NCBI GenBank assembly: GCA_016933575.1
Contig: JAFGAR010000081.1
Coordinates: forward strand, 96,001 to 160,000
Length of the DNA: 64,000 bases
Source: Candidatus Thorarchaeota archaeon
GTDB taxonomy: Archaea > Asgardarchaeota > Thorarchaeia > Thorarchaeales > Thorarchaeaceae
Direction: 5' to 3'
The translations under genes were made by a program, and so were the position numbers. The notes beneath the pieces were generated by a model. It had not been told where the DNA came from. It saw nothing but the letters and a program-made list of their open reading frames with translations, and did not search any database. Positions 1-64,000 of this stretch are shown here, piece after piece. Numbering within the stretch: the stretch's first letter is position 1; every line of letters starts with the position of its first letter.

Positions 1-675
1 TCTCATAAGTTCCAAAGGAGACCCAAGCGCAATCAGTTTGCCCTCATCAATGATAGCAACTCTGTCACATAGTTCTTGGGCCTCTTCCATATAATGAGTT
101 GTGAGAATGATTGTCTTGCCTTGACCCTTTAGTTCACGTATGAACTCCCAGACAGCTCGTCGAGATTTAGGATCCATTGCAACTGTGGGCTCATCTAGTA
201 GAGCAATTTTGGGGTCATTGATTAATGCCATGAGCATACTGACTCTACGAATCATTCCCCCACTGTAGTCCTTAGCACGTCTATTGATGTGATCTTCCAT
301 ACCAATTTTCTCTACCATGGTCTTGATTCGTTCTTCAAGGATGTCTTTGGGAACGAGATGCATATCTCCCATGAGAGTGATGTTTTCTTTGCCTGAGAGG
401 AATCTATAGTATGCTGGCTCTTGCGGACAGACACCAATCACCTCACGAACACCTGTTGAATCAAAAACCACATCGTGTCCATCCACTATCGCTGAACCCT
501 CTGTAGGTTCAAGTAGTGTATTTAGAATATTAACGGTCGTGCTTTTTCCAGCACCATTAGGTCCGAGAATACCAAATAGCTCGCCCCAACCAATCTCAAG
601 GTTGAGATTTTCTAGAGCTGTGATATCGTCGAACCGTTTTGTAAGATTAGTTATTGTGATTGCAGATTCTGACAT
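1..675 (-). CDS. ABC transporter ATP-binding protein (DrrA/NodI-like exporter ATPase), truncated by window edge
   Basis: Manual translation from ATG at 675: MSESAITITNLTKRF...GILGPNGAGKST (Walker A), YSGGM (signature), ALLDEPT (Walker B), LTTHYMEEA (H-loop). Absent from the ORF track because it runs off the window. Confidence 0.9.
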   Translation of the reverse strand, partial: MSESAITITNLTKRFDDITALENLNLEIGWGELFGILGPNGAGKSTTVNILNTLLEPTEGSAIVDGHDVVFDSTGVREVIGVCPQEPAYYRFLSGKENITLMGDMHLVPKDILEERIKTMVEKIGMEDHINRRAKDYSGGMIRRVSMLMALINDPKIALLDEPTVAMDPKSRRAVWEFIRELKGQGKTIILTTHYMEEAQELCDRVAIIDEGKLIALGSPLELMR

Positions 676-840
676 TGTAATTCACAGAAAATAACATGTA
701 TAGAATGAATATAAGACATCGACAATCTTTGACTGACATGGTAGTCTGTGCCGCAAACTTGCTTGCCAACCAAGATGTCGATGAACGTTTAAAGGCAGGA
801 TTGCACATAGTTAATTTTCGATTGACTAGGACGGATTCAC

Positions 841-1839
841 GTGAAGATACTCATCACCGCCCCTCTCTCACAATCTGGTCTGAACATGTTATACGATGCA
901 GGTCTTGAGGTCGATTATCATAATTGGCTTGAAACCGGGAAATTGTATCTTGGAGGTTCATTGCTCTTGCTTATTGAGAAGAGTAAACCTGACATCGTAA
1001 TTGTTGAAGGGGACGAGATTAAGGATGAGATTTTGCAACGATGTTCATTGAAATTGATTGGGTCCGTCCGAAATTCCCCAAATAACATAGATGTCCTTCT
1101 TGCAACGAAGATGGGGATTCCCGTCATCTCTGCACCAGGGAGAAATACTATTGCAGTTGCTGAGCTTACTATTGCATTGATGCTATCCCAATCGAGGAAT
1201 CTAATTCGTGCAGAGCGTCTCTTAAAGACCGATTTCTTTGTAGATGATTTCAAAGACTTTGCTAATATGTACATGAATCTAAAGGGTTTCGAATTATGTA
1301 ACAAAACTGTAGGAATCATTGGCCTTGGAGCGATTGGAACAGAAGTGGCAAAGCGGCTTCAAGCTTTTGGGGTTTCTATTCTCATTTATGATCCCTATGT
1401 TACCGAAGACCGTGTTTCAGATGTGAAAGCAACTCAAGTGGATTTGAATACCCTCCTTTCAGAGGCTGATATTATCACAATACACTGCACACCTACTGAC
1501 GAAACCCTACATCTACTCGGGCCAGATGAAATAGCCTCGATGAAGAAGACTGCTTTTCTTATCAATACTGCAAGAGCATCAATTGTGGACGAAGATGCAC
1601 TCTATAACGCCCTCACGTCAAAATCCATTGCTGGAGCTGGCTTAGATGTCTTTTCTATGGAACCTGTTGATTGCGATAACAGATTTCTTGAACTTGATAA
1701 CGTAACGATCATGCCTCATATGGGTGGCAACACAGTTGAGACTATTGAGCGGCAATCTGCTTCGATTGTTACCGACATACTTACGTTCATCAAAGGTGAG
1801 CGGCCCAAGCATCTCTTGAACCCGGAGGTGTATGAGTAG
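841..1839 (+). CDS. D-isomer-specific 2-hydroxyacid dehydrogenase (SerA-like catalytic and NAD-binding domains)
   Basis: NTIAVAE, GIIGLGAIG Rossmann motif, INTARA, GLDVFSMEP, PHMGG. Confidence 0.9.
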   Translation: MKILITAPLSQSGLNMLYDAGLEVDYHNWLETGKLYLGGSLLLLIEKSKPDIVIVEGDEIKDEILQRCSLKLIGSVRNSPNNIDVLLATKMGIPVISAPGRNTIAVAELTIALMLSQSRNLIRAERLLKTDFFVDDFKDFANMYMNLKGFELCNKTVGIIGLGAIGTEVAKRLQAFGVSILIYDPYVTEDRVSDVKATQVDLNTLLSEADIITIHCTPTDETLHLLGPDEIASMKKTAFLINTARASIVDEDALYNALTSKSIAGAGLDVFSMEPVDCDNRFLELDNVTIMPHMGGNTVETIERQSASIVTDILTFIKGERPKHLLNPEVYE

Positions 1840-3339
1840 ATGGTCGTTGCTGCAATAGATGCAGGCACTACTGGTGTTCGTTGTATGGTTGTAGATTCTA
1901 CAGGACATGTTGTATCTCTTAGCCGGCGATCCTGGGAGTATACGACACCAATTGATCTTGAAATTGCTAAGGAATTTGACCCAAACCATTTCTGGCATCT
2001 CATATGTACTGTTGTGAAGGAGGCCTGCAAACAGGCAAACTTGAGCGGCCTTGAACTAGAGGCAGTATCAACGACCAGTCAAAGACATGGTTGCATCTTC
2101 CTCAACAAACTAGGGGATGAGATCTATGCTGGGCCGAATATCGATGCTCGAGGAGCTATGACACAATACATTATTGAAGAGTCCTTGGGTGAACGCTATC
2201 ATGAGATTACAGGCTGCTGGCCCCCCCTAATGTTCTCTCCATCGAGACTATCGTGGTTTGAAGAAGAAGCACCCGATGTGTTCGAATCGGTTGCTCATCT
2301 ATTACCAATCAATGACTGGATAACATACAAGCTTGCTGATGTCTTTGTGACAGATCCATCTGGAGGGAGTGGGACTGGATTCATGGACGTATCTTCTTGT
2401 GTTTGGAGTCATGAAGTAGCAGAAGCAGTTGGAATCAATCTGGACATATTACCCCAGATTCAGCATACTGGTTCTGTGGTCGGTGAAGTGACTAAGACCG
2501 CTCATAAGAAGTGCGGATTACCAAAGGGATTGCCTGTGATTCAAGGTGGTGCTGACACACAGTGTGCCCTGCTTTCAACCCAAGCACAATCTGGCGAGAT
2601 TGCAATAATTGCTGGTAGCACAGCTCCAGTCATGATGGTCATAGATGAACCATATTGCGATGCTACACAAAAAATCTGGACCTGTTGTCATGTGATACCT
2701 GGAAGATGGGTCCTAGAGAGTAATGCAACTCTGACTGGTGCTTATCTTCAATGGGTTGTAAATCTTCTCTGCGAACGCGCAAATTCACCTAAGGAATGCG
2801 TGACGACGACTCTCTCCAATCTTGACAATATCCTGGCTGATATTCCTCCCGGAAGCAATGAAACGTTTGTTGCCCTTGGTCCAAGTATTATGGATTGCCA
2901 AAGAATCACGGATGTAAAGCAGGCAAAGATGGTATTTCCACAACCTGTCCTGCCACAAGTGATCCCTCTTAATTCAGCTCGCTTCATTCATGCGGTCCTT
3001 GAAAATATTGCATATGCTACTAGAGGAAATTGCGAACAATTAGAAGAGTATCGTCAGGCGACTTGCATTAAGACAATCGGTGGCATGACACAATCCAGAA
3101 TCTGGCCTGATATGCTAGCAAATGTTCTTGGACGACAAATACACACCCCACTTCAGGCTGAAGGAAGTCTTCTAGGAGCTGCAATATGCGCAGCAACTGG
3201 CATAGGTCATTACTCTAGCTTAATGGATGCTGCAAAAGCTATGGTCCAGTGGAAACCAATTAGTAATCCAGATGATAGAGCGGACCTTTACAGATCCTAT
3301 TATTCCAAGTGGACCAATATGTACTGCGAAGGTGATTGA
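1840..3339 (+). CDS. FGGY-family carbohydrate kinase (LsrK/xylulokinase-like)
   Basis: AIDAGTTGVR phosphate-1 motif, TTSQRHG, GGADTQCA, IIAGS, IGGMTQS; abuts upstream stop (TAG-ATG). Confidence 0.9.
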   Translation: MVVAAIDAGTTGVRCMVVDSTGHVVSLSRRSWEYTTPIDLEIAKEFDPNHFWHLICTVVKEACKQANLSGLELEAVSTTSQRHGCIFLNKLGDEIYAGPNIDARGAMTQYIIEESLGERYHEITGCWPPLMFSPSRLSWFEEEAPDVFESVAHLLPINDWITYKLADVFVTDPSGGSGTGFMDVSSCVWSHEVAEAVGINLDILPQIQHTGSVVGEVTKTAHKKCGLPKGLPVIQGGADTQCALLSTQAQSGEIAIIAGSTAPVMMVIDEPYCDATQKIWTCCHVIPGRWVLESNATLTGAYLQWVVNLLCERANSPKECVTTTLSNLDNILADIPPGSNETFVALGPSIMDCQRITDVKQAKMVFPQPVLPQVIPLNSARFIHAVLENIAYATRGNCEQLEEYRQATCIKTIGGMTQSRIWPDMLANVLGRQIHTPLQAEGSLLGAAICAATGIGHYSSLMDAAKAMVQWKPISNPDDRADLYRSYYSKWTNMYCEGD

Positions 3340-3977
3340 TTTTGTACGAGGATGTAAAAAAGGAATTGCTAGATATCTGTTTACAGATGATAAAGAACAA
3401 TCTTGTCATTGGATCATCTGGTAATATTAGTGTGCGCGTAGAAGACCATGTCGTCATAACTCCTAGTTCTGTTCATTACACAGAGATGTCTTCTGAGGAC
3501 ATGGTTGTTCTAGATTTGAATGGCAAAGTCCTTGAAGGTGCAAGGAATCCGAGTGTAGAGCATCCTATGCACCTTGAACTCTACAACACTCGTGATGATA
3601 CAAAAGCAGTTGTTCATACACATAGTCTCTATGCCTCAGCAATGGCAGTATTGAACGAACCTTTACCCCCAATAATAGATGAGACTGTGCCAAAACTTGG
3701 TTCTCATATTCGGGTGAGCAAGTATGCTATGCCCGGGACCAAACAACTTGGTGCTAATGTTCGAGATGCCATAGAAGAGAGAAGTGCTGCACTTATAGCA
3801 AATCATGGTGCCGTCTGCATTGCCAAGACCCTCAAAGAGGCGCTCTTTCTTGCCATTCTATTGGAACGCACATGCAAGATATACATGCTAGCAAAACAGG
3901 TTGGAACACCAAGGCTTCTGCCAGATGATGTAGTTGAAGATGAACAAGAAATTTGGGAAATGATGCGAGGGTATTAG
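3336..3977 (+). CDS. Class II aldolase/adducin family protein (FucA-like)
   Basis: GSSGNISVR, ITPS, PSVEHPMHL, VVHTHS, LIANHG metal ligands. Confidence 0.9.
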   Translation: MILYEDVKKELLDICLQMIKNNLVIGSSGNISVRVEDHVVITPSSVHYTEMSSEDMVVLDLNGKVLEGARNPSVEHPMHLELYNTRDDTKAVVHTHSLYASAMAVLNEPLPPIIDETVPKLGSHIRVSKYAMPGTKQLGANVRDAIEERSAALIANHGAVCIAKTLKEALFLAILLERTCKIYMLAKQVGTPRLLPDDVVEDEQEIWEMMRGY

Positions 3978-5759
3978 ATGAATGGTTATCAGGGGCATAT
4001 CCTAGCAGCTGATTTGTCTAAGGACGAAATTCATAGTATCCCAATTGATGAAAATATAGCCAAAGCCTTTGTGGGGGGGAGTGGGTATGCAAGCTATTTA
4101 CTGAATTATCTGTTGAATCCAAAATCCGACCCTCTTGGTCCCGAGAATATGCTTCTTTTCATGACTGGTCCATTAACTGGAACACTTGCTCCCTGCACTG
4201 GACGTCATGTTGTATGTGGAAAGTCTCCTATTACTGGACTCTGGGGAGAGTCGCACGCTGGGGGACACTTTGGGGCGCAGATGAAGGCAGCTGGTGTTGA
4301 TGGAATACTAATTACTGGTACTTCTAAAAAACCAGTCATTCTTCAAATCTATAATAGAGATGCAGAGATTCTTGATGCTACAGACCTCTGGGGAATGGAT
4401 ACTGAAGAGACCCAGAAGCATCTAAAGAAAGAGAATAAGCGATCACAAGTTTCCTGCATCGGACAAGCTGGAGAGAATCTCGTCAAGTATGCGAGTATTG
4501 TAAATGATGAACGAGTAGCAGCGCGATGTGGTCTCGGTGCAGTCATGGGCTCGAAGAAGCTGAAGGCAATAATAGTACAAGGCGACCTAAGCACACCTCT
4601 AGGTACCTTGGATGAATTCAATGCACTAGCCCTCTCTTCCTCGAAAATTCTTGGTGAAGCAATGTCGATGCTTCGTGATCAGGGTACTGCAATGTATGTT
4701 GATATTGGAATGATGTTCAATGACATTCCTATTAGATACTTCCAAGATGTAGAGTTTGATGATATTGATCTTATCAATGCTGGTGCAATAGGGGATATCT
4801 TGACTGGTAGAATTGCATGTCATTCATGTCCGATTGGTTGTGGAAGAAAGGTCTCAATTCCAGATTCACCTCTTGAGAACATCGCTGGACCTGAATACCA
4901 GACAATAGCAGCATTTGGTACAAATCTGTTGATTTCGGATCTGAAGAAGATAGTTCTCATGAACCGTCTATGCAATCAATATGGGATGGATACCATCAGC
5001 TGCGGAAGTACTATAGCTCTTGCAACGCAGCTCTCAAAGATTGGAAAAGCTAACTATGATTTACAATGGGATGATGCTGATAGAGTAATTGAGCTCATTC
5101 ACCATATAGCACAGCGCAAGGGAATTGGGGATATCCTCGCTGAAGGGTCTCTTGCACTAGGCAAGAAGCACGATGCAGAAAACATGGTCCTTCATGTTAA
5201 TGGCCTTGAGATTCCAAATCATGACCCTCGAGCTTTCTCTGGAATGGCTACAGTGTACGTAATGGCATCCCGTGGAGCAACTCATCTAGAGGGCGATATG
5301 TATAGCGTTGATATGGGTGCTGACGTTAGAGAGCTTGGAATCACTAGCGGGGATAGATTGGAGAACCACGGTAAGGGGTCGATTGCAGCAAGAGCTCAAG
5401 ACTTCAGAGCCTTTTTTGACTCAGTTATAATGTGTCACTTTGCTATAGTTCCTCCTCAGAAGATTATTGATTTACTTAATCTAGCAATCGGGCAGTCATA
5501 CACACTGGAGGATCTATTGAAAATTGGTGCACGCTCTGTTACAATGAAACGCATCTTCAATCTACGTGCCGGTCTTACACCTCAAAATGAGAAATTGCCT
5601 CAAGCCCTTCTTACTCCTCAAGCAGATAGCGTTACAGACGATTTTATCCCTGACCTGGATCTTCAACTAGAAGACTACTATAAATATAGAAAATGGGATC
5701 AGCTCACTGGAAGACCCACTAAAGAAGCCTTGCATGAACTTGGACTTGATATCAACTAG
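3978..5759 (+). CDS. aor: Aldehyde:ferredoxin oxidoreductase family (tungstopterin) protein
   Basis: KSPITG..ESHAGG, IGQAGE, GLGAVMGSKKLKAI, CHSCPIGC Fe-S motif, PEYQT, GMDTIS. Confidence 0.9.
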   Translation: MNGYQGHILAADLSKDEIHSIPIDENIAKAFVGGSGYASYLLNYLLNPKSDPLGPENMLLFMTGPLTGTLAPCTGRHVVCGKSPITGLWGESHAGGHFGAQMKAAGVDGILITGTSKKPVILQIYNRDAEILDATDLWGMDTEETQKHLKKENKRSQVSCIGQAGENLVKYASIVNDERVAARCGLGAVMGSKKLKAIIVQGDLSTPLGTLDEFNALALSSSKILGEAMSMLRDQGTAMYVDIGMMFNDIPIRYFQDVEFDDIDLINAGAIGDILTGRIACHSCPIGCGRKVSIPDSPLENIAGPEYQTIAAFGTNLLISDLKKIVLMNRLCNQYGMDTISCGSTIALATQLSKIGKANYDLQWDDADRVIELIHHIAQRKGIGDILAEGSLALGKKHDAENMVLHVNGLEIPNHDPRAFSGMATVYVMASRGATHLEGDMYSVDMGADVRELGITSGDRLENHGKGSIAARAQDFRAFFDSVIMCHFAIVPPQKIIDLLNLAIGQSYTLEDLLKIGARSVTMKRIFNLRAGLTPQNEKLPQALLTPQADSVTDDFIPDLDLQLEDYYKYRKWDQLTGRPTKEALHELGLDIN

Positions 5760-5765
5760 TAGTAG

Positions 5766-6104
5766 TTATGCTTTCAAGAGATGCTGCAATTTCATAAGAT
5801 CCTTGGCTGGTCCATCTGCTTTGATTCTCCCACTCATGAACGCTCGCATTGCAGAGAGATTACCACCGAGAATATCGATGATAGTCTTACTATCAGTCTT
5901 GATAGTCATATCCGGAGATGCCGGTGCCCCTTTTTCAACCACTCCTTTACCATCTCTAAATATGACAGATATATCGATGTTCAGATCACTAAAAGTCATC
6001 ATGAGACTCTTGTTATAGCCCTGAAAACGTTTCTCCATCTTTGGATCTTCAGTCCTTCTAATCATCTCATGAATGGCTGTCAGAAGTTCTTCCTCTGTTA
6101 CCAT
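5766..6104 (-). CDS. Stand-alone SCP2 sterol/lipid-binding domain protein
   Basis: PDMTI...G.LSAMRAFMSGRIKADG...LMKL matches the SCP2 C-terminal signature; start placed at ATG 6104. Confidence 0.85.
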   Translation of the reverse strand: MVTEEELLTAIHEMIRRTEDPKMEKRFQGYNKSLMMTFSDLNIDISVIFRDGKGVVEKGAPASPDMTIKTDSKTIIDILGGNLSAMRAFMSGRIKADGPAKDLMKLQHLLKA

Positions 6105-6219
6105 AGACTGCAATCTCCCAACATACTGAATAGACCATATCTTTGCGAACTACTAAGGTTTAACGTGGTGATGCATCTTCCGGTAGCTTATTCCGCAGGA
6201 ATACTTGCACTCACGATAG

Positions 6220-7155
6220 GTGTTGACCTTACAATCTCTACTAGAAACTACACTTCAATTTGGCCAATTCTATGGATTTATTGTAATTGGTTATCTAGTG
6301 GCTAAACTATCAGGAAAAGGAAAAGAGGTTAACAGGCATCTAAATTCGCTATTAGTCAATATTCTTGTCCCTGTCCTATTCATCTACACCCTCCTTACTG
6401 CCTCCCTGACAACTATGTCCGAAATTCCCTTGATCATTGTTATTGCTATCTTTGTCCATATCTTAGGACCAATTTTAATGTACATTCGATTGTGGGGTCG
6501 AAATCTTGACGAATCAACCAAGGGTGTTTTCTATATCTGTGTGACTTTCAACAATGCACTCTTCATTCCTCTTCCACTTGTTCTGATGTTCCTTGGAGCA
6601 TCATGGATTCCAGTAGTAATCATTTTTTCATTAACTCAGATGACATTGTTGGCAACACTTGGTTCTTTTATGGGAGCTATTTTTGGAGGAAAGGATTCTA
6701 GCTATCAAAAAGTAGTGAAAGATGCACTCACATTTCCGCCATTCATTGCAGCAATAATTGGTGTATTCCTTCTAATAATCAATATTCATATTCCCTTTGA
6801 GATTGCCAGTCTCCTCTCATATACTGGTCCTCTGACTACCTATCTCTCATTGATCGCAGTGGGGCTTGCTATCGGCGTACGGTTCTCGCTTGTAGAGGTT
6901 CGGTCTGTTCTAGAAGTCATAGGCATTCGGCAAATACTGGTTCCCTTTATCGTGTTTCCCATCATCCTTCTATCTAGACTCTCACAAATCCCTGCAGCAA
7001 TCATCATGCTCGAGGCTATGATGCCTCCTGCTGTTCTCACAGTGGTTTATGCAACTAGCTTCAATCTCGATGCTGAGAAGGCTGCCACAATTGTAACAGT
7101 AGGAACTCTCTTCCTCTTACCCTTCATACCAATCATTCCCTTACTACTGGCTTGA
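6220..7155 (+). CDS. AEC (auxin efflux carrier / malate permease) family transporter
   Basis: About 10 hydrophobic segments, FNNALFIPLP, EAMMPPAV...A..F. Confidence 0.8.
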   Translation: MLTLQSLLETTLQFGQFYGFIVIGYLVAKLSGKGKEVNRHLNSLLVNILVPVLFIYTLLTASLTTMSEIPLIIVIAIFVHILGPILMYIRLWGRNLDESTKGVFYICVTFNNALFIPLPLVLMFLGASWIPVVIIFSLTQMTLLATLGSFMGAIFGGKDSSYQKVVKDALTFPPFIAAIIGVFLLIINIHIPFEIASLLSYTGPLTTYLSLIAVGLAIGVRFSLVEVRSVLEVIGIRQILVPFIVFPIILLSRLSQIPAAIIMLEAMMPPAVLTVVYATSFNLDAEKAATIVTVGTLFLLPFIPIIPLLLA

Positions 7156-7529
7156 TAAATTACCCAATCTTAAGGCATATATTGCCTACCGAGTGTGGTA
7201 TCTATGAGTTGTCTAACTTGGGTAAACATGAAACTCGAGATCCTAAAGAGATTAGAGAATCATTAGATGATCTTGTTGATAAGCTAAATCAAGACACTGA
7301 TTCTAGTGAGAGTTGGAATGAATCAGTAGCATCAAACAAGGAAGAGTGGGAATCACTTAAGATTAGAATCGGAGAACGTCAAAGAGAACTCAAACAATTA
7401 GTAACTGATAAAAAAGCAGGACTCATCGGAATTGATGAGTTCAATGAGAAATATCATAGACTTCAGGATGAACTTACTGAATTGGAAACTACCGTTTATA
7501 ATATGCGGCTAGGAACTCATGTCGAATAA
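7152..7529 (+). CDS. Small coiled-coil hypothetical protein (start uncertain)
   Basis: Charged heptads and a SHOCT-like GLIGIDEFNEKY segment. Confidence 0.55.
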   Translation: MINYPILRHILPTECGIYELSNLGKHETRDPKEIRESLDDLVDKLNQDTDSSESWNESVASNKEEWESLKIRIGERQRELKQLVTDKKAGLIGIDEFNEKYHRLQDELTELETTVYNMRLGTHVE

Positions 7530-7535
7530 TTCCTA

Positions 7536-8600
7536 TTACTCTGCTCTAGCTCTTTGAATAAGAAGAACTGCTTCGATGGTTGCAATCACTCCAAGAACCC
7601 CTGAGAATACAATCAATCCAAAATTAACTGTTTGATCTGCAAGTTTTCCAGACCGCCCCTCAATTCCAGAAACAAGAGCTCCTAAATTATATGTCATTAT
7701 TGAAAAATAGTCTGAAATCTCATAGAACACAGTCTTCCACCATATCAGAGTCCCTCCATAGTCTTCCTGAATCTGGTAGGCAAACTCTCCACCTGCCTGA
7801 TATTGGGCAACATCTGAACCTAGAATTAATGTGACTGTACCATTTTTCAGGGCTGATTGAACTTCCAATAGTTTTCCACCAGACAAGGTGATGTCTTCAA
7901 CTTGGAGGACTGCATCACATTGGATACCAAATGCCTCCGCCACATATGCTTCTGCAGGTGCTACAACGATTGCTCGCATCTGTGAAAATCCATGAATCTC
8001 ATCAAGAGAATCAATCAAGGTATCAAGGCTGTTCATTTTCTCTATGAACGCGTTGAAATTACTATCCCAATAAACAGACAGTGTGGAGTTCAATGTAGTG
8101 AGTGCATATCGGGTTGCGTTCCCAATAGCAATTGCATTCTCCGGAAGCAGCCAATAAGCATGTGGATTTCCACTATCCCCATGTTCATCCTCTCCAATTG
8201 TGCTGCCCCCAGGCATTGGTGAGAGTTCTGCTCCGTAATCCTTATAGCTCTCCCACGCATTGATATCATCCAGTGTAATATATGGTGTTGCCGTCTGATT
8301 GGCTAGCTCTTCTTCCCAGTGAAAATGCCCTGACAGGACCAATAAGTCTGCATCATTTGCTATTTGCAAGGTAAGAGGAGTTATTGTAAAAGCATGCGGA
8401 TCGGTTTCTTGATTAAGGAGTATCGAGATATTGATCAGATCTCCTCCAATCTCTTCAACTATGCCTGAAAGAGACGCAACAGATACCGCAACATTATGGA
8501 CAGGTTGGGTCTGTGCTTGAACTTCCATGGAACCTCCTCCTATCATGAGTGTAATAAATAACAATACTAATGGAAAAACGACGGCTTTTCTGCACTTCAT
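7536..8600 (-). CDS. Cluster A-I (ZnuA/TroA-like) metal ABC transporter substrate-binding protein, membrane anchored
   Basis: Signal peptide from ATG 8600 (MKCRKAVV...), DPHAF, NPHAYWL, C-terminal TM helix. Confidence 0.85.
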   Translation of the reverse strand: MKCRKAVVFPLVLLFITLMIGGGSMEVQAQTQPVHNVAVSVASLSGIVEEIGGDLINISILLNQETDPHAFTITPLTLQIANDADLLVLSGHFHWEEELANQTATPYITLDDINAWESYKDYGAELSPMPGGSTIGEDEHGDSGNPHAYWLLPENAIAIGNATRYALTTLNSTLSVYWDSNFNAFIEKMNSLDTLIDSLDEIHGFSQMRAIVVAPAEAYVAEAFGIQCDAVLQVEDITLSGGKLLEVQSALKNGTVTLILGSDVAQYQAGGEFAYQIQEDYGGTLIWWKTVFYEISDYFSIMTYNLGALVSGIEGRSGKLADQTVNFGLIVFSGVLGVIATIEAVLLIQRARAE

Positions 8601-8721
8601 AACAATCACTTTTGTAATCCTAATAAGAGGGGACTCATGCATTTTAACAGCTCCTTCTGAAATATTATTAAGGATTATGAAATAGTTACTAACTCAATTA
8701 GCGAGATATCTGGTGGTCATC

Positions 8722-9120
8722 ATGCCAATTGTAGCAATCTCTATGTCTGAATCCGATCTTGATGAGCTTGAGCGACTTCAAAATGAAGGGCAGTTCTCAA
8801 ATAGATCTGAGGTTGTTCGACACGCTGTGCATACTTTGATGTCCAGACATCGTAATATTGAACGGGCTGCAGGGATGATAACAGCAGTTGTCACTGCACT
8901 TTACTACAAGAAAGGACAAGGTCACAATATCAGTGCTGTACAACACCAGTATCGAGAATATCTCACTGCTACAATTCATGCTCATACGACAGAGGGCAAT
9001 TGCACAGAAGTCATGATCATCGACGCGGACGCAGATGTAGTACGAAAATTTCTCAAGAAGTTGAGGTCTCAGAAGAAAGTACTACGGGTTGATGTGAATC
9101 TTGTCGGAGGTGGTCATTGA
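8722..9120 (+). CDS. nikR: NikR-family ribbon-helix-helix metal-responsive regulator
   Basis: N-terminal RHH (IVAISM...NRSEVVRHAV) and C-terminal QH...HAH...C.E high-affinity metal-site pattern. Confidence 0.85.
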   Translation: MPIVAISMSESDLDELERLQNEGQFSNRSEVVRHAVHTLMSRHRNIERAAGMITAVVTALYYKKGQGHNISAVQHQYREYLTATIHAHTTEGNCTEVMIIDADADVVRKFLKKLRSQKKVLRVDVNLVGGGH

Positions 9121-9923
9121 TGAAAGCACCTCCTTTGATTGAAGCAAATGATCTAGCTGTACGATATCCCAACGGAGAACTCGCTCTCCATCATGTGACA
9201 TTTCGCATTGACTCTCCTAGTTTTACTGCTATCATTGGACCAAATGGTTCTGGCAAATCCACCTTGGTCAAGACAGCTCTTGGTTTGATCAAACCCTCCA
9301 GGGGAACAATTAGTGTGAATGGATATGACTCCGTGAAGAAGGCAGGTAAGATACGAAAGATGGTCCGATATGTGCCGCAACGTGATCGAATCGAGCTGGC
9401 TGTACCCATGAAAGTGAAAGATATCGTTCTAATGGGGCGACTTCTCAAGAAGCTTCCACCTCGATTCGCTACATCTAAAGACATCACTGCGGCAAAGGAA
9501 GCATTGCGCGAGGTCAACATGGAAGCCCTTTGGGACCGTCCCTTTCCTGAATTATCTGGTGGACAAAGACAGCGTGTGTTGGTCGCTCGCGCTCTAGCAA
9601 GCGAGGGTTCAATATTAGTCCTTGACGAACCTCTGACAGGCACTGATGTTGAGAGTCAAGACCTCATTGTAGAGGCCCTCGGTCGTTATCACAAGGAGAA
9701 TGATGTGAGTATCATAATGATTACTCACGACCTTAACCCAATACATACATTGGTTCAAGATGTAATTCTTCTCAAGAATACAATTGTTGGAATCGGAGAA
9801 CCTTGCTCGGTAATGGATCCAGAGCTTATCAAGAAAGTCTATGGACCTACTGCTCAAATTGTGGAATATTCCGGTCATAAGTACTGCATGACCCGTGACT
9901 CAGGATTGGATCGCCATGATTGA
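9117..9923 (+). CDS. Metal ABC transporter ATPase (ZnuC-like)
   Basis: GPNGSGKST, YVPQ, LSGGQRQR, LDEP, ITHD. Confidence 0.9.
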   Translation: MMKAPPLIEANDLAVRYPNGELALHHVTFRIDSPSFTAIIGPNGSGKSTLVKTALGLIKPSRGTISVNGYDSVKKAGKIRKMVRYVPQRDRIELAVPMKVKDIVLMGRLLKKLPPRFATSKDITAAKEALREVNMEALWDRPFPELSGGQRQRVLVARALASEGSILVLDEPLTGTDVESQDLIVEALGRYHKENDVSIIMITHDLNPIHTLVQDVILLKNTIVGIGEPCSVMDPELIKKVYGPTAQIVEYSGHKYCMTRDSGLDRHD

Positions 9924-10854
9924 TATACTTCAAATAATTCTCGAGAGTCCCTTTCTTCAAAGGGCTTTGATCGGAGCTCTCTTGGTAGCGATAATTGCTG
10001 CAGCAAGTGGAACCTTCCTTGTATTTCGAGGACTCTCATTCATGGCTTCAGGAGTAGCTCATGCAGCACTTGGTGGGACAGCTCTTGGAATCTTTCTTCA
10101 AGACTCAGGTCTTGTTCCTTGGTTTGATCCAGTTCTAGGAGCATTACTATTCAGTGTACTTGTAGCTGTCTTTACCGGTTATGCTGGCGAATCTGGAATC
10201 ACACAAAAAATGGAAGTTGCTGTGGGTGTATCTTTTGCCCTATCGATGAGTATTGCTGTGTTCCTCATGTACTACATTCCTCCATACAGAGTTCCTCAAA
10301 TCTGGGGTTATCTCGTTGGAGACATTCTTCTGTTGAATAATTTTGATATCATCCTGTTGGGTTGCACGACTATTCTACTTGCTGCAATTACGCTAATGTT
10401 CAACAAAGAATTCGTCTATGTGAGTGTTGATATGGAAGGCTCAACCGCTCACGGGATGAATGCTCGTGCCTATCATTATCTAATGCTCATTATTTCTTCC
10501 TTGGCGATTGCACTTGCAACAAAGGCTGTAGGGGCAATCTTAGTCTATGCAATTATGGTAGCTCCTGCAGCAGCATCGAACGAATTAGTGAAGTCCATAC
10601 GAGGTGTAATCATATCTGTGTTCTTGATAGCACTGATATCCGAATTGATTGGTATCACAACATCGTTCGTCTTGCTTGTATCCCCTAGTGCAATTGCAGG
10701 AATTCTAGCCGCCCTATCTTACATACTGGCACTACAGATAAAGCGTATCCGAGAACGAGTCCATGTGTCAATCGATGATTTTAGTTCTGAAACGATGGAA
10801 ATAGATCTACCCATAATAACCTCTATTGATGATGCACACGATCATGAACATTGA
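9916..10854 (+). CDS. Metal ABC transporter permease (ZnuB-like) with His-rich tail
   Basis: FLQRAL, AHAALGG, YLVGDIL, VGAILV..PAA; C-terminal HDHEH. Confidence 0.9.
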   Translation: MIDILQIILESPFLQRALIGALLVAIIAAASGTFLVFRGLSFMASGVAHAALGGTALGIFLQDSGLVPWFDPVLGALLFSVLVAVFTGYAGESGITQKMEVAVGVSFALSMSIAVFLMYYIPPYRVPQIWGYLVGDILLLNNFDIILLGCTTILLAAITLMFNKEFVYVSVDMEGSTAHGMNARAYHYLMLIISSLAIALATKAVGAILVYAIMVAPAAASNELVKSIRGVIISVFLIALISELIGITTSFVLLVSPSAIAGILAALSYILALQIKRIRERVHVSIDDFSSETMEIDLPIITSIDDAHDHEH

Positions 10855-10994
10855 ATGAAGTGCAGTGGGAACTCCTCGATTACTGCATTGAGGAACAGAA
10901 TAGGTGGCGTGTATCTGTTGGACGACATTGAATCTGTCGGTATGTTTAAGAGTGAAACATAAAACCTCGATTTCTAAGGTCGGTGTGAACAACA

Positions 10995-11393
10995 GTGAGC
11001 GATGATACCCCCGAAAGAAACGAAATGGTACGCTCAACAGTGATTACAATAATATTCACAGTTGCATTCTTAATCTTGGGATTGACATTTTGGGCCTGGT
11101 CTTCACCAGATATCATTGAAACGAGTCCAATTGGTATCCTAAACAGTATGAATCTTTACGTCACCGTCCTTCTAGAATCTCTTACAATGCTAGGATTCTT
11201 CATTTTTCTCTCTGTTACAGTCTTCAATCTGCGTCTTTACGTGACTCAGATTCGGTCTGGTTGGTTTGACCTCTTAGCAATCTTCATTCTAGTCGTAGCT
11301 ATGGCTTGGATTATGTTTGGTACTGCAGTAGGCGCTGTCACTGCAATCCTCTCTCTTGGATTTACAGTCTATCTATACCTCTTGCAGGAATAG
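10995..11393 (+). CDS. Hypothetical membrane protein (3-4 TM)
   Basis: Hydrophobic ORF with GTG start; no family recognised. Confidence 0.65.
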   Translation: MSDDTPERNEMVRSTVITIIFTVAFLILGLTFWAWSSPDIIETSPIGILNSMNLYVTVLLESLTMLGFFIFLSVTVFNLRLYVTQIRSGWFDLLAIFILVVAMAWIMFGTAVGAVTAILSLGFTVYLYLLQE

Positions 11394-11460
11394 TCTAAGA
11401 GTAATCCTACTAATACCAAGCATGTGATGGTCAATTCACGACGCACCAGAAGCTTTATGT

Positions 11461-11580
11461 GGCTAGGTCTGGAATTTGCAGTTAGCCTAGAGGCAGACCA
11501 GCCTAAGGCTGCAGTAATGGAGTCTTTCAACTCCTCGGAATTGTCAGGCAGTGCCCACGAGTGGGTTCTGGCTTCCGGAG
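11461..11580 (+). promoter_or_regulatory. Candidate structured 5' leader upstream of psmA
   Basis: Several nested GC-rich stems (see findings), a TTTAT box just upstream, and GGAGG SD before the ATG at 11611. Confidence 0.35.
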
Positions 11581-11610
11581 AGTTCTAATGATATCCTGGA
11601 GGAATAAGTT

Positions 11611-12345
11611 ATGTTTGGAATCTCGGGTGCAGGGTACGATATGAGTACTAGCATCTTCAGCCCAGATGGACGAATCTTTGCCGCTGAATATGCAAAGAAA
11701 GCAGTAGAGCAAGGCGCAACATCAATCGGTGTTCTTGTCAACGAAGGAGTTGTTCTCCTGACCGAGAAAAGATTGGAGGCTCTTCAAGAACCTGACAGCG
11801 TTGAGAAAATCTCTAAGATTGATGAACACATTGGAACTGCTACATCTGGTCTTATGGCTGACGCTCGAAAGCTTGTCTATGAAGCTAGGATAAAGGCACA
11901 GTCATACTGGCTCACATATGAGGAACCTGTTCCAGCTGAGGCTGTAGCAGAGCATATCTGCAATAAGAAAGCAGAGTTCACTCAAGGTGGCGGTGCGAGA
12001 CCCTATGGTGTAGCTATGATCATCGGATCTATTGATTTCGATGGTTCACCAAGACTCTTTGTAACTGACCCTGTTGGTACATATTGGGGTTTCCTTGCTG
12101 CAGTAATTGGAAAAGGCACATCGAAGGCTGGAGAATATCTCGAGAAGAACTATTCACGAGAAAAATCGCTATCGGAAGCAGTGAAATTAGCTCTCGGTGC
12201 ATTACGTGAAACAAGTGAGCGAGACCTCACCGCAGATATAGTTGAGATTGCTAGGATTCCATTGAGCACACGCAAGTTTGAGAAGCTCTCCAATGCAGAA
12301 ATTGAGAAGTTTCTTAATCCAACCAAACCTGTAAAGAAGGAGTAG
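11611..12345 (+). CDS. psmA: Proteasome subunit alpha
   Basis: GYD...FSPDGR...EYA, GATSIG, EKISKID.HIG, SGLMADAR, RPYGV. Confidence 0.97.
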   Translation: MFGISGAGYDMSTSIFSPDGRIFAAEYAKKAVEQGATSIGVLVNEGVVLLTEKRLEALQEPDSVEKISKIDEHIGTATSGLMADARKLVYEARIKAQSYWLTYEEPVPAEAVAEHICNKKAEFTQGGGARPYGVAMIIGSIDFDGSPRLFVTDPVGTYWGFLAAVIGKGTSKAGEYLEKNYSREKSLSEAVKLALGALRETSERDLTADIVEIARIPLSTRKFEKLSNAEIEKFLNPTKPVKKE

Positions 12346-12362
12346 GAGTTGACCAAAATTTG

Positions 12363-13091
12363 ATGGGTGGAGGTTCAGGTAGAAAATCCGGTGATACATG
12401 GATTGACATTGATGCAGTTGTAGTAGGTATAAAAAAGGGTCATCTCAGATTTGAGTTATTTGTTGATCCAGATTTAGCCTTCAGATACAGACGCGGCGAG
12501 AATATTCCTCTTGAGGATATACTCAAGTCTTATGATATCTACGAAGATGCAAAGAGAGGCGAACATGCGACTGATAGTTTGGTTAAAGATGCATTTGGCT
12601 CTGATGAAATCTTTGATATTGCACCTGAAATCATCAAGCAAGGAGAATTCAAACTCACCCATGAGCAACGCGTTCAACTAGTCGAAGAGAAGATCGAAGC
12701 AATTATCGATAATCTATCGAAGCGTGCAATGAATCCTCAGACTGGTCATCCCCATCCCCCTGACCGAATCCGTCAGGCGATGGAAGAGGCTAAAGTTCGA
12801 ATCGACCCATTCATTGGAATCGATGAACAGATTCCAAGTGTAGTAAAAGCTCTAAGAGTCATAATTCCAATATCCTTTGAAAGCGTAAAACTACAGATTA
12901 CCATACCTGCAGCTTATTCAGGTAAAGGATACAACATGGTTTCAACAACAAGTGTAATCAAATCAGAAATTTGGAATCCTGATGGTTCTTGGACAGGTCT
13001 AGTCGAAATACCAGCTCAAAAGAGACAAGAGCTTTACGATGAGCTAAACAAGCTAACAAAGGGTCAGATTCGGATAGAGGTAGTCAGATAG
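12363..13091 (+). CDS. sdo1: Ribosome maturation factor SBDS/Sdo1
   Basis: RFELFVDP, NPQTGHPHPPDRIRQAMEE; canonical position between psmA and rrp4. Confidence 0.95.
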   Translation: MGGGSGRKSGDTWIDIDAVVVGIKKGHLRFELFVDPDLAFRYRRGENIPLEDILKSYDIYEDAKRGEHATDSLVKDAFGSDEIFDIAPEIIKQGEFKLTHEQRVQLVEEKIEAIIDNLSKRAMNPQTGHPHPPDRIRQAMEEAKVRIDPFIGIDEQIPSVVKALRVIIPISFESVKLQITIPAAYSGKGYNMVSTTSVIKSEIWNPDGSWTGLVEIPAQKRQELYDELNKLTKGQIRIEVVR

Positions 13092-13149
13092 TTGAATCCT
13101 ACGACAAAGGATAATGAAGATGAAATTAGATTACAGAGGGAATAGATAA

Positions 13150-14019
13150 TTGGCAGTATACTTTCAAAAACGAGAGGTCGTAGTTCCCGGGCAGCTCCTT
13201 GCAGAAGGTAGGTACCGGGCATCCTATGGCACATTTGATGATGGTGGAAAAATTTACTCCACCCTCGTGGGTCTAGCCGAGCTCAGAGGCAATACGGTTA
13301 AAGTTGTTGCACTTGAAGGAGTCTACATACCCAAAGAAGGCGACTTGGTCATTGGTATTATAACAGCTGTAGCTGGAAATAACTGGAAGGTCAGCATTGG
13401 CGGCCCATATGGTGCATCTCTTCACGCAAATAACGCGCTCCGAAGACCATACTCAGATGATATCTCAGAGTACATGGATCTTGGTGATGTTATTGCGGCA
13501 GAGGTTATTGCATTTGATCGTCAGACAGGACCATTCCTATCAATGAAAGGTAGAGGTCTTAGAGTATTGGAACGCGGAATGTTGTTGGATGTTAGTCCTG
13601 CAAAGATACCTCGAATCATTGGTAGGAGAGGATCTATGATTAACATGATCACAGACCACTTGAAAATACAGACAGTCGTCGGACAGAATGGTCGTATATG
13701 GATTAAAGCAACTGATATTGCATCTCTACGACTGGCGATTAAAGCATTCAAGACAATTGAAGCACAAGCGCATACCTCCAATCTGACAGAGCGAATAAAT
13801 CGAATGCTATCAGAGGAGCTTGCAGAAATACGTGAATCCACACCTCTAGAACCTGATGAAATAGATATGGAGAACGAGGTTGTGGAAGAAGAAACAGATG
13901 AATTGGAACCAGAGCCAGATGTGGATGAATCTATGGAAATCGAAATCATAGAAGAGGCTTCGGTTGATGATGATGAAGAAATTGATGATATTGATGAAAT
14001 GGAGGAAGTGAACGAATAA
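13150..14019 (+). CDS. rrp4: Exosome RNA-binding cap subunit Rrp4 (S1+KH) with acidic C-terminal tail
   Basis: VVPGQLL, YIPKEGDLVIG, PRIIGRRGSM, VGQNGRIWI. Confidence 0.95.
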   Translation: MAVYFQKREVVVPGQLLAEGRYRASYGTFDDGGKIYSTLVGLAELRGNTVKVVALEGVYIPKEGDLVIGIITAVAGNNWKVSIGGPYGASLHANNALRRPYSDDISEYMDLGDVIAAEVIAFDRQTGPFLSMKGRGLRVLERGMLLDVSPAKIPRIIGRRGSMINMITDHLKIQTVVGQNGRIWIKATDIASLRLAIKAFKTIEAQAHTSNLTERINRMLSEELAEIRESTPLEPDEIDMENEVVEEETDELEPEPDVDESMEIEIIEEASVDDDEEIDDIDEMEEVNE

Positions 14020-14834
14020 TGAGTCCAGAAACAAAGCCCGATTTCTTGATTAGTCCGGAGGGCTTACGAGTTGATGGTCGAAGACCTGATGAGTTGCGAC
14101 CTGTAGAGCTGAAAGTTGGTGTACTGAAACAAGCTGATGGTTCTGCATCAATTAGACAGGGAAAGACCTACATAATTGCAGGAGTCTATGGCCCGAGAGA
14201 GTTACATCCAAGACACCTAACCATGAATGATAGAGCATATCTTAGAGTAGTATACAGAATGGCTACATTCTCAGTTCCTGATAGAAAGAGACCAGCTCCC
14301 TCTCGAAGAGAAAAGGAGATTTCTATGGTCATAGCCAATGCGCTCATGCCAGCTCTCTTTCTTGAAGAATTTCCCCGAGCAGTAGTTGATGTGTTTATCC
14401 AAGTAATCCAAGCTGACGGTGGGACTCGATGTGCTGCGATCAATGCTGCATCATTGGCTCTTGCCGATGCAGGAATTCCAATGCGAAGTCTTGTTCCAGC
14501 AGTTGCTGTCGGAAAAGCAGATGGAGTCCTTGTAGTAGACTTGGGCGATGAAGAGGATAAGTATGGCCAAGGTGATGTACCCATGGCGATTATTCCCGCA
14601 ACTGAGGAAATTACCCTCCTTCAGCAGGATGGTTTCTTTTCTCGTGAGGAACTCATGGAAGCTATACAGATGGGAATCAGCTCCTGTAAATATCTTCACG
14701 AACTCCAGAAGGATGCTCTGAAGAAGGCCTATGTCAAGAAAGGTCCAGATGATGAGGATGACATGGATGATGATGAATTTGATGACGACCTCGAAACCGA
14801 TCTTGGTGAGGCAGATATAATGGAGGATGAATAA
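14019..14834 (+). CDS. rrp41: Exosome catalytic subunit Rrp41 (RNase PH) with acidic tail
   Basis: RVDGRRPDELRP, ADGSA, GPRELHP, QADGGTRCA, DEED. Confidence 0.96.
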   Translation: MSPETKPDFLISPEGLRVDGRRPDELRPVELKVGVLKQADGSASIRQGKTYIIAGVYGPRELHPRHLTMNDRAYLRVVYRMATFSVPDRKRPAPSRREKEISMVIANALMPALFLEEFPRAVVDVFIQVIQADGGTRCAAINAASLALADAGIPMRSLVPAVAVGKADGVLVVDLGDEEDKYGQGDVPMAIIPATEEITLLQQDGFFSREELMEAIQMGISSCKYLHELQKDALKKAYVKKGPDDEDDMDDDEFDDDLETDLGEADIMEDE

Positions 14835-15663
14835 AGTGGGTGACTTTTCTTCAGAAACAATTAGTCGAATTGACCGCGAGTTTATTGCCGATCTTCTTAA
14901 CAAAGGCAATCGAATTGATGGTCGTGCATTCGATGAATACCGCCCAATTGAGATTGAAGCGAATGTGGTTCCCGCAAAGGCGGAGGGCTCTGCTCTCGTA
15001 CGACTTGGCGATACAAGTGTGGTAGCTGGAGTCAAGGTCCTCGTTGGAGAACCTTACCCTGATTCACCAGATGAAGGAGTCACTATGGTGGCTGCAGAGA
15101 TGTCCCCCATAGCGTCACCGCTCTTTGAATTGGGTCCTCCTAAAGAGGATGCTATCGAGCTTGCTAGAATAGTAGACAGAGGAGTTCGTGAATCTGAAAC
15201 TATTGATAACAAGCAATTATGCATTGTTGAGGGCAAAAAGGTCTACATGGTCTTCGCTGATGTATATCCTCTCGAATACGATGGTAACTTGATTGATGCA
15301 TCATCTATTGCAGTGAATGTTGCGCTTATGACAACAAAATATCCAGAGATGGTTGTAGAAGAGAAAGAACTTGTGCCCTCCGGCAAAGTACTCAATCTCC
15401 CAATCAAGAATATTGCAGTTGAACACACTATTTCAAAGATAGGTGAACATCTAATCGTAGACCCAATTCTCAAGGAAGAATTTGTCCAAGATTGCAGGTT
15501 GACAATGGCAGTTGATCAGAATAACAACTTTACAGCCCTACAGAAAGGCGGTGCAGCTGGACCTATGTCTGTCGATCTTATCGATCAAGCTATGGGACTG
15601 GCTCTTGACAAATCCAAAGAAATCCGTGATATTATCAACGAAGCTGTAAAAGCTGTGCAATAG
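14827..15663 (+). CDS. rrp42: Exosome subunit Rrp42
   Basis: RIDGRAFDEYR, AEGSALVRLG.T, GPP.E.AIELARIVDRGVRES, DGNLIDA. Confidence 0.96.
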   Translation: MNKVGDFSSETISRIDREFIADLLNKGNRIDGRAFDEYRPIEIEANVVPAKAEGSALVRLGDTSVVAGVKVLVGEPYPDSPDEGVTMVAAEMSPIASPLFELGPPKEDAIELARIVDRGVRESETIDNKQLCIVEGKKVYMVFADVYPLEYDGNLIDASSIAVNVALMTTKYPEMVVEEKELVPSGKVLNLPIKNIAVEHTISKIGEHLIVDPILKEEFVQDCRLTMAVDQNNNFTALQKGGAAGPMSVDLIDQAMGLALDKSKEIRDIINEAVKAVQ

Positions 15664-15672
15664 ACTGAAATT

Positions 15673-15706
15673 GTGCTCCAGGTCTTTCTGTGAGCACTTT
15701 TTCTCT
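15673..15706 (+). terminator. Hairpin plus pyrimidine tract after rrp42
   Basis: GTGCTC(15673-78)...GAGCAC(15692-97) followed by TTTTTCTCT. Confidence 0.5.
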
Positions 15707-15809
15707 AGAAACAGATAGGTATGCTAATAAGCAAAACTTACGGGCGACTGATAGGCTCCAACAGCCATCAATCGCACTGTGTGTGAATAATAACTAGGAG
15801 AATACTAAA

Positions 15810-16211
15810 TTGGCAGGAACCAAAAAGGTTGGTAGTACAGGAAGATTCGGAGCAAGATATGGTGCCAAATTACGACGTCGTGTCTTGGATATAGAGAAGA
15901 AGACAAGTGAGCCCGTTCGATGTCCTGCCTGTGCAACAAGAGCATTAAAGAGAAAAGCTGTTGGACTTTGGAAGTGCACCAAGTGTGACCTTCTCTTTGC
16001 AGGTGGTGCATACGTACCATTCACAGATGCAGGCAAGGCCGCCAAGCGTGCAATTACTCAGAGAGTTACGGGAGACTTTCTCGCTCTTCGTGATGATGAA
16101 GACATTGAAGACGTTCTTGAATTCCTTCCGAATGTTGACAAGGATGAAGAGATCGTACTTGATGCTAAGACAGTTTCCACTTCTGATACAGAGGACCTCT
16201 CTGATGAGTAG
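15810..16211 (+). CDS. rpl37ae: 50S ribosomal protein L37Ae (eL43) with acidic C-terminal extension
   Basis: GRFGARYG, CPAC...WKCTKC zinc finger, FAGGAY. Confidence 0.96.
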   Translation: MAGTKKVGSTGRFGARYGAKLRRRVLDIEKKTSEPVRCPACATRALKRKAVGLWKCTKCDLLFAGGAYVPFTDAGKAAKRAITQRVTGDFLALRDDEDIEDVLEFLPNVDKDEEIVLDAKTVSTSDTEDLSDE

Positions 16212-16228
16212 TTCAGAGCCGAATTGAC

Positions 16229-16801
16229 TTGCCGAGTCTATTGCTTACAACTTCGCGGAAGACATCTAACAGAGTCCGTTCTTTTTTGCGTGACTTATCT
16301 TCAGTCCTTCCAGGAACTGAACGATTCAATCGTGGTGGAATGGGTCTTCAAGAATTAGTTGCTCGAATTAATCAATCTGGAGCTCAAGGGGCACTTGTAA
16401 TATCAATATGGAGAGGGAATCCAGGAGAACTTACCTTTATCTCTCCTACTGGGTCGGAGATGCTAAAACTTCGCCTCGATACTGTCCTTCTTAGACGCGA
16501 GGTGAATGCGAATGGCTCTGCAAGAATTGGTAGAGCTGAGTTCGTAGCAGTACCAACAATGAGCAGTGAAAGAGTAAAGATACTTGCTACAGATATTGCG
16601 ACATTACTCAACATCAATATTCAAGAACATCAGAGCGCTACTGAATTGGTTGGAGCTAATGACCAAAGTTGTATCTGGTTTGAAGATACTCCCTCTGGGA
16701 AACTACTTTGGACCCATTACGATATTAATAATCAGATAGAGATTGGTCCAAGAATTCGTATTAGCACTGTCTGGAGGAAATTTGGAAATGAGTCTGAGTG
16801 A
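16229..16801 (+). CDS. Brix/Imp4-domain ribosome biogenesis protein
   Basis: LLTTSRKTSNRVRSF, RFNRG, GNPG, IGPRIR; canonical superoperon position. Confidence 0.88.
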   Translation: MPSLLLTTSRKTSNRVRSFLRDLSSVLPGTERFNRGGMGLQELVARINQSGAQGALVISIWRGNPGELTFISPTGSEMLKLRLDTVLLRREVNANGSARIGRAEFVAVPTMSSERVKILATDIATLLNINIQEHQSATELVGANDQSCIWFEDTPSGKLLWTHYDINNQIEIGPRIRISTVWRKFGNESE

Positions 16802-17072
16802 AGTAAAAGGAAGAACGGTACTTGAGATTCCTCTTGAATCAAACCAGGTGGCTAAGATTCTATATTCTGCTTTGGTACCAGAAACAGAGTCCATCCCCTC
16901 AGACCGTGCGACTACTATGGTCTCTGTGAAGGGCAAATCATTACTTATCGAAATTGAAGCTAGTGATTTAACTGCCATGCGGGCAGCCATTAATTCTTAC
17001 ATTGCTTGGATCTCTGCATGTATGCGAACAATCAAGTCTATAGACGAGAAGAGGCTTGATGCAAAGCCTTAA
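16788..17072 (+). CDS. pcc1: KEOPS complex subunit Pcc1
   Basis: ALVPE...IEASDLTAMRAAINSYIAW; start at ATG 16788. Confidence 0.9.
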   Translation: MSLSEVKGRTVLEIPLESNQVAKILYSALVPETESIPSDRATTMVSVKGKSLLIEIEASDLTAMRAAINSYIAWISACMRTIKSIDEKRLDAKP

Positions 17073-17134
17073 GTCACAAGTCCTAACGCGCAAATTGAAA
17101 CGGCGCTTTTGTCGATTTTGGGAGAGAAATAGTT

Positions 17135-17497
17135 ATGGCTCAGAAAATACCCCCTGCATTGGAAGCAGAACTTCAAAAGTTTGACACCATGCGTAGAAAC
17201 CACGAGACCCTCACTACAATGTCGCAAGCACTTCAGACTGAATTGACTGAGGTGAAGGGGACATTGGATGAACTTGTTAAACAACCCGATGATGTTGTGG
17301 TCTACAAGTCAGTTGGTCAGGTCATGTTCAAAGCAGAGAAACCTGCTCTAGTAGAAGAGCTTGATGACCGCCAAAAAACCCTTGAGATGCGCTTGGCATC
17401 CACAAAGAAACAGCTTGAAAGCTTAACCGAGAAGCTTCAAGAGCTGCAGAACAAGATCCAAATTGAACTATCCAAGCAGAACTTACGTCTCCAGTGA
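17135..17497 (+). CDS. pfdB: Prefoldin subunit beta
   Basis: Coiled coil - VYKSVGQVM hairpin - coiled coil. Confidence 0.92.
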   Translation: MAQKIPPALEAELQKFDTMRRNHETLTTMSQALQTELTEVKGTLDELVKQPDDVVVYKSVGQVMFKAEKPALVEELDDRQKTLEMRLASTKKQLESLTEKLQELQNKIQIELSKQNLRLQ

Positions 17498-17805
17498 ATG
17501 AGATGACAAGAATTACTGATATCGGGCTTCCAGATATCTCAGAGGAAGAAATCGAACAGCTAGCGGAAGAGTGTGAAGTTCAGATTACTAAATATCTTGT
17601 TAATAAGATACCAGAGAAAAGTATTGAGAATCTGTTCATCAACTGTACCCTTAGCCTACTTGATAATCAATTGGATGTTGATGTCGATATTGAGATTGAT
17701 CAGACATTCGACACTGGACAATCTCTTAAAGACCTCCTTCAGGAAGCAACTGATTGTGGCATAGAGTGGCTTGAGAATCAGTTGATGGAGATGAAGAAGA
17801 AATGA
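17494..17805 (+). CDS. Conserved archaeal protein (DUF3194-like)
   Basis: Small acidic protein in the position after pfdB usually occupied by DUF3194; LDVDVDIEI strand. Confidence 0.6.
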   Translation: MNEMTRITDIGLPDISEEEIEQLAEECEVQITKYLVNKIPEKSIENLFINCTLSLLDNQLDVDVDIEIDQTFDTGQSLKDLLQEATDCGIEWLENQLMEMKKK

Positions 17806-18803
17806 ATCTGAGGTCTCTTCTTTCCGAATCAAAAAGCCCTCTAATACTTGGTCATCAAAATGCTGATCCTGATGCGGTATGCTCGATGATTGCTTTCTCG
17901 AAATTATTCAAATTTATCAATCCGGATGGAAATCCTATACTGATGGCTGATGATCTCAGTCGACTATCTCAACAGGTTATCGAGTCCTTCGCTCCAGATT
18001 CTCACATACTTGAACCATCTATTGTAGATTATGATTTAGCAGTCCTTATGGACACAAATAGTAGATTCCAGCTTGGTCTCATCTATCAAGAGTTCCTTCA
18101 AAATCCGGATAGAACTGTGGTAATTGATCATCATGAGTACAATCCAGAAACTGAAACACTTTCAAAGCACCTCTTTGTAAGAACCGATCGTTACTCAACG
18201 TGTGAGATGATGGTCCCTATCTTTGAGGAACTAGAAGCGCCGCTTGATCCTATGATTGCCAATCTCCTTCTTACTGGAATGATATTTGATACAAGACGGT
18301 TCTTTTTTGCAGACCTGAATACACTTCAGACTGTAACCAAGCTCATCGAGTCTGGAGCAGACTACGAAAGGTGTGTGAGGTCTCTGCAAGTACGACCTGA
18401 CCGCTCAGAGCGAATTGCTCGGCTAAAAGCAGCTGGAAGGGTACGTGTATTTCTTATTGGCTATTGGATCATTGCTGTTTCGAAGATTAGGTCCTTTGAA
18501 GCTAGCGTCTGTCGGGGACTAATTGACATGGGTGCAGATGTAGCAATAGTTGGGGGGAAGCCATCTAAATCTGCAATCAGAATCAGTTCTCGAAGCACTA
18601 GAGAATTCTCTGAAAAGACCAAAATCAGCCTAGGCAAAGATGTCATGGAACCTCTTGGCAGTCTGATTGAAGGCGAGGGTGGAGGACATGTCAATGCTGC
18701 TGGAGCTAATGGGAAGAAGAATCTTGATGAAGCCATATCAAAATCAGTTGAATTGATAAGACATCTAGTTGAGAATATATCCTCATCCTCTATCGAATCC
18801 TAG
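17802..18803 (+). CDS. DHH/DHHA1 family phosphoesterase
   Basis: GHQNADPDA, MDT, IDHH, GGGHVNAAG. Confidence 0.92.
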   Translation: MNLRSLLSESKSPLILGHQNADPDAVCSMIAFSKLFKFINPDGNPILMADDLSRLSQQVIESFAPDSHILEPSIVDYDLAVLMDTNSRFQLGLIYQEFLQNPDRTVVIDHHEYNPETETLSKHLFVRTDRYSTCEMMVPIFEELEAPLDPMIANLLLTGMIFDTRRFFFADLNTLQTVTKLIESGADYERCVRSLQVRPDRSERIARLKAAGRVRVFLIGYWIIAVSKIRSFEASVCRGLIDMGADVAIVGGKPSKSAIRISSRSTREFSEKTKISLGKDVMEPLGSLIEGEGGGHVNAAGANGKKNLDEAISKSVELIRHLVENISSSSIES

Positions 18804-18816
18804 GAGTATTCTTACG

Positions 18817-19659
18817 ATGCCTCTAATTGAGTTTCAAGACTTCAGCTTCAAGTACTACGGAGCTGACTTCCTTGCCCTCAAGAAAATCAGCTTCTCAGTA
18901 GAGGAAGGTGAGTATCTCGTAATTACAGGTCCGAGTGGTTGTGGAAAGACTACTTTATGCAGAACTATTAATGGTTTGGTTCCACAATTTCACCGAGGCT
19001 ATATCGCCGGAAATGTCATTGTGGATGGAAAAAACACTCGTGACAATAGTGTAGCTCAACTAGCTCAGACCGCTGGTCTAGTATTTCAACAACCCGAGAA
19101 TCAACTTGTCACACTCAATGTAGAGAAAGAGATTGCTTTTGGTCCCGAGAATCTTGGTATTGATCCTATTGAAGTACGTCGTCGAGTTGAAGAACTCATC
19201 AGTTTACTAGAACTTGAACATCTTAGAGAAAAACATCCCCATGAGATGTCTGGTGGAGAACAGCAGCGAGTAGCTATTGCGGCCACATTAGCACTAAAAC
19301 CAAAGATATTGGTTGCAGACGAACCAACATCAAATCTGGATCCCAAGAGTGCTGAATTAATTTTGGATATAATAGCAAGTCTGAACAAACGCGATATGAC
19401 TGTAGTCTTGGTGGAACACCGATTAGACCTAGTTTCAAAAGATGCAAGCAGAATTCTACTAATGAACGATGGTCGAATTGTTGCTGATGGTCCTCCTAGA
19501 GAGATTCTTACATTAGACCTCTGCCAAGAAATTGGTGTAGGCGTACCAAAGGCAACTATGGTATACAAGCGTCTTCTGCAACATGGTTTACATCTGAAAC
19601 AAGTACCACTGACTGGTGAGGATCTTGCATTGCTAGTGAAGGAGGCTGCTAGATCTTGA
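18817..19659 (+). CDS. ecfA1: ECF transporter ATPase A
   Basis: GPSGCGKTT, VFQQPENQL, MSGGEQQR, DEPT; start at ATG 18817. Confidence 0.9.
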   Translation: MPLIEFQDFSFKYYGADFLALKKISFSVEEGEYLVITGPSGCGKTTLCRTINGLVPQFHRGYIAGNVIVDGKNTRDNSVAQLAQTAGLVFQQPENQLVTLNVEKEIAFGPENLGIDPIEVRRRVEELISLLELEHLREKHPHEMSGGEQQRVAIAATLALKPKILVADEPTSNLDPKSAELILDIIASLNKRDMTVVLVEHRLDLVSKDASRILLMNDGRIVADGPPREILTLDLCQEIGVGVPKATMVYKRLLQHGLHLKQVPLTGEDLALLVKEAARS

Positions 19660-20480
19660 TCATTCTGGAGGATGTGCATTTTGCCTATGATGGTCTGTAT
19701 ACAGCACTCCAAGGAGTCTCTCTCCAGATTGATAATGGCGAGAGAATTGCCATCATGGGTACAAATGGTGCTGGGAAGACCACTCTGGTGAAACATCTCA
19801 ATGGACTCTTACGCCCTTCTAAGGGCAGAGTCATTCTCGATGGCATCGATGCCAAACACTATTCAGTGGCCGAGCTTGCGCGAGTAATTGGTCTTGTTAT
19901 GCAAAATCCTGACCATCAGCTCTTTCTAGACAGCGTGGAAAAAGAAGTCGTCTTTGGATTGAAACAACTCGGGTTTTCAGAACTGGAATCAAAGGAACGG
20001 TGCGACAGAACACTATCCAGTCTTGGGCTTGAAGGTCTCTCTGAACGGTCACCATTTACATTATCTGGTGGTGAACGAAAAAGAGTTGCACTAGCCTCAG
20101 TTCTAGCTACCGAACCACAAGTTCTCGCACTTGATGAGCCAACAATTGGTCAAGATGCGAAACAAAAAGAAAATCTTGCAGAGATGCTCATTGATCTGAA
20201 TCAAAAAGGTCGGACTGTTATTGTCGTGACCCATGACATTGAATTCGTCATTGAGAATTTTCCTCGAACTATTGCCATGGCTAATGGTCGAATCGTCGCT
20301 GATGGTCCAACTAACTCTGTACTAAGCAATCCTATTGTGATAGACCGTTGTTCTCTTACGACTCCACAACTAAATGCAGCAGCCTGTTCAATCCATGAAG
20401 TGTTTCCAGATGTTTCCGAGAGACTGACTCTCTTATCAGAACTGGAATCTGAGATTGTCCGTATCTTGGGAGGTGAATAG
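19656..20480 (+). CDS. ecfA2: ECF transporter ATPase A'
   Basis: GTNGAGKTT, QNPDHQLF, SPFTLSGGERKR, DEPT.GQD. Confidence 0.9.
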   Translation: MIILEDVHFAYDGLYTALQGVSLQIDNGERIAIMGTNGAGKTTLVKHLNGLLRPSKGRVILDGIDAKHYSVAELARVIGLVMQNPDHQLFLDSVEKEVVFGLKQLGFSELESKERCDRTLSSLGLEGLSERSPFTLSGGERKRVALASVLATEPQVLALDEPTIGQDAKQKENLAEMLIDLNQKGRTVIVVTHDIEFVIENFPRTIAMANGRIVADGPTNSVLSNPIVIDRCSLTTPQLNAAACSIHEVFPDVSERLTLLSELESEIVRILGGE

Positions 20481-21242
20481 TTGTCATTTCTTGAAGTATT
20501 TCAATATACCCGCCAAGATTCTATAATCCACCGACTTGATCCAAGAGCGAAGTTGCTGATGTCGATTGTGTCCGCAACTATATCTCTCCTATTCCTTGAG
20601 ATTATCCCGTTGCTCATTGTCCTTGGCTTTTTGATACCTTTACTTGTTGCAGCCAAGTCTCTTGGTCGTTGGTTAAAGAGTATGAAAGGACTTGCTGTAC
20701 TACTGGTGTTCATCCTTGTATTCAACACCCTTCTCTCAACAGCTCCCAATCCTGTGAATCATTCTATCTCATTGACTCTCAGATTGGTCTGTCTAATGAC
20801 ATCATTCTCAATCTTCTTCCTTACAGTTCATCCCGATGAGCTCTCTCAAGCTTTAATCCAAATGAGAGTACCATTTGAGTTTGCCTTTGCAATGAGTATG
20901 GCAATGAGGTATGTACCTACTCTAGGTCAAGAAGCCTATGCGATTATGGATGCACAAAAAGCACGAGGAGTCGAGCTAGATAAGGGCAATCTCCTCAAAC
21001 GCATACGAAATATAATCCCAATCATAGTCCCTCTCATAATAGTATCAATTCGTCGAGCTCTCTCAATAGCAGAGAGTATGGAATCTCGAGGATTTGGTGC
21101 TAGTAAGACCAGAACTTATATGGATACACTATCTTTCAGAAAACGTGATTGGGGTGTTGTGATTCTATCACTCCTGGCACTTCTTATTGTCTTTTATCTC
21201 CGATTTTTTGTCACTCTACCGAGCTGGAGCCTTCCATTTTGA
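20481..21242 (+). CDS. ecfT: ECF transporter transmembrane T component
   Basis: HRLDPRAK, AQKARG and MESRGF coupling motifs. Confidence 0.92.
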   Translation: MSFLEVFQYTRQDSIIHRLDPRAKLLMSIVSATISLLFLEIIPLLIVLGFLIPLLVAAKSLGRWLKSMKGLAVLLVFILVFNTLLSTAPNPVNHSISLTLRLVCLMTSFSIFFLTVHPDELSQALIQMRVPFEFAFAMSMAMRYVPTLGQEAYAIMDAQKARGVELDKGNLLKRIRNIIPIIVPLIIVSIRRALSIAESMESRGFGASKTRTYMDTLSFRKRDWGVVILSLLALLIVFYLRFFVTLPSWSLPF

Positions 21243-21320
21243 CGTTTTTTGATTTTCAATACATTCTGTAATGATTTATCTGATAGAATAGCACACATAT
21301 TCACATATTCAGAGGGTGAA

Positions 21321-21893
21321 ATGGCTTTGCAACTGCCTACTAGAAAGAAGTACGCTGTAAAAGATGTCATGAATGATTTAAAAAAGATAGGACCCACGCC
21401 AAGCCAACTTAGTGAAATTGGGTCAAAGCTGATTTATTACGAGTGGAGTTGTTGTGAGAATCTCCTCGGTGATGATCACCCAGTCACAGTAAATCTCAGC
21501 GATACTTTGCAATTCATGGAACATGGTTATGAAGAATTACTTGTTACTGGAGAATTATGGCGAATCAAGGATACACCTCAAGGTGCAATTAATGATTTCT
21601 TGAGAGGCCGTCCTAAGGAATTCCTAGAGTATACACTTGATAGATCTGCAGACTATATTAGAGGTCTTCTCGAATCAGTTGCAGATGAGAGAAGAGATGA
21701 GATTAAGCAATATAAGAAGATGGAATCTGCTGTAAAGCGTGAAATCAAAGAGTCTCCCAAGGACCCTGAGGTTTGGAACAAATTGCGCCTTCTTTTATGG
21801 ATTGTTGGCAAATACTCTGAAGCAAGTGAAGCTTTCAAAACAGCTAAGAGTCTTGGTTGGTCCAAGGAAACCAGTGCAATTGTGGCACTCTGA
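21321..21893 (+). CDS. Hypothetical protein with one C-terminal TPR-like repeat
   Basis: ESPKDPEVWNKL...GKYSEASEAFKTA; start at ATG 21321 after GAGGGTGA. Confidence 0.6.
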   Translation: MALQLPTRKKYAVKDVMNDLKKIGPTPSQLSEIGSKLIYYEWSCCENLLGDDHPVTVNLSDTLQFMEHGYEELLVTGELWRIKDTPQGAINDFLRGRPKEFLEYTLDRSADYIRGLLESVADERRDEIKQYKKMESAVKREIKESPKDPEVWNKLRLLLWIVGKYSEASEAFKTAKSLGWSKETSAIVAL

Positions 21894-21956
21894 TATATTC
21901 TTGATGATTCATTCAGATACTTGGGAAGATGTAAATACATCCCATAAAACCTGTAT

Positions 21957-22901
21957 TTGGGGATTAAAATCAAGTCAAGTGACAATCCTTCAGATGCTTT
22001 GAAACCAATGGTTTTGCGAAATGCTACAGGTGATTCTTCGATAATTAGAGCAATTGCTGTTGACGACGACAATTTGTACATAGCTTCTAGTACTGGTAAC
22101 CTAGCAATCTGGAAGAAGCCTGAATTTGTTTCGCCAATGATAATCCCCGGACAAACATCCACACAGATTGAATCACTTTTAACTGATGGGCAATACTTGT
22201 ATAGTGGAGGTATAACAGGAGATACCACAATCCGAATCTATGATAGAGACCTTGTTCTTGTTCACATTGTAAGAGGACATGCCGGAACGATTTTTGATAT
22301 GGCTTGTGATAATAACCATCTAATCTCAGGCTCTGGTGATGCCACTGTCAAGATCTGGTTGAAAGATGATTGGAACCTAGAGGCATCCATCCTTGCTCAG
22401 GCTCATTTTGTTCTGACTGTTGCATTAGACAGCTCTTACATCTATGCTGGTGGAATCGATAATTGTACAAATGTCTTCAATCGTTCATCGATGAAACGAA
22501 TAACTTCACTGCATGGTCATGATGCGAATATTCTGTCTCTGGATGTTGATGATCAATTTGTCTACTCTGGGTCTGGAGAACTATGGTGGGGCGGTCCTGG
22601 TTCTCCTCGACCAAGTTCCTTTGAGAGCGCAATTAGAGTCTGGGATAAGAGTGATTGGAGTTGTGTCGCAGTGCTTGGGGGTCATCGGGACAATGTAAAT
22701 GCTATAGGTAATGACTCACGGTATGTCTATACAGCATCTGATGATGGGACTGCACGTATCTACTCGAAGTCCGACTGGTCCGAAGTAACCTCCATCGATT
22801 TTGGAGTAGGACGAGTAATTGGATTGACCAAAGACACTGAAACCATTTTCTACGCTTGTGCTGATGGGAATATATACCATCTATCCCTCTCCACTCTCTG
22901 A
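21957..22901 (+). CDS. WD40-repeat beta-propeller protein
   Basis: Repeated GH...SGS.D.T(V/I)(K/R)(I/V)W units. Confidence 0.88.
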   Translation: MGIKIKSSDNPSDALKPMVLRNATGDSSIIRAIAVDDDNLYIASSTGNLAIWKKPEFVSPMIIPGQTSTQIESLLTDGQYLYSGGITGDTTIRIYDRDLVLVHIVRGHAGTIFDMACDNNHLISGSGDATVKIWLKDDWNLEASILAQAHFVLTVALDSSYIYAGGIDNCTNVFNRSSMKRITSLHGHDANILSLDVDDQFVYSGSGELWWGGPGSPRPSSFESAIRVWDKSDWSCVAVLGGHRDNVNAIGNDSRYVYTASDDGTARIYSKSDWSEVTSIDFGVGRVIGLTKDTETIFYACADGNIYHLSLSTL

Positions 22902-22903
22902 AA

Positions 22904-23278
22904 TCATTCGAATCCTATAGGTTCTATTGGACCCAGGAATGTTTGAAACTCCAAAGCCCTACCTTCTGGGTCTTTGGCGAAGAACTGGTATATATCATAT
23001 CTCTCATTTTCAATTGGCGTCGTTGTAGCAATATGCTTTAACATATCATACATGACATCAACATCCTCCTTAGTTGGATAGAACAACGTGATCATCCCTT
23101 CCAGTTCAGCTGTGTCACGATTACAAAATCCAAGTAGAAGATTTCCGTGACTAAGAATTGTACAATCTTCCTGTTCTAACCAGATGTGCATTCCTAGTTC
23201 ATTGATATAAAAATCAGTAATCTCTTGCAATCTGGTAGTTCTAAAGAATACTATGCCTGCCACTAGAAGCACCTCCAT
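22904..23278 (-). CDS. VOC/glyoxalase family protein
   Basis: DFY..ELG, FFAKDPEGRALEFQ. Confidence 0.85.
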   Translation of the reverse strand: MEVLLVAGIVFFRTTRLQEITDFYINELGMHIWLEQEDCTILSHGNLLLGFCNRDTAELEGMITLFYPTKEDVDVMYDMLKHIATTTPIENERYDIYQFFAKDPEGRALEFQTFLGPIEPIGFE

Positions 23279-23482
23279 GAATATAATTCTCTCTCCTCAT
23301 ATCCTTTTGGAACCTCAAGAACTAGATAATATGTGCGGCGCACAAAACCGCAGTAGTTGTTTCGTTTTTTAGCTGTTTTTGTTTGTTGTTCTGTTCATAT
23401 CCCAACGTCTGAGTTCACGCACATAGATATTCATTCTCGTCAGCTATTGTATACAAGTATTTCAGAATGAGGTTGAACAAAA

Positions 23483-23785
23483 TTGTCCATAAAACCCGGA
23501 AGAACACCAAAGAGCGCAATCTTAGTCTTAGGCACTCTAGCAAAGGATGGACCAATGTGCCCCAACGAAATAAGTGAGAAGCTGAATATGGCTCCCCGTA
23601 CAGTGAGCTTCGCTATACGAAGTCTACTTGGCTGGAAGATGCTACGTAGAATTCCGAATCTCACGGATATGCGGTGTCCTAAGTATCATGTGAATATGGA
23701 CCTAGCTAAAGGACTTCTTCAGAAGTATAATGATTCTATCTTTACTTCTCAGCCATCAGCCATGTCTTGGAATCGAAAGATCTGA
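23483..23785 (+). CDS. Winged-helix DNA-binding protein (module copy 1)
   Basis: GPMCPNEISEKLNMAPRTVSFAIRSL helix-turn-helix; wing PNLTDMR. Confidence 0.8.
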   Translation: MSIKPGRTPKSAILVLGTLAKDGPMCPNEISEKLNMAPRTVSFAIRSLLGWKMLRRIPNLTDMRCPKYHVNMDLAKGLLQKYNDSIFTSQPSAMSWNRKI

Positions 23786-23819
23786 TATGATGGTAAGCTG
23801 CTAGGAGCAAACATATCCA

Positions 23820-24251
23820 TTGCCAGAAATGATTGACCTTCCAACGAAATATCGCGAAATCATTAGGCAACAAAAAGATGCTGCACCTCATCATGATAAC
23901 TCAGAATCAGTATCTCTTCTCTTCAAGACTGATTGGGTTCGTATACTAGTAGTACAATCAGCTGATAACACGGACGTTGTTTCCATAGAAATTGAAATGT
24001 CCATGTTCGACTCCTCTCTTTCCCCCTCCTCCAGCTCTCCTCTCCCAAAACCTGAGAAGAATGCTAGCACTATACTAGAGCAATTAATTGAGCATATCCA
24101 CTATCTTCTCAGGCTTGAATCCCTAGGATTCACTTTAGAACTCGTCAGTACTGGTTGTTTACTACTGGCATATCGGGATTTTTCTGAAGATCCAAGTGAT
24201 GAGACCTTCAAGCTCCTTCTACCGCCATCATTCTCTCAAGAATGTGTGTAG
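23820..24251 (+). CDS. Unknown alpha/beta protein (module copy 1 partner)
   Basis: Paralog of 26118..26543 (TDW..ILVV...IEIE.SM; H..YLL.LES.G.TL). Confidence 0.75.
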   Translation: MPEMIDLPTKYREIIRQQKDAAPHHDNSESVSLLFKTDWVRILVVQSADNTDVVSIEIEMSMFDSSLSPSSSSPLPKPEKNASTILEQLIEHIHYLLRLESLGFTLELVSTGCLLLAYRDFSEDPSDETFKLLLPPSFSQECV

Positions 24252-24275
24252 AGGGAGCTATCACTATTTTTCCCA

Positions 24276-25616
24276 TTAACCAAGAAATCTCTTGACAATC
24301 TCAAGATATCCCAGATACGTTAGTTCAATAGTCCGGAGTGGTATTCTTTCATCAGTCCCGTGGAACAATGACATTATCTCAGCGGTTGTTAGACTGCCAT
24401 CATGAATACTAAAACCATAGGCATTGGTTCCAAATGCTCTCCTGAAGAACCTTGAATCAGTGGCCCCTGGAGATACCATTGGAACAAGTGCATAATCAGA
24501 GCCTCTCAAGTCTCTGACTACATTTTCAATTATACTTACAAGAGGAGAATGGATATCACTCTTATTTCCTGCTGAGTAGTCGCCCCCCATCTCAAGTGGC
24601 ACTCTCTCTATCATTGCCTCGCTACTGAGATTACCAAGTGCTTTTCGAAAGTGGTGTCTTACATACTCCTCATCCTGACCTGGCAATATTCGAACATCCA
24701 CATCAAGACATGCTTGTCCGGGTATTGTGTTCACTTTTGCTCCGCCCTCGCAAACATTTGGTGATAATGTCATTTGGCTAAGTGAATGCAAGAAGGCTGC
24801 TTCTTTCTTATTTCTCTTAGACAGTAGTGTGAGTATCAATCCCAAGAACCATCGGTTTCCCATTAGTCCTCTTGTTATTCTTCCCATACCCATGCCCTTT
24901 ATGAAAGGTTTCAGAACCGAGGTATCTCTAGGAGGTTGATACTCTGAAATCTTCTTTATAGCTTTAGCCATCTTCACAACTGCATTATCTGATTTGAAAG
25001 GAGCTGAACCATGCTGCTCCACACCCTTGAATCTCAATCTTGTCCATGCGGTCCCCTTTTCTCCGTAGAGATAGGTCAATCGATTTTCTGCAATAGGGTC
25101 TCCTCCCGCTTCGGTGATTAAGTAATCAGTTTGTACTTTGTCTGGATAGTTCTGAACCATCCAACTTGCACCAACTGTTCCAGCTGCTTCTTCATCAGCA
25201 ACCACTAGTAATTTCAAATCTCCCCTTGGTGTAAATCCTTCATTATGAAGTTGCGTGAAAGCAACGACTTGACTAGCTACTATATAGAGCATATCAAGTG
25301 CACCTCTCCCCCAGAGACAACTATCTCTAATTTCACCACTAAAGGGTGGGACTATCCAATCCTCTTCATTCTCAACAGGAACCACATCGACATGCCCCGG
25401 TCCAAGCATCAAACTTGGGTGATTTCCCACCCCCTTCATCACTGCCAGCAGATTGCCCCTCTCCGATTCGGCTTCAAAAATTTCTGGTTCAATTCCATAT
25501 GACTGAAGATACTTCTCTATTGTCCGAATAGACCGCATCTCACCACCTGGTGGGTTCACGCATTTATTACGAATCATCTCTTGCATCAGGGCTGTTATTT
25601 CACTGAGAATCTCCAT
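24276..25616 (-). CDS. M20/M25/M40 family metallopeptidase (ArgE/DapE/Acy1-like)
   Basis: GHVDVVP, WGRGALDM, ADEEAAG, TEAGG, GATDSRF, HGTDER; start at ATG 25616. Confidence 0.92.
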   Translation of the reverse strand: MEILSEITALMQEMIRNKCVNPPGGEMRSIRTIEKYLQSYGIEPEIFEAESERGNLLAVMKGVGNHPSLMLGPGHVDVVPVENEEDWIVPPFSGEIRDSCLWGRGALDMLYIVASQVVAFTQLHNEGFTPRGDLKLLVVADEEAAGTVGASWMVQNYPDKVQTDYLITEAGGDPIAENRLTYLYGEKGTAWTRLRFKGVEQHGSAPFKSDNAVVKMAKAIKKISEYQPPRDTSVLKPFIKGMGMGRITRGLMGNRWFLGLILTLLSKRNKKEAAFLHSLSQMTLSPNVCEGGAKVNTIPGQACLDVDVRILPGQDEEYVRHHFRKALGNLSSEAMIERVPLEMGGDYSAGNKSDIHSPLVSIIENVVRDLRGSDYALVPMVSPGATDSRFFRRAFGTNAYGFSIHDGSLTTAEIMSLFHGTDERIPLRTIELTYLGYLEIVKRFLG

Positions 25617-25830
25617 CAAAATCATATACAAAATTAAGATTTCCAACTAAAAAGGACTATGTATGCTTCTATCTTGTATCTTCTTATCTTAGGTGCATAT
25701 TTCCGAATCTCCAAGTTCAAAAATCTACGTTATACTTAGGAAAAATGTTGTATCCTGAACTCTGCTTCTCGCATGAATAGATATGCCTTCTATGCACTGT
25801 ATTACATACGAAATCATAGGATGCTTAACG

Positions 25831-26091
25831 ATGCTATCAGGAATACGATTACCAAAGAGTGCTGTACTAGTACTGGATTATTTGAACAAAAGAGGACCAC
25901 TTCCACCCAGAGTCATCAGTGAAGAAGCCAAAGTTCCTCTCAGAACTGTGACCTTTGCTTTAGATCGTCTTGTTGATACAGAAATCTGTAGAAAAGTACC
26001 CAATCTCGCAGATATGCGTTGTACATTGTACACAATAAATCAAGAGAAAGCCCGCGCTGTTTTTGATAGATACGGGTTGCGTTTCTCGTAG
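25831..26091 (+). CDS. Winged-helix DNA-binding protein (module copy 2)
   Basis: PKSAVLVL...GPL..R.ISE...PLRTVTFAL..L, PNLADMR; start set at ATG 25831 by alignment to copy 1. Confidence 0.8.
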   Translation: MLSGIRLPKSAVLVLDYLNKRGPLPPRVISEEAKVPLRTVTFALDRLVDTEICRKVPNLADMRCTLYTINQEKARAVFDRYGLRFS

Positions 26092-26117
26092 ATTCCGGTT
26101 GTTATCTGTATTCTAAG

Positions 26118-26543
26118 GTGTGGCAAATGATGCTATCTCCCTCTGAAATGAATCAACGGTATCAAGAAATAGTGCATGCGCCTATTAGTTCAGTTGATAG
26201 TGAATGTGGGGAGTCCATTTCCAATTTATGCAACACGGATTGGATCCAGATATTAGTAGTACGTAATCTCGATTCTCCAAATATATGTAATATCGAAATT
26301 GAGATCTCCATGCCCACATGTGTCGTAGAGCCATCTCTAACCTTACCGCAACCTCTACGAGAAAAAGCTCGGACGCATATTGAGAACACAATCAATCATC
26401 TAAAGTACTTGCTAAATTTGGAATCTGTGGGAATGACTCTTGGAGTGCTCTCAGCTGAAGGAATTTGGAGTGCAGTACTCGAAATGAAGGACTCTCCTGA
26501 TGATACTCTGTTCGAAAAAATCTCCCCTCCTGTGGTGATCTAG
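26118..26543 (+). CDS. Unknown alpha/beta protein (module copy 2 partner)
   Basis: Paralog of 23820..24251. Confidence 0.75.
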   Translation: MWQMMLSPSEMNQRYQEIVHAPISSVDSECGESISNLCNTDWIQILVVRNLDSPNICNIEIEISMPTCVVEPSLTLPQPLREKARTHIENTINHLKYLLNLESVGMTLGVLSAEGIWSAVLEMKDSPDDTLFEKISPPVVI

Positions 26544-26651
26544 CCCAGCTTCTCAATTGCTCTCTATTCGCTTCTCACATCAATTTCGTGTAAGTCGAGT
26601 CCTTTATGAGGAAGCAAACATTTTTTGAAACCACTCAATGGAAGTGTCTCT

Positions 26652-28673
26652 ATGACAGTTGATGTATCAAAGGCAATGACGATTAAATTATCGTCTGAGC
26701 TTCCTCCAAAACCTGTTTTCGATCCCAAGATACGTCGAGCTCCTAATCGCGGATTCGATCTCAATCCTCGGGAAACTATTATCGCAGTGAAGAATGCACT
26801 ACGCTATATTCCTGAGAGTCTTCACAAGGCACTCGCTCCTGAATTCTTGGATGAACTGCTCACACGAGGTCGTATCTACGGGTATCGATATCGCCCACAG
26901 GGTGCCATCAAAGCAAGACCTGTTGATGAATACAAGGGAATTCTAGAAGCTCGTGCCATTCAACTGATGATTGACAATAACCTTGACTTTGATGTGGCTC
27001 TTTATCCATATGAGCTTGTGACGTATGGCGAGTCAGGTCAAGTATGTCAAAATTGGATGGAATATATTCTCATCAAAAAATATCTTGAAGCCATGACCGA
27101 CGAGCAGACCCTTGTGGTAAGTTCCGGTCATCCTGTCGGCCTCTTTCCATCTCGTAAAGAAGCTCCTCGAGTCCTCTCTACAAACGGTCTCATGGTGGGC
27201 ATGTTCGACACTTCTGAAGGTTTCCATCACGCTGCGCAACTTGGATCGGCAAATTACGGACAGATGACAGCAGGGGGGTGGATGTACATTGGACCACAAG
27301 GCATTGTTCATGGAACTTACATCACTCTGCTTAATGCGGGACGACTATATCTTGGTCTTCCTGATAATAAGGACCTTCGTGGGAAAGTCTTCTTAACGTC
27401 TGGTCTTGGCGGGATGAGTGGTGCTCAAGGAAAGGCTATTGAGATAGCTGGAGGAATAGGCATCATAGCAGAGGTTGACAAGAGTAGAATTGATACGCGA
27501 CACGAACAGGGTTGGCTGAGGAGGTTCTCTTCTGACTTGGATGAGATATTCAAATGGGTTGATGAATACAGAACCAAGGCTGAACCCGTATCCATTGGAT
27601 ACTATGGTAATGTCGTTGACTTGTGGGAATATGTTCTTGAGAACAATATTACCATTGAGCTTGCCTCGGATCAGACTTCCTGCCATGATGTCTATGGTGG
27701 TGGTTACACTCCACAGGGTGTTTCATTCGAAGAGGGGCGCGAGCTTCTCAAGACTGATAGAGACCGATTCAAGAAACTAGTGGATGCTTCTCTACGTCGT
27801 CAGTTTGAACTCATCGATGGGATGTCAAAGCGTGGTACCTACTTTTGGGACTATGGAAATTCATTCATGAAAGCTGTCTTTGATGCTGGTGCGAAGAGGA
27901 TAGCCAAGAATGGAAATGATACCTCTGAGGGCTTTGTCTTCCCCTCCTACGTTGAGGACATCATGGGGCCAATCTGCTTCGATTATGGCTATGGTCCATT
28001 CAGATGGGTTTGTCTAAGTGGAAAACATGAAGACCTGAATCGAACAGATGCCGCAGCAATGTCTTGCATTGACCCGAACCGTCGAGGACAGGACCGAGAT
28101 AATCACCATTGGATTCGAGATGCTGAGAAGAATGCACTTGTGGTTGGTTCTCAAGCAAGAATCCTCTATGCTGATGCACAGGGTCGAGTAAATATTGCAC
28201 TGGAATTTAACAGACTGGTTCGAGAGGGAAAAGTAGGTCCTATCATGCTTGGTAGAGACCATCATGATACCGCAGGGACTGATTCTCCATTCCGAGAGAC
28301 CGCTAACATATACGATGGTAGCAATGTCATGAGTGATATGGCTCATCAGTGTTGGTCTGGAAATGCAGCTCGAGGAATGACAATGTGTGTTCTCTCAAAT
28401 GGAGGCGGTGTTGGAACAGGGAAAGCAATCAACGGTGGATTCGGACTTGTTCTCGATGGCAGTGACCGTGTAGATAGAATCATTCAACTTGCTCTTGACT
28501 GGGATGTCATGGGCGGCGTTGCTCGTCGCGCCTGGGCAAGAAATCCACCCGCGATTGAGACCGCGGCAGAGTGGAACAAACGAAATACAACCCATGGTCA
28601 AATCTCACTTCCATTCATTCCAGAAGACGGTCTTGTAGAAGATCTGGTCAAGAAACGATTTGAGGAGGACTAA
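26652..28673 (+). CDS. hutU: Urocanate hydratase (long, UROC1-like form)
   Basis: NNLDFDVALYPYELVTYG, QMTAGGWMYIGPQGIVHGT, GLGGMSGAQ, DQTSCH, GRDHHD. Confidence 0.97.
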   Translation: MTVDVSKAMTIKLSSELPPKPVFDPKIRRAPNRGFDLNPRETIIAVKNALRYIPESLHKALAPEFLDELLTRGRIYGYRYRPQGAIKARPVDEYKGILEARAIQLMIDNNLDFDVALYPYELVTYGESGQVCQNWMEYILIKKYLEAMTDEQTLVVSSGHPVGLFPSRKEAPRVLSTNGLMVGMFDTSEGFHHAAQLGSANYGQMTAGGWMYIGPQGIVHGTYITLLNAGRLYLGLPDNKDLRGKVFLTSGLGGMSGAQGKAIEIAGGIGIIAEVDKSRIDTRHEQGWLRRFSSDLDEIFKWVDEYRTKAEPVSIGYYGNVVDLWEYVLENNITIELASDQTSCHDVYGGGYTPQGVSFEEGRELLKTDRDRFKKLVDASLRRQFELIDGMSKRGTYFWDYGNSFMKAVFDAGAKRIAKNGNDTSEGFVFPSYVEDIMGPICFDYGYGPFRWVCLSGKHEDLNRTDAAAMSCIDPNRRGQDRDNHHWIRDAEKNALVVGSQARILYADAQGRVNIALEFNRLVREGKVGPIMLGRDHHDTAGTDSPFRETANIYDGSNVMSDMAHQCWSGNAARGMTMCVLSNGGGVGTGKAINGGFGLVLDGSDRVDRIIQLALDWDVMGGVARRAWARNPPAIETAAEWNKRNTTHGQISLPFIPEDGLVEDLVKKRFEED

Positions 28674-29302
28674 TCCTCTCTATCATCAAGCAGTTCTCTG
28701 GACAATCGGTGCGCTTGGCGCAAGACTTCAGGATAGCCCTCTATGCATGAGTTTCTTACAATTTGTACAGCTGTTTCTAATGAGACTCTATGTCCTATTG
28801 AGATATAGATTGGTCTTTTTTTATTCATCCACAATGCTCGTCCAAGAAGTTCGTCTTCATGGATAATATCCGCAGTGTTTCCTGAACGTACTCCTAGCTC
28901 CCCTAGCATGAGTTTCTTCGCTACTCCTACAGTCTGAAGATTCATCGTTAATCCTACATAAGAGGCAAGGCCAAATCGTCGAGGGTGAAGTATTCCATTT
29001 CCATCAATCAGGACAATTCCAGATGGTACTTTCAATCTCTGAAGTAACTTGATAAGTATCGGTCCTTCTCGTAGTTGGAAAAATCCCGGAATATATTCTG
29101 ATTCAATACCGGAAGTGACTGTAGTAGAGTATATTATCTCCCTTGTAGTGATGTCTGAAACCACAGCACATCCAAACGCAATGCTGTCACTATATGAAAC
29201 ATCAACGCCAGTCACGACCGTACCAATATCCTGAGGCTCATCATATCTCTTGACAAAATTAGAAAGTTCTTCTTGATCTGTTGCCAAGGTCTTCAGATTC
29301 AC
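28670..29302 (-). CDS. nfi: Endonuclease V
   Basis: GVDVSY, YIPG...RE, IDGNGILHPRRFGLAS, GVAK, PIYISIGH, PE.LR.AH. Confidence 0.95.
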   Translation of the reverse strand: MNLKTLATDQEELSNFVKRYDEPQDIGTVVTGVDVSYSDSIAFGCAVVSDITTREIIYSTTVTSGIESEYIPGFFQLREGPILIKLLQRLKVPSGIVLIDGNGILHPRRFGLASYVGLTMNLQTVGVAKKLMLGELGVRSGNTADIIHEDELLGRALWMNKKRPIYISIGHRVSLETAVQIVRNSCIEGYPEVLRQAHRLSRELLDDRED

Positions 29303-29455
29303 TGTTCTATCACTCTCTCTTCTACTAGGTTTCTTTACTAAAATGGATTTATCGGACCTTTTGTGCTTGTTCGATAACTACTAAAGAGAGCTTCTGTGAA
29401 TTTCTCCTGACAGGTACGTCTTCATACCGTTTACTAGTCAGAGGTTGTTCCTACG

Positions 29456-30985
29456 ATGATTTTGATAGATGGAGAAAGTCTTTCGATTGAGGATGTTGTT
29501 CAAGTTGCTCGTTATAAGAAGAAAGTCGAGCTTGCTGTAGCAGCAATTGAAAAGATCAAAAAGAGTCGTGATGTCGTCGAGACTGCCATCAATGAAGGAC
29601 GTACTGTATATGGAGTGAATACTGGTTTTGGTGAACTTGCAAGTGTTTCCATCAGTAGAGTAGATTTAGCGAGTCTTCAAGTGAATTTAATCCGAAGTCA
29701 TTGTGTTGGTGTTGGTGACCCCTTCGTAGTTGAGGTCGTCAGAGGAATGATGCTTCTTCGAGCAAACGCTCTCGCTAAAGGATATTCAGGGGTTCGACCT
29801 GATGTGATAATCACTTTGATTGAAATGCTTAATGCTGGAGTGGTTCCAGTCGTTCCCCAACAGGGATCCGTTGGTTCAAGCGGTGATCTTGCGCCTCTTG
29901 CCCATATGGTCTTAGTGATGATTGGTGAGGGTGAGGCTTTCTACAAAGGAAAGCGAGTGCCCGGCTGGGATGCCATGGAGAAAGCAAAAATCAAACCGTT
30001 GGTTCTTCAAGCGAAGGAAGGCGTAGCGCTCATCAATGGAACGCAGCCAATGACATCAATAGGAGTTCTTGCAGTATATGATGCACTGTCTACAATTAAG
30101 GATGCAACTATTGCTGCTTCAATGAGTCTTGAAGCTCTTCGAGGAACACGTGCAGCGCTTGATTCAAGAATACATTCACTTCGTCCGCATGAAGGGCAGG
30201 TTGAGATAGCTGATGCAATGCGCCGAGTCCTTCTTGACAGCGAGATTAATCAATCACATGCAAACTGTGGTAAAGTCCAGGATGCCTATTCACTCCGGTG
30301 TTCTCCCCAAGTCATCGGGGCATCCTTAGACACAATACGTTATGTCCAGAGTATCTTGGAGACCGAGATAAATTCTGCAACTGATAATCCTCTTGTCTTC
30401 CCGGAAAACGGAACTGTTGTATCTGGTGGGAACTTTCATGGTCAGCCTATAGCCCTAGCAATGGACTTTCTTTCTATTGCTCTATCAGAGCTTGCAAACA
30501 TCGCTGAGCGAAGAATCAATCGGCTCGTCAACCCTCATCTAAGTGGTCTTCCTGCCTTCCTCACCACTGAGAGTGGACTTGAATCAGGGATGATGATAGC
30601 TCAGTATACTGCAGCAGCTCTTGTATCAGAGAATAAGGTACTTGCACACCCTGCAAGTGTTGACTCAATTCCTACAAGTGCTGACCAAGAAGATCATGTC
30701 AGTATGGGTACGATTGCGGCACGAAAGGCTTCTACCATTCTAGAGAATGTCAAGAATGTCATAGCAATCGAGTATATGTGTGCCGCCCAAGGCATTGACC
30801 TACTTTCCCCTCTAAGACCATCAGGACCTCTCCAAACCGGTCATTCAACACTACGAAAAGCTATCACTAAACTCGAAGACGATCGAGTTCTTAGTGAGGA
30901 TATCTCCAAGATTCGTGAATTAATGGACCAAGGTGCTATAGTGAAAAGTGTTGAGACCATCACGGGTCATCTGTTGGATGTCTAA
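29456..30985 (+). CDS. hutH: Histidine ammonia-lyase
   Basis: YGVNTGFG, LIRSH specificity pair, GSSGDLAPL (MIO), KEG.ALINGT, QDAYSLRC, GNFHG, EDHVSMG. Confidence 0.96.
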   Translation: MILIDGESLSIEDVVQVARYKKKVELAVAAIEKIKKSRDVVETAINEGRTVYGVNTGFGELASVSISRVDLASLQVNLIRSHCVGVGDPFVVEVVRGMMLLRANALAKGYSGVRPDVIITLIEMLNAGVVPVVPQQGSVGSSGDLAPLAHMVLVMIGEGEAFYKGKRVPGWDAMEKAKIKPLVLQAKEGVALINGTQPMTSIGVLAVYDALSTIKDATIAASMSLEALRGTRAALDSRIHSLRPHEGQVEIADAMRRVLLDSEINQSHANCGKVQDAYSLRCSPQVIGASLDTIRYVQSILETEINSATDNPLVFPENGTVVSGGNFHGQPIALAMDFLSIALSELANIAERRINRLVNPHLSGLPAFLTTESGLESGMMIAQYTAAALVSENKVLAHPASVDSIPTSADQEDHVSMGTIAARKASTILENVKNVIAIEYMCAAQGIDLLSPLRPSGPLQTGHSTLRKAITKLEDDRVLSEDISKIRELMDQGAIVKSVETITGHLLDV

Positions 30986-30987
30986 TT

Positions 30988-32262
30988 CTAGGGACCAAAT
31001 TTTGTATGTACTAATTGCCCATTCACAACCACGGTATGAACAAGATTGACTCCAAATCTCCAAGTAAGAAATTCAGGATTCGGACAATCAAGAATTAGAA
31101 TGTCTGCTCTCTTACCTTCTTCTATGCTTCCTATAGAGTCAGCTCGATCAATAGCGTGTGCTGCGTTAATCGTGACTGCAGATATGGCTTCTCGAGGTTG
31201 CATCTTCATCTTATAGCACGCTAGTGCAATTGTAAAGAACATGGACTCGTTGGCGCAATTGGGGTTGAAATCCGTAGCAAGGGCTACAGGCAATCCCATC
31301 TCTATCATCTTGCGTGCGTCTGCATAGTTTGTATTGAGGCTAAATGCAGTTGCTGGGAGTAGGGTTGCAATAGTACCTGCCTTCAACATTGCCTCTAATC
31401 CATCATCTGAGGCCATCAGTAAGTGGTCTGCTGATATGGCTCCCATCTCAGCCGCTAGTTCTGCACCCCCTAGCTGAACGATCTCATCAGCGTGAACTTT
31501 CAATTTCATGCCTGAGCATTTTGCAGCGTATAGAATATTACGTGACTGTTCAACTTCAAAGACTCCTTTTTCACAGAAGACATCACAGAATTCCGCCAAT
31601 TTCTTTTCAGCAACCGCAGGTATCATCTCATTGATGAGAAGGTCCACATAATCCTCAGCACGTCCCTTGAATTCTGGTGGGATTGCATGTGCCCCTAAGA
31701 ATGTTGAGACCAGACCTGATGGTATCATTCGACCAAGCTCTTGAACAGCTTGGAGCATCTTGAGCTCATTTTCGGTGTTTAATCCATAGCCACTCTTTGC
31801 CTCAATGGTCGTGGTTCCCATGCTCAACATACTCTCTGCGTAAGAGAACGCATTGCTGACAAGCTGATCTTTTGTTGAAGCTCTCGTATGCTTCAATGTA
31901 TTAAGAATCCCACCTCCTGCTTCAAGAATCTCTAGATAGTTCTTTCCTTCCAATTTCATCGAGAAGTCCTTCTCTCGAGACCCTCCAAATGTAAGGTGGG
32001 TATGACTATCAACAAAACCCGGTATGGCAAACATACCTGGGAATTCGATAGGTGGCAAGTCTGGCATCTCTGTGATGTTTGCAAGAATCTCGTCAGTCCT
32101 TCCCACATCAATGATAATCCCATCCTTTATTGCTATTGCACCATTTTCAATGATGGTCAACTCCTTCAAGGCTTCCCCCTTTTTTGGTGTGTTGCTATAA
32201 CCTGCTAGGGTCGCCATTTGGCCAATGTTTGTGAGGAGGAGGTCAGGTTTCATTTCATTCAC
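30988..32262 (-). CDS. hutI: Imidazolonepropionase
   Basis: PGFVDSHTH, GGGIL, GTTTIEAKSGYGL, DVFCE, HADE, SADHL, ALATDFNP. Confidence 0.95.
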   Translation of the reverse strand: MNEMKPDLLLTNIGQMATLAGYSNTPKKGEALKELTIIENGAIAIKDGIIIDVGRTDEILANITEMPDLPPIEFPGMFAIPGFVDSHTHLTFGGSREKDFSMKLEGKNYLEILEAGGGILNTLKHTRASTKDQLVSNAFSYAESMLSMGTTTIEAKSGYGLNTENELKMLQAVQELGRMIPSGLVSTFLGAHAIPPEFKGRAEDYVDLLINEMIPAVAEKKLAEFCDVFCEKGVFEVEQSRNILYAAKCSGMKLKVHADEIVQLGGAELAAEMGAISADHLLMASDDGLEAMLKAGTIATLLPATAFSLNTNYADARKMIEMGLPVALATDFNPNCANESMFFTIALACYKMKMQPREAISAVTINAAHAIDRADSIGSIEEGKRADILILDCPNPEFLTWRFGVNLVHTVVVNGQLVHTKFGP

Positions 32263-32366
32263 CTGCTTTTTACATACATAGTGATTGATTTAGGTTGTGC
32301 TCCTCGTAGAGGCATTAATTAGGTAGCTAATCACGAGATGTACAAGCACAACTCGAGGCATTACTC

Positions 32367-32948
32367 ATGGACTACTTAATTCTGAGCTGGCAAGATGTGT
32401 ATAATCTAACTCTACAGCTATCAGAGAAGATTGTTTCAAGTGGGTTTAAACCTGATATCATTGTAGGGATTGCACGTGGTGGATGGATTCCTGCTAGAAT
32501 TCTCTCGGATGTATTGTATATGGAGTCTTTACACAATATTCGTATCGAATACTATACAGATGTGGGAGTCAAGGGGAAAGAACCAAAGATAACCCAACCA
32601 TTATCTGGGTCTCTTGAAGGGCATACTGTTCTCTTGGTTGATGAAATTGCAGATACAGGAGATAGTCTGTATCATGCCATTAATCATGCTAAATCTCTTG
32701 GTGTGAAGAATCTGCGTTCAGCTGTACTCCATCTCAAACCCACATCAAGAGTGATTCCTGATTACTATATGGTAAAGACGAGTAGTTGGACTGTCTATCC
32801 TTGGGAAAATCGAGAATCAATAATTTCATTGGTCAAGATATTCAAGAACGAAAATCCCGCGCAGTCGATGAAAGATATTCGTGATAAATTGGTCTTCGAA
32901 GTTGGATTTGAACCAACTGTAGCCGATTACTTCATCAGTCGTCTGTAG
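32367..32948 (+). CDS. Type I phosphoribosyltransferase (archaeal purine PRT-like)
   Basis: IARGGWIPA, VLLVDEIADTGDS PRPP loop, W.VYPWE. Confidence 0.9.
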   Translation: MDYLILSWQDVYNLTLQLSEKIVSSGFKPDIIVGIARGGWIPARILSDVLYMESLHNIRIEYYTDVGVKGKEPKITQPLSGSLEGHTVLLVDEIADTGDSLYHAINHAKSLGVKNLRSAVLHLKPTSRVIPDYYMVKTSSWTVYPWENRESIISLVKIFKNENPAQSMKDIRDKLVFEVGFEPTVADYFISRL

Positions 32949-32973
32949 TTCACGCATCATTGAGGACTGTCTA

Positions 32974-33555
32974 ATGTTACTTGAAACAATCATATGGAAT
33001 GATGAAGAATTCCACGTAGGAATCTCTGAGATTATGGTTTCCAAACAACTTGACAGGGATGTACTATTGAATCTAGCCAGCATGTTATCTGAAAAAGTGT
33101 TTGCCCTGCAATTCTTCAATAGTGCTATGATTGTTGATGAAGTACATCTTCTCTCGGCAGCTCAGAATGCAATGAATGCAATGAAAGGCAACTACATGAT
33201 ATCGCGAACCTTCGATGTTGAGATTGCTATCTATGCATCTGCTCAACATCAAATTGGGCGAGCTCTTGAGATGATGGGTGTTACTGATGATACGAAAAGT
33301 GTCTGTGTCGTCATCGTGGATTTGAAGAGTGCTGCCATTCGTGAATGTATGTCAGAACTCATCGATACTCTGGGGCAAGAAGCCAAACCTCAATTCAAGG
33401 CAACAGCTGAGAAAATCAGTGATTTAATGAGAGTGTTCAATATCAGTGAGGTTGAGATGAATCAATTTACTAATGACCTTAGTATTGACTCAAGAAAGAA
33501 AGCTCTGCTAAAATGCGTAGTGAGTAGAGTATCGCAAGCAACACTTGCATCATGA
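32974..33555 (+). CDS. cgi121: KEOPS complex subunit Cgi121
   Basis: HLLSAA.NA...ISR...EI..YAS..QI..AL..MG. Confidence 0.85.
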   Translation: MLLETIIWNDEEFHVGISEIMVSKQLDRDVLLNLASMLSEKVFALQFFNSAMIVDEVHLLSAAQNAMNAMKGNYMISRTFDVEIAIYASAQHQIGRALEMMGVTDDTKSVCVVIVDLKSAAIRECMSELIDTLGQEAKPQFKATAEKISDLMRVFNISEVEMNQFTNDLSIDSRKKALLKCVVSRVSQATLAS

Positions 33556-33558
33556 ATT

Positions 33559-34116
33559 CTAGTATTGGTCATCTCTCATTGTCATTATGGATAGGATATC
33601 ATCCTCTTCCTTTAGGATAGCCATTCCTGTCCATTCTCCCACTATCTCGACCCATATGTTCTTGTCTGGATTATCAAGATTCACAGTTCTCGGTATCTCG
33701 TGGGCAACGACTTCAACTACTTCCATATGTTCTAAGTTAGTATGTCTTCTTCGTACAGTCACCCGGAATGTTTCATCCTCTGATATCTTCTCCAAAAGTC
33801 TTCGCGCGACTTCTGCGATTGTTTCTAAATTAGATTCTACGCAATATTCGAATGGGGTGAATCTGATTGAATATCGAAATTGATATGGATTCTCAATGGC
33901 GAATTCTCGCAGTCTGTGAACCACTTCAAAGGGATCTAACGACGTCTTACAACTAATCAACCCGGATATTGGAGTCCTTGAGATATGAAGGTCCTCATCA
34001 CCCAGGAGATCTCCAATAAAATATTGGACCTCCGACTTAGCAGCACGTTCACGGTCTCTTGGACAGGCTACCAGTAGATTGTATTCTCGCAGTAAGTTTC
34101 CCTCACATGTCTGCAA
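33559..34116 (-). CDS. Stand-alone THUMP-domain RNA-binding protein (Tan1-like)
   Basis: ETFRVTVRRR, VNLDNPD..I.VE. Confidence 0.88.
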   Translation of the reverse strand: MQTCEGNLLREYNLLVACPRDRERAAKSEVQYFIGDLLGDEDLHISRTPISGLISCKTSLDPFEVVHRLREFAIENPYQFRYSIRFTPFEYCVESNLETIAEVARRLLEKISEDETFRVTVRRRHTNLEHMEVVEVVAHEIPRTVNLDNPDKNIWVEIVGEWTGMAILKEEDDILSIMTMRDDQY

Positions 34117-34837
34117 AGATGATGCGTGTTGTCCAGAGCCTCAGTGCATCTGAGTCAACCTTCAGATTGGCTTCTAGATCATTGATTGTTAGTGCTCCCT
34201 CTCTGTATACTTTGATATTCAATGATTCTGTTTCTTCAGCTCTCTCAACGCCAATTATGGTGGAGTTTTCAGAGAGCTTGGATGGTCCTGCATCAATGTA
34301 TAGGTCCACCTCATCACCTAACTGCTCCAAGGCTACTGAAACATCAAAAGGACTTGCTCCTCCACTTCTATTTGCGCTGGTTCCTACTATTGGGCCTCCA
34401 ATCATACCTGCTATACCTCTTGGTACAATATGATTTGGGACTCGGATTGCAATTGAGTCTCTCCCTGCAGTAATATGTTCAGGAATTTCAGGTCTTGGTT
34501 TGACAATAAGCGTAAGAGCTCCTGGCCAGAACAGTTTTGCAATGACAGTTTCTAGGGTACCAAATTCATGATATACTTCACACTGTGAGATATCTGAAAA
34601 TAGAAGTGGCACTCCTAATTGACGGTCTCGTCTCTTGACTGAAATAAGTCGACTTAGAGCATCAGCATTTTGTGCATCACAGCCTAGCCCATAGCTTGTA
34701 TCAGTTGGATAGACGACAATGCCTCCATCTTTAATCACGTTTGCTGCCCTTTGGATGATGGAATCACAATCACTCAGATTCTCAATGCTCATTATCTCAG
34801 CTGTCAATTGACTTCCCATTCTGAATCCTGCAAACAT
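34103..34837 (-). CDS. tsaC: L-threonylcarbamoyl-AMP synthase (YrdC/TsaC domain); true start may be 34819 or 34792
   Basis: YPTDTSYGLGC, K.R, FWPGALT, AIRVP, TSANRSG, ST. Confidence 0.93.
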   Translation of the reverse strand: MFAGFRMGSQLTAEIMSIENLSDCDSIIQRAANVIKDGGIVVYPTDTSYGLGCDAQNADALSRLISVKRRDRQLGVPLLFSDISQCEVYHEFGTLETVIAKLFWPGALTLIVKPRPEIPEHITAGRDSIAIRVPNHIVPRGIAGMIGGPIVGTSANRSGGASPFDVSVALEQLGDEVDLYIDAGPSKLSENSTIIGVERAEETESLNIKVYREGALTINDLEANLKVDSDALRLWTTRIIFADM

Positions 34838-34882
34838 ACATATGGCCCTTACGCTCCATGTTCATCAAGCGGAGGAATAGAA

Positions 34883-35926
34883 ATTTTCGGAGTAATCTTG
34901 GCTGCAGGCAAGGGCGAGCGAATGAACCCTCTCACCCTTGAGATTCCAAAGGCTCTTGTCTATGTTGCAGGTAAGACTCTCCTAGAATGGAGTCTAGAAC
35001 GTCTCTTTCTTTCCGGATGTAATGATATCATTGTAGCAACTGGTTGGAAGAGTGAACTAATCAAAGACGCATTAGACGCGATAAAAATGCCTTCAGTTGA
35101 AAAGACATCAGGATCAGTATCAATTATTGAAGTACCAGAATACGAACGAGGTCCCTTGCAGACATTTGTAACAGCAACAGGTATGGTCCATGGTTCTACC
35201 AACATCCTCAATCCTGTCGATCTGATTATCTCAATGAATGACGTCAAAGCAATCATATCCGCTCATCCAAAACATGACCAATATGCTGTTACCTTGGCAA
35301 TCGATTACGATAGCAATCGAGGAAGTGAGGTCTCTCTCGGTTCAGATGGCCAAATTCTAGCAATCAATCAAGAAATTCGAAAAGGCTCCAAGAAGGCAAA
35401 GAGTGCGCTGTTACTCACATTCTCTTCGGGAGTCATTGAGCTTTGCAAGAATGAGTTAGACCGTGGTGAGAGCCGAATCTTTCCCGTACTAAATAATATG
35501 ATACAAGTCAGGGATCATAAGGTACATGGGTATTCTGTCACCGGTATCTGGTATGATGTTGATACAATTCACGATGTATTGAGTGCTAACAAACATCTTC
35601 TTGGTTCTGTGATTAAGCAGAAACCCGACTCTGTGTATATTCCAGATGGTGATACAATGCAAATAGAAGACTTCCTATCCCTCGATTCTGGAATCCGTAT
35701 AGGTCGTGGTGTTCTCTTGAAAGGACCCTGTTTAATCGAAAAGAATTCATCAATAGGGGACAAATGCATCATTGGTCCTTACGTTAGCATGGCGGAAGAT
35801 ACGATTATCGGAGATAATAGTGAAGTTCAAAATACAGTCATCTTTGGTTCGTCCAATGTGCCCATCAACAGTCGAATTGATGGGACCATCATCTATCAAT
35901 CAAATTACTATCGAGAGGAGGCTTAG
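34883..35926 (+). CDS. Sugar-phosphate nucleotidyltransferase with C-terminal left-handed beta-helix; probable non-canonical start
   Basis: VILAAGKGERM.PLT..PKAL, W.DVDT..D, hexapeptide repeats; start discussed in findings. Confidence 0.85.
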   Translation: MFGVILAAGKGERMNPLTLEIPKALVYVAGKTLLEWSLERLFLSGCNDIIVATGWKSELIKDALDAIKMPSVEKTSGSVSIIEVPEYERGPLQTFVTATGMVHGSTNILNPVDLIISMNDVKAIISAHPKHDQYAVTLAIDYDSNRGSEVSLGSDGQILAINQEIRKGSKKAKSALLLTFSSGVIELCKNELDRGESRIFPVLNNMIQVRDHKVHGYSVTGIWYDVDTIHDVLSANKHLLGSVIKQKPDSVYIPDGDTMQIEDFLSLDSGIRIGRGVLLKGPCLIEKNSSIGDKCIIGPYVSMAEDTIIGDNSEVQNTVIFGSSNVPINSRIDGTIIYQSNYYREEA

Positions 35927-35929
35927 TAA

Positions 35930-36538
35930 ATGCCAAGTAAATTCCGCGTTCGGGGATTCTTTCGAGGAATTGTCCTTAGAATTGCCCGACCTCTTGCACG
36001 AGCTGGGGTCTCACCAAATTCCATTACCTATGCTAGTCTATTTTTTGCTCTCTGTGCATTTCTCGTGCTGCCGCTCACAGACTCTCCTATCCTTTTTGGA
36101 ATACTCGTCTTTGTCACAGGATTACTGGATGGCGTTGATGGAAGTGTAGCACGACTTACCGAGTCCTCATCTACTACTGGCGGACTAATCGACTCGGTTG
36201 TCGATAAAGCTTCTGAAGTACTGATCCTCACAGGAATTGCTCTTCGATACCAAGACGCTATCTTTCTTGGCCTTTCAGTTGAATTATGGGTGATCTTTGC
36301 AATTTTTGGATGGTTGATGACGAGCTACACGCGTGCACGCGCTGAGAGTCTTGAGGTGTCTGATCTGGATATCGGTGTAGGAGGGCGTTCTGAACGCTTA
36401 CTCACTCTAGTGATATTCTCAATCTTTGGATTTATTCTATGGGGCCTGCTTGTTGTTACAATAATGGGGTTTGCAACTGCTGGATACAGATTATATCACT
36501 ACAAACAGCAACTTTCTGCCCGAGAATCAAACAACTAG
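35930..36538 (+). CDS. CDP-alcohol phosphatidyltransferase (archaetidylinositol-phosphate synthase-like)
   Basis: SPNSIT, DGVDGSVAR...G..IDSVVD, SYTRARAE, G...R.ER. Confidence 0.9.
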   Translation: MPSKFRVRGFFRGIVLRIARPLARAGVSPNSITYASLFFALCAFLVLPLTDSPILFGILVFVTGLLDGVDGSVARLTESSSTTGGLIDSVVDKASEVLILTGIALRYQDAIFLGLSVELWVIFAIFGWLMTSYTRARAESLEVSDLDIGVGGRSERLLTLVIFSIFGFILWGLLVVTIMGFATAGYRLYHYKQQLSARESNN

Positions 36539-36610
36539 TTGATGCACCGCCATACTTAAGAGTAAGTCAAAAAAGGCCGCCATAGAATCAGCTTACGGAG
36601 ACAATTTTCG

Positions 36611-37030
36611 ATGGCCAAATTCAGAGCGGATCACTATCTAATTGCAGAATTTGAAACTACACCTGATACCAAAAAGGTAGGAGAGAACGTCCTAGCCGCC
36701 TTAAAGGAACTTTCTGAGATGAAGGATCTTGCCATTGTATCTAAACGCATGGAAGGAAAATCTTGGTCCGAAATAGTAGGTCGTATCGATATTCCAGCTG
36801 GCTCGAAAGCATTCTGGGCGATGATTAAGAAGGAACTATCTGAGCGAGAGCCATATCACCTCTTCATCCGTTTTGATATGAATGCAGAAGGAGCAAATAT
36901 TGACGAAGCTCGTTCAGCTGTGAAATCTTGGATAGAAACCAATATTGTTCCGAAAATTAAGGCTAAGACCTCAATCAAGAGTTTGAAAGTACTTCAACCA
37001 AATGAGGTCTATATGCCCAAACTTGACTAG
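36611..37030 (+). CDS. Hypothetical soluble protein
   Basis: Clean 139-aa ORF with GGAG upstream; no family recognised. Confidence 0.65.
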   Translation: MAKFRADHYLIAEFETTPDTKKVGENVLAALKELSEMKDLAIVSKRMEGKSWSEIVGRIDIPAGSKAFWAMIKKELSEREPYHLFIRFDMNAEGANIDEARSAVKSWIETNIVPKIKAKTSIKSLKVLQPNEVYMPKLD

Positions 37031-37035
37031 ATCTC

Positions 37036-38049
37036 TCACTCTTCTAATACATCAATGATGTGCAAATTGCTACCTACTGCTTGCACAATCTCGTATCGAT
37101 TATCTCCATCTATATCCCCGGCGGCAACAATGGATTCCGTCGATTTCTTGGTTGTCTTGAGCGTGGTTTCCTCATTGATTCGATTTCCGATCAATGAGAG
37201 TATCGCAATTGTAGAGTTTGCATGACTCACAACCATCTGTCCCTGTTGATGGTCCAAATCCCAAAATTTACCCATTCTAATCGAGCTCACTGGACTTGGC
37301 GCTCGTATAGAATCTAGTTTTTCCATCGTACCTTTTACAAATCCGAATAGACTGAGTGTACGACCATCCGAGACAGTAAGTGTTTCATAATTCTCATCGT
37401 TGGTGATATCGCCTGTAGCTACTAGACCAACCTCACCACCAACACTGATCTTTGCTCGTTCATGTAGTCGATCATCTGCATATTGATAGATGTAAAAATA
37501 ACCCGAGTCATCTCCAAACACGAAACGACTGTACGGCATCCCCTTGGTCATCAGAGGTCGTATCGATAGTACGGGTCTCTCAAGTACCTTATGCGCGAGT
37601 TTATCGAGAGCAACATCATACCACCCATAACACCTCATACTACCATCACTGGTTGATACCACAACTTCAGAGCTCTCATCATCAAGGACGTTTAAGACTG
37701 CAATTGCTGTTGTTAGACTACCTAGAGGAGTTGATGCTTTGACACTAATACTATCATCCATGTACACAAATACGCGCAGGATGTTGTCAAGCCCCCCCAT
37801 TACAAAATCCGGTATACCATCGCCAGTCACATCTCCTATTCCGATGGCAGCTAATGGCGGGAGTCCTCCTATGTTACACCGCTCTTTGAGCGGTTTTTTA
37901 TCATCACGATTGAAATCATATACTCTTACATCGCCATTAAGCGTGGTAGTGATTATATTGGTCGTTCCATCTCTCTGTAGGTCCACAAGCTCGACAGATG
38001 TAATTGCTTCCTTGAAAGCAACTTTTGCAGCAATGTCTAGCTTAGTCAT
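37036..38049 (-). CDS. FG-GAP/VCBS-type beta-propeller protein
   Basis: Repeated D.x.D(G) loops: GDVTGDGIPD, GDITNDENYE, GDIDGDNRYE. Confidence 0.75.
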   Translation of the reverse strand: MTKLDIAAKVAFKEAITSVELVDLQRDGTTNIITTTLNGDVRVYDFNRDDKKPLKERCNIGGLPPLAAIGIGDVTGDGIPDFVMGGLDNILRVFVYMDDSISVKASTPLGSLTTAIAVLNVLDDESSEVVVSTSDGSMRCYGWYDVALDKLAHKVLERPVLSIRPLMTKGMPYSRFVFGDDSGYFYIYQYADDRLHERAKISVGGEVGLVATGDITNDENYETLTVSDGRTLSLFGFVKGTMEKLDSIRAPSPVSSIRMGKFWDLDHQQGQMVVSHANSTIAILSLIGNRINEETTLKTTKKSTESIVAAGDIDGDNRYEIVQAVGSNLHIIDVLEE

Positions 38050-38167
38050 TATTCCGAGGGCCTCTTAAAATTGGAGCATGATGGAGTAGGTTGAGGTTCT
38101 TGATACCATTTAAGAGTTCTTAGATTGTTGCTAGTTCCCCTGAACTTATGTGCTTAAGTCTGAGAAT

Positions 38168-38725
38168 ATGGGACTTGATAGTATGAGCAAAGAGGAACAA
38201 TTGCCAATCCTTGACACCAAAGAGTGGACCAGCACTCCAGAGACCGTTGCAGACGAACTCAGGTCTTTTGTTAAAGAATTCGAGTTGTTTACGCCTGAGC
38301 TCTTTGCTGAAGTCAATTTTCATCTCCTACGACAATCTGGTCTTACAAAAAGCAGCCGACAAGCATTGTGCGAAATATCCATCTTCAATAAGACTTGTCC
38401 CAAGTGTGAACTTCTGTACAGTGCCAAGAAATGTCCTCTCTGGTCCCGACTCTACAAAATAGTGACTTGGGATATAGTCGAAAGAGCGCCTCCTTGTATT
38501 CGATTAGCCTTTGCAAAAAAGACAATAAAGACTGTGACTAACTATCTTGTTGCTGTTAATCTGGTGAGCCCACCTTTTTTCAAATCCCGCGGAGCACCAT
38601 CCTGTAATGCAATGCGAAGATGGGGGTATTGCCATCCCAATGAATATTGCAAAGCAATGGAGACCGATAACACATTCGAATACAATGCTGCACGAGAACG
38701 AGTGAAATTATCACGGGCTCTCTAA
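38168..38725 (+). CDS. Cys-rich protein resembling the Fe-S C-terminal domain of primase large subunit PriL (start uncertain)
   Basis: PPCI...APSCNAMRRWGYCHPNEYC...N..EY plus upstream C-x8-C-x2-C-x8-C. Confidence 0.55.
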   Translation: MGLDSMSKEEQLPILDTKEWTSTPETVADELRSFVKEFELFTPELFAEVNFHLLRQSGLTKSSRQALCEISIFNKTCPKCELLYSAKKCPLWSRLYKIVTWDIVERAPPCIRLAFAKKTIKTVTNYLVAVNLVSPPFFKSRGAPSCNAMRRWGYCHPNEYCKAMETDNTFEYNAARERVKLSRAL

Positions 38726-38791
38726 TCAAAGGATTCAAGTCATGGCTTAAATACTGCTCCAGACCTATGAGAAGACACGGGGCAGGTCATT

Positions 38792-40300
38792 GTGATCGAC
38801 GAAATCAATGTTGAACATGTTCAACTCATTCGCTTGACTGGACTTAGAGAGGATCTTCTTCAAAATGCCCGTGTGGAGAATGGGACGTCTTGGAGTAATA
38901 TCTCTCAGACTATCAGTGAACATGAACGTATTATTTCAATGGGCGAAAGGCATAGTAGACAAAAAGCAATTCAAGATCCTGTTCATGGGGCGATTATTTT
39001 AGAACCCTGGGAACTCGACACGATTTCTACTTGGGAGATGCTCAGACTCAGATATGTAATGCAACTTGGCCCTGCTCACATAGTTTATCCTGGAGCCACG
39101 CATACACGCTTTCAACACTGTCTGGGAACTAACTTTCTTGCTCAGAAATCAATACGAGTTGTGAATTATTGCGAAGACCTTGATACAGCGTGTTTTGTCC
39201 CCTTCTCCGGTCTCCTTGATGATTATCAAAAGAAGCTATTCAGAGCTGCAGCATTACTTCATGATGTTGGTCATCCACCAACTTCTCACACAATAGAGTA
39301 CGCCCTAGAATCTTGGGCAAATCTTGACCACACAGACTTGGGCGAATTCCTGATTCTACATAGCGGTCTTACTGACGTACTCAAACAGAATGATATTGAA
39401 CCAATTGATGTTGTAAACATACTGAAGAAGCGTACGAAAGACCCGATTATGCTACTCTTGAATGAGTTTCTTGACCACCCCTTGGATATTGACAAGACCG
39501 ATTATCTCATCAGAGATGCGTATTTCAGTGGAGTCCAGCTCGGGGTCTTTCCCGCAGAACGTGTTTTACTTACCAATCGTGTAGTCCTCGATAAGAATGG
39601 GAAATATGTCCGTGCATTTATGTTGAAAGCCATCCATTCTCTGGAAGCCCTCATGTTAAGTCGGAATTGGATGTTCTCAGACCTCTATTTGCATCACGCA
39701 GTCAAACTGGCTGAGGCGCTCATTTCCAAAGCAACTTACTTCAGAATGGAAGAAGAATCTCTTACTAAGAATGAATGTATTGGATTCTTTACACGAATGA
39801 CAGACAGTGACCTATTTCGGTGGCTTTCAGATTCTGAAATTCCCTTTGTTAGGGAGTATATCTCACGAATAACATATCGACGACTCTTCAAAGTTGCTCT
39901 CTCACGACCCATTATCTCATTTGAGCCGGATGCTCAGAAAGAGATTCTCTCGATGAGAGATAATATCCAGCGGCTTCTCACTCTTGAGGATGAGTTGGCT
40001 GATAAGAGGGGGAGTGTTGTTGTAGATATTGTTATTCCAGAGTTAGGCGAGAAGCTCCTAAGCAAGATCCCACTCTTGATTGGTGGCGAACGGGGGTTCG
40101 ATCTTGTAGCGCTAAATGAACTCCAAGAGGGTCGCCCCCTATTGCAAACGCTGAAACAACAGACACATACAATTCCCTCAGTGCGAGTATATACTGACCC
40201 ATCTATTGCAAGTACTATTCGTAAGAAATTCGAAAAACGATTCCCATTAGCACATATGCCTGAGCATCGAGATGATGAATACGATTTGATTGAGTACTAA
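38792..40300 (+). CDS. HD-domain phosphohydrolase, SAMHD1/dNTP triphosphohydrolase-like
   Basis: IQDPVHG, RLR..QLG...VYPGATHTRFQHCLG, ALLHDVGH.P.SH, DIDKTDYLIRDA, LYLHH. Confidence 0.9.
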   Translation: MIDEINVEHVQLIRLTGLREDLLQNARVENGTSWSNISQTISEHERIISMGERHSRQKAIQDPVHGAIILEPWELDTISTWEMLRLRYVMQLGPAHIVYPGATHTRFQHCLGTNFLAQKSIRVVNYCEDLDTACFVPFSGLLDDYQKKLFRAAALLHDVGHPPTSHTIEYALESWANLDHTDLGEFLILHSGLTDVLKQNDIEPIDVVNILKKRTKDPIMLLLNEFLDHPLDIDKTDYLIRDAYFSGVQLGVFPAERVLLTNRVVLDKNGKYVRAFMLKAIHSLEALMLSRNWMFSDLYLHHAVKLAEALISKATYFRMEEESLTKNECIGFFTRMTDSDLFRWLSDSEIPFVREYISRITYRRLFKVALSRPIISFEPDAQKEILSMRDNIQRLLTLEDELADKRGSVVVDIVIPELGEKLLSKIPLLIGGERGFDLVALNELQEGRPLLQTLKQQTHTIPSVRVYTDPSIASTIRKKFEKRFPLAHMPEHRDDEYDLIEY

Positions 40301-40974
40301 AGCAAATGTTTGATACTCTCGCGAACCTTTGGAAATCCATACTCCATTTGGATTATTCCATAGATTGCCTCAATGAGGGTTCCTTTGTCATGTTCAATCT
40401 CTGACTTGCTTGGAGTCGCAGGGTCGAAATGTATCCTATGTTCATAGAGCTGCCATCGGTCGCAGAGGTCCGCCATATGCTGGTTACTGACAATCTCAGC
40501 TTTCTTCTGAGTCAACTGACCGACATCATCCAGATTATTCTGCCAGAGGCGGTATAGTACTCCCATTGAAATCGCTGCATCTCCAAGAAGTGCGAATACT
40601 TTGGCAATCTCACTGACCGATATCAGAGTTACAAACTCATCACTACTTAGAGGAACATCTTTCTCGTTTCGATATTGAATCTCTAGCTCCAAAAACAAGT
40701 TCTTAGTACTTGGTTGAAACATGGCAACTATGAGAAGTTCCTTATTTTTTATCTTGAAGCCGAGTGTTCTTTCAAGTTGTGGAGCAATTCGGTTCTTGAT
40801 ATAATCTGTCTTATCATGAATCTGGAGTATCTGTTCTTCCCATCGATTAAGCTTCTCTGCAAATCGAGTCTTGTTGAATGGATTCTCGTCTTTGGAATGA
40901 CGAATGATCTCTAGCAATTTATCTAACTTCTTCTCAATGTGAATTGGTTTCCATTCAAGGCTTTTCCGACTCAT
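40297..40974 (-). CDS. RNase III-domain protein without dsRBD
   Basis: LERTLGFKIKNKELL..A, ALLGDAAI, G.LTQKKA.IVSN, TLIEAIYG follow the RNase III domain order. Confidence 0.75.
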   Translation of the reverse strand: MSRKSLEWKPIHIEKKLDKLLEIIRHSKDENPFNKTRFAEKLNRWEEQILQIHDKTDYIKNRIAPQLERTLGFKIKNKELLIVAMFQPSTKNLFLELEIQYRNEKDVPLSSDEFVTLISVSEIAKVFALLGDAAISMGVLYRLWQNNLDDVGQLTQKKAEIVSNQHMADLCDRWQLYEHRIHFDPATPSKSEIEHDKGTLIEAIYGIIQMEYGFPKVRESIKHLL

Positions 40975-40987
40975 GATATCTCAACTC

Positions 40988-41770
40988 TCAATAGTAGCTG
41001 AGTTCAGCATTCGAAACATCATATCTAGTAACATGAAACGCAGTAATTGAATACTCTGTTGAAAGCTTAGCCATTGCAAGAGTAATCAACGACGGACCCA
41101 GAGTCAGGTCCATGACCATATCGTGGATGAATATGTTATCAATGATTGCTGCCTCCATAAAATCAACAGTCTGCTGTAAGTGACCGTATTCAGTTGCATC
41201 GTCTGTTCCTGTTACTTCATCAGGCACCTCAATCCACTCAGTAGTCCATCGTCTGAATGCATCATCGGGTATGAACCTATCAACAATTCTCGAAACACCT
41301 CTTGTCCAATGCCTTGCTTCTACAAAGACAAGCAATTTTCTTGGATTGAAATGAGGATTATTCGTCAACCACTGTACAAAGGGTCTTTGATCCTCAGGAC
41401 GGCTCAAAGAAGTAACATACAAAAGGGGTTTTGTTATCCCCAGAGCTCTACGCACCGGATGAATTGCTTTCGGTTCTAATTCAAATAGGCGGTATTGCGA
41501 TTGCTTCCAACTTACAATGATTCCAAGCTCCTCGAGTCTTGTAGTATTGTGATAGAGCTTGGGACTGGTAACCTCGACTTTCTCAATCTCTTTCTTACTT
41601 GCTCCTTCCACCATCTTCTGAGCCTTTATATCAGTGGCAATCTTCTCTCGCAGCTCTGCTCCCGTCTTCAATCCGCCTTCAAGTTGATCCAAGATAATCC
41701 TTCTCGCTCTTACTGTCTCTATCTCTTCCTTGACGAGTTCTTCAACAGTCTTGTTGAGCATTATAACCAT
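40988..41770 (-). CDS. Winged-helix protein fused to a C-terminal CARF-like domain
   Basis: N-terminal wHTH (SPKLYHNTTRLEELGII...LFEL); C-terminal LLYVTSLS...P.KLLVFV...MVMDLTLGP...A...FHV. Confidence 0.55.
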   Translation of the reverse strand: MVIMLNKTVEELVKEEIETVRARRIILDQLEGGLKTGAELREKIATDIKAQKMVEGASKKEIEKVEVTSPKLYHNTTRLEELGIIVSWKQSQYRLFELEPKAIHPVRRALGITKPLLYVTSLSRPEDQRPFVQWLTNNPHFNPRKLLVFVEARHWTRGVSRIVDRFIPDDAFRRWTTEWIEVPDEVTGTDDATEYGHLQQTVDFMEAAIIDNIFIHDMVMDLTLGPSLITLAMAKLSTEYSITAFHVTRYDVSNAELSYY

Positions 41771-42038
41771 TCATCCGCGGATATATTAGCTAGTAATTAC
41801 AAGTACTAACCTTTTATACTTATCTAATATAATGTCGAATTAGAGCCTAAAAATGGTCCAAAAAGACGATACAATATACATTCCTAAGATACTTTTCGAA
41901 ATAATCGACACCCGTCCGACGAACCCTTAAATAGAATTTGGCAGAAGCCTGTACTAGCAAGGAGCTTCAAAGCTCTGAACTGACGAATCTGAATTTCTGG
42001 ATTTGTCCAAAACTAAATTAAAAAACGAGGACCGAAAA

Positions 42039-43178
42039 ATGGCTGAAGACGAGTTTCTTGGCGCAAAGCCGATTGTCATTGACAACGGCACAGGTTTGAG
42101 CAAGAACGGATACGCCGGCGAAGATCAGCCACGAAGTGTCTGGCCTACCTTGATTGGCTACCCACGATACGAGTCAATCATGACTGATGTTGATCACTAC
42201 ACACGTGACTACTACATTGGTGAAGAGGCTATCAATCTACGTGGTGTCCTACGCCTGGTTTACCCGATCTCTCATGGAATCGTAGAAGACTGGGATGCAA
42301 TCGAGAAGATTTGGAGTTACACCTTCTATAACGACTTGAAGGTAGATCCCAGCGAGAACCCGGTGCTCCTCACTGAAGCACCATTCAACCCCAGAGAGAA
42401 CAGAGAACGCATGGCCTCCGTAATGTTTGACAACTTCGGAGTACCTGCAGTATACGTTGCCACACAGGCAGTACTGTCACTGTACGCATCTGGTCGAACA
42501 ACCGGTCTGGTCATCGACTCTGGTGACGGTGTGACCCACATAGTACCAATCTATGAGGGCTTCTCAATCAATCACGCTATCCGCAGAATTGACTTGGCTG
42601 GAAGAGACATCACTGAATACCTCCGCAGACTACTCAGGCAGAGAGGATACTCCTTCGTGAGTGGTGCAGAGAAAGAGATTGTCAGAGACATCAAAGAGAA
42701 GCTCTGTTATGTAGCTCTCGATCCCGAGAGGGAGCGAACAGTCGCTGACAAGGCTGGTGTCGACAAGCCCTACATGCTCCCTGATGGTGAAGTCATCACT
42801 GTCGGTGCAGAGCGATTCCAGGGTCCAGAGTTGTTCTTCAACCCAAGTGCAATTGGTCTTGACACAATGCCTCTCGATGAGCACATTGTCGAGTCAATCA
42901 AGGCTTGTGATGTCGACTTGCGACGTGACCTATACGCCAACATCGTATTGTCCGGTGGCTCAACCATGTTCCCAGGACTCAAGGAGAGACTCCACAAGGA
43001 GATCACCGAACTAGTCCCAGAGAACATCGAAGTCCGAATCATTGCTCCTCCAGAGAGACAGTACTCTGTCTGGATTGGTGGTAGCATTCTTGGCTCACTC
43101 AAGACATTCCAGAAGATGTGGGTGTCAAAGAAGGAGTTCGAAGAAGTCGGACCCGAAGTGATACACCGCTGTATCTAG
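42039..43178 (+). CDS. Asgard actin (eukaryote-like actin)
   Basis: [89 protein letters not shown]; start at ATG 42039. Confidence 0.98.
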
Positions 43179-43194
43179 TACATACACAGTTTAA

Positions 43195-43234
43195 CGAAGG
43201 TGGGCTTCGTGCCCCCTTCGCTCTCTTGTTTTTG
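43195..43234 (+). terminator. Strong hairpin plus pyrimidine tract after actin
   Basis: CGAAGG-T-GGGC/TTCGT/GCCC-CCTTCG followed by CTCTCTTGTTTTT. Confidence 0.7.
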
Positions 43235-43239
43235 ACAAT

Positions 43240-43767
43240 TTATCCCACAAGAAAATCATCCGTGGATTCGCTCTCATTATTTTCATCTGCCCATAATTCA
43301 AGAGGTTTGGGAGGTTTCACCACTTTCAAAATGATAACTCCACCAATGAGCAACAGTGGTATTGGAACATCAGCTATCTGGATCATACCATATAACAAAC
43401 CATTGAATAAGTGGTACATCATAATACTGAATTGCCAAAGTTCACTTATCACTCCGATATACAGAGCACGACGTATTGTTGATTTTCTAGTATAACATCT
43501 ATACATTTCAAAGACAAACCAAAAACGTAGTAGCGTATTGATTGGATAACTCAGCAACAGAAAAGGTGCGAAGATGAAGTATGGCATCACGTTGGAATAA
43601 TGTACCCACGTCAGAGAAGACATCCATATCACAAAGATACCATCAGAGGGCTCGAAATATCGAGTAAACGTATACGGAGTAAAGAGTGCAACAACCGCCA
43701 TTATGATTGCAATAATCTTTGCTCTAGTGCCTAGATTTAGACGGAAACACTCTCTATCTTCTCCCAT
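43240..43767 (-). CDS. Hypothetical membrane protein
   Basis: 4-5 hydrophobic segments and an acidic tail. Confidence 0.65.
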   Translation of the reverse strand: MGEDRECFRLNLGTRAKIIAIIMAVVALFTPYTFTRYFEPSDGIFVIWMSSLTWVHYSNVMPYFIFAPFLLLSYPINTLLRFWFVFEMYRCYTRKSTIRRALYIGVISELWQFSIMMYHLFNGLLYGMIQIADVPIPLLLIGGVIILKVVKPPKPLELWADENNESESTDDFLVG

Positions 43768-44011
43768 TTTCCTAACCTGTTTCTAATCAACATATACTTC
43801 AGATAAATCCATTCTTTTTTCTTCTCATTCCTGTCTTTTCCTAAATCTTCTCTTTGCATTTATGTGAACTGCTATAATCTAATTCTATTGATTAAAGAGA
43901 ACTAGAATGGACGTTGTTAGTATAAAACTGGAAATAAGAAAATTCCACGAGACAAATTCTAATGCACGTACCTAGTTAATCTACGAATAAAGCATATGAC
44001 AGTCGCATTTT

Positions 44012-44488
44012 TCATGTCTTGCCCCAGCCAGGTAATTGGCTAGCTTGCTTAATCCAACTAACGAGTTGAGCTTCGTTAATCTCATCATTCTCGTAGATGT
44101 TGAGGTAGCGCACATTCTTGTCCTTAGACTCACCTGGCGGGAGAGGACTTAATGACACGCCGTTGAAGAAAGCAACTTTGATGTACTTTGTGAAACAATG
44201 GTAGTTGAGGAACCAGCCCTGGCCTTCCATACCATAAAACGGTGAATTCCACCTGACTGCTTTACGAACGTTGGGGACTGTACGTGTGATGAGTGCATCA
44301 AGGCGTCGTCCTACATCGCGTTTCCAGCCAGGTATAGCTTCTATATAGGCCTGTACAGGCGCGTCTCCATCGCCCTTCGCAATTTGGGGATTACCACCTG
44401 CGAGGAGAGCTGGTTTTGTGATGATGCCCTTTTTTTGAACTTTCTTTGCGACCTTAACTGATTTATCGGACATTTTGTTTGTCATCAT
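44012..44488 (-). CDS. DUF1801 (YdhG-like) domain protein
   Basis: GGNPQIAKGDG.APVQAYI, KAVRWNSPFYG, KVAFF.G..L.P.PP, WIKQA. Confidence 0.8.
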   Translation of the reverse strand: MMTNKMSDKSVKVAKKVQKKGIITKPALLAGGNPQIAKGDGDAPVQAYIEAIPGWKRDVGRRLDALITRTVPNVRKAVRWNSPFYGMEGQGWFLNYHCFTKYIKVAFFNGVSLSPLPPGESKDKNVRYLNIYENDEINEAQLVSWIKQASQLPGWGKT

Positions 44489-45014
44489 GCTAGCTCCAAA
44501 TGACCATCTTGTTATTAAATATAGTTAATTCTAGAGTATTTTAAGAATCTGCTATAGGCAGAAATCCATACCTGAAACAATACCAATCTGGAATTAGGCA
44601 AACAAATTACTCTTCAAACATCACTATCTATCCATCTTCTTAAGCATCAATTTCAGATATTTCGCATTACTATTGATCTCTCTTATTCACCTCTTGAGAT
44701 TTTGATTTTAAACTATGTGAGAATCCATCAGGATTGCTCGTTAAATATTATAATCCAGATATTTTATCTTTTTTAATGGAAGATGAATTTGATAGAAACT
44801 CTCCCCTGGATGGAGTTCTTGCCGCTAGTCATAGACGAGGAGAGGATGCCAAGTCCCTGAGAATTGTTCACATTCAAGACTCATATTTCAATAATTAGAC
44901 AGATTGCTTTCTTAGTGAGATGTAAGATTGTTCGTCGCTTCCTAGACTCCCATTATTACTTTGACGAATGTCTTCTCTCTTGACATTCTAGCAATCATTG
45001 GAACCCACGTTGTC

Positions 45015-46568
45015 CTAAGGCTGGCGACGTCGATATACTAGGATTAAGACGATGACCACTCCTGCCACTACGACTCCTCCTATCACAAGCGATTCCAGTG
45101 GAAAAGATGCTGTGGTTTGAGTAGTCGTTGTTGTTGCTCCAACAGTTGTGAAGACAAAACGGTCGTGGCTCCAGACCTCATCTGAATTCATTGCGTAAAC
45201 ATCAAGTGTATGTAATCCATTGGCATTTGGAAGACCGATTAGTTCTGTTTGATTTGCAACTGAATCCCAGCAATAGTATTTCTCAATTGGAATTTCACTA
45301 AAGTATATCTCTGGTAGTGTGTTAGGTTGTTTTGAGCTTCCATTCCAGATTGCTCGAAGTGCTATCTCAATTGGTCCTGTGTAAGGCAGCTGATAGTTGT
45401 GGCCTATTTCACCACTCAGTTTGACAGAAGATATGTTCACATGGTTGTAACTCGAATCAACTCTAGTGTAATGATAGTATGCACCACCCCATTGAGTATA
45501 AACTAATGGCGCACCTCCACCGCCAGATATGATATGTACGAGGCCATTTACTGTGAGTCTATTGAACAAGTGATCGTGACCACATATGTATGCAGTAACA
45601 TTGTGTTCTTCGAAGAGTTGTTGCAGTCTAATTCTCTCATCTGGTTTACTGTCAATAGAATCGCCTAGATGATTCAATGGGTACATTGGACGATGTCCGA
45701 TTACATATTTCATTGGGCAATCCGTGGATTCGAGGTCGTTGACCAACCAATTGTATTGATCGCCTGTAATCCTTCCTTCTAAATACTGCTGTTCTGTGTC
45801 CAAGAAAATGAAATGAACTCCTGCATAGTCAAATGAGAAATATGTAGATGGCTCGTCATACTGCTCAAATGCGTCAAAGTAATAATCGAGATTAAGTGTT
45901 CCAGTCTTAGCACCAGTATCATGGTTACCGAGAGCACCATAGATTGGTGCATAGTGGCCTATTGAATCAGATATATTAGTGAAAGCCGCCCAACCAGCGA
46001 GATTGTCTTCATGATTCTCATTGACTTCTAGGACATAGTCTCCAGACATCACAACGATATGAGGATCTTCATCTACTATCATCTGGGATAGCTCCTTGAA
46101 TTCCTCTGGTTGTATGTAGCTAACTAAGGTCGGTCGATTGTCACCAATTATGATCATTCTAAACCTAGCCCCATCCGCAGGGGCTGTCCTGAAATGATAA
46201 AGTTGGCTCTCTGTATTATTCGAGGAAACCTTGTAGAAGTACCTAGTGTCAATATCCAATCCAATCAGTGGCACACGATGGTTAATGTCAAGTGTAGTAT
46301 TCTCAATTTTTTCTATAACTGATTCATTCAGACCATACCAAACAGTAGCATTCGTCACTCCCTCAGTTCGCCAGAATATCATCGCCGACTCATTTGTGAC
46401 CATGTTGACAGTAGGTCCTCTAATAAAGAACGATGAGTCTGCTATAATTGCAGAGTCCACCAAAGATGTTATTTGAATGCCTCTGTTGCCCATCAATGTT
46501 AGGGGTATAGGACTGATAAGAATTGCCAATAGCATTAGAGGCAACCAGGTGCGAGACAAAAATATCAC
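45015..46568 (-). CDS. Surface-anchored purple-acid-phosphatase-like metallophosphoesterase (FN3-like + calcineurin-like domains)
   Basis: Signal peptide, FRTAP, GDNR, GDYV, GNHD, GHRP, GHDH, Thr-rich linker, C-terminal TM and RRR. Confidence 0.88.
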   Translation of the reverse strand: MIFLSRTWLPLMLLAILISPIPLTLMGNRGIQITSLVDSAIIADSSFFIRGPTVNMVTNESAMIFWRTEGVTNATVWYGLNESVIEKIENTTLDINHRVPLIGLDIDTRYFYKVSSNNTESQLYHFRTAPADGARFRMIIIGDNRPTLVSYIQPEEFKELSQMIVDEDPHIVVMSGDYVLEVNENHEDNLAGWAAFTNISDSIGHYAPIYGALGNHDTGAKTGTLNLDYYFDAFEQYDEPSTYFSFDYAGVHFIFLDTEQQYLEGRITGDQYNWLVNDLESTDCPMKYVIGHRPMYPLNHLGDSIDSKPDERIRLQQLFEEHNVTAYICGHDHLFNRLTVNGLVHIISGGGGAPLVYTQWGGAYYHYTRVDSSYNHVNISSVKLSGEIGHNYQLPYTGPIEIALRAIWNGSSKQPNTLPEIYFSEIPIEKYYCWDSVANQTELIGLPNANGLHTLDVYAMNSDEVWSHDRFVFTTVGATTTTTQTTASFPLESLVIGGVVVAGVVIVLILVYRRRQP

Positions 46569-46814
46569 CGTATACTATAAGCAAAATGTTTCTAATAAAT
46601 CATAGGCTCAACTGGCTCCTCGAAATGAATATGATATTAATGGAATCTTGCGAATACCGGCTTTTTACATGTAGTTTCAATTACATGTTTTACATTCTCA
46701 CGGACCAGTGAATTATGGCTCTACTTGGTAGAATCAGAAGTACTTACAGAGTTGAAGGTTCGCCTGAACGAGGATTCACGGTTACACTCTGATTTCTTCA
46801 TTATGAAAAAGACG

Positions 46815-47798
46815 TCAGCACGCATTAGTATTCATCTCAGGTGCCCAATAATAGAATTGCTTATAGTATACATCTTCAAATCCAAATTTCCTGTAGAGTT
46901 TCTTTGCTGGAAGATTTGTTATTGACATATCCAGAGTCACATTGGCAAATCCACTATCTTTCAATGCCTTTAGTGCGCTAACAAGTAGATATTGGCCTAG
47001 TCCTTTTCTTCTAGCGTTTGGAACAAGCCCAATCGGTCCAATCTCTGGTTCGTTATCTTTTTCACGTGTTATGACAAAACCAACGACTTTCTCCTGGCTC
47101 ACAAGTACTAGTGATGCATCTTCAATGTGAGGTTTTGATTTGTCAAAGAAATACTGGATTGTTATCTTTTGTTCCTCAAGACTCATAGAGGAAAACAGAC
47201 CGTCTTTGCTATCCTCGAATGCCTGATATCCTGGCGTTTCCAATAATTCATAAGGCATCTCAGAGAATTTCCGGGTCTGATATCCTTGAGGTAGATCTAG
47301 TTGAGGCAGATCAACTGCTGTCAGGTCTGACTCCATATGAACTTCTTCCGCAGCAAATTGAAAACCTGCTGCTCTATACCATTTGACATACTTTTCTGAA
47401 CATGCTCTGTGTGCAGGAGTTGGTAGTTTAAATTCGACTTCAAGTCGAGTATGCCCAATTTCCGTTATACTCTTTTTTGCTATTTCAATGAGTGATAATG
47501 CAATCTCTTTGGGATTACGTGATTTGTCTATGATTGGCAGAAATCCTTCAATGAAAGCCATCAGGGGGAATGCAATATAATAGTAAATGCATCCCACTAT
47601 GTTTCCGTTTTCCCCTATTCCAGTTAGTATCTGATATTCATCGTTCATAGATATCTTCTCAAAGAAATCTACAACGGATTCCATATCTCTATTGGACTCC
47701 AGTGGCGTTTTCTCTCTTGCCGTTACGAAAATCCTTGCGAGTGAATGACAATCTTCCTTACTTAGTTTCCTTGATTCTATTTTAAACATCACAATCAC
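46815..47798 (-). CDS. Tandem GNAT acetyltransferase
   Basis: RRKGLG motif A, N.PAKKLYRKFGF; second degenerate domain (WYRAAGF). Confidence 0.85.
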   Translation of the reverse strand: MIVMFKIESRKLSKEDCHSLARIFVTAREKTPLESNRDMESVVDFFEKISMNDEYQILTGIGENGNIVGCIYYYIAFPLMAFIEGFLPIIDKSRNPKEIALSLIEIAKKSITEIGHTRLEVEFKLPTPAHRACSEKYVKWYRAAGFQFAAEEVHMESDLTAVDLPQLDLPQGYQTRKFSEMPYELLETPGYQAFEDSKDGLFSSMSLEEQKITIQYFFDKSKPHIEDASLVLVSQEKVVGFVITREKDNEPEIGPIGLVPNARRKGLGQYLLVSALKALKDSGFANVTLDMSITNLPAKKLYRKFGFEDVYYKQFYYWAPEMNTNAC

Positions 47799-48078
47799 GA
47801 TCCATAGTGAGTGACTCTTTTTGATTCTTTAACTGCTTTGCATAATCATTCTGGGTTGAATCATTAGTACTTCGACCCACGTAAGAAGTTGACCATTCAT
47901 GTCGATAATCAATACAATGGCATTGTTGCTTCCTTACATACTATTGTATTCAAGGACTATGTTCTACACTTTATTATGATACTGTAATCTGGTCAATATA
48001 TTGAACGATTCCTAGGTGTCTTTCCAACGATGATGGTTATTACCACGAAAAAGATACGTTATTTCATTACCAGATAGA

Positions 48079-49380
48079 TTGCTCTATAAGTCAGAATTCT
48101 CTCGAATTATTGCTGATGTAGATTTGGCTGTGACTTCTTGGATTCCTCTGATTGCATTGATTATTGTCTTCATTCTGATTATCCTAAGAAAGGTCGGAAG
48201 CTTCAAGGTCAAGATCTGGCAGGCTATGGCCCTTGGTGCACTATTGGTTTTATTGACAGGTCAAATCTCACCTGTTGATGCACTCTACTCAGTCAATATT
48301 GATGTCATGCTCTTTCTCTTTGGCATGTTTGTCGTGGGAGAATCAATGCAGAGGAGTGGGTATCTCAATAGTTTATCCTACAGACTGTTTCGAAGAGCGA
48401 AGAGTGTAAATCATCTCATACTCCTTATCCTTTTTCCAATTGGTCTTCTCTCAGCAATTCTCATGAATGATACCTTGGCGATAATTGGTACTCCTGTAGT
48501 TCTTTCCATATCAAGGAAACAGAACATCTCATCCAAATTGCTACTAATGACTCTGGCTATTGCTGTTACAACGGGAAGTGTTTTGAGTCCAATAGGGAAC
48601 CCACAGAATCTTCTCATAGCAAATTCTGAGCCACTGACCAATCCATTCATCTCGTTTCTTCAGTACCTTCTTATTCCTTCTTTGATTTGCTTGGCTCTTG
48701 CATTCATTGTGTTGAAGATATTTTTCAGGAAAGAATTCTATAAACAGATTGAACCAAACAACAACGATGAATCAAATTCGGATCATCAGCTGATTATACT
48801 ATCAAAGACTGCTCTGGCAATACTTGTAATTCTAATTCTGGTAAAAATCAATCTGGCACTATTTTGGCCGGTATTAGAATTGCAGCTTGCTCTCATTGCA
48901 ATCATCGCTGCAGTACCGATTATTGTAATCAGTCGACAGAGAATCCAAATTCTCAAGAATATCGATTGGTCAACCTTGCTGTTCTTCGTATCGATGTTTA
49001 TTCTTATGTCAAGTGTCTGGCAGAGTGGCGTTTTTCAAGAGCTGATTGTCAATCTCACATTAGATGTTACATCGATTCCCGTAATCCTTGTACTTGGTAC
49101 CCTTCTAAGTCAATTGATATCCAATGTTCCGCTTGTTGCACTGTATCTACCCCTGCTGACCGTTTCAGGCGCATCAATTCCACAATTAATGGCACTAGCA
49201 GCTGGAAGTACCATAGCTGGTAACATGCTTATCCTTGGAGCAGCTAGCAATGTAATAATAATTCAAAATGCTGAGAAGCAAGGAGCCACCCTCACATTCT
49301 TCGAATTTGCTAAGGTTGGAATACCCCTTATCATTCTACAGATGATGGTATACCTTCTCTTTTTAGGATTCATGTTCTAA
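48079..49380 (+). CDS. ArsB/NhaD/CitMHS-type anion transporter
   Basis: SAILMND, GSVLSPIGNPQNL, IDWSTLLFF, SQLISNVP, GSTIAGN...GAASN. Confidence 0.88.
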   Translation: MLYKSEFSRIIADVDLAVTSWIPLIALIIVFILIILRKVGSFKVKIWQAMALGALLVLLTGQISPVDALYSVNIDVMLFLFGMFVVGESMQRSGYLNSLSYRLFRRAKSVNHLILLILFPIGLLSAILMNDTLAIIGTPVVLSISRKQNISSKLLLMTLAIAVTTGSVLSPIGNPQNLLIANSEPLTNPFISFLQYLLIPSLICLALAFIVLKIFFRKEFYKQIEPNNNDESNSDHQLIILSKTALAILVILILVKINLALFWPVLELQLALIAIIAAVPIIVISRQRIQILKNIDWSTLLFFVSMFILMSSVWQSGVFQELIVNLTLDVTSIPVILVLGTLLSQLISNVPLVALYLPLLTVSGASIPQLMALAAGSTIAGNMLILGAASNVIIIQNAEKQGATLTFFEFAKVGIPLIILQMMVYLLFLGFMF

Positions 49381-49395
49381 ATCTGCTTTTTCTAT

Positions 49396-50505
49396 CTAAG
49401 TTGTCCAGAACACCCATCCGTCATCCATCATTTCGCCCACTAATCTTCCCTTTTTCTCCCATCGTTTTACTGTCGTATAGATCATCTTATCCCTTCCTTT
49501 AGCTCTAGGGTCTTTTTCAATAAGTGTTCTCATGATTTCATCCATTGATCGTTTTTCTGGTAGTTTGAAATAGCCATTCAGTATGAGACCGGAAAGGGAC
49601 TTGGACGCTGACCAAGGATCTGGTTTCTCTGCTACATCAACCTCTAGCTTGTCTCTTGCTTCTTTGAACCTCTTTTCTAGTGTATCCAGAGAAACACCGA
49701 CTACATCAATCCTATCCAGATCGCCTATTCCAAGTTTCTTCTCTACAAAGGCCTGAATCAACTCGTTCTTCTGGAGTTTAATACCAGCGAGATGCAATCC
49801 TAACGCTTCGACTGCTACTGCATCACGTCCAACAAACAGGAAATCTGTCCTTATTTTGGCACTCTTGCCCTTAAAGAACTGAGAGAAGTATGTGGCATCA
49901 AGTACTGCGAGATCAATACCGCCTACTGTTTCATAGAGCGTTGTCAAGAGATTGAAGAAGATCTCGGCCTTATGGTATTGAACTTTCTTTCTCGTAGGTG
50001 GTAGACCAAAGAGATTCTTGAGAATGCTTCCCCTTGTGTATGACCTCATGACATGCGTGTCCACAAACACACGCGGCTTTAAGACCAATTTGGCAAGATC
50101 TATGGTGACCTTCCTAATTGGATTAGGCACTTCAACAGGAACCGTTTCAATCTCATCTGAGAGATTTACTGGGATGACAGAATCCGAGAATAATTTCTCC
50201 CATACCTTCAGTCGATCCGTTCCTGTTCCTTGATAGTTATCAGTTTCAACAAGGTATTTCTTCGGAGTATGCTTGAAGGCTTTAATGATTCCGTCAACCG
50301 TTTCAACTGTTGAGTACCAACCACTCTCAGGATAGAATACACCTACCTTGATAGCGACATCCCGGTTCGGGACATCGATATCATCTATCCCTCCTATCAG
50401 ATCGCAAGCTTCTCTTACAGCATTGCGTCTATGTTTACTCAAGTCTATAGCTGCTACGATTGATTTCATTCTAGCAACGCCTCTCTGAGAACACACCCTA
50501 GTCAT
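49396..50505 (-). CDS. DUF362-domain protein with C-terminal helical extension
   Basis: VAIK, LKNLFG, DLAVLDA, GRDAVAVE. Confidence 0.7.
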   Translation of the reverse strand: MTRVCSQRGVARMKSIVAAIDLSKHRRNAVREACDLIGGIDDIDVPNRDVAIKVGVFYPESGWYSTVETVDGIIKAFKHTPKKYLVETDNYQGTGTDRLKVWEKLFSDSVIPVNLSDEIETVPVEVPNPIRKVTIDLAKLVLKPRVFVDTHVMRSYTRGSILKNLFGLPPTRKKVQYHKAEIFFNLLTTLYETVGGIDLAVLDATYFSQFFKGKSAKIRTDFLFVGRDAVAVEALGLHLAGIKLQKNELIQAFVEKKLGIGDLDRIDVVGVSLDTLEKRFKEARDKLEVDVAEKPDPWSASKSLSGLILNGYFKLPEKRSMDEIMRTLIEKDPRAKGRDKMIYTTVKRWEKKGRLVGEMMDDGWVFWTT

Positions 50506-50685
50506 GGCTTATTCTTAATTCATTCACTCGAAAGCCCCGAGCTAGAGGAATAGAAGCGTGACCTGAATGAATTTGTTCCTACCAGATCTGTTACGCTTTG
50601 TTGCAGAGTCTTTCTATGGTTGATTCAGTTGCCCCTGCAATTCATTATCACGTTTTCTTTCTCCTCTTCCAAGGCAAACGCAAGA

Positions 50686-51012
50686 TCAGTAACAAAGTCC
50701 AGGACCTCCAAGACACAGGAGTATTGCACTAATCAAATTGGAATTATTAGCAGGATTTTCAAGAGGATAAACTGTCAACCATGCTATCAATCCAACTACG
50801 ATTATTGAAACCACGACTGCTATGATAGTGTTGACAACAAAGTCACCGGCAGCCATACAATAATATGAGCAGTAATTCCTTCTGAAAGCTCCACCTACAT
50901 AGGCTCGCTGTTCAAAGGTTGTTAGTTGGCCACACCACGCACATCTCTGTGTAGTGTCACCATATGCTCCTCGTCTTGGATAATGTGGATATTCTGAATG
51001 CCTCTCACTCAC
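50686..51012 (-). CDS. Small Zn-finger (CAWC...YCS..C) membrane protein; frame continues past the TGA to 50614
   Basis: CAWCG...NYCSYYC followed by two hydrophobic segments. Confidence 0.6.
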   Translation of the reverse strand: MSERHSEYPHYPRRGAYGDTTQRCAWCGQLTTFEQRAYVGGAFRRNYCSYYCMAAGDFVVNTIIAVVVSIIVVGLIAWLTVYPLENPANNSNLISAILLCLGGPGLCY

Positions 51013-51127
51013 GTTTGGATACTGCCTCCACGATACCTAGTTTCCATGTACCTATTATTTTGAAGGCTCTTAAATCTGCAGAGTGTCACTATCAACTATC
51101 AGTCCAGGATCTCCAATGTTATAGGGA

Positions 51128-52309
51128 CTATACCTCTTGACTCTTCAGCTGGGCAATCTTCTCTCTTACTTTGTCTAACTCGCGAACTCGTTTCTGAATG
51201 GCATCTTCTGTCTTGTTAATATTCTTCTGTATGTTTTTCACACGGTCTTCAATATTAGAGACTTCCTTCTTACGCCGTTTTTCTGCTGTATCAAATTCAG
51301 CTTTAGCATCATCCCATTCTTGCTTAGCAAGACGCATCTGTTCATTTACACTCTCATAGTGAATTCTCTTGACCTCAGCTTTATTATGACTCTCTCGCAC
51401 TCTCGCATCGAATTGAGAGCTGATTGCAATCTGGTTTGCAGTTGTCTGTTGCAATTCCATATGTAGACTAGAAAGATTTGAGATGAGATCTTTGATCTTA
51501 TGGTCTTGAAGGTCTTCTGGTTCCGTTATGCATGTTAATACTGCATCTATTTTTTCTCTTGAGGTATCCTTGATCTTTCTTTCTGCTGTTGCGAGTAATT
51601 CTTCAATTGTTGGTTCAGGAGTACTCCCAACCTTTTGCGGTTTCACACCCGGTCTTGAAACAGGGGGCACAGGCAGATCTGGAACCCTCTCTACCTTCTT
51701 AGCTGATACTGTAGGTTCTTGTACTTCAGAATGTACTGGCGGTGGTTGTTCAATCGGTCGTTGAATTACGTGGGTCATAGGTGTTTCTTCTGTAAGAGTA
51801 TCTCTGGGTCTGACATTCGGTATTGAAGGTGGTGATGGAGTTGGTTTTGCTTCCATACCCATTGATGATGCTGGTGAGGGGGTTTCTGATTGGGTAGGTA
51901 TCCTCTCCATAAGTTCTCTTACCTCACTTGCCCTGAGCATTCTGGTCTCAACAATCCCTTCTCCTTCTTCTTGGATACCGACTTCTTCAGCCTTGGCAAA
52001 TGCTTCTCTTGCCTTTTCCATCTCAGATTTGCCTTTACTTGAAGAGGTCGTTCTCATCCTGTCCGGAGATACTTCACTGGGTCTTACCCAACGATCATCC
52101 GTTGTGACTTTTGTCGAATCTGTTTTAGATGCTATAGGTTGATCTGGAATCTTTTCTGGAGTCTTGACCTCAGAACTCCCGATCCTATTACCTGGGGCTG
52201 CTGGTTTAACAGTAGGTTCTTCCGTTGAAGAATAGAGTGATTTTCCACAACGAACACAATGGCTTCGCGTAGGATTGTTAGCCTTCCCACAACTTGGACA
52301 TATTCTCAA
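51128..52309 (-). CDS. Zinc-ribbon, Pro-rich disordered region and coiled-coil protein
   Basis: CPSC...CVRC N-terminus, P/S/T/E/K-rich middle, heptad-rich C-terminus. Confidence 0.75.
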   Translation of the reverse strand: MRICPSCGKANNPTRSHCVRCGKSLYSSTEEPTVKPAAPGNRIGSSEVKTPEKIPDQPIASKTDSTKVTTDDRWVRPSEVSPDRMRTTSSSKGKSEMEKAREAFAKAEEVGIQEEGEGIVETRMLRASEVRELMERIPTQSETPSPASSMGMEAKPTPSPPSIPNVRPRDTLTEETPMTHVIQRPIEQPPPVHSEVQEPTVSAKKVERVPDLPVPPVSRPGVKPQKVGSTPEPTIEELLATAERKIKDTSREKIDAVLTCITEPEDLQDHKIKDLISNLSSLHMELQQTTANQIAISSQFDARVRESHNKAEVKRIHYESVNEQMRLAKQEWDDAKAEFDTAEKRRKKEVSNIEDRVKNIQKNINKTEDAIQKRVRELDKVREKIAQLKSQEV

Positions 52310-52439
52310 TCAAGAATCATCCCCTAATCGTAGGTCTACCTATTCGAATCATACACTGTAAAGGTTTTCCATAGCAATTTCAGTAGGCATGAATTCTTAC
52401 TATTGTAGTATCCCCTTGAGAATCTGAAACGATTGCACA

Positions 52440-53882
52440 CTATTGGGACTCTTTGTAACCTGCTTGTTCTCTTGCAATCTTAAGAGGTGGTTTGATATCC
52501 TTTGGTACTGGCGATTTGTACACTCTGCCTGCTTTTCTTGTTACGAACTCATCTTGTACCTTCTTTAGGACCTCTGGCTCTGTGATGAGATCAATGACAG
52601 ATCCTACCATAGCCTTTGCGGCAAACAAGAGTGACTTATGTCCAATTCCTGCACCACTGCATGCAACAACCTGCCAAGAATGGGCTCCTATCCCCAATAC
52701 GTACGTAGAAGTAGTGAATTCCATGGTCGGAGTGACCCAACTCACATCTCCGACATCTGTCGATCCTGGCCAGACAATACCTTCATCCCACGGGTCCATG
52801 ATCTCGGTATCAATCACTTCATCAATAAGACCTTGCCATCCAGGTCTCTTTGACAGTCTCAATTCTTCAATCTTGTCTTCCCTTGGTACAGTCGTTGAAA
52901 TCTCTTCAGCGAATTTCAGATCTTGCTTTGAATATTCTGGAGTTCCTATCTCTCTCATGTTTGCTGTGACAACATCGCTTAGGCCCTTGTTTGGAAGAAC
53001 ATTATACACACCTTCGATGAACTCGACTTTGTGAGTTGTCCTTGCCATTAAATCTGCACCATCTGCAATTTTCAATACCCACTCATAGATATGATCGACT
53101 TGTTCTCGTTCTGGAGCACGTACATAATGCCAACTCCGTGCATATGGCGGTACAACATTAGGTTGCATTCCGCCGTCCTCAACAACATAATGAATTCGTG
53201 CCTCTTGGACAATGTGTTCTCTCATGAAGTTGATACCAACATTCATCAGCTCCACTGCATCAAGTGCACTCTTACCGAGAAATGGTGTGTAAGCTGCATG
53301 CGAAGACACTCCATGAAAATGAAACTTGACAGAATTGATAGCCAGACTACTTCCTATACCTGCGACATTGGAACTGCCAGGGTGATGGCTTAGTACTGCA
53401 TCCACATCATCGTACAGTCCATCCCGAACCATGAACATCTTTCCACTATAGGTCTCCTCAGCTGGAGTGCCATAGAACCTGATTGTACCTTTGCTACCAT
53501 TCTTCTCCATAGCGATTTTTGCAGCAATTGCTGCACCCAATGCACTCACTCCATGGATATTATGACCGCATCCATGTCCTGGAGCCCCTTGAACGATGGG
53601 TTCTCTGTGCGTTGTCACTTTCTGAGATAGTCCGGGGAGTGCATCGTACTCTCCCTGAACCCCGATGATTGGCTTTCCACTACCCCATGATGCAACGAAT
53701 GCAGTGGGCATCTCTGCAACTCCTCTTCTGACCTTGAACCCATTTTCTTCAAGTGATTTTGCCAGAATCTCTGATGATTTGTATTCAACAAGTCCGAGCT
53801 CTGCTAGATTCCAAATCTTATCGCTAGTTTCGATTAATTTACTCTCATTATCAGAGAGCCATTTCCAAGCAGTTTCCTTCAT
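52440..53882 (-). CDS. M20 amidohydrolase, AbgB (p-aminobenzoyl-glutamate hydrolase B)-like
   Basis: GEYDALPGLSQ, GHGCGHN, GTPAEE, SHHP, SALDAVELMN.G, GSTDVGDVSW, HSWQ. Confidence 0.9.
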   Translation of the reverse strand: MKETAWKWLSDNESKLIETSDKIWNLAELGLVEYKSSEILAKSLEENGFKVRRGVAEMPTAFVASWGSGKPIIGVQGEYDALPGLSQKVTTHREPIVQGAPGHGCGHNIHGVSALGAAIAAKIAMEKNGSKGTIRFYGTPAEETYSGKMFMVRDGLYDDVDAVLSHHPGSSNVAGIGSSLAINSVKFHFHGVSSHAAYTPFLGKSALDAVELMNVGINFMREHIVQEARIHYVVEDGGMQPNVVPPYARSWHYVRAPEREQVDHIYEWVLKIADGADLMARTTHKVEFIEGVYNVLPNKGLSDVVTANMREIGTPEYSKQDLKFAEEISTTVPREDKIEELRLSKRPGWQGLIDEVIDTEIMDPWDEGIVWPGSTDVGDVSWVTPTMEFTTSTYVLGIGAHSWQVVACSGAGIGHKSLLFAAKAMVGSVIDLITEPEVLKKVQDEFVTRKAGRVYKSPVPKDIKPPLKIAREQAGYKESQ

Positions 53883-54036
53883 TTACGAATGCTCCTATTG
53901 GGTTTCTTTTACTTGCAACAGTATATCCTTCCAATATATTATATATCTCATAAATGTGAGTGGAAACGCAAACTCCCGTAAAATGCTCAGATGCAACTTC
54001 TTATCTCAAAACGATATTTGATTATACTGGGGATTC

Positions 54037-54393
54037 GTGATGAACAAACGAGATGCACCATGGTATAGAGAGGTCCGACTCAGCTCCGGGATGATTCTAA
54101 GGCGCGTATTTGTTCTCTTTCTCATCATTGATTTAATGGGTATGGTCTATGTGACTAGATACGTATTTGGGAACTTGGAAGATGGATTTGAATGGGGTTC
54201 TCCAGGTCATGTCTTATTCCCATTTCCCTATGAGTGGCAAACCATGGTGCCCGTCACACAACCTCTTAACCCTCTTGAAACATTCACCTATGTTCTATTC
54301 ATAGCAAATGGTCTATGGTTGCTATGGGTGACAATAGGTCTTCTCTATATTTTCTCTCCATATATTGAAAAATTCCGTAAAAGAAATGTCTGA
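54037..54393 (+). CDS. Hypothetical membrane protein (2 TM)
   Basis: Two hydrophobic segments. Confidence 0.6.
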   Translation: MMNKRDAPWYREVRLSSGMILRRVFVLFLIIDLMGMVYVTRYVFGNLEDGFEWGSPGHVLFPFPYEWQTMVPVTQPLNPLETFTYVLFIANGLWLLWVTIGLLYIFSPYIEKFRKRNV

Positions 54394-54421
54394 TCCATTC
54401 ACTCAATAGCCATGAGGAGAA

Positions 54422-55852
54422 TCAATCCTTAGCTGGAAGCTTGATCTCAAATGATGCTCCCTTCATGCCTTCTCTTTGCATTAGACCAATCGTTCCACCA
54501 TAACCTTCAATGACTTTCTTGGATAGATAGAGACCATATCCACCGCCTGTTGTTGAAGCTCCCTTGTTGAACAACTTTGGTCTAATTTCATCTGGGATGC
54601 CTGGACCATTATCATGGACTTCTATCCGAATCATATCATCAATTCTGGATACATTAATCGTAATCAGTACAGCTTTGTCAGAGAATTCAGCCGCATTACG
54701 AAAAAGGTTGTCAAATACAAGTGGAATCAACCGAGCGCCTAGAATTTGCGTGTCTTTGATGTATGAATTGATAGTTACTCTCATTCCTGAATGAGCTTTT
54801 ACTGCTCTTGATTTTGCATCTTCTATTATCTTGATAATGTCCATCTCATCTGCATCTGCAGGTTTCCCAAAGACATCAAGAAGACTGACCATTCTTTCAG
54901 ATGTTGCTTGGACAATCTCAACATATTCAGATGCTTGTGATTCTTTATCAAGGATCATTAGAGCGGCCTCTGCATGGTTCATAAGAATTTGAAGGTCATT
55001 CCTCATATCATGAGACAAGAAGGATGCATATAACTCAAGATCCTGATTGGACCGTCTGATTCTTTCCTCAGCAACTACATTTTTTGTGATATCTTCTTTT
55101 ACTGCGACAAAGTGAGTTATCTTTCCTTCTTGTGTGTGTATCGGAGAAATCCATGCATCTTCCCAATATATCGTTCCGTCCTTCTTTCTGTTGATGAAAC
55201 GTCCACGCCATATTTTGCCTGATTTGATTGTAGCCCATAACTCTTCATACACTTCCGGAGATGTTCTTCCTGATTTTAGTAATCGTGGATTTTTGCCAAT
55301 AGCCTCCTCAATTGAGTAACCTGTCAAATCGGAAAATTTTGGATTGACATATTCAATAGTCCCCTCAGTATCAGTGATTACAACAGAAGTTGGACTCGCT
55401 TCTATTGCTCCAGACAGCTTAAGCAGTTCCAACTCTCGTTCCTTTTCAACAGTAACATCAAACACAATAGCCATTGTGCCAATTACATTGTCTTGTTCAT
55501 CTCGTCTTGGTACACCTGAGATTTTTACCACTATAACACCGTGGTCTTTTCTTATCATTTTCAAATTGTATACAGAAGATACTCCCACCTTTCGTTTAGC
55601 GTTCTCTGTGAGAAGTATATCAATTTCACTCTCAATTATTATCTCTCTGTAATTCTTTCCAATCAATTCTTTTGGATCATAACCTAACATATTCGCAAAT
55701 TCATCATTCACAAATTGCAGATTCATTTCTAAGTCTGTGATGCAAAATCCCTCTGGAAGATGCGTGATAAAATCACGGTAATGTTTCTCGTCTATTATTT
55801 TCTCAGAACAGTCTTCGTTGCCTGGGGGCATTTGTGCATCTCTCTTTTCCAA
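54422..55852 (-). CDS. Cytoplasmic PAS-PAS sensor histidine kinase
   Basis: Two PAS/PAC domains, SHDMRN H-box, NLFRNA N-box, DNGPGI, GGGYGL. Confidence 0.93.
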   Translation of the reverse strand: MEKRDAQMPPGNEDCSEKIIDEKHYRDFITHLPEGFCITDLEMNLQFVNDEFANMLGYDPKELIGKNYREIIIESEIDILLTENAKRKVGVSSVYNLKMIRKDHGVIVVKISGVPRRDEQDNVIGTMAIVFDVTVEKERELELLKLSGAIEASPTSVVITDTEGTIEYVNPKFSDLTGYSIEEAIGKNPRLLKSGRTSPEVYEELWATIKSGKIWRGRFINRKKDGTIYWEDAWISPIHTQEGKITHFVAVKEDITKNVVAEERIRRSNQDLELYASFLSHDMRNDLQILMNHAEAALMILDKESQASEYVEIVQATSERMVSLLDVFGKPADADEMDIIKIIEDAKSRAVKAHSGMRVTINSYIKDTQILGARLIPLVFDNLFRNAAEFSDKAVLITINVSRIDDMIRIEVHDNGPGIPDEIRPKLFNKGASTTGGGYGLYLSKKVIEGYGGTIGLMQREGMKGASFEIKLPAKD

Positions 55853-56008
55853 TTTGATTGGACTACTTTATTGTACAAACTAATTGTTGGTTGATACCCA
55901 TGCAATATAATATGCATGATAGTTACTCAATAAATATTGTGAGCCATATATTACAGTAGGCTCTTATAGAGCCATTTTCAAATAGTACTCGATGGAGATT
56001 GATATCCG

Positions 56009-57343
56009 ATGACCTCTCCCAAATCAGCTTTAAATATTACTATCTTCTGGGATGTCGAGAATGTTTCTGATGATTTGGCTACGCACAGGAACATGACCGA
56101 GAAGATCAAACAGACTGGAAACGTAGTGAAAGCCTATGCATTTGCAGATTGGGACACTCGACGGCAGATGGCAATCGACCTGTATCAACTTGGGTATGAT
56201 TTACTCCATGTCCCCGACACCAAAGATAATGCTAGCGATTACAAGATGGCTTCGTACATCTTGGATCATCTTATCCACTACCCCAAAACATCTCGTTACG
56301 TACTTGTTACTGGGGATGGAGATTTCAAATTGCTTGCAGGGGCTCTTAAAGAACGTGGAGTTGATATTTGGCTTATCAGCAATCCAATCATCACAGCATC
56401 CGAGCTCCATGACATTGCATCAACTTATAGTGACATATTCTCTTTCAGACCTGGTTTGGATTGTGTAAATCCTGAAGACTGCGATGAGTCTGTCCAGAGT
56501 ATAGTTCAACTTCGACATTTAGCTGCTGTTCAACTTCAGGAAGTCATTCGGTTGATAACCAACACTGGCAATAAGCCTGGAGTTGGTCATGCTAAACATG
56601 TCATGACCTCGCTTAACCCTGATTTTAATGAGAATGATCTAGGTTTCAAACACTGGCACGATTTCCTTGATTGGGCTGAGGCTGAAGGATATATCAAACA
56701 TGAAAGAGATCTACCCAGCTCGCTACTGAAACTTCCTACAGAATTACCCCCTCATTCTGTAACAATATCAACAGAAGTAAGTCAGGCCTTCGCGTTTATT
56801 GCAAAAGTTGCTGAAGATAGTCTTACTGAAGGAAAACCCATATCATTGATGGAACTCGGAACAAGAATCCGCCAGCTCGGTTTGGAGTTTGAGAAAATTG
56901 GGTACCGACGATTTTCCGACTTTGTACTCGCCGCTGAAAAACGTGGTATAATACGAATTTTCGCTCCAAAAAAGGAAGGAGAGTCACCCATCGTTCTTCC
57001 GGTATATACAATTGAGCACTTACAGGATTGGTTTGAGGAAAATGTTGAACGAATATTCGGAGCCTCTGTCAATGTTCCCAAGGCCCCATTCTTGAAGAAG
57101 ATCTCACAGACTCTACTTGAGACTCAGACGAGTCTCTCTGAACTTGAAAATTATCTCACAGCTCCGCCTGTCAAAAACGCCTATAGTGTAATATTACAAG
57201 CGAGTGACATTCCATTCTTACCACCATACCAACAATCGCTTGCACACATACTAATTGGAAAGGGTATCGAGTGCAATGATGTTGTTACAAAGGTGAACTT
57301 AGAATTAAGCCCATTGGGCATAAAATTACAATGTCCAACTTGA
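56009..57343 (+). CDS. NYN (PIN-like) RNase domain protein with OST-HTH/LOTUS repeats
   Basis: IFWDVENV, KDNASD, LVTGDGDF; PDFNENDLGFKHWHDFL and FEKIGYRRFSDFV repeats. Confidence 0.82.
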   Translation: MTSPKSALNITIFWDVENVSDDLATHRNMTEKIKQTGNVVKAYAFADWDTRRQMAIDLYQLGYDLLHVPDTKDNASDYKMASYILDHLIHYPKTSRYVLVTGDGDFKLLAGALKERGVDIWLISNPIITASELHDIASTYSDIFSFRPGLDCVNPEDCDESVQSIVQLRHLAAVQLQEVIRLITNTGNKPGVGHAKHVMTSLNPDFNENDLGFKHWHDFLDWAEAEGYIKHERDLPSSLLKLPTELPPHSVTISTEVSQAFAFIAKVAEDSLTEGKPISLMELGTRIRQLGLEFEKIGYRRFSDFVLAAEKRGIIRIFAPKKEGESPIVLPVYTIEHLQDWFEENVERIFGASVNVPKAPFLKKISQTLLETQTSLSELENYLTAPPVKNAYSVILQASDIPFLPPYQQSLAHILIGKGIECNDVVTKVNLELSPLGIKLQCPT

Positions 57344-57383
57344 CAGAAGACTAATCAACTCCTCTGTATATACGCAAAGGGAC

Positions 57384-58475
57384 GTGTCAAAGATGAATTC
57401 CTATGAGAAATTGGCAGCAACATTGGACAAGATTCCTAATGGATTTCCTGCAGTTGAAGATGGCACTCATCTTCGGATACTTGAATGGATTTTCACCCCC
57501 GAGGAAGCTGATTTGGCTAGCCAACTCAAACTTCGAGGTGAGACCTTGGAAGAGTTAGCGAGGCGCTTAAATCTTCCAAAAGAAGATCTAGAATCACGTC
57601 TGGATATTATGATTTCAAAAGGACAAATCAATTCTTGGATATCTAAGAGTGCAGGTGCAAGAAAGTATTCCTTACTTCCATTTGCTGTTGGAATATTTGA
57701 AGAACAACTTGGGCGTATGGATGAAGAATTGGCTCGAATGTTAGATAGTTACTTTCAATACGGATTCAAGAAAATCACTGCCACTGAACCTGTGATATTC
57801 AAGGTAATTCCAGTTAATCAGAGTCTAAGCTCGGATTTGAACGTCCACCCCTACGAACAAGCCGAACAACTTTTGGAGAATGCTGCATCTTGGGGAGTAC
57901 GTGAGTGCATTTGTAAGAAACAGAAAGCACTCATAGGAGAACCCTGCAGCTATCCAACAACAGTCTGTCTTGTATTTGCAAAGAACAAAGTTGATGCATT
58001 TGAACATGATGAGCTGACAAAGACAATTACAAAAGAAGAATCACTCAAGCTCTTAAAAGACGCAGAAAATGCTGGTCTGGTCCATTGCTCCTACAATACA
58101 CAGTCTGGTCATAACTACATTTGTAACTGTTGTACCTGCTGTTGCGGTGTTCTCAGAGGAGTCAATGCTACTGAGCACCCAAGGGAGTACATCAAGACCG
58201 ATTTCCTAATCTCAATAGATACTGATTTGTGCTCAGGGTGTGGTACTTGCCTCGACCGCTGTCAGTTTGAAGCACTGAGTGTTCCTGAGGATATCTGTGT
58301 GGTAGATCCGGAACGGTGTATAGGGTGTGGCGTCTGTGCTATTGTGTGTCCTGAAAACGCTCTATCCCTGGTCAGAAAGAGCAGTCCTGATAAACCACCA
58401 TCTCCTGAAAATACTCTGGATTGGATGACTCAACGTGCAATCTCTAGAAATGTTGATCCCTCTGACATTTTGTGA
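57384..58475 (+). CDS. 4Fe-4S binding protein (N-terminal HTH-like region, C-terminal dicluster ferredoxin)
   Basis: CICK, ICNCCTCCC, CSGCGTCLDRC, CIGCGVCAIVCP. Confidence 0.9.
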   Translation: MSKMNSYEKLAATLDKIPNGFPAVEDGTHLRILEWIFTPEEADLASQLKLRGETLEELARRLNLPKEDLESRLDIMISKGQINSWISKSAGARKYSLLPFAVGIFEEQLGRMDEELARMLDSYFQYGFKKITATEPVIFKVIPVNQSLSSDLNVHPYEQAEQLLENAASWGVRECICKKQKALIGEPCSYPTTVCLVFAKNKVDAFEHDELTKTITKEESLKLLKDAENAGLVHCSYNTQSGHNYICNCCTCCCGVLRGVNATEHPREYIKTDFLISIDTDLCSGCGTCLDRCQFEALSVPEDICVVDPERCIGCGVCAIVCPENALSLVRKSSPDKPPSPENTLDWMTQRAISRNVDPSDIL

Positions 58476-58536
58476 GTACTCCAGTGTATGATTACTCTTA
58501 AGAAGAACTGATGAGAAACACTTGTTGGAATTACTG

Positions 58537-59505
58537 ATGACCCTCGGTACCGACTCAAGTAAGAAACAAACAAAGGCAAAGAAGAATCGCTCAAAGGCGT
58601 ATATCCCCCATCTTGCTGAGTTTTTCTTCGAACCAACATTTGATTGGAGCTACGATGAGGCTAAGCATCTATTTGAGCTAACTGCAAAAAAACATGATTT
58701 TGTTCAATTGGATACTGTTGAGTTTAGAGAATGTATAGATGGAATGAGATGTCTTCCAGATTCTTCAGTGAATTTGATTATTGCTGACCCTCCCTTTGGA
58801 ATAGATTTCAATGGTAAAAGTAGTGTCTATAACCGTGATGATGAACTTGTCATTGCTGGATATGAAGAGGTTCAGGGTTCATACCGGGCGTTTTCCAAAG
58901 CTTGGATGAAAGAACTCCTTCGAATAATGAAGCAGGATGCTTCAGCTTACATATTCAGTGGGTGGACAAATCTTGATGCTATACTGGCTGGTGCAAACGA
59001 TGCTGGTCTTAAAGTACTAAATCATTTGATCTGGCACTATCCTTTTGGTGTCTACACAAAACGTAGGTTTGTCACAAGTCATTATCATATTCTCCTTCTT
59101 GTTAAGGACTTAAAGTCGTATTATTTCAATAAGATAGAGAATTACCCTGAAGATGTTTGGATAGTGAAGCGGAAGTATAGAACTGGACTTGAAAAGAATG
59201 GAACAAAATTGCCTCTTGAAGTTGTAGCACGTTGCGTTGACTTTTCTTCAAGACCTGGTGACATTGTACTTGACCCATTCTTGGGAAATGGTACAACTGC
59301 TGTAGCTGCTAAATCGTCTTTCAGACATTTCATAGGGTTTGAGATCAATGAGGAATTGAAGCCCTTACTGAAGCGTGAGATTAATGCAGTCATTCCTGGT
59401 CAATCCTACAGACCCTATAGAGAACGACTTCCGACCCTGAAGGATTTGTCACAGCTATACCCTAGGGCTTATCGAGAATATTTGAAAAGAGCGGGAGAGA
59501 AATAA
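58537..59505 (+). CDS. N6-adenine/N4-cytosine DNA methyltransferase, beta class
   Basis: LIIADPPF catalytic motif IV precedes VLDPFLGNGTT SAM-binding motif I. Confidence 0.92.
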   Translation: MTLGTDSSKKQTKAKKNRSKAYIPHLAEFFFEPTFDWSYDEAKHLFELTAKKHDFVQLDTVEFRECIDGMRCLPDSSVNLIIADPPFGIDFNGKSSVYNRDDELVIAGYEEVQGSYRAFSKAWMKELLRIMKQDASAYIFSGWTNLDAILAGANDAGLKVLNHLIWHYPFGVYTKRRFVTSHYHILLLVKDLKSYYFNKIENYPEDVWIVKRKYRTGLEKNGTKLPLEVVARCVDFSSRPGDIVLDPFLGNGTTAVAAKSSFRHFIGFEINEELKPLLKREINAVIPGQSYRPYRERLPTLKDLSQLYPRAYREYLKRAGEK

Positions 59506-59538
59506 GCAGAGATCCGTATTAGTTGGTGTGAATGACCT

Positions 59539-60978
59539 ATGGACCCTGAAGATTTGTTTGTAGAACATGGTTCTTCGTTCGACAGACTTGCAGATGCTTC
59601 TAGTCCAAGTGATATTTTCACAAGGCAATTCGGTACTGAGTTCACCCAATGGGAATTCATGTTTTTACAAAGATTCCACGAGCGCCTATCTGGGAAAAAA
59701 TCCCTCTATCGTGGGTTTGTTCACCATACACGTGATACATCTCTAGTTCTTCTTACACCAAGTCCTTGGTTAATGGAGGGCGAATTTATCTTTTTCAAGG
59801 ATGACCAAAAACTACCTGCTGATGGCTCTTATATTGAGGTAATTGGGCGGCGAATTGCTGATGCTGGGGCATTACAAAGATCTAAGACATTGCTTCGAGC
59901 AATCTCAGTCGATTCCTATCAGATGCTTCCTATGGACTTCATGGAGCAAATCGCGCCACCTATGAGTCTTAAAGAACTATCATCACTTCTGTTTGAACGG
60001 GTTGGTATGGCCGAGGCAAGCAAACGGGTCTTTGCCAGACTCTTTGTTTCTAGTCCTCCTTACCAGAATGCTATTGGTGGTCTTACTACTGGTATTCAAG
60101 CAATTGCATCACAGACACAGATCAAACGATTTCTTTCGTTTATACGTCGTGTCCTCCCACCATCGATAGCACGAAGAACTGCAACTAATATGGATGTACG
60201 AGGAATTAAGGTCATGAATCCAAGAATTTTCAGAGTCGATATTGGTTCACTATCCCATTCAAGACTGGAAAATCTCTGTATAGAAAGACGCGACCCCTCT
60301 GGGTTTAGAGAGGTCTCTATAGGTACCCTTACTGAATCGGAAACTGCTATACTTCCAGATATTCCTCTTGCTCTTGCATCAGAGGATTTCTGGATTGAAA
60401 CTGGTAACCCAATGGAGCTCCGTTTACCCATTCTTAAATCTGCAATCACATATCAGCTACTTACTCCCTCGCTGTCACAACGTACTATTGATTCGACCAC
60501 AAAACATGTTCTTTCACGACTCGAGGACCTTCAGGAGAGTTTTGGCCTTGATGAAAGTGCTTTGGCTCGAGGGCACGTTCTTGATGCAGACACTCTTGGT
60601 AAACCGCTTAGCACATTGAAGATTGCTCGTTCTACAGCTAGAGCATCATGGAAGGATAAGGTCACAACCAAGGAGATGAAGTCCGCTTGGGACAAAATTC
60701 TAGAACCTGCACTCAAGGAATTTCTAGAACTCTCTGAGATACGGAAGGTATCGGAGGAAGACTGGGGTAAAGGTGCTCGTTTTGATAAGTTCAACACGAA
60801 AGTTCTGAAAGCTATCCGAGACCTTGATTCTGGAAAGAGAGGATCCCTTGGACCAACCTTACAGGAAATAGCCGAGGAAGCTGGAGTAGAGCGTCATGTG
60901 GCTGCAGAGACCCTGAGTCGAATGAAGGACAGTGGAGTTCTCTATGAACCGAGACCGGGTCACTACCGGCTTGTCTGA
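59539..60978 (+). CDS. Degenerate MCM-like protein (OB-like, inactive AAA+-like and C-terminal winged-helix regions)
   Basis: C-terminus LSRMKDSGVLYEPRPGHYRLV; lid helix LKIARSTARASWKDKVTTKEMKSA; no Walker A or B motif. Confidence 0.6.
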   Translation: MDPEDLFVEHGSSFDRLADASSPSDIFTRQFGTEFTQWEFMFLQRFHERLSGKKSLYRGFVHHTRDTSLVLLTPSPWLMEGEFIFFKDDQKLPADGSYIEVIGRRIADAGALQRSKTLLRAISVDSYQMLPMDFMEQIAPPMSLKELSSLLFERVGMAEASKRVFARLFVSSPPYQNAIGGLTTGIQAIASQTQIKRFLSFIRRVLPPSIARRTATNMDVRGIKVMNPRIFRVDIGSLSHSRLENLCIERRDPSGFREVSIGTLTESETAILPDIPLALASEDFWIETGNPMELRLPILKSAITYQLLTPSLSQRTIDSTTKHVLSRLEDLQESFGLDESALARGHVLDADTLGKPLSTLKIARSTARASWKDKVTTKEMKSAWDKILEPALKEFLELSEIRKVSEEDWGKGARFDKFNTKVLKAIRDLDSGKRGSLGPTLQEIAEEAGVERHVAAETLSRMKDSGVLYEPRPGHYRLV

Positions 60979-60984
60979 GATAAT

Positions 60985-61077
60985 CTATGGAAATGCCTTG
61001 AGGAATTTCTCATATTCATTTCCTTCTTCAATAATCTCGATGTCTTAAACACAAGGACCTGGTACATCATACCTTCG
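60985..61077 (-). pseudogene. Degenerate duplicate of the 3' end of the gelsolin gene
   Basis: Translates RRYDVPGPCV*DIEIIEEGNEYEKFLKAFP* versus intact RRYDAERVGVQDIEIIEEGDEPEEFLKAFP*. Confidence 0.85.
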
Positions 61078-61272
61078 TCAAATCACAGGAAAATAATGTA
61101 CAATAAACGAATTGCATCAAAAAAATTGCGGAAAGTACTAGAAAAGAATATAGTGCTAAAAACCCGGAACAGCTCGAATGGAATGTAATGCATAACACCA
61201 ATTCCTTCCAATTAGTTGGATTGTTTTGTTATTTGATTCATTCTTTTTACAAAGGCATGGGAACGAGAAAAT

Positions 61273-61830
61273 ATGTCAAAGAACGAAATTCCTGAATATA
61301 TCCAATCACTTCGGACCGATTTAGGATTTGATTTTGTTGACCTTTACCAACAAGGTCAGAGAGTCATTGCTACAGTTTCACCTGAACAGTATTCATATGT
61401 TTTAGAATTGACAAAAGCGCGAGTCGAACAAGACTATCAAGCAGGAAAATTAGACTTAATCACTGCGAGTACGATTTTTCTCACCGTTCTTCAATTGAGT
61501 AATGAAGTAGAGGATTTAGAATCTCAAATTATAACACTTTGTAACTTGGGAATAATGTATCAAAATTCACGTGCATATGATGTGGCGTTAACATTTGCAG
61601 CTGAAGCGATTAAAATTGCGCATAAACATAATTTACTTGAGATGAAACTCAAAGCTCTGCAGGTAGTTTCCCTAGTATATACTAATACCTCAGAAAGTCA
61701 GAAACATATCGACGTTTTGGAAGAGGTAGCAAAAATCTATGGAAAACTAGGACAACTGGACAAAAAGGCAGAAATCGAGGCGCAGATTAAGCAATTTAAG
61801 GAGTTTATGGCGATTCTAGGAAGGTCTTAG
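61273..61830 (+). CDS. TPR-like helical repeat protein
   Basis: TLCNLGIMY...YD.AL.F..EA..I repeat pattern. Confidence 0.7.
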   Translation: MSKNEIPEYIQSLRTDLGFDFVDLYQQGQRVIATVSPEQYSYVLELTKARVEQDYQAGKLDLITASTIFLTVLQLSNEVEDLESQIITLCNLGIMYQNSRAYDVALTFAAEAIKIAHKHNLLEMKLKALQVVSLVYTNTSESQKHIDVLEEVAKIYGKLGQLDKKAEIEAQIKQFKEFMAILGRS

Positions 61831-61874
61831 TGAAAGTTGATGTATATCATTGAAAATCAGGTAGCTATCGTCAT

Positions 61875-61906
61875 AAAAAGGAAATGGCGTGAGGGGATTC
61901 CCTCAC
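61875..61906 (-). terminator. Hairpin plus T-rich tract downstream of gelsolin
   Basis: Minus strand GTGAGGG-AATC-CCCTCAC followed by GCCATTTCCTTTTT. Confidence 0.6.
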
Positions 61907-61926
61907 TTAATTAATGTAATAGAATA

Positions 61927-62523
61927 TCAGGGAAATGCCTTAAGAAACTCTTCTGGTTCATCTCCTTCCTCAATAATTTCGATGTCTTGAACACCAACCC
62001 GTTCAGCATCATATCTACGAGCAAGAATGTTCCCATCGAACTTCTCCCTAGCCGAGGCTTCCTTTCCTCGCCATACAAAGATGTCATCCCATGTATCAAG
62101 GATGAAGACATCATCAGTCTTGAGAGATTTTCTATTGACAGGAACTTCAGCAAAGAAGGTCTCGTCACCTTCTCGGTGGACCTTCCAGAGCTTGTACTCG
62201 TGAGTCTCAAGGTGAACTTTTCGTAGAATTCCCTCTGTATCTTGATCAGTAAGCTGAAAATCATCGAACAGACTCTTGAATTCCTGTGGTTCATTCCCTC
62301 CTTCTATACGGTCAATATCTGCTTTTCCCTCGCGTTCTGTGTCACGCATGACGGCAGCAGCCGCAGTCAGGAATTTCTCATCAACAGTCGACTTAGGTCC
62401 AATCCAGAGGTAAATCTTCAGTCCAGCATCGACAAGATAACAGTCTCCTCGACCAAATTTTCCTGGATCTGGCATCCTAACAAGTCGGCCCTTTTGAATA
62501 TGATAAACGATTGGTTCCGGCAT
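61927..62523 (-). CDS. Two-domain gelsolin (Asgard 2DGel-type actin regulator)
   Basis: Two gelsolin repeats: FGRGDCYLVD...IYLWIG.KS..DEK...EGGNEPQEF and LKTDDVFILD...IFVWRG..AS..EK...EEGDEPEEF. Confidence 0.93.
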   Translation of the reverse strand: MPEPIVYHIQKGRLVRMPDPGKFGRGDCYLVDAGLKIYLWIGPKSTVDEKFLTAAAAVMRDTEREGKADIDRIEGGNEPQEFKSLFDDFQLTDQDTEGILRKVHLETHEYKLWKVHREGDETFFAEVPVNRKSLKTDDVFILDTWDDIFVWRGKEASAREKFDGNILARRYDAERVGVQDIEIIEEGDEPEEFLKAFP

Positions 62524-62592
62524 GAAGCAAAATTATACTTTTCAGTCCTTAAATGATTGTGTGATTCATTCATATCAGTTCCAATCAGCTCT

Positions 62593-63252
62593 CTAATTGC
62601 AGTCTATCAGACTCATTGTGACATTATAGAAGTATTTGACCAATCCAGAGAAATTCCATGCAGAATAGGTCATGACTGAAGGAACTCCTGTAATCGTTGA
62701 TGTGATCGTAAGCCATACATACCCCCGTTGGTCCTCATATGAATAATGACCAACTGAGAATTCCTCTCGCAAAGACCTTGACAGGTATGATTCTATGGTC
62801 TGATTTACGAATTCGGGGATAGTATCCGGATAGAAAGAATCCAATATTGGCCACGGTCCGACTGGAAGAAAACATCTAGAACATACTGTATCTAGTTCAC
62901 TATAGAGTGTCAAGGGAATCTCTGTTCCATTCTCGAAGACCACATCCGTCTTCATATATTCGATTATCTGTTCAGAGAATTGATTTCCACTAAGAATAAT
63001 TGACTTGTTGGGAAGTGTGACCAGCTCGATAAGTATGTAGCTATTGTTTAGAACTGCTTGCGGTATTGGATAGAAAAAATGCCCCGACTCCCGATATCCT
63101 ACTACTGAAACGTTGTAGACGAACTGGTCGTTCTCTTCGACTTTCCAATCAAAGAATAGATACTGTCGTAGACTATCTGTTATTGTGGCAACTCCTACGG
63201 TAATGATTATAGTAATTGCAATGGCAGCCATTAATTTTCTACGATAGTTCAT
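62593..63252 (-). CDS. Hypothetical exported or membrane-anchored protein
   Basis: Start set at MNYRRKLM (63252), followed by a hydrophobic helix; several N-x-S/T sequons. Confidence 0.6.
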   Translation of the reverse strand: MNYRRKLMAAIAITIIITVGVATITDSLRQYLFFDWKVEENDQFVYNVSVVGYRESGHFFYPIPQAVLNNSYILIELVTLPNKSIILSGNQFSEQIIEYMKTDVVFENGTEIPLTLYSELDTVCSRCFLPVGPWPILDSFYPDTIPEFVNQTIESYLSRSLREEFSVGHYSYEDQRGYVWLTITSTITGVPSVMTYSAWNFSGLVKYFYNVTMSLIDCN

Positions 63253-63358
63253 TGGGAAGTCCCTACCCTTGATACTGTTGCGTACAGACTCCCTTTTGGT
63301 CATTACGATTTGAGAGTAACATACTATTCTTATCTGTAGAACGTTCCTGGAAAATGAA

Positions 63359-64000
63359 ATGCCCGAACTCCCTGAATTAGAAGTCATCAGTGCCCACCTA
63401 ACGAATTTGCTTGTTGGTGAAAGCATCACTAAGGTCTCTGTACACAATCCACTTGTCATTCATGGGCTCCCAATTGATGATTTCATTCAAGGGGCAATTA
63501 ACGAGAGGTTCGATAGTTTTCGGGCAGATGGCAAATTCCTGATAGCAAGTCTTGAGAACCATGATCTGGTAGTCAATCCTATGCTTACTGGTAGATTCAG
63601 AGTTATCCCTCGACACAAAAAGCCAACGAAGGTCGATATGTTCTCTATTCAAACCAGTGGTCACACTTTTTGGTATTCTGATACCAAAAAGATGGGGCGT
63701 GTCTACCTTGTTACTAGGGGCGACTATTCTAATGTGGCTGGTTTTGCTAATAGAGGTCCGTCACCTTTTGATACTATTTTGACCTCCAATTTTTTCCAAG
63801 AACGCCTCAAACACCATACTGGCCAAATCAAGAACGTACTACGGAATCAGCGTTTCGTGAAAGGCATCGGTAATGCCTATGCTGATGAAATCCTTCTCTA
63901 TGCAGGTATCTCACCTTTTAGAAAATGTTCATCACTAAGTCACGATGAAGTGGAACAACTCTATACAGCCATGAAGAAGGTTCTAATTAAAATCTATGAC
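63359..64000 (+). CDS. mutM: Fpg/Nei family DNA glycosylase, truncated by window edge
   Basis: Manual translation: MPELPELEV..., GKFL, MLTG, KGIGNAYADEIL (H2TH). Confidence 0.9.
   Translation, partial: MPELPELEVISAHLTNLLVGESITKVSVHNPLVIHGLPIDDFIQGAINERFDSFRADGKFLIASLENHDLVVNPMLTGRFRVIPRHKKPTKVDMFSIQTSGHTFWYSDTKKMGRVYLVTRGDYSNVAGFANRGPSPFDTILTSNFFQERLKHHTGQIKNVLRNQRFVKGIGNAYADEILLYAGISPFRKCSSLSHDEVEQLYTAMKKVLIKIYD

What the first reader, a model, noticed from the sequence alone, without database searches (positions are those of the whole stretch)
38168..41770. Candidate nucleotide-signalling or defence locus beside actin: Fe-S protein, SAMHD1-like HD hydrolase, RNase III domain and wHTH-CARF
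Seen: four adjacent genes in two convergent pairs. The HD and RNase III stops overlap at 40297-40300, and only 13 bp separate the wHTH-CARF-like gene from the RNase III gene. The wHTH-CARF gene is divergent from actin. Known: SAMHD1/dGTPase-type HD enzymes deplete dNTPs and act antivirally, CARF domains sense cyclic oligonucleotides or RNA ends, and RNase III cleaves dsRNA. Inference: a ligand-gated regulator controls a dsRNA nuclease, alongside a dNTP-depleting enzyme. I do not recognise this combination as a described system, and no CRISPR or cyclase gene is present in the window.
Basis: partly seen in the sequence, partly recalled or inferred. Interest (0 to 1): 0.75.

Follow-up and report, generated by a model that had tools for sequence, protein, structure and literature searches.

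The report
Actin-linked CARF regulator, not defence locus
The four genes are real and their domains were read correctly, but they are a fixed part of the core chromosome of one Thorarchaeia family rather than an anti-virus cassette; the only link that survives across Asgard archaea is between the CARF-sensor DNA-binding protein and the neighbouring actin gene, which makes it a candidate signal-controlled switch for actin.

Summary
Observation confirmed. A Cys-rich ORF, a SAMHD1-type HD hydrolase, an RNase III-fold protein and a wHTH-CARF protein lie exactly as described, next to actin. Both disputed folds were recovered: CARF Z 13.4, RNase III Z 14.5.

The defence reading is not supported.
- The genes are single-copy and sit in a 9-gene block that is syntenic in all 16 sampled genera of one Thorarchaeia family.
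- HD is missing from the block in two genomes.
- Outside the family, Cys-HD, HD-RNase III and RNase III-CARF are all unlinked.
- Cas10 is found in only 12 of 81 family genomes, against 72 of 76 for the CARF gene.

The link that persists is wHTH-CARF (PADLOC family CARF_m5) head-to-head with actin. It holds in Thor-, Odin-, Baldr-, Jord/Frey- and Atabeyarchaeia and in unnamed lineages.

Most likely the protein is a ligand-sensing, CRISPR-independent transcription factor acting on the shared actin promoter region. In this family it is co-transcribed with the lineage's only RNase III. That enzyme is a derived form with no dsRBD, two of the four acidic residues and a new N-terminal helical part. 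The ligand, the DNA site and the effect on actin are inferred, not shown.

This scan has already reported the same actin-linked CARF regulator on other DNA, in at least 19 genomes. I found no paper describing it.

The parts
38168..38725 (+). Cys-rich protein, about 180-191 aa. The start could be 38150 GTG, 38168 ATG or 38183 ATG. It has eight invariant Cys: C-x8-C-x2-C-x8-C and PPC-x35-C-x8-C-x5-C.
   Evidence: No Pfam or PADLOC family. Present in f1 26/26, f7 5/5, f8 and f19 6/6. Outside f1 it is not beside HD or actin but beside FAD oxidoreductases.
38792..40300 (+). SAMHD1-type HD phosphohydrolase, 502 aa (HD 39107-39448; HD_assoc_2 39626-40258). It is an extra, f1-specific paralog.
   Evidence: Pfam. 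PDB 2hek E 4.5e-32, EF1143 and SAMHD1, with the H..HD..D motifs aligned. G000 has three paralogs. The gene is missing from the block in G024 and G042, which keep a ~33%-identical paralog elsewhere.
40297..40974 (-). Derived RNase III-family protein, 225 aa. N-terminal helical extension at 40807-40974; nuclease domain at 40300-40806; no dsRBD.
   Evidence: Pfam PF00636, 37.6 bits. VIA Z 14.5 to the C. jejuni Rnc nuclease domain. D132 and E202 are invariant; the positions of Aquifex E37, E40 and D107 read K, A and T. It is the only PF00636 gene in each f1 genome.
40988..41770 (-). wHTH-CARF one-component regulator of family CARF_m5. wHTH at 41438-41734; CARF at 40991-41434. Database homologs begin at M4 (41761).
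   Evidence: 29 of 29 family members match CARF_m5. Pfam PadR matches 8 of 29.
41771..42038 (.). Shared divergent control region. Genus-conserved box CGCGGATATATTAGCTAGTAAT at 41776-41797; two ATACTTWTCKAA boxes at 41816-41827 and 41889-41900; actin TATA-like CCTTAAATA at 41925-41933; Shine-Dalgarno-like GAGGACCGA at 42027-42035.
   Evidence: Alignments of 16 genus and 15 other-genus regions; sequence. Function as an operator is inferred, not shown.
41955..41982 (+). Two-tier hairpin at the predicted 5' end of the actin leader.
   Evidence: 95.8% of cells paired; 4 of 9 pairs show compensatory changes; many G-U pairs. Covariation score 0.483 against 0.333 in shuffles (0 of 500 reach it) and at most 0.141 for slid controls. 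Genus-level only.
42039..43178 (+). Actin (lokiactin-type). The ATG at 42039 is preceded by the conserved GAGGACCGA.
   Evidence: Pfam Actin E 8.8e-133. 96-99% identity within the genus and 70-89% in other Asgard classes.

Best explanation
This is a conserved core-chromosome neighbourhood of one Thorarchaeia family, not a defence system.

The functional unit that comparative genomics supports is the wHTH-CARF protein (CARF_m5) together with the actin promoter region it faces. The protein is most likely a dimeric one-component transcription factor. Its PadR/ArsR-like winged helix would bind the shared intergenic region. Its CARF domain would sense a small, probably nucleotide-derived, ligand that does not come from Cas10. 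The output would be control of actin and/or of its own operon.

In this family only, that operon also carries the lineage's sole RNase III-family gene. This gene is a derived enzyme: the dsRBD is lost, only the Asp and Glu of the four acidic site residues are kept, and an N-terminal helical extension has been added. Its expression is therefore tied to the regulator.

The HD hydrolase is an extra SAMHD1-type paralog. The 8-Cys protein is probably a redox or metal protein. Both are neighbours by descent and are dispensable for the rest of the block.

Shown: the folds, the family membership, the synteny pattern and the independence from Cas10. Inferred: DNA binding, ligand sensing, the effect on actin, and nuclease activity.
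For: Folds and family
- The wHTH and CARF folds and the CARF_m5 profile are established.
- The most conserved residues lie in the wHTH and the linker (R23, R41, Y73, N75, R107) plus the CARF DxTxG motif (D221, T223, G225).

CARF-actin adjacency
- The CARF gene is adjacent and divergent to actin in all f1 genera examined, and in f2, f3 (Odin), f12, f13 (Atabeyarchaeia CP147779/CP147780), f19 (Freyarchaeia CP147778, Jordarchaeia), f21 and Baldrarchaeota. It is co-directional in f30.
- The other flanking genes differ between these lineages.

Distribution
- All 117 database homologs that carry an organism name come from Asgard archaea; sources name them only as hypothetical or ArsR/PadR regulators.
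- Cas10 palm domain: 12 of 81 f1 genomes, and 0 of 22 other genomes of the genus, against 72 of 76 for the CARF gene.

CARF-RNase III coupling
- The gap between the two genes is -4 to +19 bp in most f1 loci, which is operon-like.
- Each f1 genome has exactly one RNase III-domain gene.
- Sister family f2 and the Heimdall, Loki and Hod lineages have a canonical, unlinked Rnc with ERLEFLGD, ADxxEA and a dsRBD.

HD and the Cys-rich gene
- HD is lost from the block in two genomes and has paralogs elsewhere.
- The Cys-rich gene is unlinked to HD or actin outside f1.
Against: No experiment or transcript data was available.
- No operator could be defined. The best cross-lineage 9-mer, found in 9 of 10 lineages, is matched by 9% of dinucleotide shuffles and is absent from this window.
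- In family f7 the CARF_m5 gene is not next to actin.
- Large Asgard groups (Heimdall, Hod, Loki, Hel) have actin without this regulator. It therefore cannot be a general requirement for actin expression.
- The CARF domain is much less conserved than the wHTH, so ligand binding may be weak, varied or lost.
- The four-gene arrangement is kept across 16 genera down to about 40% protein identity. That could still reflect a family-specific functional module.
- G000 itself carries a type III-D-like CRISPR module with Cas10 on contig C76, so cOA cross-talk cannot be excluded in this particular genome.
Confidence: 0.58

Rival explanations
1. An RNA-control module specific to this Thorarchaeia family. 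The CARF regulator and the derived RNase III work together, through co-expression or as a complex, on structured RNAs. The target could be the actin mRNA leader, giving post-transcriptional control of actin on top of transcriptional control.
For: - The operon-like CARF-RNase III junction is kept in all f1 genera.
- Both proteins carry f1-specific additions: insertions in the CARF domain relative to other classes, and an N-terminal helical extension plus a ~30-aa insert in the RNase.
- From the TATA-like box to the ATG the actin gene has about 85-115 nt, with a hairpin that covaries within the genus and includes many G-U pairs.
- The RNase keeps an invariant D132 and E202.
Against: - The hairpin stems are only 3+6 bp, far shorter than the roughly two helical turns that classical RNase III needs (established knowledge of the family).
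- The CARF-actin pair exists without any RNase III gene in the Odin, Atabey, Frey/Jord, f12 and f21 genomes searched.
- In sister family f2, rnc is canonical and unlinked.
- RNase III-fold proteins can be non-catalytic; mitoribosomal mL44 matches at Z 13.7.
- Hairpin covariation was tested only among 16 related genomes of one genus.
Confidence: 0.2
2. The four genes form an antiviral or nucleotide-signalling system: a ligand-gated CARF regulator switches on a dsRNA nuclease while the SAMHD1-like HD enzyme depletes dNTPs.
For: - All four genes are kept in order throughout family f1.
- CARF domains are typical sensors of defence second messengers, and the fold match is strong.
- The HD protein is SAMHD1-type.
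- G000 has a type III-D-like CRISPR module that could make cOA.
Against: - The genes are single-copy and sit at a fixed place in a 9-gene syntenic core block. That block includes lipid-synthesis genes (NTP transferase, CDP-alcohol phosphatidyltransferase) and actin. This is unlike a variable defence island.
- Cas10 is absent from most genomes that carry the locus.
- HD is lost twice without loss of the other genes.
- None of the three non-actin linkages exists outside f1.
- The dGTPase defence models score 17-24 bits against cut-offs of 383-400.
- PADLOC matches domains only.
- The RNase is the only RNase III gene in the genome, which suits a housekeeping role.
Confidence: 0.1
3. Synteny by descent only. 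None of the neighbours, actin included, is functionally related to the wHTH-CARF protein. It regulates unlinked targets or has lost its sensor function.
For: - Archaeal gene order can persist without function.
- f7 has the gene away from actin.
- No operator motif reached significance.
Against: - The head-to-head pair is kept across at least eight families and several classes, while everything else around it changes.
- Divergent regulator-target pairs are a well-known arrangement in prokaryotes.
Confidence: 0.12

Closest known systems
CARF_m5 (minor CARF family; PADLOC-DB profile PDLC01987 'CARF_m5--CARF', named in the style of the Makarova et al. 2020 CARF classification, which I could not read)
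   Same: All 29 aligned family members match this profile over nearly its whole length. The best E is 2.4e-80; the window protein scores 5.3e-22. The protein family itself is therefore already catalogued.
   Different: I found no description of its conserved pairing with actin, of its Asgard-restricted range, or of the Thorarchaeia operon with an RNase III gene.
Csa3 (CRISPR-associated CARF-wHTH transcription factor, Saccharolobus; PDB 2wte, 6w11, 6wxq)
   Same: It is a CARF sensor joined to a winged-helix DNA-binding domain and works as a ligand-controlled regulator. The CARF domains superpose at Z 11.2-11.7, rmsd 2.9 A, 126-127 residues.
   Different: The domain order is reversed: wHTH is N-terminal here, whereas CARF is N-terminal in Csa3 (PMC4012209). 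The wHTH is of the PadR/ArsR/RosR type. There are no cas neighbours, and Cas10 is absent from most genomes that carry the gene. Its neighbour is actin.
Bacterial/Asgard class-1 RNase III (Rnc) and Mini-III
   Same: The RNase III nuclease fold matches at Z 14.5, 25% identity. The FQPS...LGDA...VSN...KGTLxEA motifs are present, with invariant Asp and Glu. Like Mini-III it lacks a dsRBD.
   Different: Other Asgard Rnc proteins have ERLEFLGD, ADxxEA and a dsRBD (bioRxiv 10.1101/2023.12.14.571608). This one lacks three of the five conserved acidic positions and the dsRBD. It adds about 56 N-terminal helical residues and a ~30-aa insert. The Mini-III structure 1u61 ranks only 45th in Foldseek. The similarity of the active-site pattern to Mini-III rests on my memory of the Mini-III sequence.
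SAMHD1 / EF1143-type dNTP triphosphohydrolases (COG1078-like HD proteins)
   Same: HD + HD_assoc_2 domains are present. E is 4.5e-32 to Aquifex 2hek, 2e-27 to EF1143 and 2e-20 to SAMHD1, with the metal-binding H, HD and D motifs aligned.
   Different: It is a family-specific third paralog with a conserved ~50-aa N-terminal extension. Activity, specificity and any antiviral role are untested.

Membership tests
CARF superfamily | Rossmann-like alpha/beta CARF fold | tested here: met
   Model residues 113-260 match VC1899 (Z 13.4, rmsd 2.7 A, 126 aligned), Cdn1 (12.6), Csm6 (12.3), Can2 (12.2) and Csa3 (11.7). The Foldseek top 38 hits are all CARF proteins.
CARF superfamily | Sequence profile match to a curated CARF family | tested here: met
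   PADLOC CARF_m5 at E 5.3e-22; 29 of 29 family members match. The PDB profile search hits the CARF nuclease Cdn1 8z4i at E 0.004.
CARF superfamily | Conserved loop motif after strand 4 (DxTxG-type) that lines the ligand pocket | tested here: met
   The motif reads D221-L-T223-L-G225. D221 is invariant or nearly so across classes, and T223 and G225 are at least 90% conserved in A1. That it lines a pocket is inferred by analogy.
CARF superfamily | Binds a cyclic oligoadenylate or other nucleotide ligand as a dimer | not testable with these tools
   No ligand docking or assay is available. The CARF domain is less conserved than the wHTH.
Csa3 family | N-terminal CARF followed by C-terminal wHTH | tested here: not met
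   The order here is wHTH (13-111) then CARF (113-260). Csa3 has CARF first (PMC4012209).
Csa3 family | Encoded in or beside CRISPR-cas loci, with cOA made by Cas10 | tested here: not met
   There are no cas genes in the block. Cas10 is found in 12 of 81 f1 genomes against 72 of 76 for the gene.
Class-1 RNase III (Rnc) | RNase III nuclease-domain fold | tested here: met
   Z 14.5, rmsd 2.1 A, 134 aligned, 25% identity to C. jejuni Rnc. Pfam PF00636 scores 37.6 bits against a cut-off of 27.
Class-1 RNase III (Rnc) | Full acidic signature (E37, E40, D44, D107, E110 in Aquifex numbering) | tested here: not met
   Only the D44 and E110 equivalents (D132, E202) are present, and they are invariant. 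The other positions read K, A and T. NCBIfam RNaseIII scores 25.6 bits against a cut-off of 166.
Class-1 RNase III (Rnc) | C-terminal dsRNA-binding domain | tested here: not met
   The protein ends at residue 225 with the nuclease domain. Other Asgard Rnc proteins carry about 70 further residues.
Mini-III | Stand-alone RNase III domain of about 130-140 aa without dsRBD, active with a reduced acidic site | tested here: inconclusive
   There is no dsRBD and the site is reduced. However, the protein has an extra 56-residue N-terminal part and an insert. 1u61 ranks only 45th (E 0.08) in Foldseek. No Mini-III sequence was aligned here.
SAMHD1-type dNTPase | HD domain with H..HD..D metal site plus the associated C-terminal region | tested here: met
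   Pfam HD and HD_assoc_2 match. The alignment to 2hek keeps HTRFxH, LLHDxGHPP and DxxDYLxRDAY.
Anti-phage dGTPase (PADLOC dGTPase / NCBIfam antiphage_dGTPase) | Score above the curated family cut-off | tested here: not met
   17-24 bits over about 30-70 residues, against cut-offs of 383-400 bits.
Defence island / mobile defence cassette | Patchy presence among close relatives, variable neighbourhood, other defence genes nearby | tested here: not met
   Present once, at the same place, in 24 of 24 genus genomes and in all 16 sampled genera, inside a syntenic block with lipid-synthesis genes and actin. G+C is not deviant.

The most novel reading that the evidence does not exclude
CARF_m5 is a second-messenger-gated switch of the Asgard actin gene, inherited with actin from early Asgard ancestors. 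In this Thorarchaeia family it has recruited a remodelled RNase III that acts on the structured actin leader. Cytoskeleton supply would then be set by a nucleotide signal at both the transcriptional and the RNA level, making this a prokaryotic forerunner of signal-controlled actin expression.
Probability: 0.12. Interest if true: 0.85.

Novelty: new variant of a known kind. Interest (0 to 1): 0.5.

Why it matters
Asgard actin is central to ideas on how eukaryotic cell architecture arose, yet nothing is known about how these archaea control it. A dedicated DNA-binding protein with a ligand-sensor domain of the CRISPR-signalling type sits against the actin promoter in many Asgard classes, independently of CRISPR. 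This gives a concrete, cloneable handle on that control: a protein to purify, a 268-bp DNA region to test, and a pocket to screen for ligands.

It also shows CARF domains used outside defence. It documents a remodelled RNase III as the only RNase III gene of a whole archaeal family.

For the scan, this is also a caution. A set of defence-flavoured domains side by side can be plain core-genome synteny.

Tried and rejected
- Complex prediction of the CARF protein with the RNase III-like protein (alignments A6 + A3) scored 0.00 in both runs. The verdict was no answer, so it is not used as evidence either way.
- The search for related loci with the CARF alignments A1 and A2 failed because no conserved stretch was found. 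The actin alignment A4 was used instead.
- The 2020 CARF classification paper could not be read by DOI, PMC id or PubMed id. A search for 'CARF_m5' found no paper.
- Cross-lineage operator search. The best 9-mer, CATCTATAT, occurs in 9 of 10 lineages, often as GATATC[AG]TCTATAT inverted pairs in Baldr, f21, Odin and Frey/Jord. However, 9 of 100 dinucleotide-shuffled sets reach the same maximum, and the motif is absent from this window. It is rejected as established evidence.
- A GAATC...GATTY inverted repeat in the actin leader is present in only some f1 genomes.
- Cys-rich protein. The Atlas feature search gave only hits of 0.86 or less to unnamed clusters, and NCBIfam PriL scored E 0.08.
- The bacterial sigma-70 promoter and intrinsic-terminator scan gave counts no higher than shuffles and does not apply to archaea.
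- phmmer of P0003 against the PDB gave only weak hits, E 0.026 or worse. The fold was settled by structure comparison instead.

Full report
**1. Observation**

The ORF map and translations confirm the layout. The genes are:
- a Cys-rich ORF at 38150/38168-38725 (+);
- an HD protein at 38792-40300 (+);
- an RNase III-domain protein at 40297-40974 (-);
- a 260-aa protein at 40988-41770 (-);
- actin on the + strand, with its ATG at 42039.

The HD and RNase III stop codons overlap (40297-40300). The last two minus-strand genes are 13 bp apart.

Domain evidence is as follows. Pfam finds HD + HD_assoc_2, Ribonuclease_3 and Actin. PADLOC matches the 260-aa protein to CARF_m5 at E 5e-22. G+C is flat across the region.

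**2. The two disputed folds**

AlphaFold2 models built on alignments of orthologs each reach pLDDT 90.3.

For the 260-aa protein:
- The top 38 Foldseek matches are all CARF proteins.
- VIA-align places residues 113-260 on CARF domains: VC1899 Z 13.4, Cdn1 12.6, Csm6 12.3, Can2 12.2, Csa3 11.7.
- Residues 13-111 fall on wHTH regulators of the RosR, ArsR and PadR types: RosR Z 10.7, rmsd 1.4 A.
- The domain order is therefore wHTH then CARF, the reverse of Csa3 (PMC4012209).

For the 225-aa protein:
- Residues ~57-225 superpose on bacterial RNase III nuclease domains: Z 14.5, rmsd 2.1 A, 25% identity (Foldseek).
- In 23 orthologs, FQPST, G131-D132, VSN, RIHxD and K197-G-T-L-x-E202-A are invariant.
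- The positions of Aquifex E37, E40 and D107 read K, A and T.
- There is no dsRBD.
- About 56 helical residues precede the domain.

**3. Do the four genes travel together?**

Within the genus, each gene is single-copy, and the CARF and RNase III genes are adjacent in 24 of 24 genomes.

I fetched 20-kb neighbourhoods from the genus and from 15 other genera of the same family, f1. They show that the whole block is syntenic. Its order is: NTP transferase, CDP-alcohol phosphatidyltransferase, an unknown gene, FG-GAP propeller, Cys-rich gene, HD, RNase III, CARF, actin. Protein identities fall to 25-50%. HD is missing from the block in G024 and G042.

The four-gene order is therefore no more conserved than its housekeeping surroundings.

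Outside f1 every non-actin link dissolves:
- Sister family f2 has a canonical rnc on another contig.
- The best HD homologs elsewhere are ~33%-identical paralogs at other places, and G000 itself has three paralogs.
- The Cys-rich family also occurs in f7, f8 and f19. There it lies away from HD and actin, beside FAD-dependent oxidoreductases.

**4. The link that does persist**

A profile of the wHTH-CARF family finds it in 119 of 301 Asgard genomes. It is present in f1 (72 of 76), f2, f3, f7, f12, f13, f15, f19 and f21. It is not found, or gives only weak partial hits, in f5 (0 of 28), f9, f14, f22 and f27.

I compared its coordinates with those of actin and with the fetched loci. The gene lies head-to-head with actin in f1, f2, f3, f12, f13, f19 and f21. 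It is co-directional in f30 and unlinked in f7.

A scan of named genomes with an actin profile, followed by an HMM search of the upstream 2.5 kb, puts names on these lineages.
- Pair present: Atabeyarchaeia (CP147779, CP147780), Freyarchaeia (CP147778), Jordarchaeia, Odinarchaeota, Baldrarchaeota and several unnamed Promethearchaeota.
- No such gene upstream of actin: the Heimdall, Hod, Loki (including Promethearchaeum syntrophicum MK-D1), Hel, Borr, Wukong, Hermod and Sigyn loci.

The 117 database homologs that carry an organism name all come from Asgard archaea. Sources name them only as hypothetical or ArsR/PadR regulators. All 29 aligned members match CARF_m5.

**5. Relation to CRISPR signalling**

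The Cas10 palm domain occurs in 12 of 81 f1 genomes and in none of 22 other genomes of the genus. The regulator therefore cannot depend on Cas10-made cOA in general.

G000 is the exception. Contig C76 carries a type III-D-like module of Cas6, several Cas7, Cas10, Cas5 and its own CARF-PD-D/ExK effector. This is a MAG with 6.9% contamination, so the assignment of that contig carries the usual binning caveat.

**6. The RNase III gene**

RNase III domains are common in Asgard archaea (198 of 301 genomes) and are already described, partly next to Argonautes (bioRxiv 10.1101/2023.12.14.571608). Those from f2, Heimdallarchaeum, Hod and Loki lineages are canonical, with ERLEFLGD, ADxxEA and a dsRBD.

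Each f1 genome has a single RNase III-domain gene, the derived one downstream of the CARF gene. The junction is -4 to +19 bp in most loci.

The simplest reading is that the family's general RNase III was remodelled and came under the regulator's promoter. A dedicated partnership is possible (rival 1) but not shown.

**7. The control region**

Within the genus, the 268-bp spacer holds several conserved blocks:
- a box next to the CARF start (41776-41797);
- two ATACTTWTCKAA boxes (41816-41827, 41889-41900);
- the actin TATA-like CCTTAAATA (41925-41933).

Across f1, GCTTAAATA, a distance of about 85-115 nt to the ATG, and GAGGACCGA before the ATG are kept.

A two-tier hairpin at 41955-41982 is 95.8% paired in 16 genus sequences. 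Four of nine pairs show compensatory changes, and there are many G-U pairs. The covariation score is 0.483, against 0.333 for shuffles (0 of 500 reach it) and at most 0.141 for slid partners. This points to an RNA element in the actin leader, tested at genus level only.

I could not establish a phylum-wide operator.

**8. Verdict**

The defence-system inference fails on distribution and context. What is really there is the Thorarchaeia version of an Asgard-wide, CRISPR-independent wHTH-CARF regulator paired with actin, with three family-specific neighbours.

I reached this reading before consulting earlier notes. The scan has reported the same actin-linked regulator on at least 19 other genomes. 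Those notes are not independent evidence. I found no published description.

Noticed in passing
window 41955-41982 (and 41985-42004): A structured leader on the actin mRNA. The first element is a two-tier hairpin with compensatory and G-U changes within the genus. The second is a GAATC...GGATTT stem present in only some genomes. A leader of about 80 nt is long for an archaeal mRNA.
   Followed up: partly
G000 contig C76, locus L152 1-10000: A type III-D-like CRISPR-Cas effector module (Cas6, four Cas7/Csm3-like genes, an 831-aa Cas10, Cas5/Csx10) with a CARF4-PD-D/ExK (Can/Card1-like) effector. It is the only Cas10 found among the 23 genus genomes searched (G000 plus 22 others).
   Followed up: partly
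window 37036-38049 (-): A cytoplasmic FG-GAP beta-propeller with weak Pfam hits to the eukaryotic BBS7, BBS2 and ITFG2 propellers, all near or below the cut-offs. In sister family f2 (L040) its homolog lies directly downstream of the CARF gene. The Cys-HD-RNase III trio therefore looks like an insertion between the two genes in f1.
   Followed up: partly
window 34751-37030 (+); L044 6327-8635; L064 11308-13559; L060 3727-5348: An NTP-transferase/hexapeptide gene, a CDP-alcohol phosphatidyltransferase gene and an unknown 139-aa gene stay close to the CARF-actin pair in Thorarchaeia and Atabeyarchaeia, and in part in Freyarchaeia. This is an older conserved neighbourhood around actin.
   Followed up: no
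L155 4986-7076; L156 3393-5549; L157 3447-5484: In family f7 the 8-Cys protein gene sits directly downstream of an FAD-dependent oxidoreductase (Pyr_redox_2 / FAD-depend_C). This hints at a redox partner role.
   Followed up: no
window 41816-41827 and 41889-41900: Two direct copies of ATACTTWTCKAA, 73 bp apart, between the CARF and actin genes. They are conserved in the genus but not in other genera of the family.
   Followed up: partly
G282:C182:26155-29566: In one genome of the genus, about 1.5 kb separates actin from the CARF gene instead of about 250 bp, so something has been inserted into the shared control region.
   Followed up: no
L069, L081, L083, L117 (record titles): Contigs that carry Asgard-type actin, and in L081 the CARF_m5 gene as well, are deposited under non-Asgard names (Thermoproteota, Deferrimicrobium, Bathyarchaeota/Bathyarchaeia). 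These are probably mislabelled MAGs.
   Followed up: no
window 40297-40300: The convergent HD and RNase III-like genes overlap by 4 nt here and in many f1 genomes, leaving no room for a terminator. Their transcripts would overlap at the 3' ends and could form dsRNA.
   Followed up: no

Follow-up and report, generated by a model that had tools for sequence, protein, structure and literature searches.

The window, that is, the whole stretch of 64,000 nucleotides of Thorarchaeota DNA that was analyzed, carries a gene without prior annotation whose product we call pseudo-MCM, and a co-oriented DNA methyltransferase gene lies 33 nt upstream of it (Table 1). The reading frame of pseudo-MCM is real; clusters of orthologues of identical length number more than 120 and share 56-77% identity with it. 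In the family alignment, D274 and P276 are near-invariant and R368 is invariant. The core and the winged helix (WH) have pI values of 9.6 and 9.1, respectively. In PADLOC, the methyltransferase matches models for Type II and for orphan MTases. Contigs from two metatranscriptome runs of the same study did not cover the window, a result that carries no information on expression. Besides pseudo-MCM, the source genome encodes one canonical MCM of 691 aa (P0169). A full-text search of a limited body of papers found no description of the pseudo-MCM family.

Table 1. Features of the pseudo-MCM locus, given as positions in the window.
Feature	Position	Strand	Basis
Beta-class N4/N6 DNA methyltransferase	58522..59505	+	Pfam N6_N4_Mtase 2.6e-35
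Pseudo-MCM gene, ATG-to-stop ORF, 479 aa plus stop codon	59539..60978	+	
Residues 1-45, family-specific N-terminal segment, conserved R-x-x-G-x-E-x-x-x-x-E	59539..59673	+	Alignments A1, A2
Residues 46-135, OB fold, counterpart of MCM N-terminal subdomain C, zinc-finger subdomain B missing	59674..59943	+	
Residues 136-305, AAA+ alpha/beta core in degenerate form, length about 170 residues vs about 210 in MCM	59944..60453	+	
Residues 183-207, Walker A position, reads TGIQAIASQTQIKRFLSFIRRVLPP	60085..60159	+	hhalign, regex scan
Residues 272-285, LPDIPLALASEDFW, arginine-finger (SRFD) position, Arg replaced by E282	60352..60393	+	hhalign
Residues 306-400, AAA+ lid with sensor-2 helix remnant G-K-P-L-S-T-L-K-I-A-R-S-T-A-R	60454..60738	+	hhalign, BLASTP
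Residues 401-479, linker helix and MCM-type C-terminal WH, end GVLYEPRPGHYRLV	60739..60975	+	hhalign, PDB matches

Profile-profile alignment (hhalign) of the pseudo-MCM family (alignment A2, 43 sequences) with an alignment of 16 Asgard MCMs placed the protein colinearly on MCM over its whole length (query 1-479 against MCM 162-689, probability 98.2%, E 4.2e-13). In this alignment, RVGMAEASKRVFARLF falls on the G-H-x-x-IK-x-x-IALLLF helix of MCM, GIQAIASQTQIKRFLSF on ILMIGDPGTGKSQILKFV, which is the Walker A region, PLSTLKIARSTARA on the sensor-2 helix, and the tail of pseudo-MCM on the MCM winged helix. The segments that the earlier note had quoted are all present in the 479-aa ORF and follow one another as in MCM. 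On sequence evidence, the similarity of the C-terminal 170 residues to MCM goes beyond chance, and the lid and the WH are the only parts that match in this way. Aligned alone with MCM, the lid gave an E-value of 3.7e-5 and the WH one of 1.2e-9, indicating an MCM-type lid and WH; together with PDB matches to MCM WHs, this agrees with the archaeal MCM-type winged helix proposed earlier for the C-terminus. BLASTP against the genome's own MCM aligned residues 308-477 with 512-687 (24% identity, E 5e-6), and phmmer matched the PDB entry 8x7t MCM at E 0.0024. Among PDB sequences the family profile matched SsoMCM 4fdg (6e-9), 8x7t (7e-9), and 2m45 (2e-7), and the PDB matches of the WH comprised 2m45 and 2ma3 (both MCM WH), the MCM8 WH, and the RPA32 WH. 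The Pfam models MCM_C, MCM_WH_arc, and WHD_MCM8 match members of the family, MCM_lid matches two members, and in most Asgard genomes the family profile in turn reaches canonical MCMs at their C-terminal ends (E 1e-8 to 1e-11). The NCBIfam MCM model matched the C-terminus only, at 12 bits, and missed its cut-off of 940. The WH is also a generic module, weakly matched by RPA32, IclR, MarR, and LexA, which speaks against the explanation favored below.

When the OB region (1-135) and the core (136-305) were each aligned alone with MCM, neither match was significant (E 0.2-0.46). Pfam MCM (PF00493) and MCM_OB (PF17207) matched neither pseudo-MCM nor members of its family, and the A3 profile had zero matches among PDB sequences. 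The best local alignments of the two regions, non-significant as they are, still lie at the expected MCM positions (for the core, 179-216 against MCM 329-365). In the OB fold, the family-invariant P93, G96, and G103 align with the MCM-invariant P224, G225, and G232, which makes the previously suggested match of LPADGSYIEVIG to PGDxVxVTG plausible, but statistical support for it is lacking. Because the sequence matches of both regions alone are insignificant, the identity of the OB fold and the AAA+ core rests on fold evidence from predicted structures, a point that weakens the favored explanation. AF2 models, built without templates from family-only alignments, reached a pLDDT of 85.0 and a pTM of 0.78 for the full-length protein and a pLDDT of 88.4 for residues 25-335. 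With the full model, the top 50 Foldseek matches in the PDB were all MCM (E to 3.5e-12, 430-560 aligned columns). The earlier note would have been refuted if the WH alone had matched MCM and the central region had no AAA+/MCM fold, and the outcome was the opposite: the model of residues 25-335, which omits lid helices 2-3 and the WH, still ranks MCM first, with MCM accounting for 48 of the 50 best Foldseek matches (E 3e-8) and, in an exhaustive VIA search, for the nine highest-ranked rows. The predicted structure is arranged as in MCM, with the OB fold followed directly by the AAA+ core and its lid, and the OB-then-AAA+ pair was matched as one unit of 240-300 residues, whereas other AAA+ proteins matched the core only and with lower Z. 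TM-scores against MCM were low (0.3-0.4), owing to domain orientation. The structural matches to MCM start at residues 43-46, facing SsoMCM residue 108; residues 1-45 occupy the place of the MCM helical subdomain A and are without an MCM counterpart in the hhalign alignment.

A regex motif scan was carried out on 216 members of the pseudo-MCM family and 121 canonical MCMs. Whereas Walker A, Walker B, and SRFD are present in each of the 121 canonical MCMs, none of the 216 family members has the Walker A pattern GxxGxGK[ST] at the P-loop place, and the Walker B pattern was likewise found in 0/216. By hhalign, AIASQT-QI faces GDPGTGKS, and pseudo-MCM has neither a glycine-rich loop nor GK[ST]. 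Walker B (hhhhDEFD) and the sensor-1 Asn motif (AAANP) fall in gaps of the alignment, where the residue-level alignment is unreliable. At the arginine finger, LPFTILSRFDLIW is aligned with IPLALASE-D-FWIE, which places ASE-D on SRFD and E282 where Arg would be. The site had previously been assigned to AILPDIPL; the region was right, but the exact place lies a few residues further on, at E282. The arginine finger is absent from all 216 family members; the SRFD strings that occur in some orthologues belong to the linker (residues ~413-416), away from the arginine-finger position. The zinc-binding subdomain B is missing as well: pseudo-MCM has one Cys, and 1/216 family members has two CxxC pairs, compared with 118/121 MCMs. 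The alignment and the motif scan together bear out the description of a short MCM paralogue devoid of Walker A, Walker B, and the arginine finger.

The dN/dS ratio was 0.06-0.16 in 25 pairs with dS < 1.5, with regional medians of 0.094 for the N-terminal/OB region, 0.086 for the core, 0.067 for the lid, and 0.114 for the WH. A decaying pseudogene is ruled out by ratios of about 0.09 in all four regions. Pseudo-MCM is thus under strong purifying selection, and it is a single-copy core gene in its Thorarchaeota family, where each of 85/85 genomes has one copy; in a second Asgard family it is single-copy in 3/3 genomes. It evolves faster than MCM, as orthologues share 56-77% identity versus 77-91% for MCM. 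An apparent second copy on contig C123 (1.6 kb, 52% identity) is probably bin contamination (estimated at 6.9%), since relatives are nearly all single-copy. Occurrence in Asgard archaea, which the earlier note had pointed out, is confined to these two of the 33 families sampled, the other sampled Asgard lineages being without the gene. In TACK archaea it is sporadic (8/401 and 6/201 sampled genomes), and the homologues there are located in variable regions with toxin-antitoxin, restriction (R-M), and HNH genes. This rare, island-like occurrence is easier to reconcile with an accessory or mobile-element origin than with a universal role in replication.

The methyltransferase is upstream of pseudo-MCM and co-oriented with it in each of the 29 flanking loci examined from Thorarchaeota, and two further genomes show the same order. 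The spacing is usually 30-50 nt; about 1.2 kb separates the two genes in L011 and L020, and about 1.3 kb in L058, one of the further genomes. The pairing persists where the outer flanks differ, which encode an NYN or an Fe-S protein on the upstream side and gelsolin, TPR, or Fpg on the downstream side. A Fpg/Nei glycosylase lies near pseudo-MCM in Thorarchaeota; in L015 and L030 it is the next gene downstream, in the same orientation. In the neighborhoods examined outside the Thorarchaeota family, this methyltransferase does not adjoin the homologues; a DUF1156 methylase is close to the homologue on one Methanomethylicia contig. The neighborhoods of distant homologues contain no consistent replication genes. 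Pfam detected no nuclease or effector domain in pseudo-MCM, and six members of the family belonged to no PADLOC or PHROG family. The methyltransferase is a syntenic neighbor within Thorarchaeota and at most a putative partner.

Judged from sequence and predicted structure, pseudo-MCM is very probably a pseudo-enzyme derived from MCM. Four parts of MCM are retained, namely the N-terminal subdomain with the OB fold, an AAA+ alpha/beta core reduced to an empty shell, the lid, and the C-terminal WH. Helical subdomain A and the zinc finger have been lost, and so have the motifs Walker A, Walker B, sensor-1, and arginine finger. The DNA-translocating hairpins would also be lost, to judge from the short connections in the model. 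Because the ATPase motifs are lost, the protein would neither bind nor hydrolyze ATP in the MCM manner and would not work as a motor. Given the strong purifying selection and the single-copy core status, we infer that its job resides in the retained surfaces. The best overall explanation, which we consider likely, is an MCM-derived pseudo-enzyme with a non-catalytic function. The basic pI of the core and WH and the synteny with the DNA methyltransferase and the Fpg/Nei glycosylase are leads toward a DNA-related role. More tentatively, and with a chance approaching even, pseudo-MCM may be a non-catalytic binding factor linked to replication or repair, the mechanism that we favor, which would contact DNA through the OB fold and through the basic core and WH. 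A specific version, in which the WH would dock on origin-bound Orc1/Cdc6, the contact partner of this domain in real MCM, and thereby restrict or aid the loading of the true helicase, is putative and rather doubtful; in Sulfolobus, the MCM WH contacts ORB-bound Orc1-1 (PMC12141716). By analogy, pseudo-MCM might even be a licensing regulator that occupies or bridges Orc1/Cdc6 or caps or chaperones MCM, and thus plays in archaea the part of MCM-BP or Cdt1, with methylation-coupled control of initiation, exerted in Thorarchaeota together with the co-oriented methyltransferase, analogous to Dam/SeqA in bacteria. Domestication from a mobile element is possible in such a scheme because the TACK occurrence is sporadic and island-like, and the scheme as a whole has a small chance of being right.

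Other explanations place the function elsewhere. The protein could be a winged-helix transcription regulator that has nothing to do with replication and whose MCM-like body serves only as a scaffold for oligomerization or sensing. Regulator families do match the WH weakly (AbiEi_4 at 9e-4, HTH_Crp_2, GntR, TrmB, IclR, MarR, and LexA), the gene is solitary in unrelated neighborhoods of distant lineages, and a report on Sulfolobus describes Orc1-2 as a replication-initiator paralogue turned global regulator (PMC9738581). However, the best sequence matches of the WH are MCM WHs (4fdg, 8x7t, and 2m45, at the E-values given above), with regulators at 5e-4 or worse, archaeal regulators usually combine an N-terminal wHTH with a small ligand domain, unlike pseudo-MCM, and selection is equally strong on the OB fold and the dead core; we regard a regulator as unlikely. 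The constant upstream gene suggests another function, in which pseudo-MCM would serve the methyltransferase as an epigenetic reader or as a specificity or targeting subunit, or would be the effector of a restriction-like or mobile-element-derived module fixed in Thorarchaeota. Conservation of the co-oriented pair despite differing flanks, the R-M, toxin-antitoxin, and HNH genes near TACK homologues, and the nearby DUF1156 methylase in Methanomethylicia are in its favor. It is nonetheless improbable, as homologues outside the Thorarchaeota family are not adjoined by this methyltransferase, the two genes are pushed apart by the 1.2-1.3 kb insertions, the pseudo-MCM family shows no nuclease or effector domain and no PADLOC or PHROG match, and the block of methyltransferase and pseudo-MCM has vertical inheritance and housekeeping-type neighbors. 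An obligate two-gene system with the methyltransferase was rejected as the main reading on account of the outside homologues and the intergenic insertions.

The derivation from MCM could itself be narrower, if only the lid-WH part were borrowed from MCM and the N-terminal two thirds were an unrelated OB fold joined to a generic AAA+-like domain, or a modeling artifact. Residues 1-305 alone did not match MCM significantly (hhalign E 0.46), and the empty A3 search and the low TM-scores, the latter attributable to domain orientation, are in line with such a borrowing. Against it, MCM chains are the best matches of the truncated model (25-335) in each of two independent searches, the two-domain order is matched as a unit whereas other AAA+ proteins match the core only, and the best local alignments, although non-significant, lie at colinear MCM positions. 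Borrowing of the lid and WH alone is therefore very improbable.

Canonical archaeal MCM (the S. solfataricus 4fdg/6mii, the Asgard 8x7t, the P. furiosus AAA+ 4r7z, and the genome's own P0169) has the same order of OB fold, AAA+ core, lid, linker, and WH and gives the best structural match to pseudo-MCM, over about 300 residues. Pseudo-MCM is about 210 residues shorter, and the helix-2-insert and pre-sensor-1 hairpins of MCM appear, from the model and hhalign, to be replaced by short connections. Among archaea, MCM2 of Methanopyrus kandleri (PDB 3F8T) is a known precedent for an inactive MCM homologue (PMC2933578). Like pseudo-MCM, this paralogue is naturally ATPase-dead, is of similar size, and occurs beside an active MCM, and pseudo-MCM corresponds to its type in having an MCM fold, degenerate ATPase motifs, and internal deletions. 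The two differ in that the OB fold of the 3F8T chain is preceded by about 107 residues that are missing in the Thorarchaeota protein and in that the chain, to judge from the alignment ranges, ends with the lid and has no WH counterpart; 3F8T is also absent from the PDB sequence matches of the family profile and the A3 profile. WhiP, a Cdt1-related origin factor of Sulfolobales and Desulfurococcales, is by description a tandem winged-helix protein restricted to Crenarchaeota, and a WhiP/Cdt1-like identity was set aside on these grounds (PMC3607249). As an archaeal non-ATPase replication-initiation factor with winged helices, WhiP is a possible functional analogue of pseudo-MCM, which in place of tandem winged helices combines a single WH with an OB fold, an AAA+ shell, and a lid.

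Eukaryotes built regulators and heteromeric machines from inactive paralogues of replication ATPases, such as MCM-BP, MCMDC2, and the non-catalytic ORC and RFC subunits, and Cdc45, which derives from RecJ, is a further example of this route. MCM-BP and MCMDC2 are MCM-like, have no working ATPase motifs, and act by binding instead of unwinding. The likeness to these two proteins put forward in the earlier note holds as an analogy of logic, but Pfam MCM_bind (PF09739) matched neither pseudo-MCM at E up to 1 nor 43 family members at E up to 0.01. Chains of MCM-BP or MCMDC2 are likewise missing from the structural matches listed, and an identity with MCM-BP was rejected on these two grounds. An MCM-BP cluster is a weak language-model neighbor at 0.83, below the reliability line of the tool. 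The absence of the family from the other sampled Asgard lineages speaks against direct descent of eukaryotic MCM-BP or MCMDC2 from it; as, in addition, the analysis revealed no link to the inactive eukaryotic MCM relatives, pseudo-MCM alone says nothing on eukaryogenesis. A dead MCM that is strictly conserved and strongly constrained throughout an Asgard family is a concrete archaeal case of the inactive-paralogue route, and it would add an unrecognized component to the replication or repair toolkit of Thorarchaeota. Full-length relatives are found in some Nitrosopumilus genomes, and, as members of this lineage are in culture, tests by biochemistry and perhaps by cell biology are conceivable.

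The gene under study, here called pseudo-MCM, is matched by curated libraries only weakly and only at its C-terminal winged helix (WH) (Pfam AbiEi_4, 9e-4; MCM_WH_arc, 0.15; MCM_C, 0.21), and it scored 12 bits against the NCBIfam MCM model, the cut-off of which is 940. The same genome encodes a single canonical MCM (691 aa, motif set complete), and BLASTP aligned residues 308-477 of pseudo-MCM with residues 512-687 of this MCM (24% identity, E 5e-6). Pseudo-MCM matched the Asgard MCM 8x7t by phmmer (E 0.0024), and a profile of its family matched SsoMCM 4fdg (E 6e-9), 8x7t (E 7e-9), MCM8 (E 3e-5), and the canonical MCM C-termini in most Asgard genomes (E 1e-8 to 1e-11). Global hhalign of the family (1-479) with 16 Asgard MCMs (162-689) gave a colinear alignment (probability 98.2%, E 4.2e-13), which bears out the MCM-like order of segments read in the earlier note. 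When the alignment was performed by parts, significance was reached for the lid (E 3.7e-5) and for the WH (E 1.2e-9) but not for the OB-fold (OB) or core part (E 0.2-0.4); locally, the OB part aligned best with the first strand of the MCM OB fold, and the core part with the MCM Walker A region. Because the lid and WH alone were significant, the sequence proves MCM homology for the last ~170 residues and is compatible with it for the remainder.

A full-length AlphaFold2 model, built without templates from 43 family sequences, had a pLDDT of 85.0 and a pTM of 0.78, and its best 50 Foldseek matches in the PDB were all MCM subunits (E from 3.5e-12, 430-560 aligned columns). We also modeled residues 25-335 separately, so that the region with MCM sequence similarity was left out. 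With this model (pLDDT 88.4), MCM chains accounted for 48 of the best 50 Foldseek matches (E from 3e-8) and occupied the top nine rows of an exhaustive structure search, in which model residues 20-110 (protein residues 44-134) were matched by MCM N-terminal domains and by the OB folds of SSB and PriB. The resemblance is not confined to the WH, as the 25-335 model still retrieves MCM first; the central region is predicted to take an AAA+/MCM fold, and the modeled N-terminal region appears to be the MCM OB subdomain.

In the hhalign alignment, GDPGTGKS of MCM is paired with AIASQT-QI. Walker B (DEFD) and the sensor-1 segment (AAANP) of MCM are both gapped, and SRFD is paired with ASE-D, which puts E282 in place of the arginine. 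Neither Walker A at the P-loop position nor Walker B was found in the family (0/216 proteins each); Walker A, Walker B, and SRFD were present in all canonical MCMs retrieved (121/121). SRFD strings of some orthologues and GxxxxGKS of one thaumarchaeal cluster occur at other sites of the protein, by coincidence. The alignment and the family scan confirmed the absence of Walker A, Walker B, and the arginine finger that had been claimed from the sequence, and the reading as a catalytically dead MCM paralogue held as an observation and gained support as an interpretation from the sequence, the fold of the truncated model, and the motif scan. Furthermore, helical subdomain A has no counterpart, a family-specific N-terminal motif being in its place; a zinc finger is likewise missing, and the protein contains a single cysteine; and its core is ~40 residues shorter than that of MCM, with the helix-2-insert and pre-sensor-1 hairpins probably replaced by short connections in the model. 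The conserved family positions (VSSP...GGL, E258, D274/P276, G354/P356, and R368) coincide with conserved MCM motif sites, with different residues.

More than 120 same-length protein clusters match pseudo-MCM at 56-77% identity, and the named ones are all Thorarchaeota 'hypothetical proteins'. The dN/dS was 0.06-0.16 (25 orthologue pairs, unsaturated dS), with regional medians of 0.094 (N/OB), 0.086 (degenerate AAA+ core), 0.067 (lid), and 0.114 (WH). Because these values are low in every region, strong purifying selection acts along the entire protein, the degenerate ATPase domain included. A profile restricted to residues 25-335, which cannot cross-match true MCMs, detected, among 400 Asgard genomes, one copy in 85/85 genomes of the source genome's own family and in 3/3 genomes of a second Asgard family; no other family had it, and the three Thorarchaeota-like copies that occurred singly in other bins are probably contamination. 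By sequence, pseudo-MCM belongs to the core genes of one Asgard family, being single-copy and under constraint. The source genome's bin (G000) has a second copy with 52% identity on a 1.6-kb contig (C123:100-1536, locus L004), which probably derives from a different Thorarchaeota genus present in the sample; contamination of this bin is estimated at 6.9%, and nearly all related genomes carry one copy.

Of 1.8 billion representatives searched exhaustively with phmmer, 48 matched; none of these is a true MCM, and ~35 are 440-500-aa relatives at 22-32% identity. The named members belong to Odinarchaeota, Nitrososphaerota, and Methanomethylicia. Three archaeal hypothetical-protein clusters in the ESM Atlas (464, 139, and 81 members) rank nearer than true MCMs. 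A species-genome scan identified full-length members in Nitrosopumilus chromosomes (hhalign E 6e-79, 466 columns), one of which also carries one canonical MCM. They are rare there (8/401 genomes sampled of the phylum, 6/201 of the family), so that presence is universal in the Thorarchaeota family sampled but about 2-3% in the TACK samples. Since the dead motifs are common to all members, ATPase inactivation is older than the spread of the family.

Genes of the pseudo-MCM neighborhood in the window
Feature	Position	Strand	Evidence or remark
NYN ribonuclease (1.5e-19) + OST-HTH/LOTUS domain protein, 444 aa	56009-57343	+	conserved block upstream of methyltransferase
Beta-class DNA methyltransferase	58522-59505	+	Pfam N6_N4_Mtase 2.6e-35; pseudo-MCM starts 33 nt later
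Pseudo-MCM, 479 aa	59539-60978	+	ORF reading, ATG to stop
TPR gene, 185 aa	61273-61830	+	between pseudo-MCM and convergent gelsolin gene (interval 60979-61926)
Gelsolin-domain protein, two repeats	61927-62523	-	Pfam Gelsolin 2.2e-30
Fpg/Nei-type DNA glycosylase (start)	63359-64000, runs off window	+	PELPEVE N-terminus

In the conserved Thorarchaeota order, NYN/LOTUS and an Fe-S protein precede the methyltransferase and pseudo-MCM, which are followed by gelsolin and one further ORF and then by Fpg/Nei; Fpg lies directly downstream and co-oriented in loci L015 and L030. The adjoining gelsolin-domain gene, which encodes an Asgard eukaryotic-signature protein, is conserved across the family and directly abuts pseudo-MCM in most related genomes; the TPR gene looks like a recent insertion because it is limited to L011, L014, and L020.

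Sequence and predicted structure show that pseudo-MCM derives from MCM and lacks the ATPase machinery altogether; we infer that it works by binding. It retains the OB fold, a basic shell (pI 9.6 for the core and 9.1 for the WH), and an MCM-type WH, the domain through which Sulfolobus MCM contacts origin-bound Orc1-1 (PMC12141716). Because these parts are retained, we prefer a role in replication or repair as a non-catalytic factor that would dock on MCM partners or DNA. A WH transcription regulator has lower odds. So does a part of a methyltransferase-linked module. The methyltransferase is upstream and co-oriented in all 29 Thorarchaeota flanking loci examined and two further genomes, ~1.2-1.3 kb away in L011, L020, and L058, and none adjoins the homologues outside this family, where neighborhoods are unrelated.

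Pseudo-MCM would be a conserved and previously unrecognized protein alongside the replication machinery, with a putative role in replication or repair. Inactive MCM relatives are already known, MkaMCM2 of M. kandleri (PDB 3F8T) being the archaeal precedent, and pseudo-MCM is an undescribed ATPase-dead paralogue; in the literature searched, we found no publication describing its family, including a 2025 Asgard replisome survey, which treats MCM as single-copy (PMC12680538). WhiP is a Crenarchaeota protein with tandem winged helices (PMC3607249). The proposed parallel with eukaryotic MCM-BP and MCMDC2 extends to the shared logic; no link to these inactive MCMs was found, and neither pseudo-MCM nor family members matched Pfam MCM_bind.

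The neighbors of distant homologues vary (metabolic genes, small unknown ORFs, toxin-antitoxin clusters) and look like variable regions; family members checked had no match in PHROGs or PADLOC. In Methanomethylicia (L049:1504-4543), a member is flanked by a Cren7 gene, with a non-coding stretch of ~800 bp upstream, and by a divergent Cdc6/Orc1 gene in convergent orientation, after which comes TFB; this setting could be origin-proximal or an integrated element. In Nitrosopumilus (G400; L064:6222-10976, L060:1735-1811), the homologue lies 3 kb after tRNA-Val among unknown ORFs, and its flanks encode a Type ISP restriction-modification enzyme (1584 aa) on the upstream side and an HNH protein (472 aa) on the downstream side. 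The locus looks variable-island-like, although no integrase was found among the ORFs checked. Because the TACK occurrence is sporadic and island-like, the Thorarchaeota gene may possibly be a domesticated mobile-element MCM. The canonical MCM of many Asgard genomes (e.g., G036:C91, G040:C47, and G043:C122) lies in open frames of 1000-2300 aa versus the usual ~690, which suggests one or more inteins in the MCM of those lineages.
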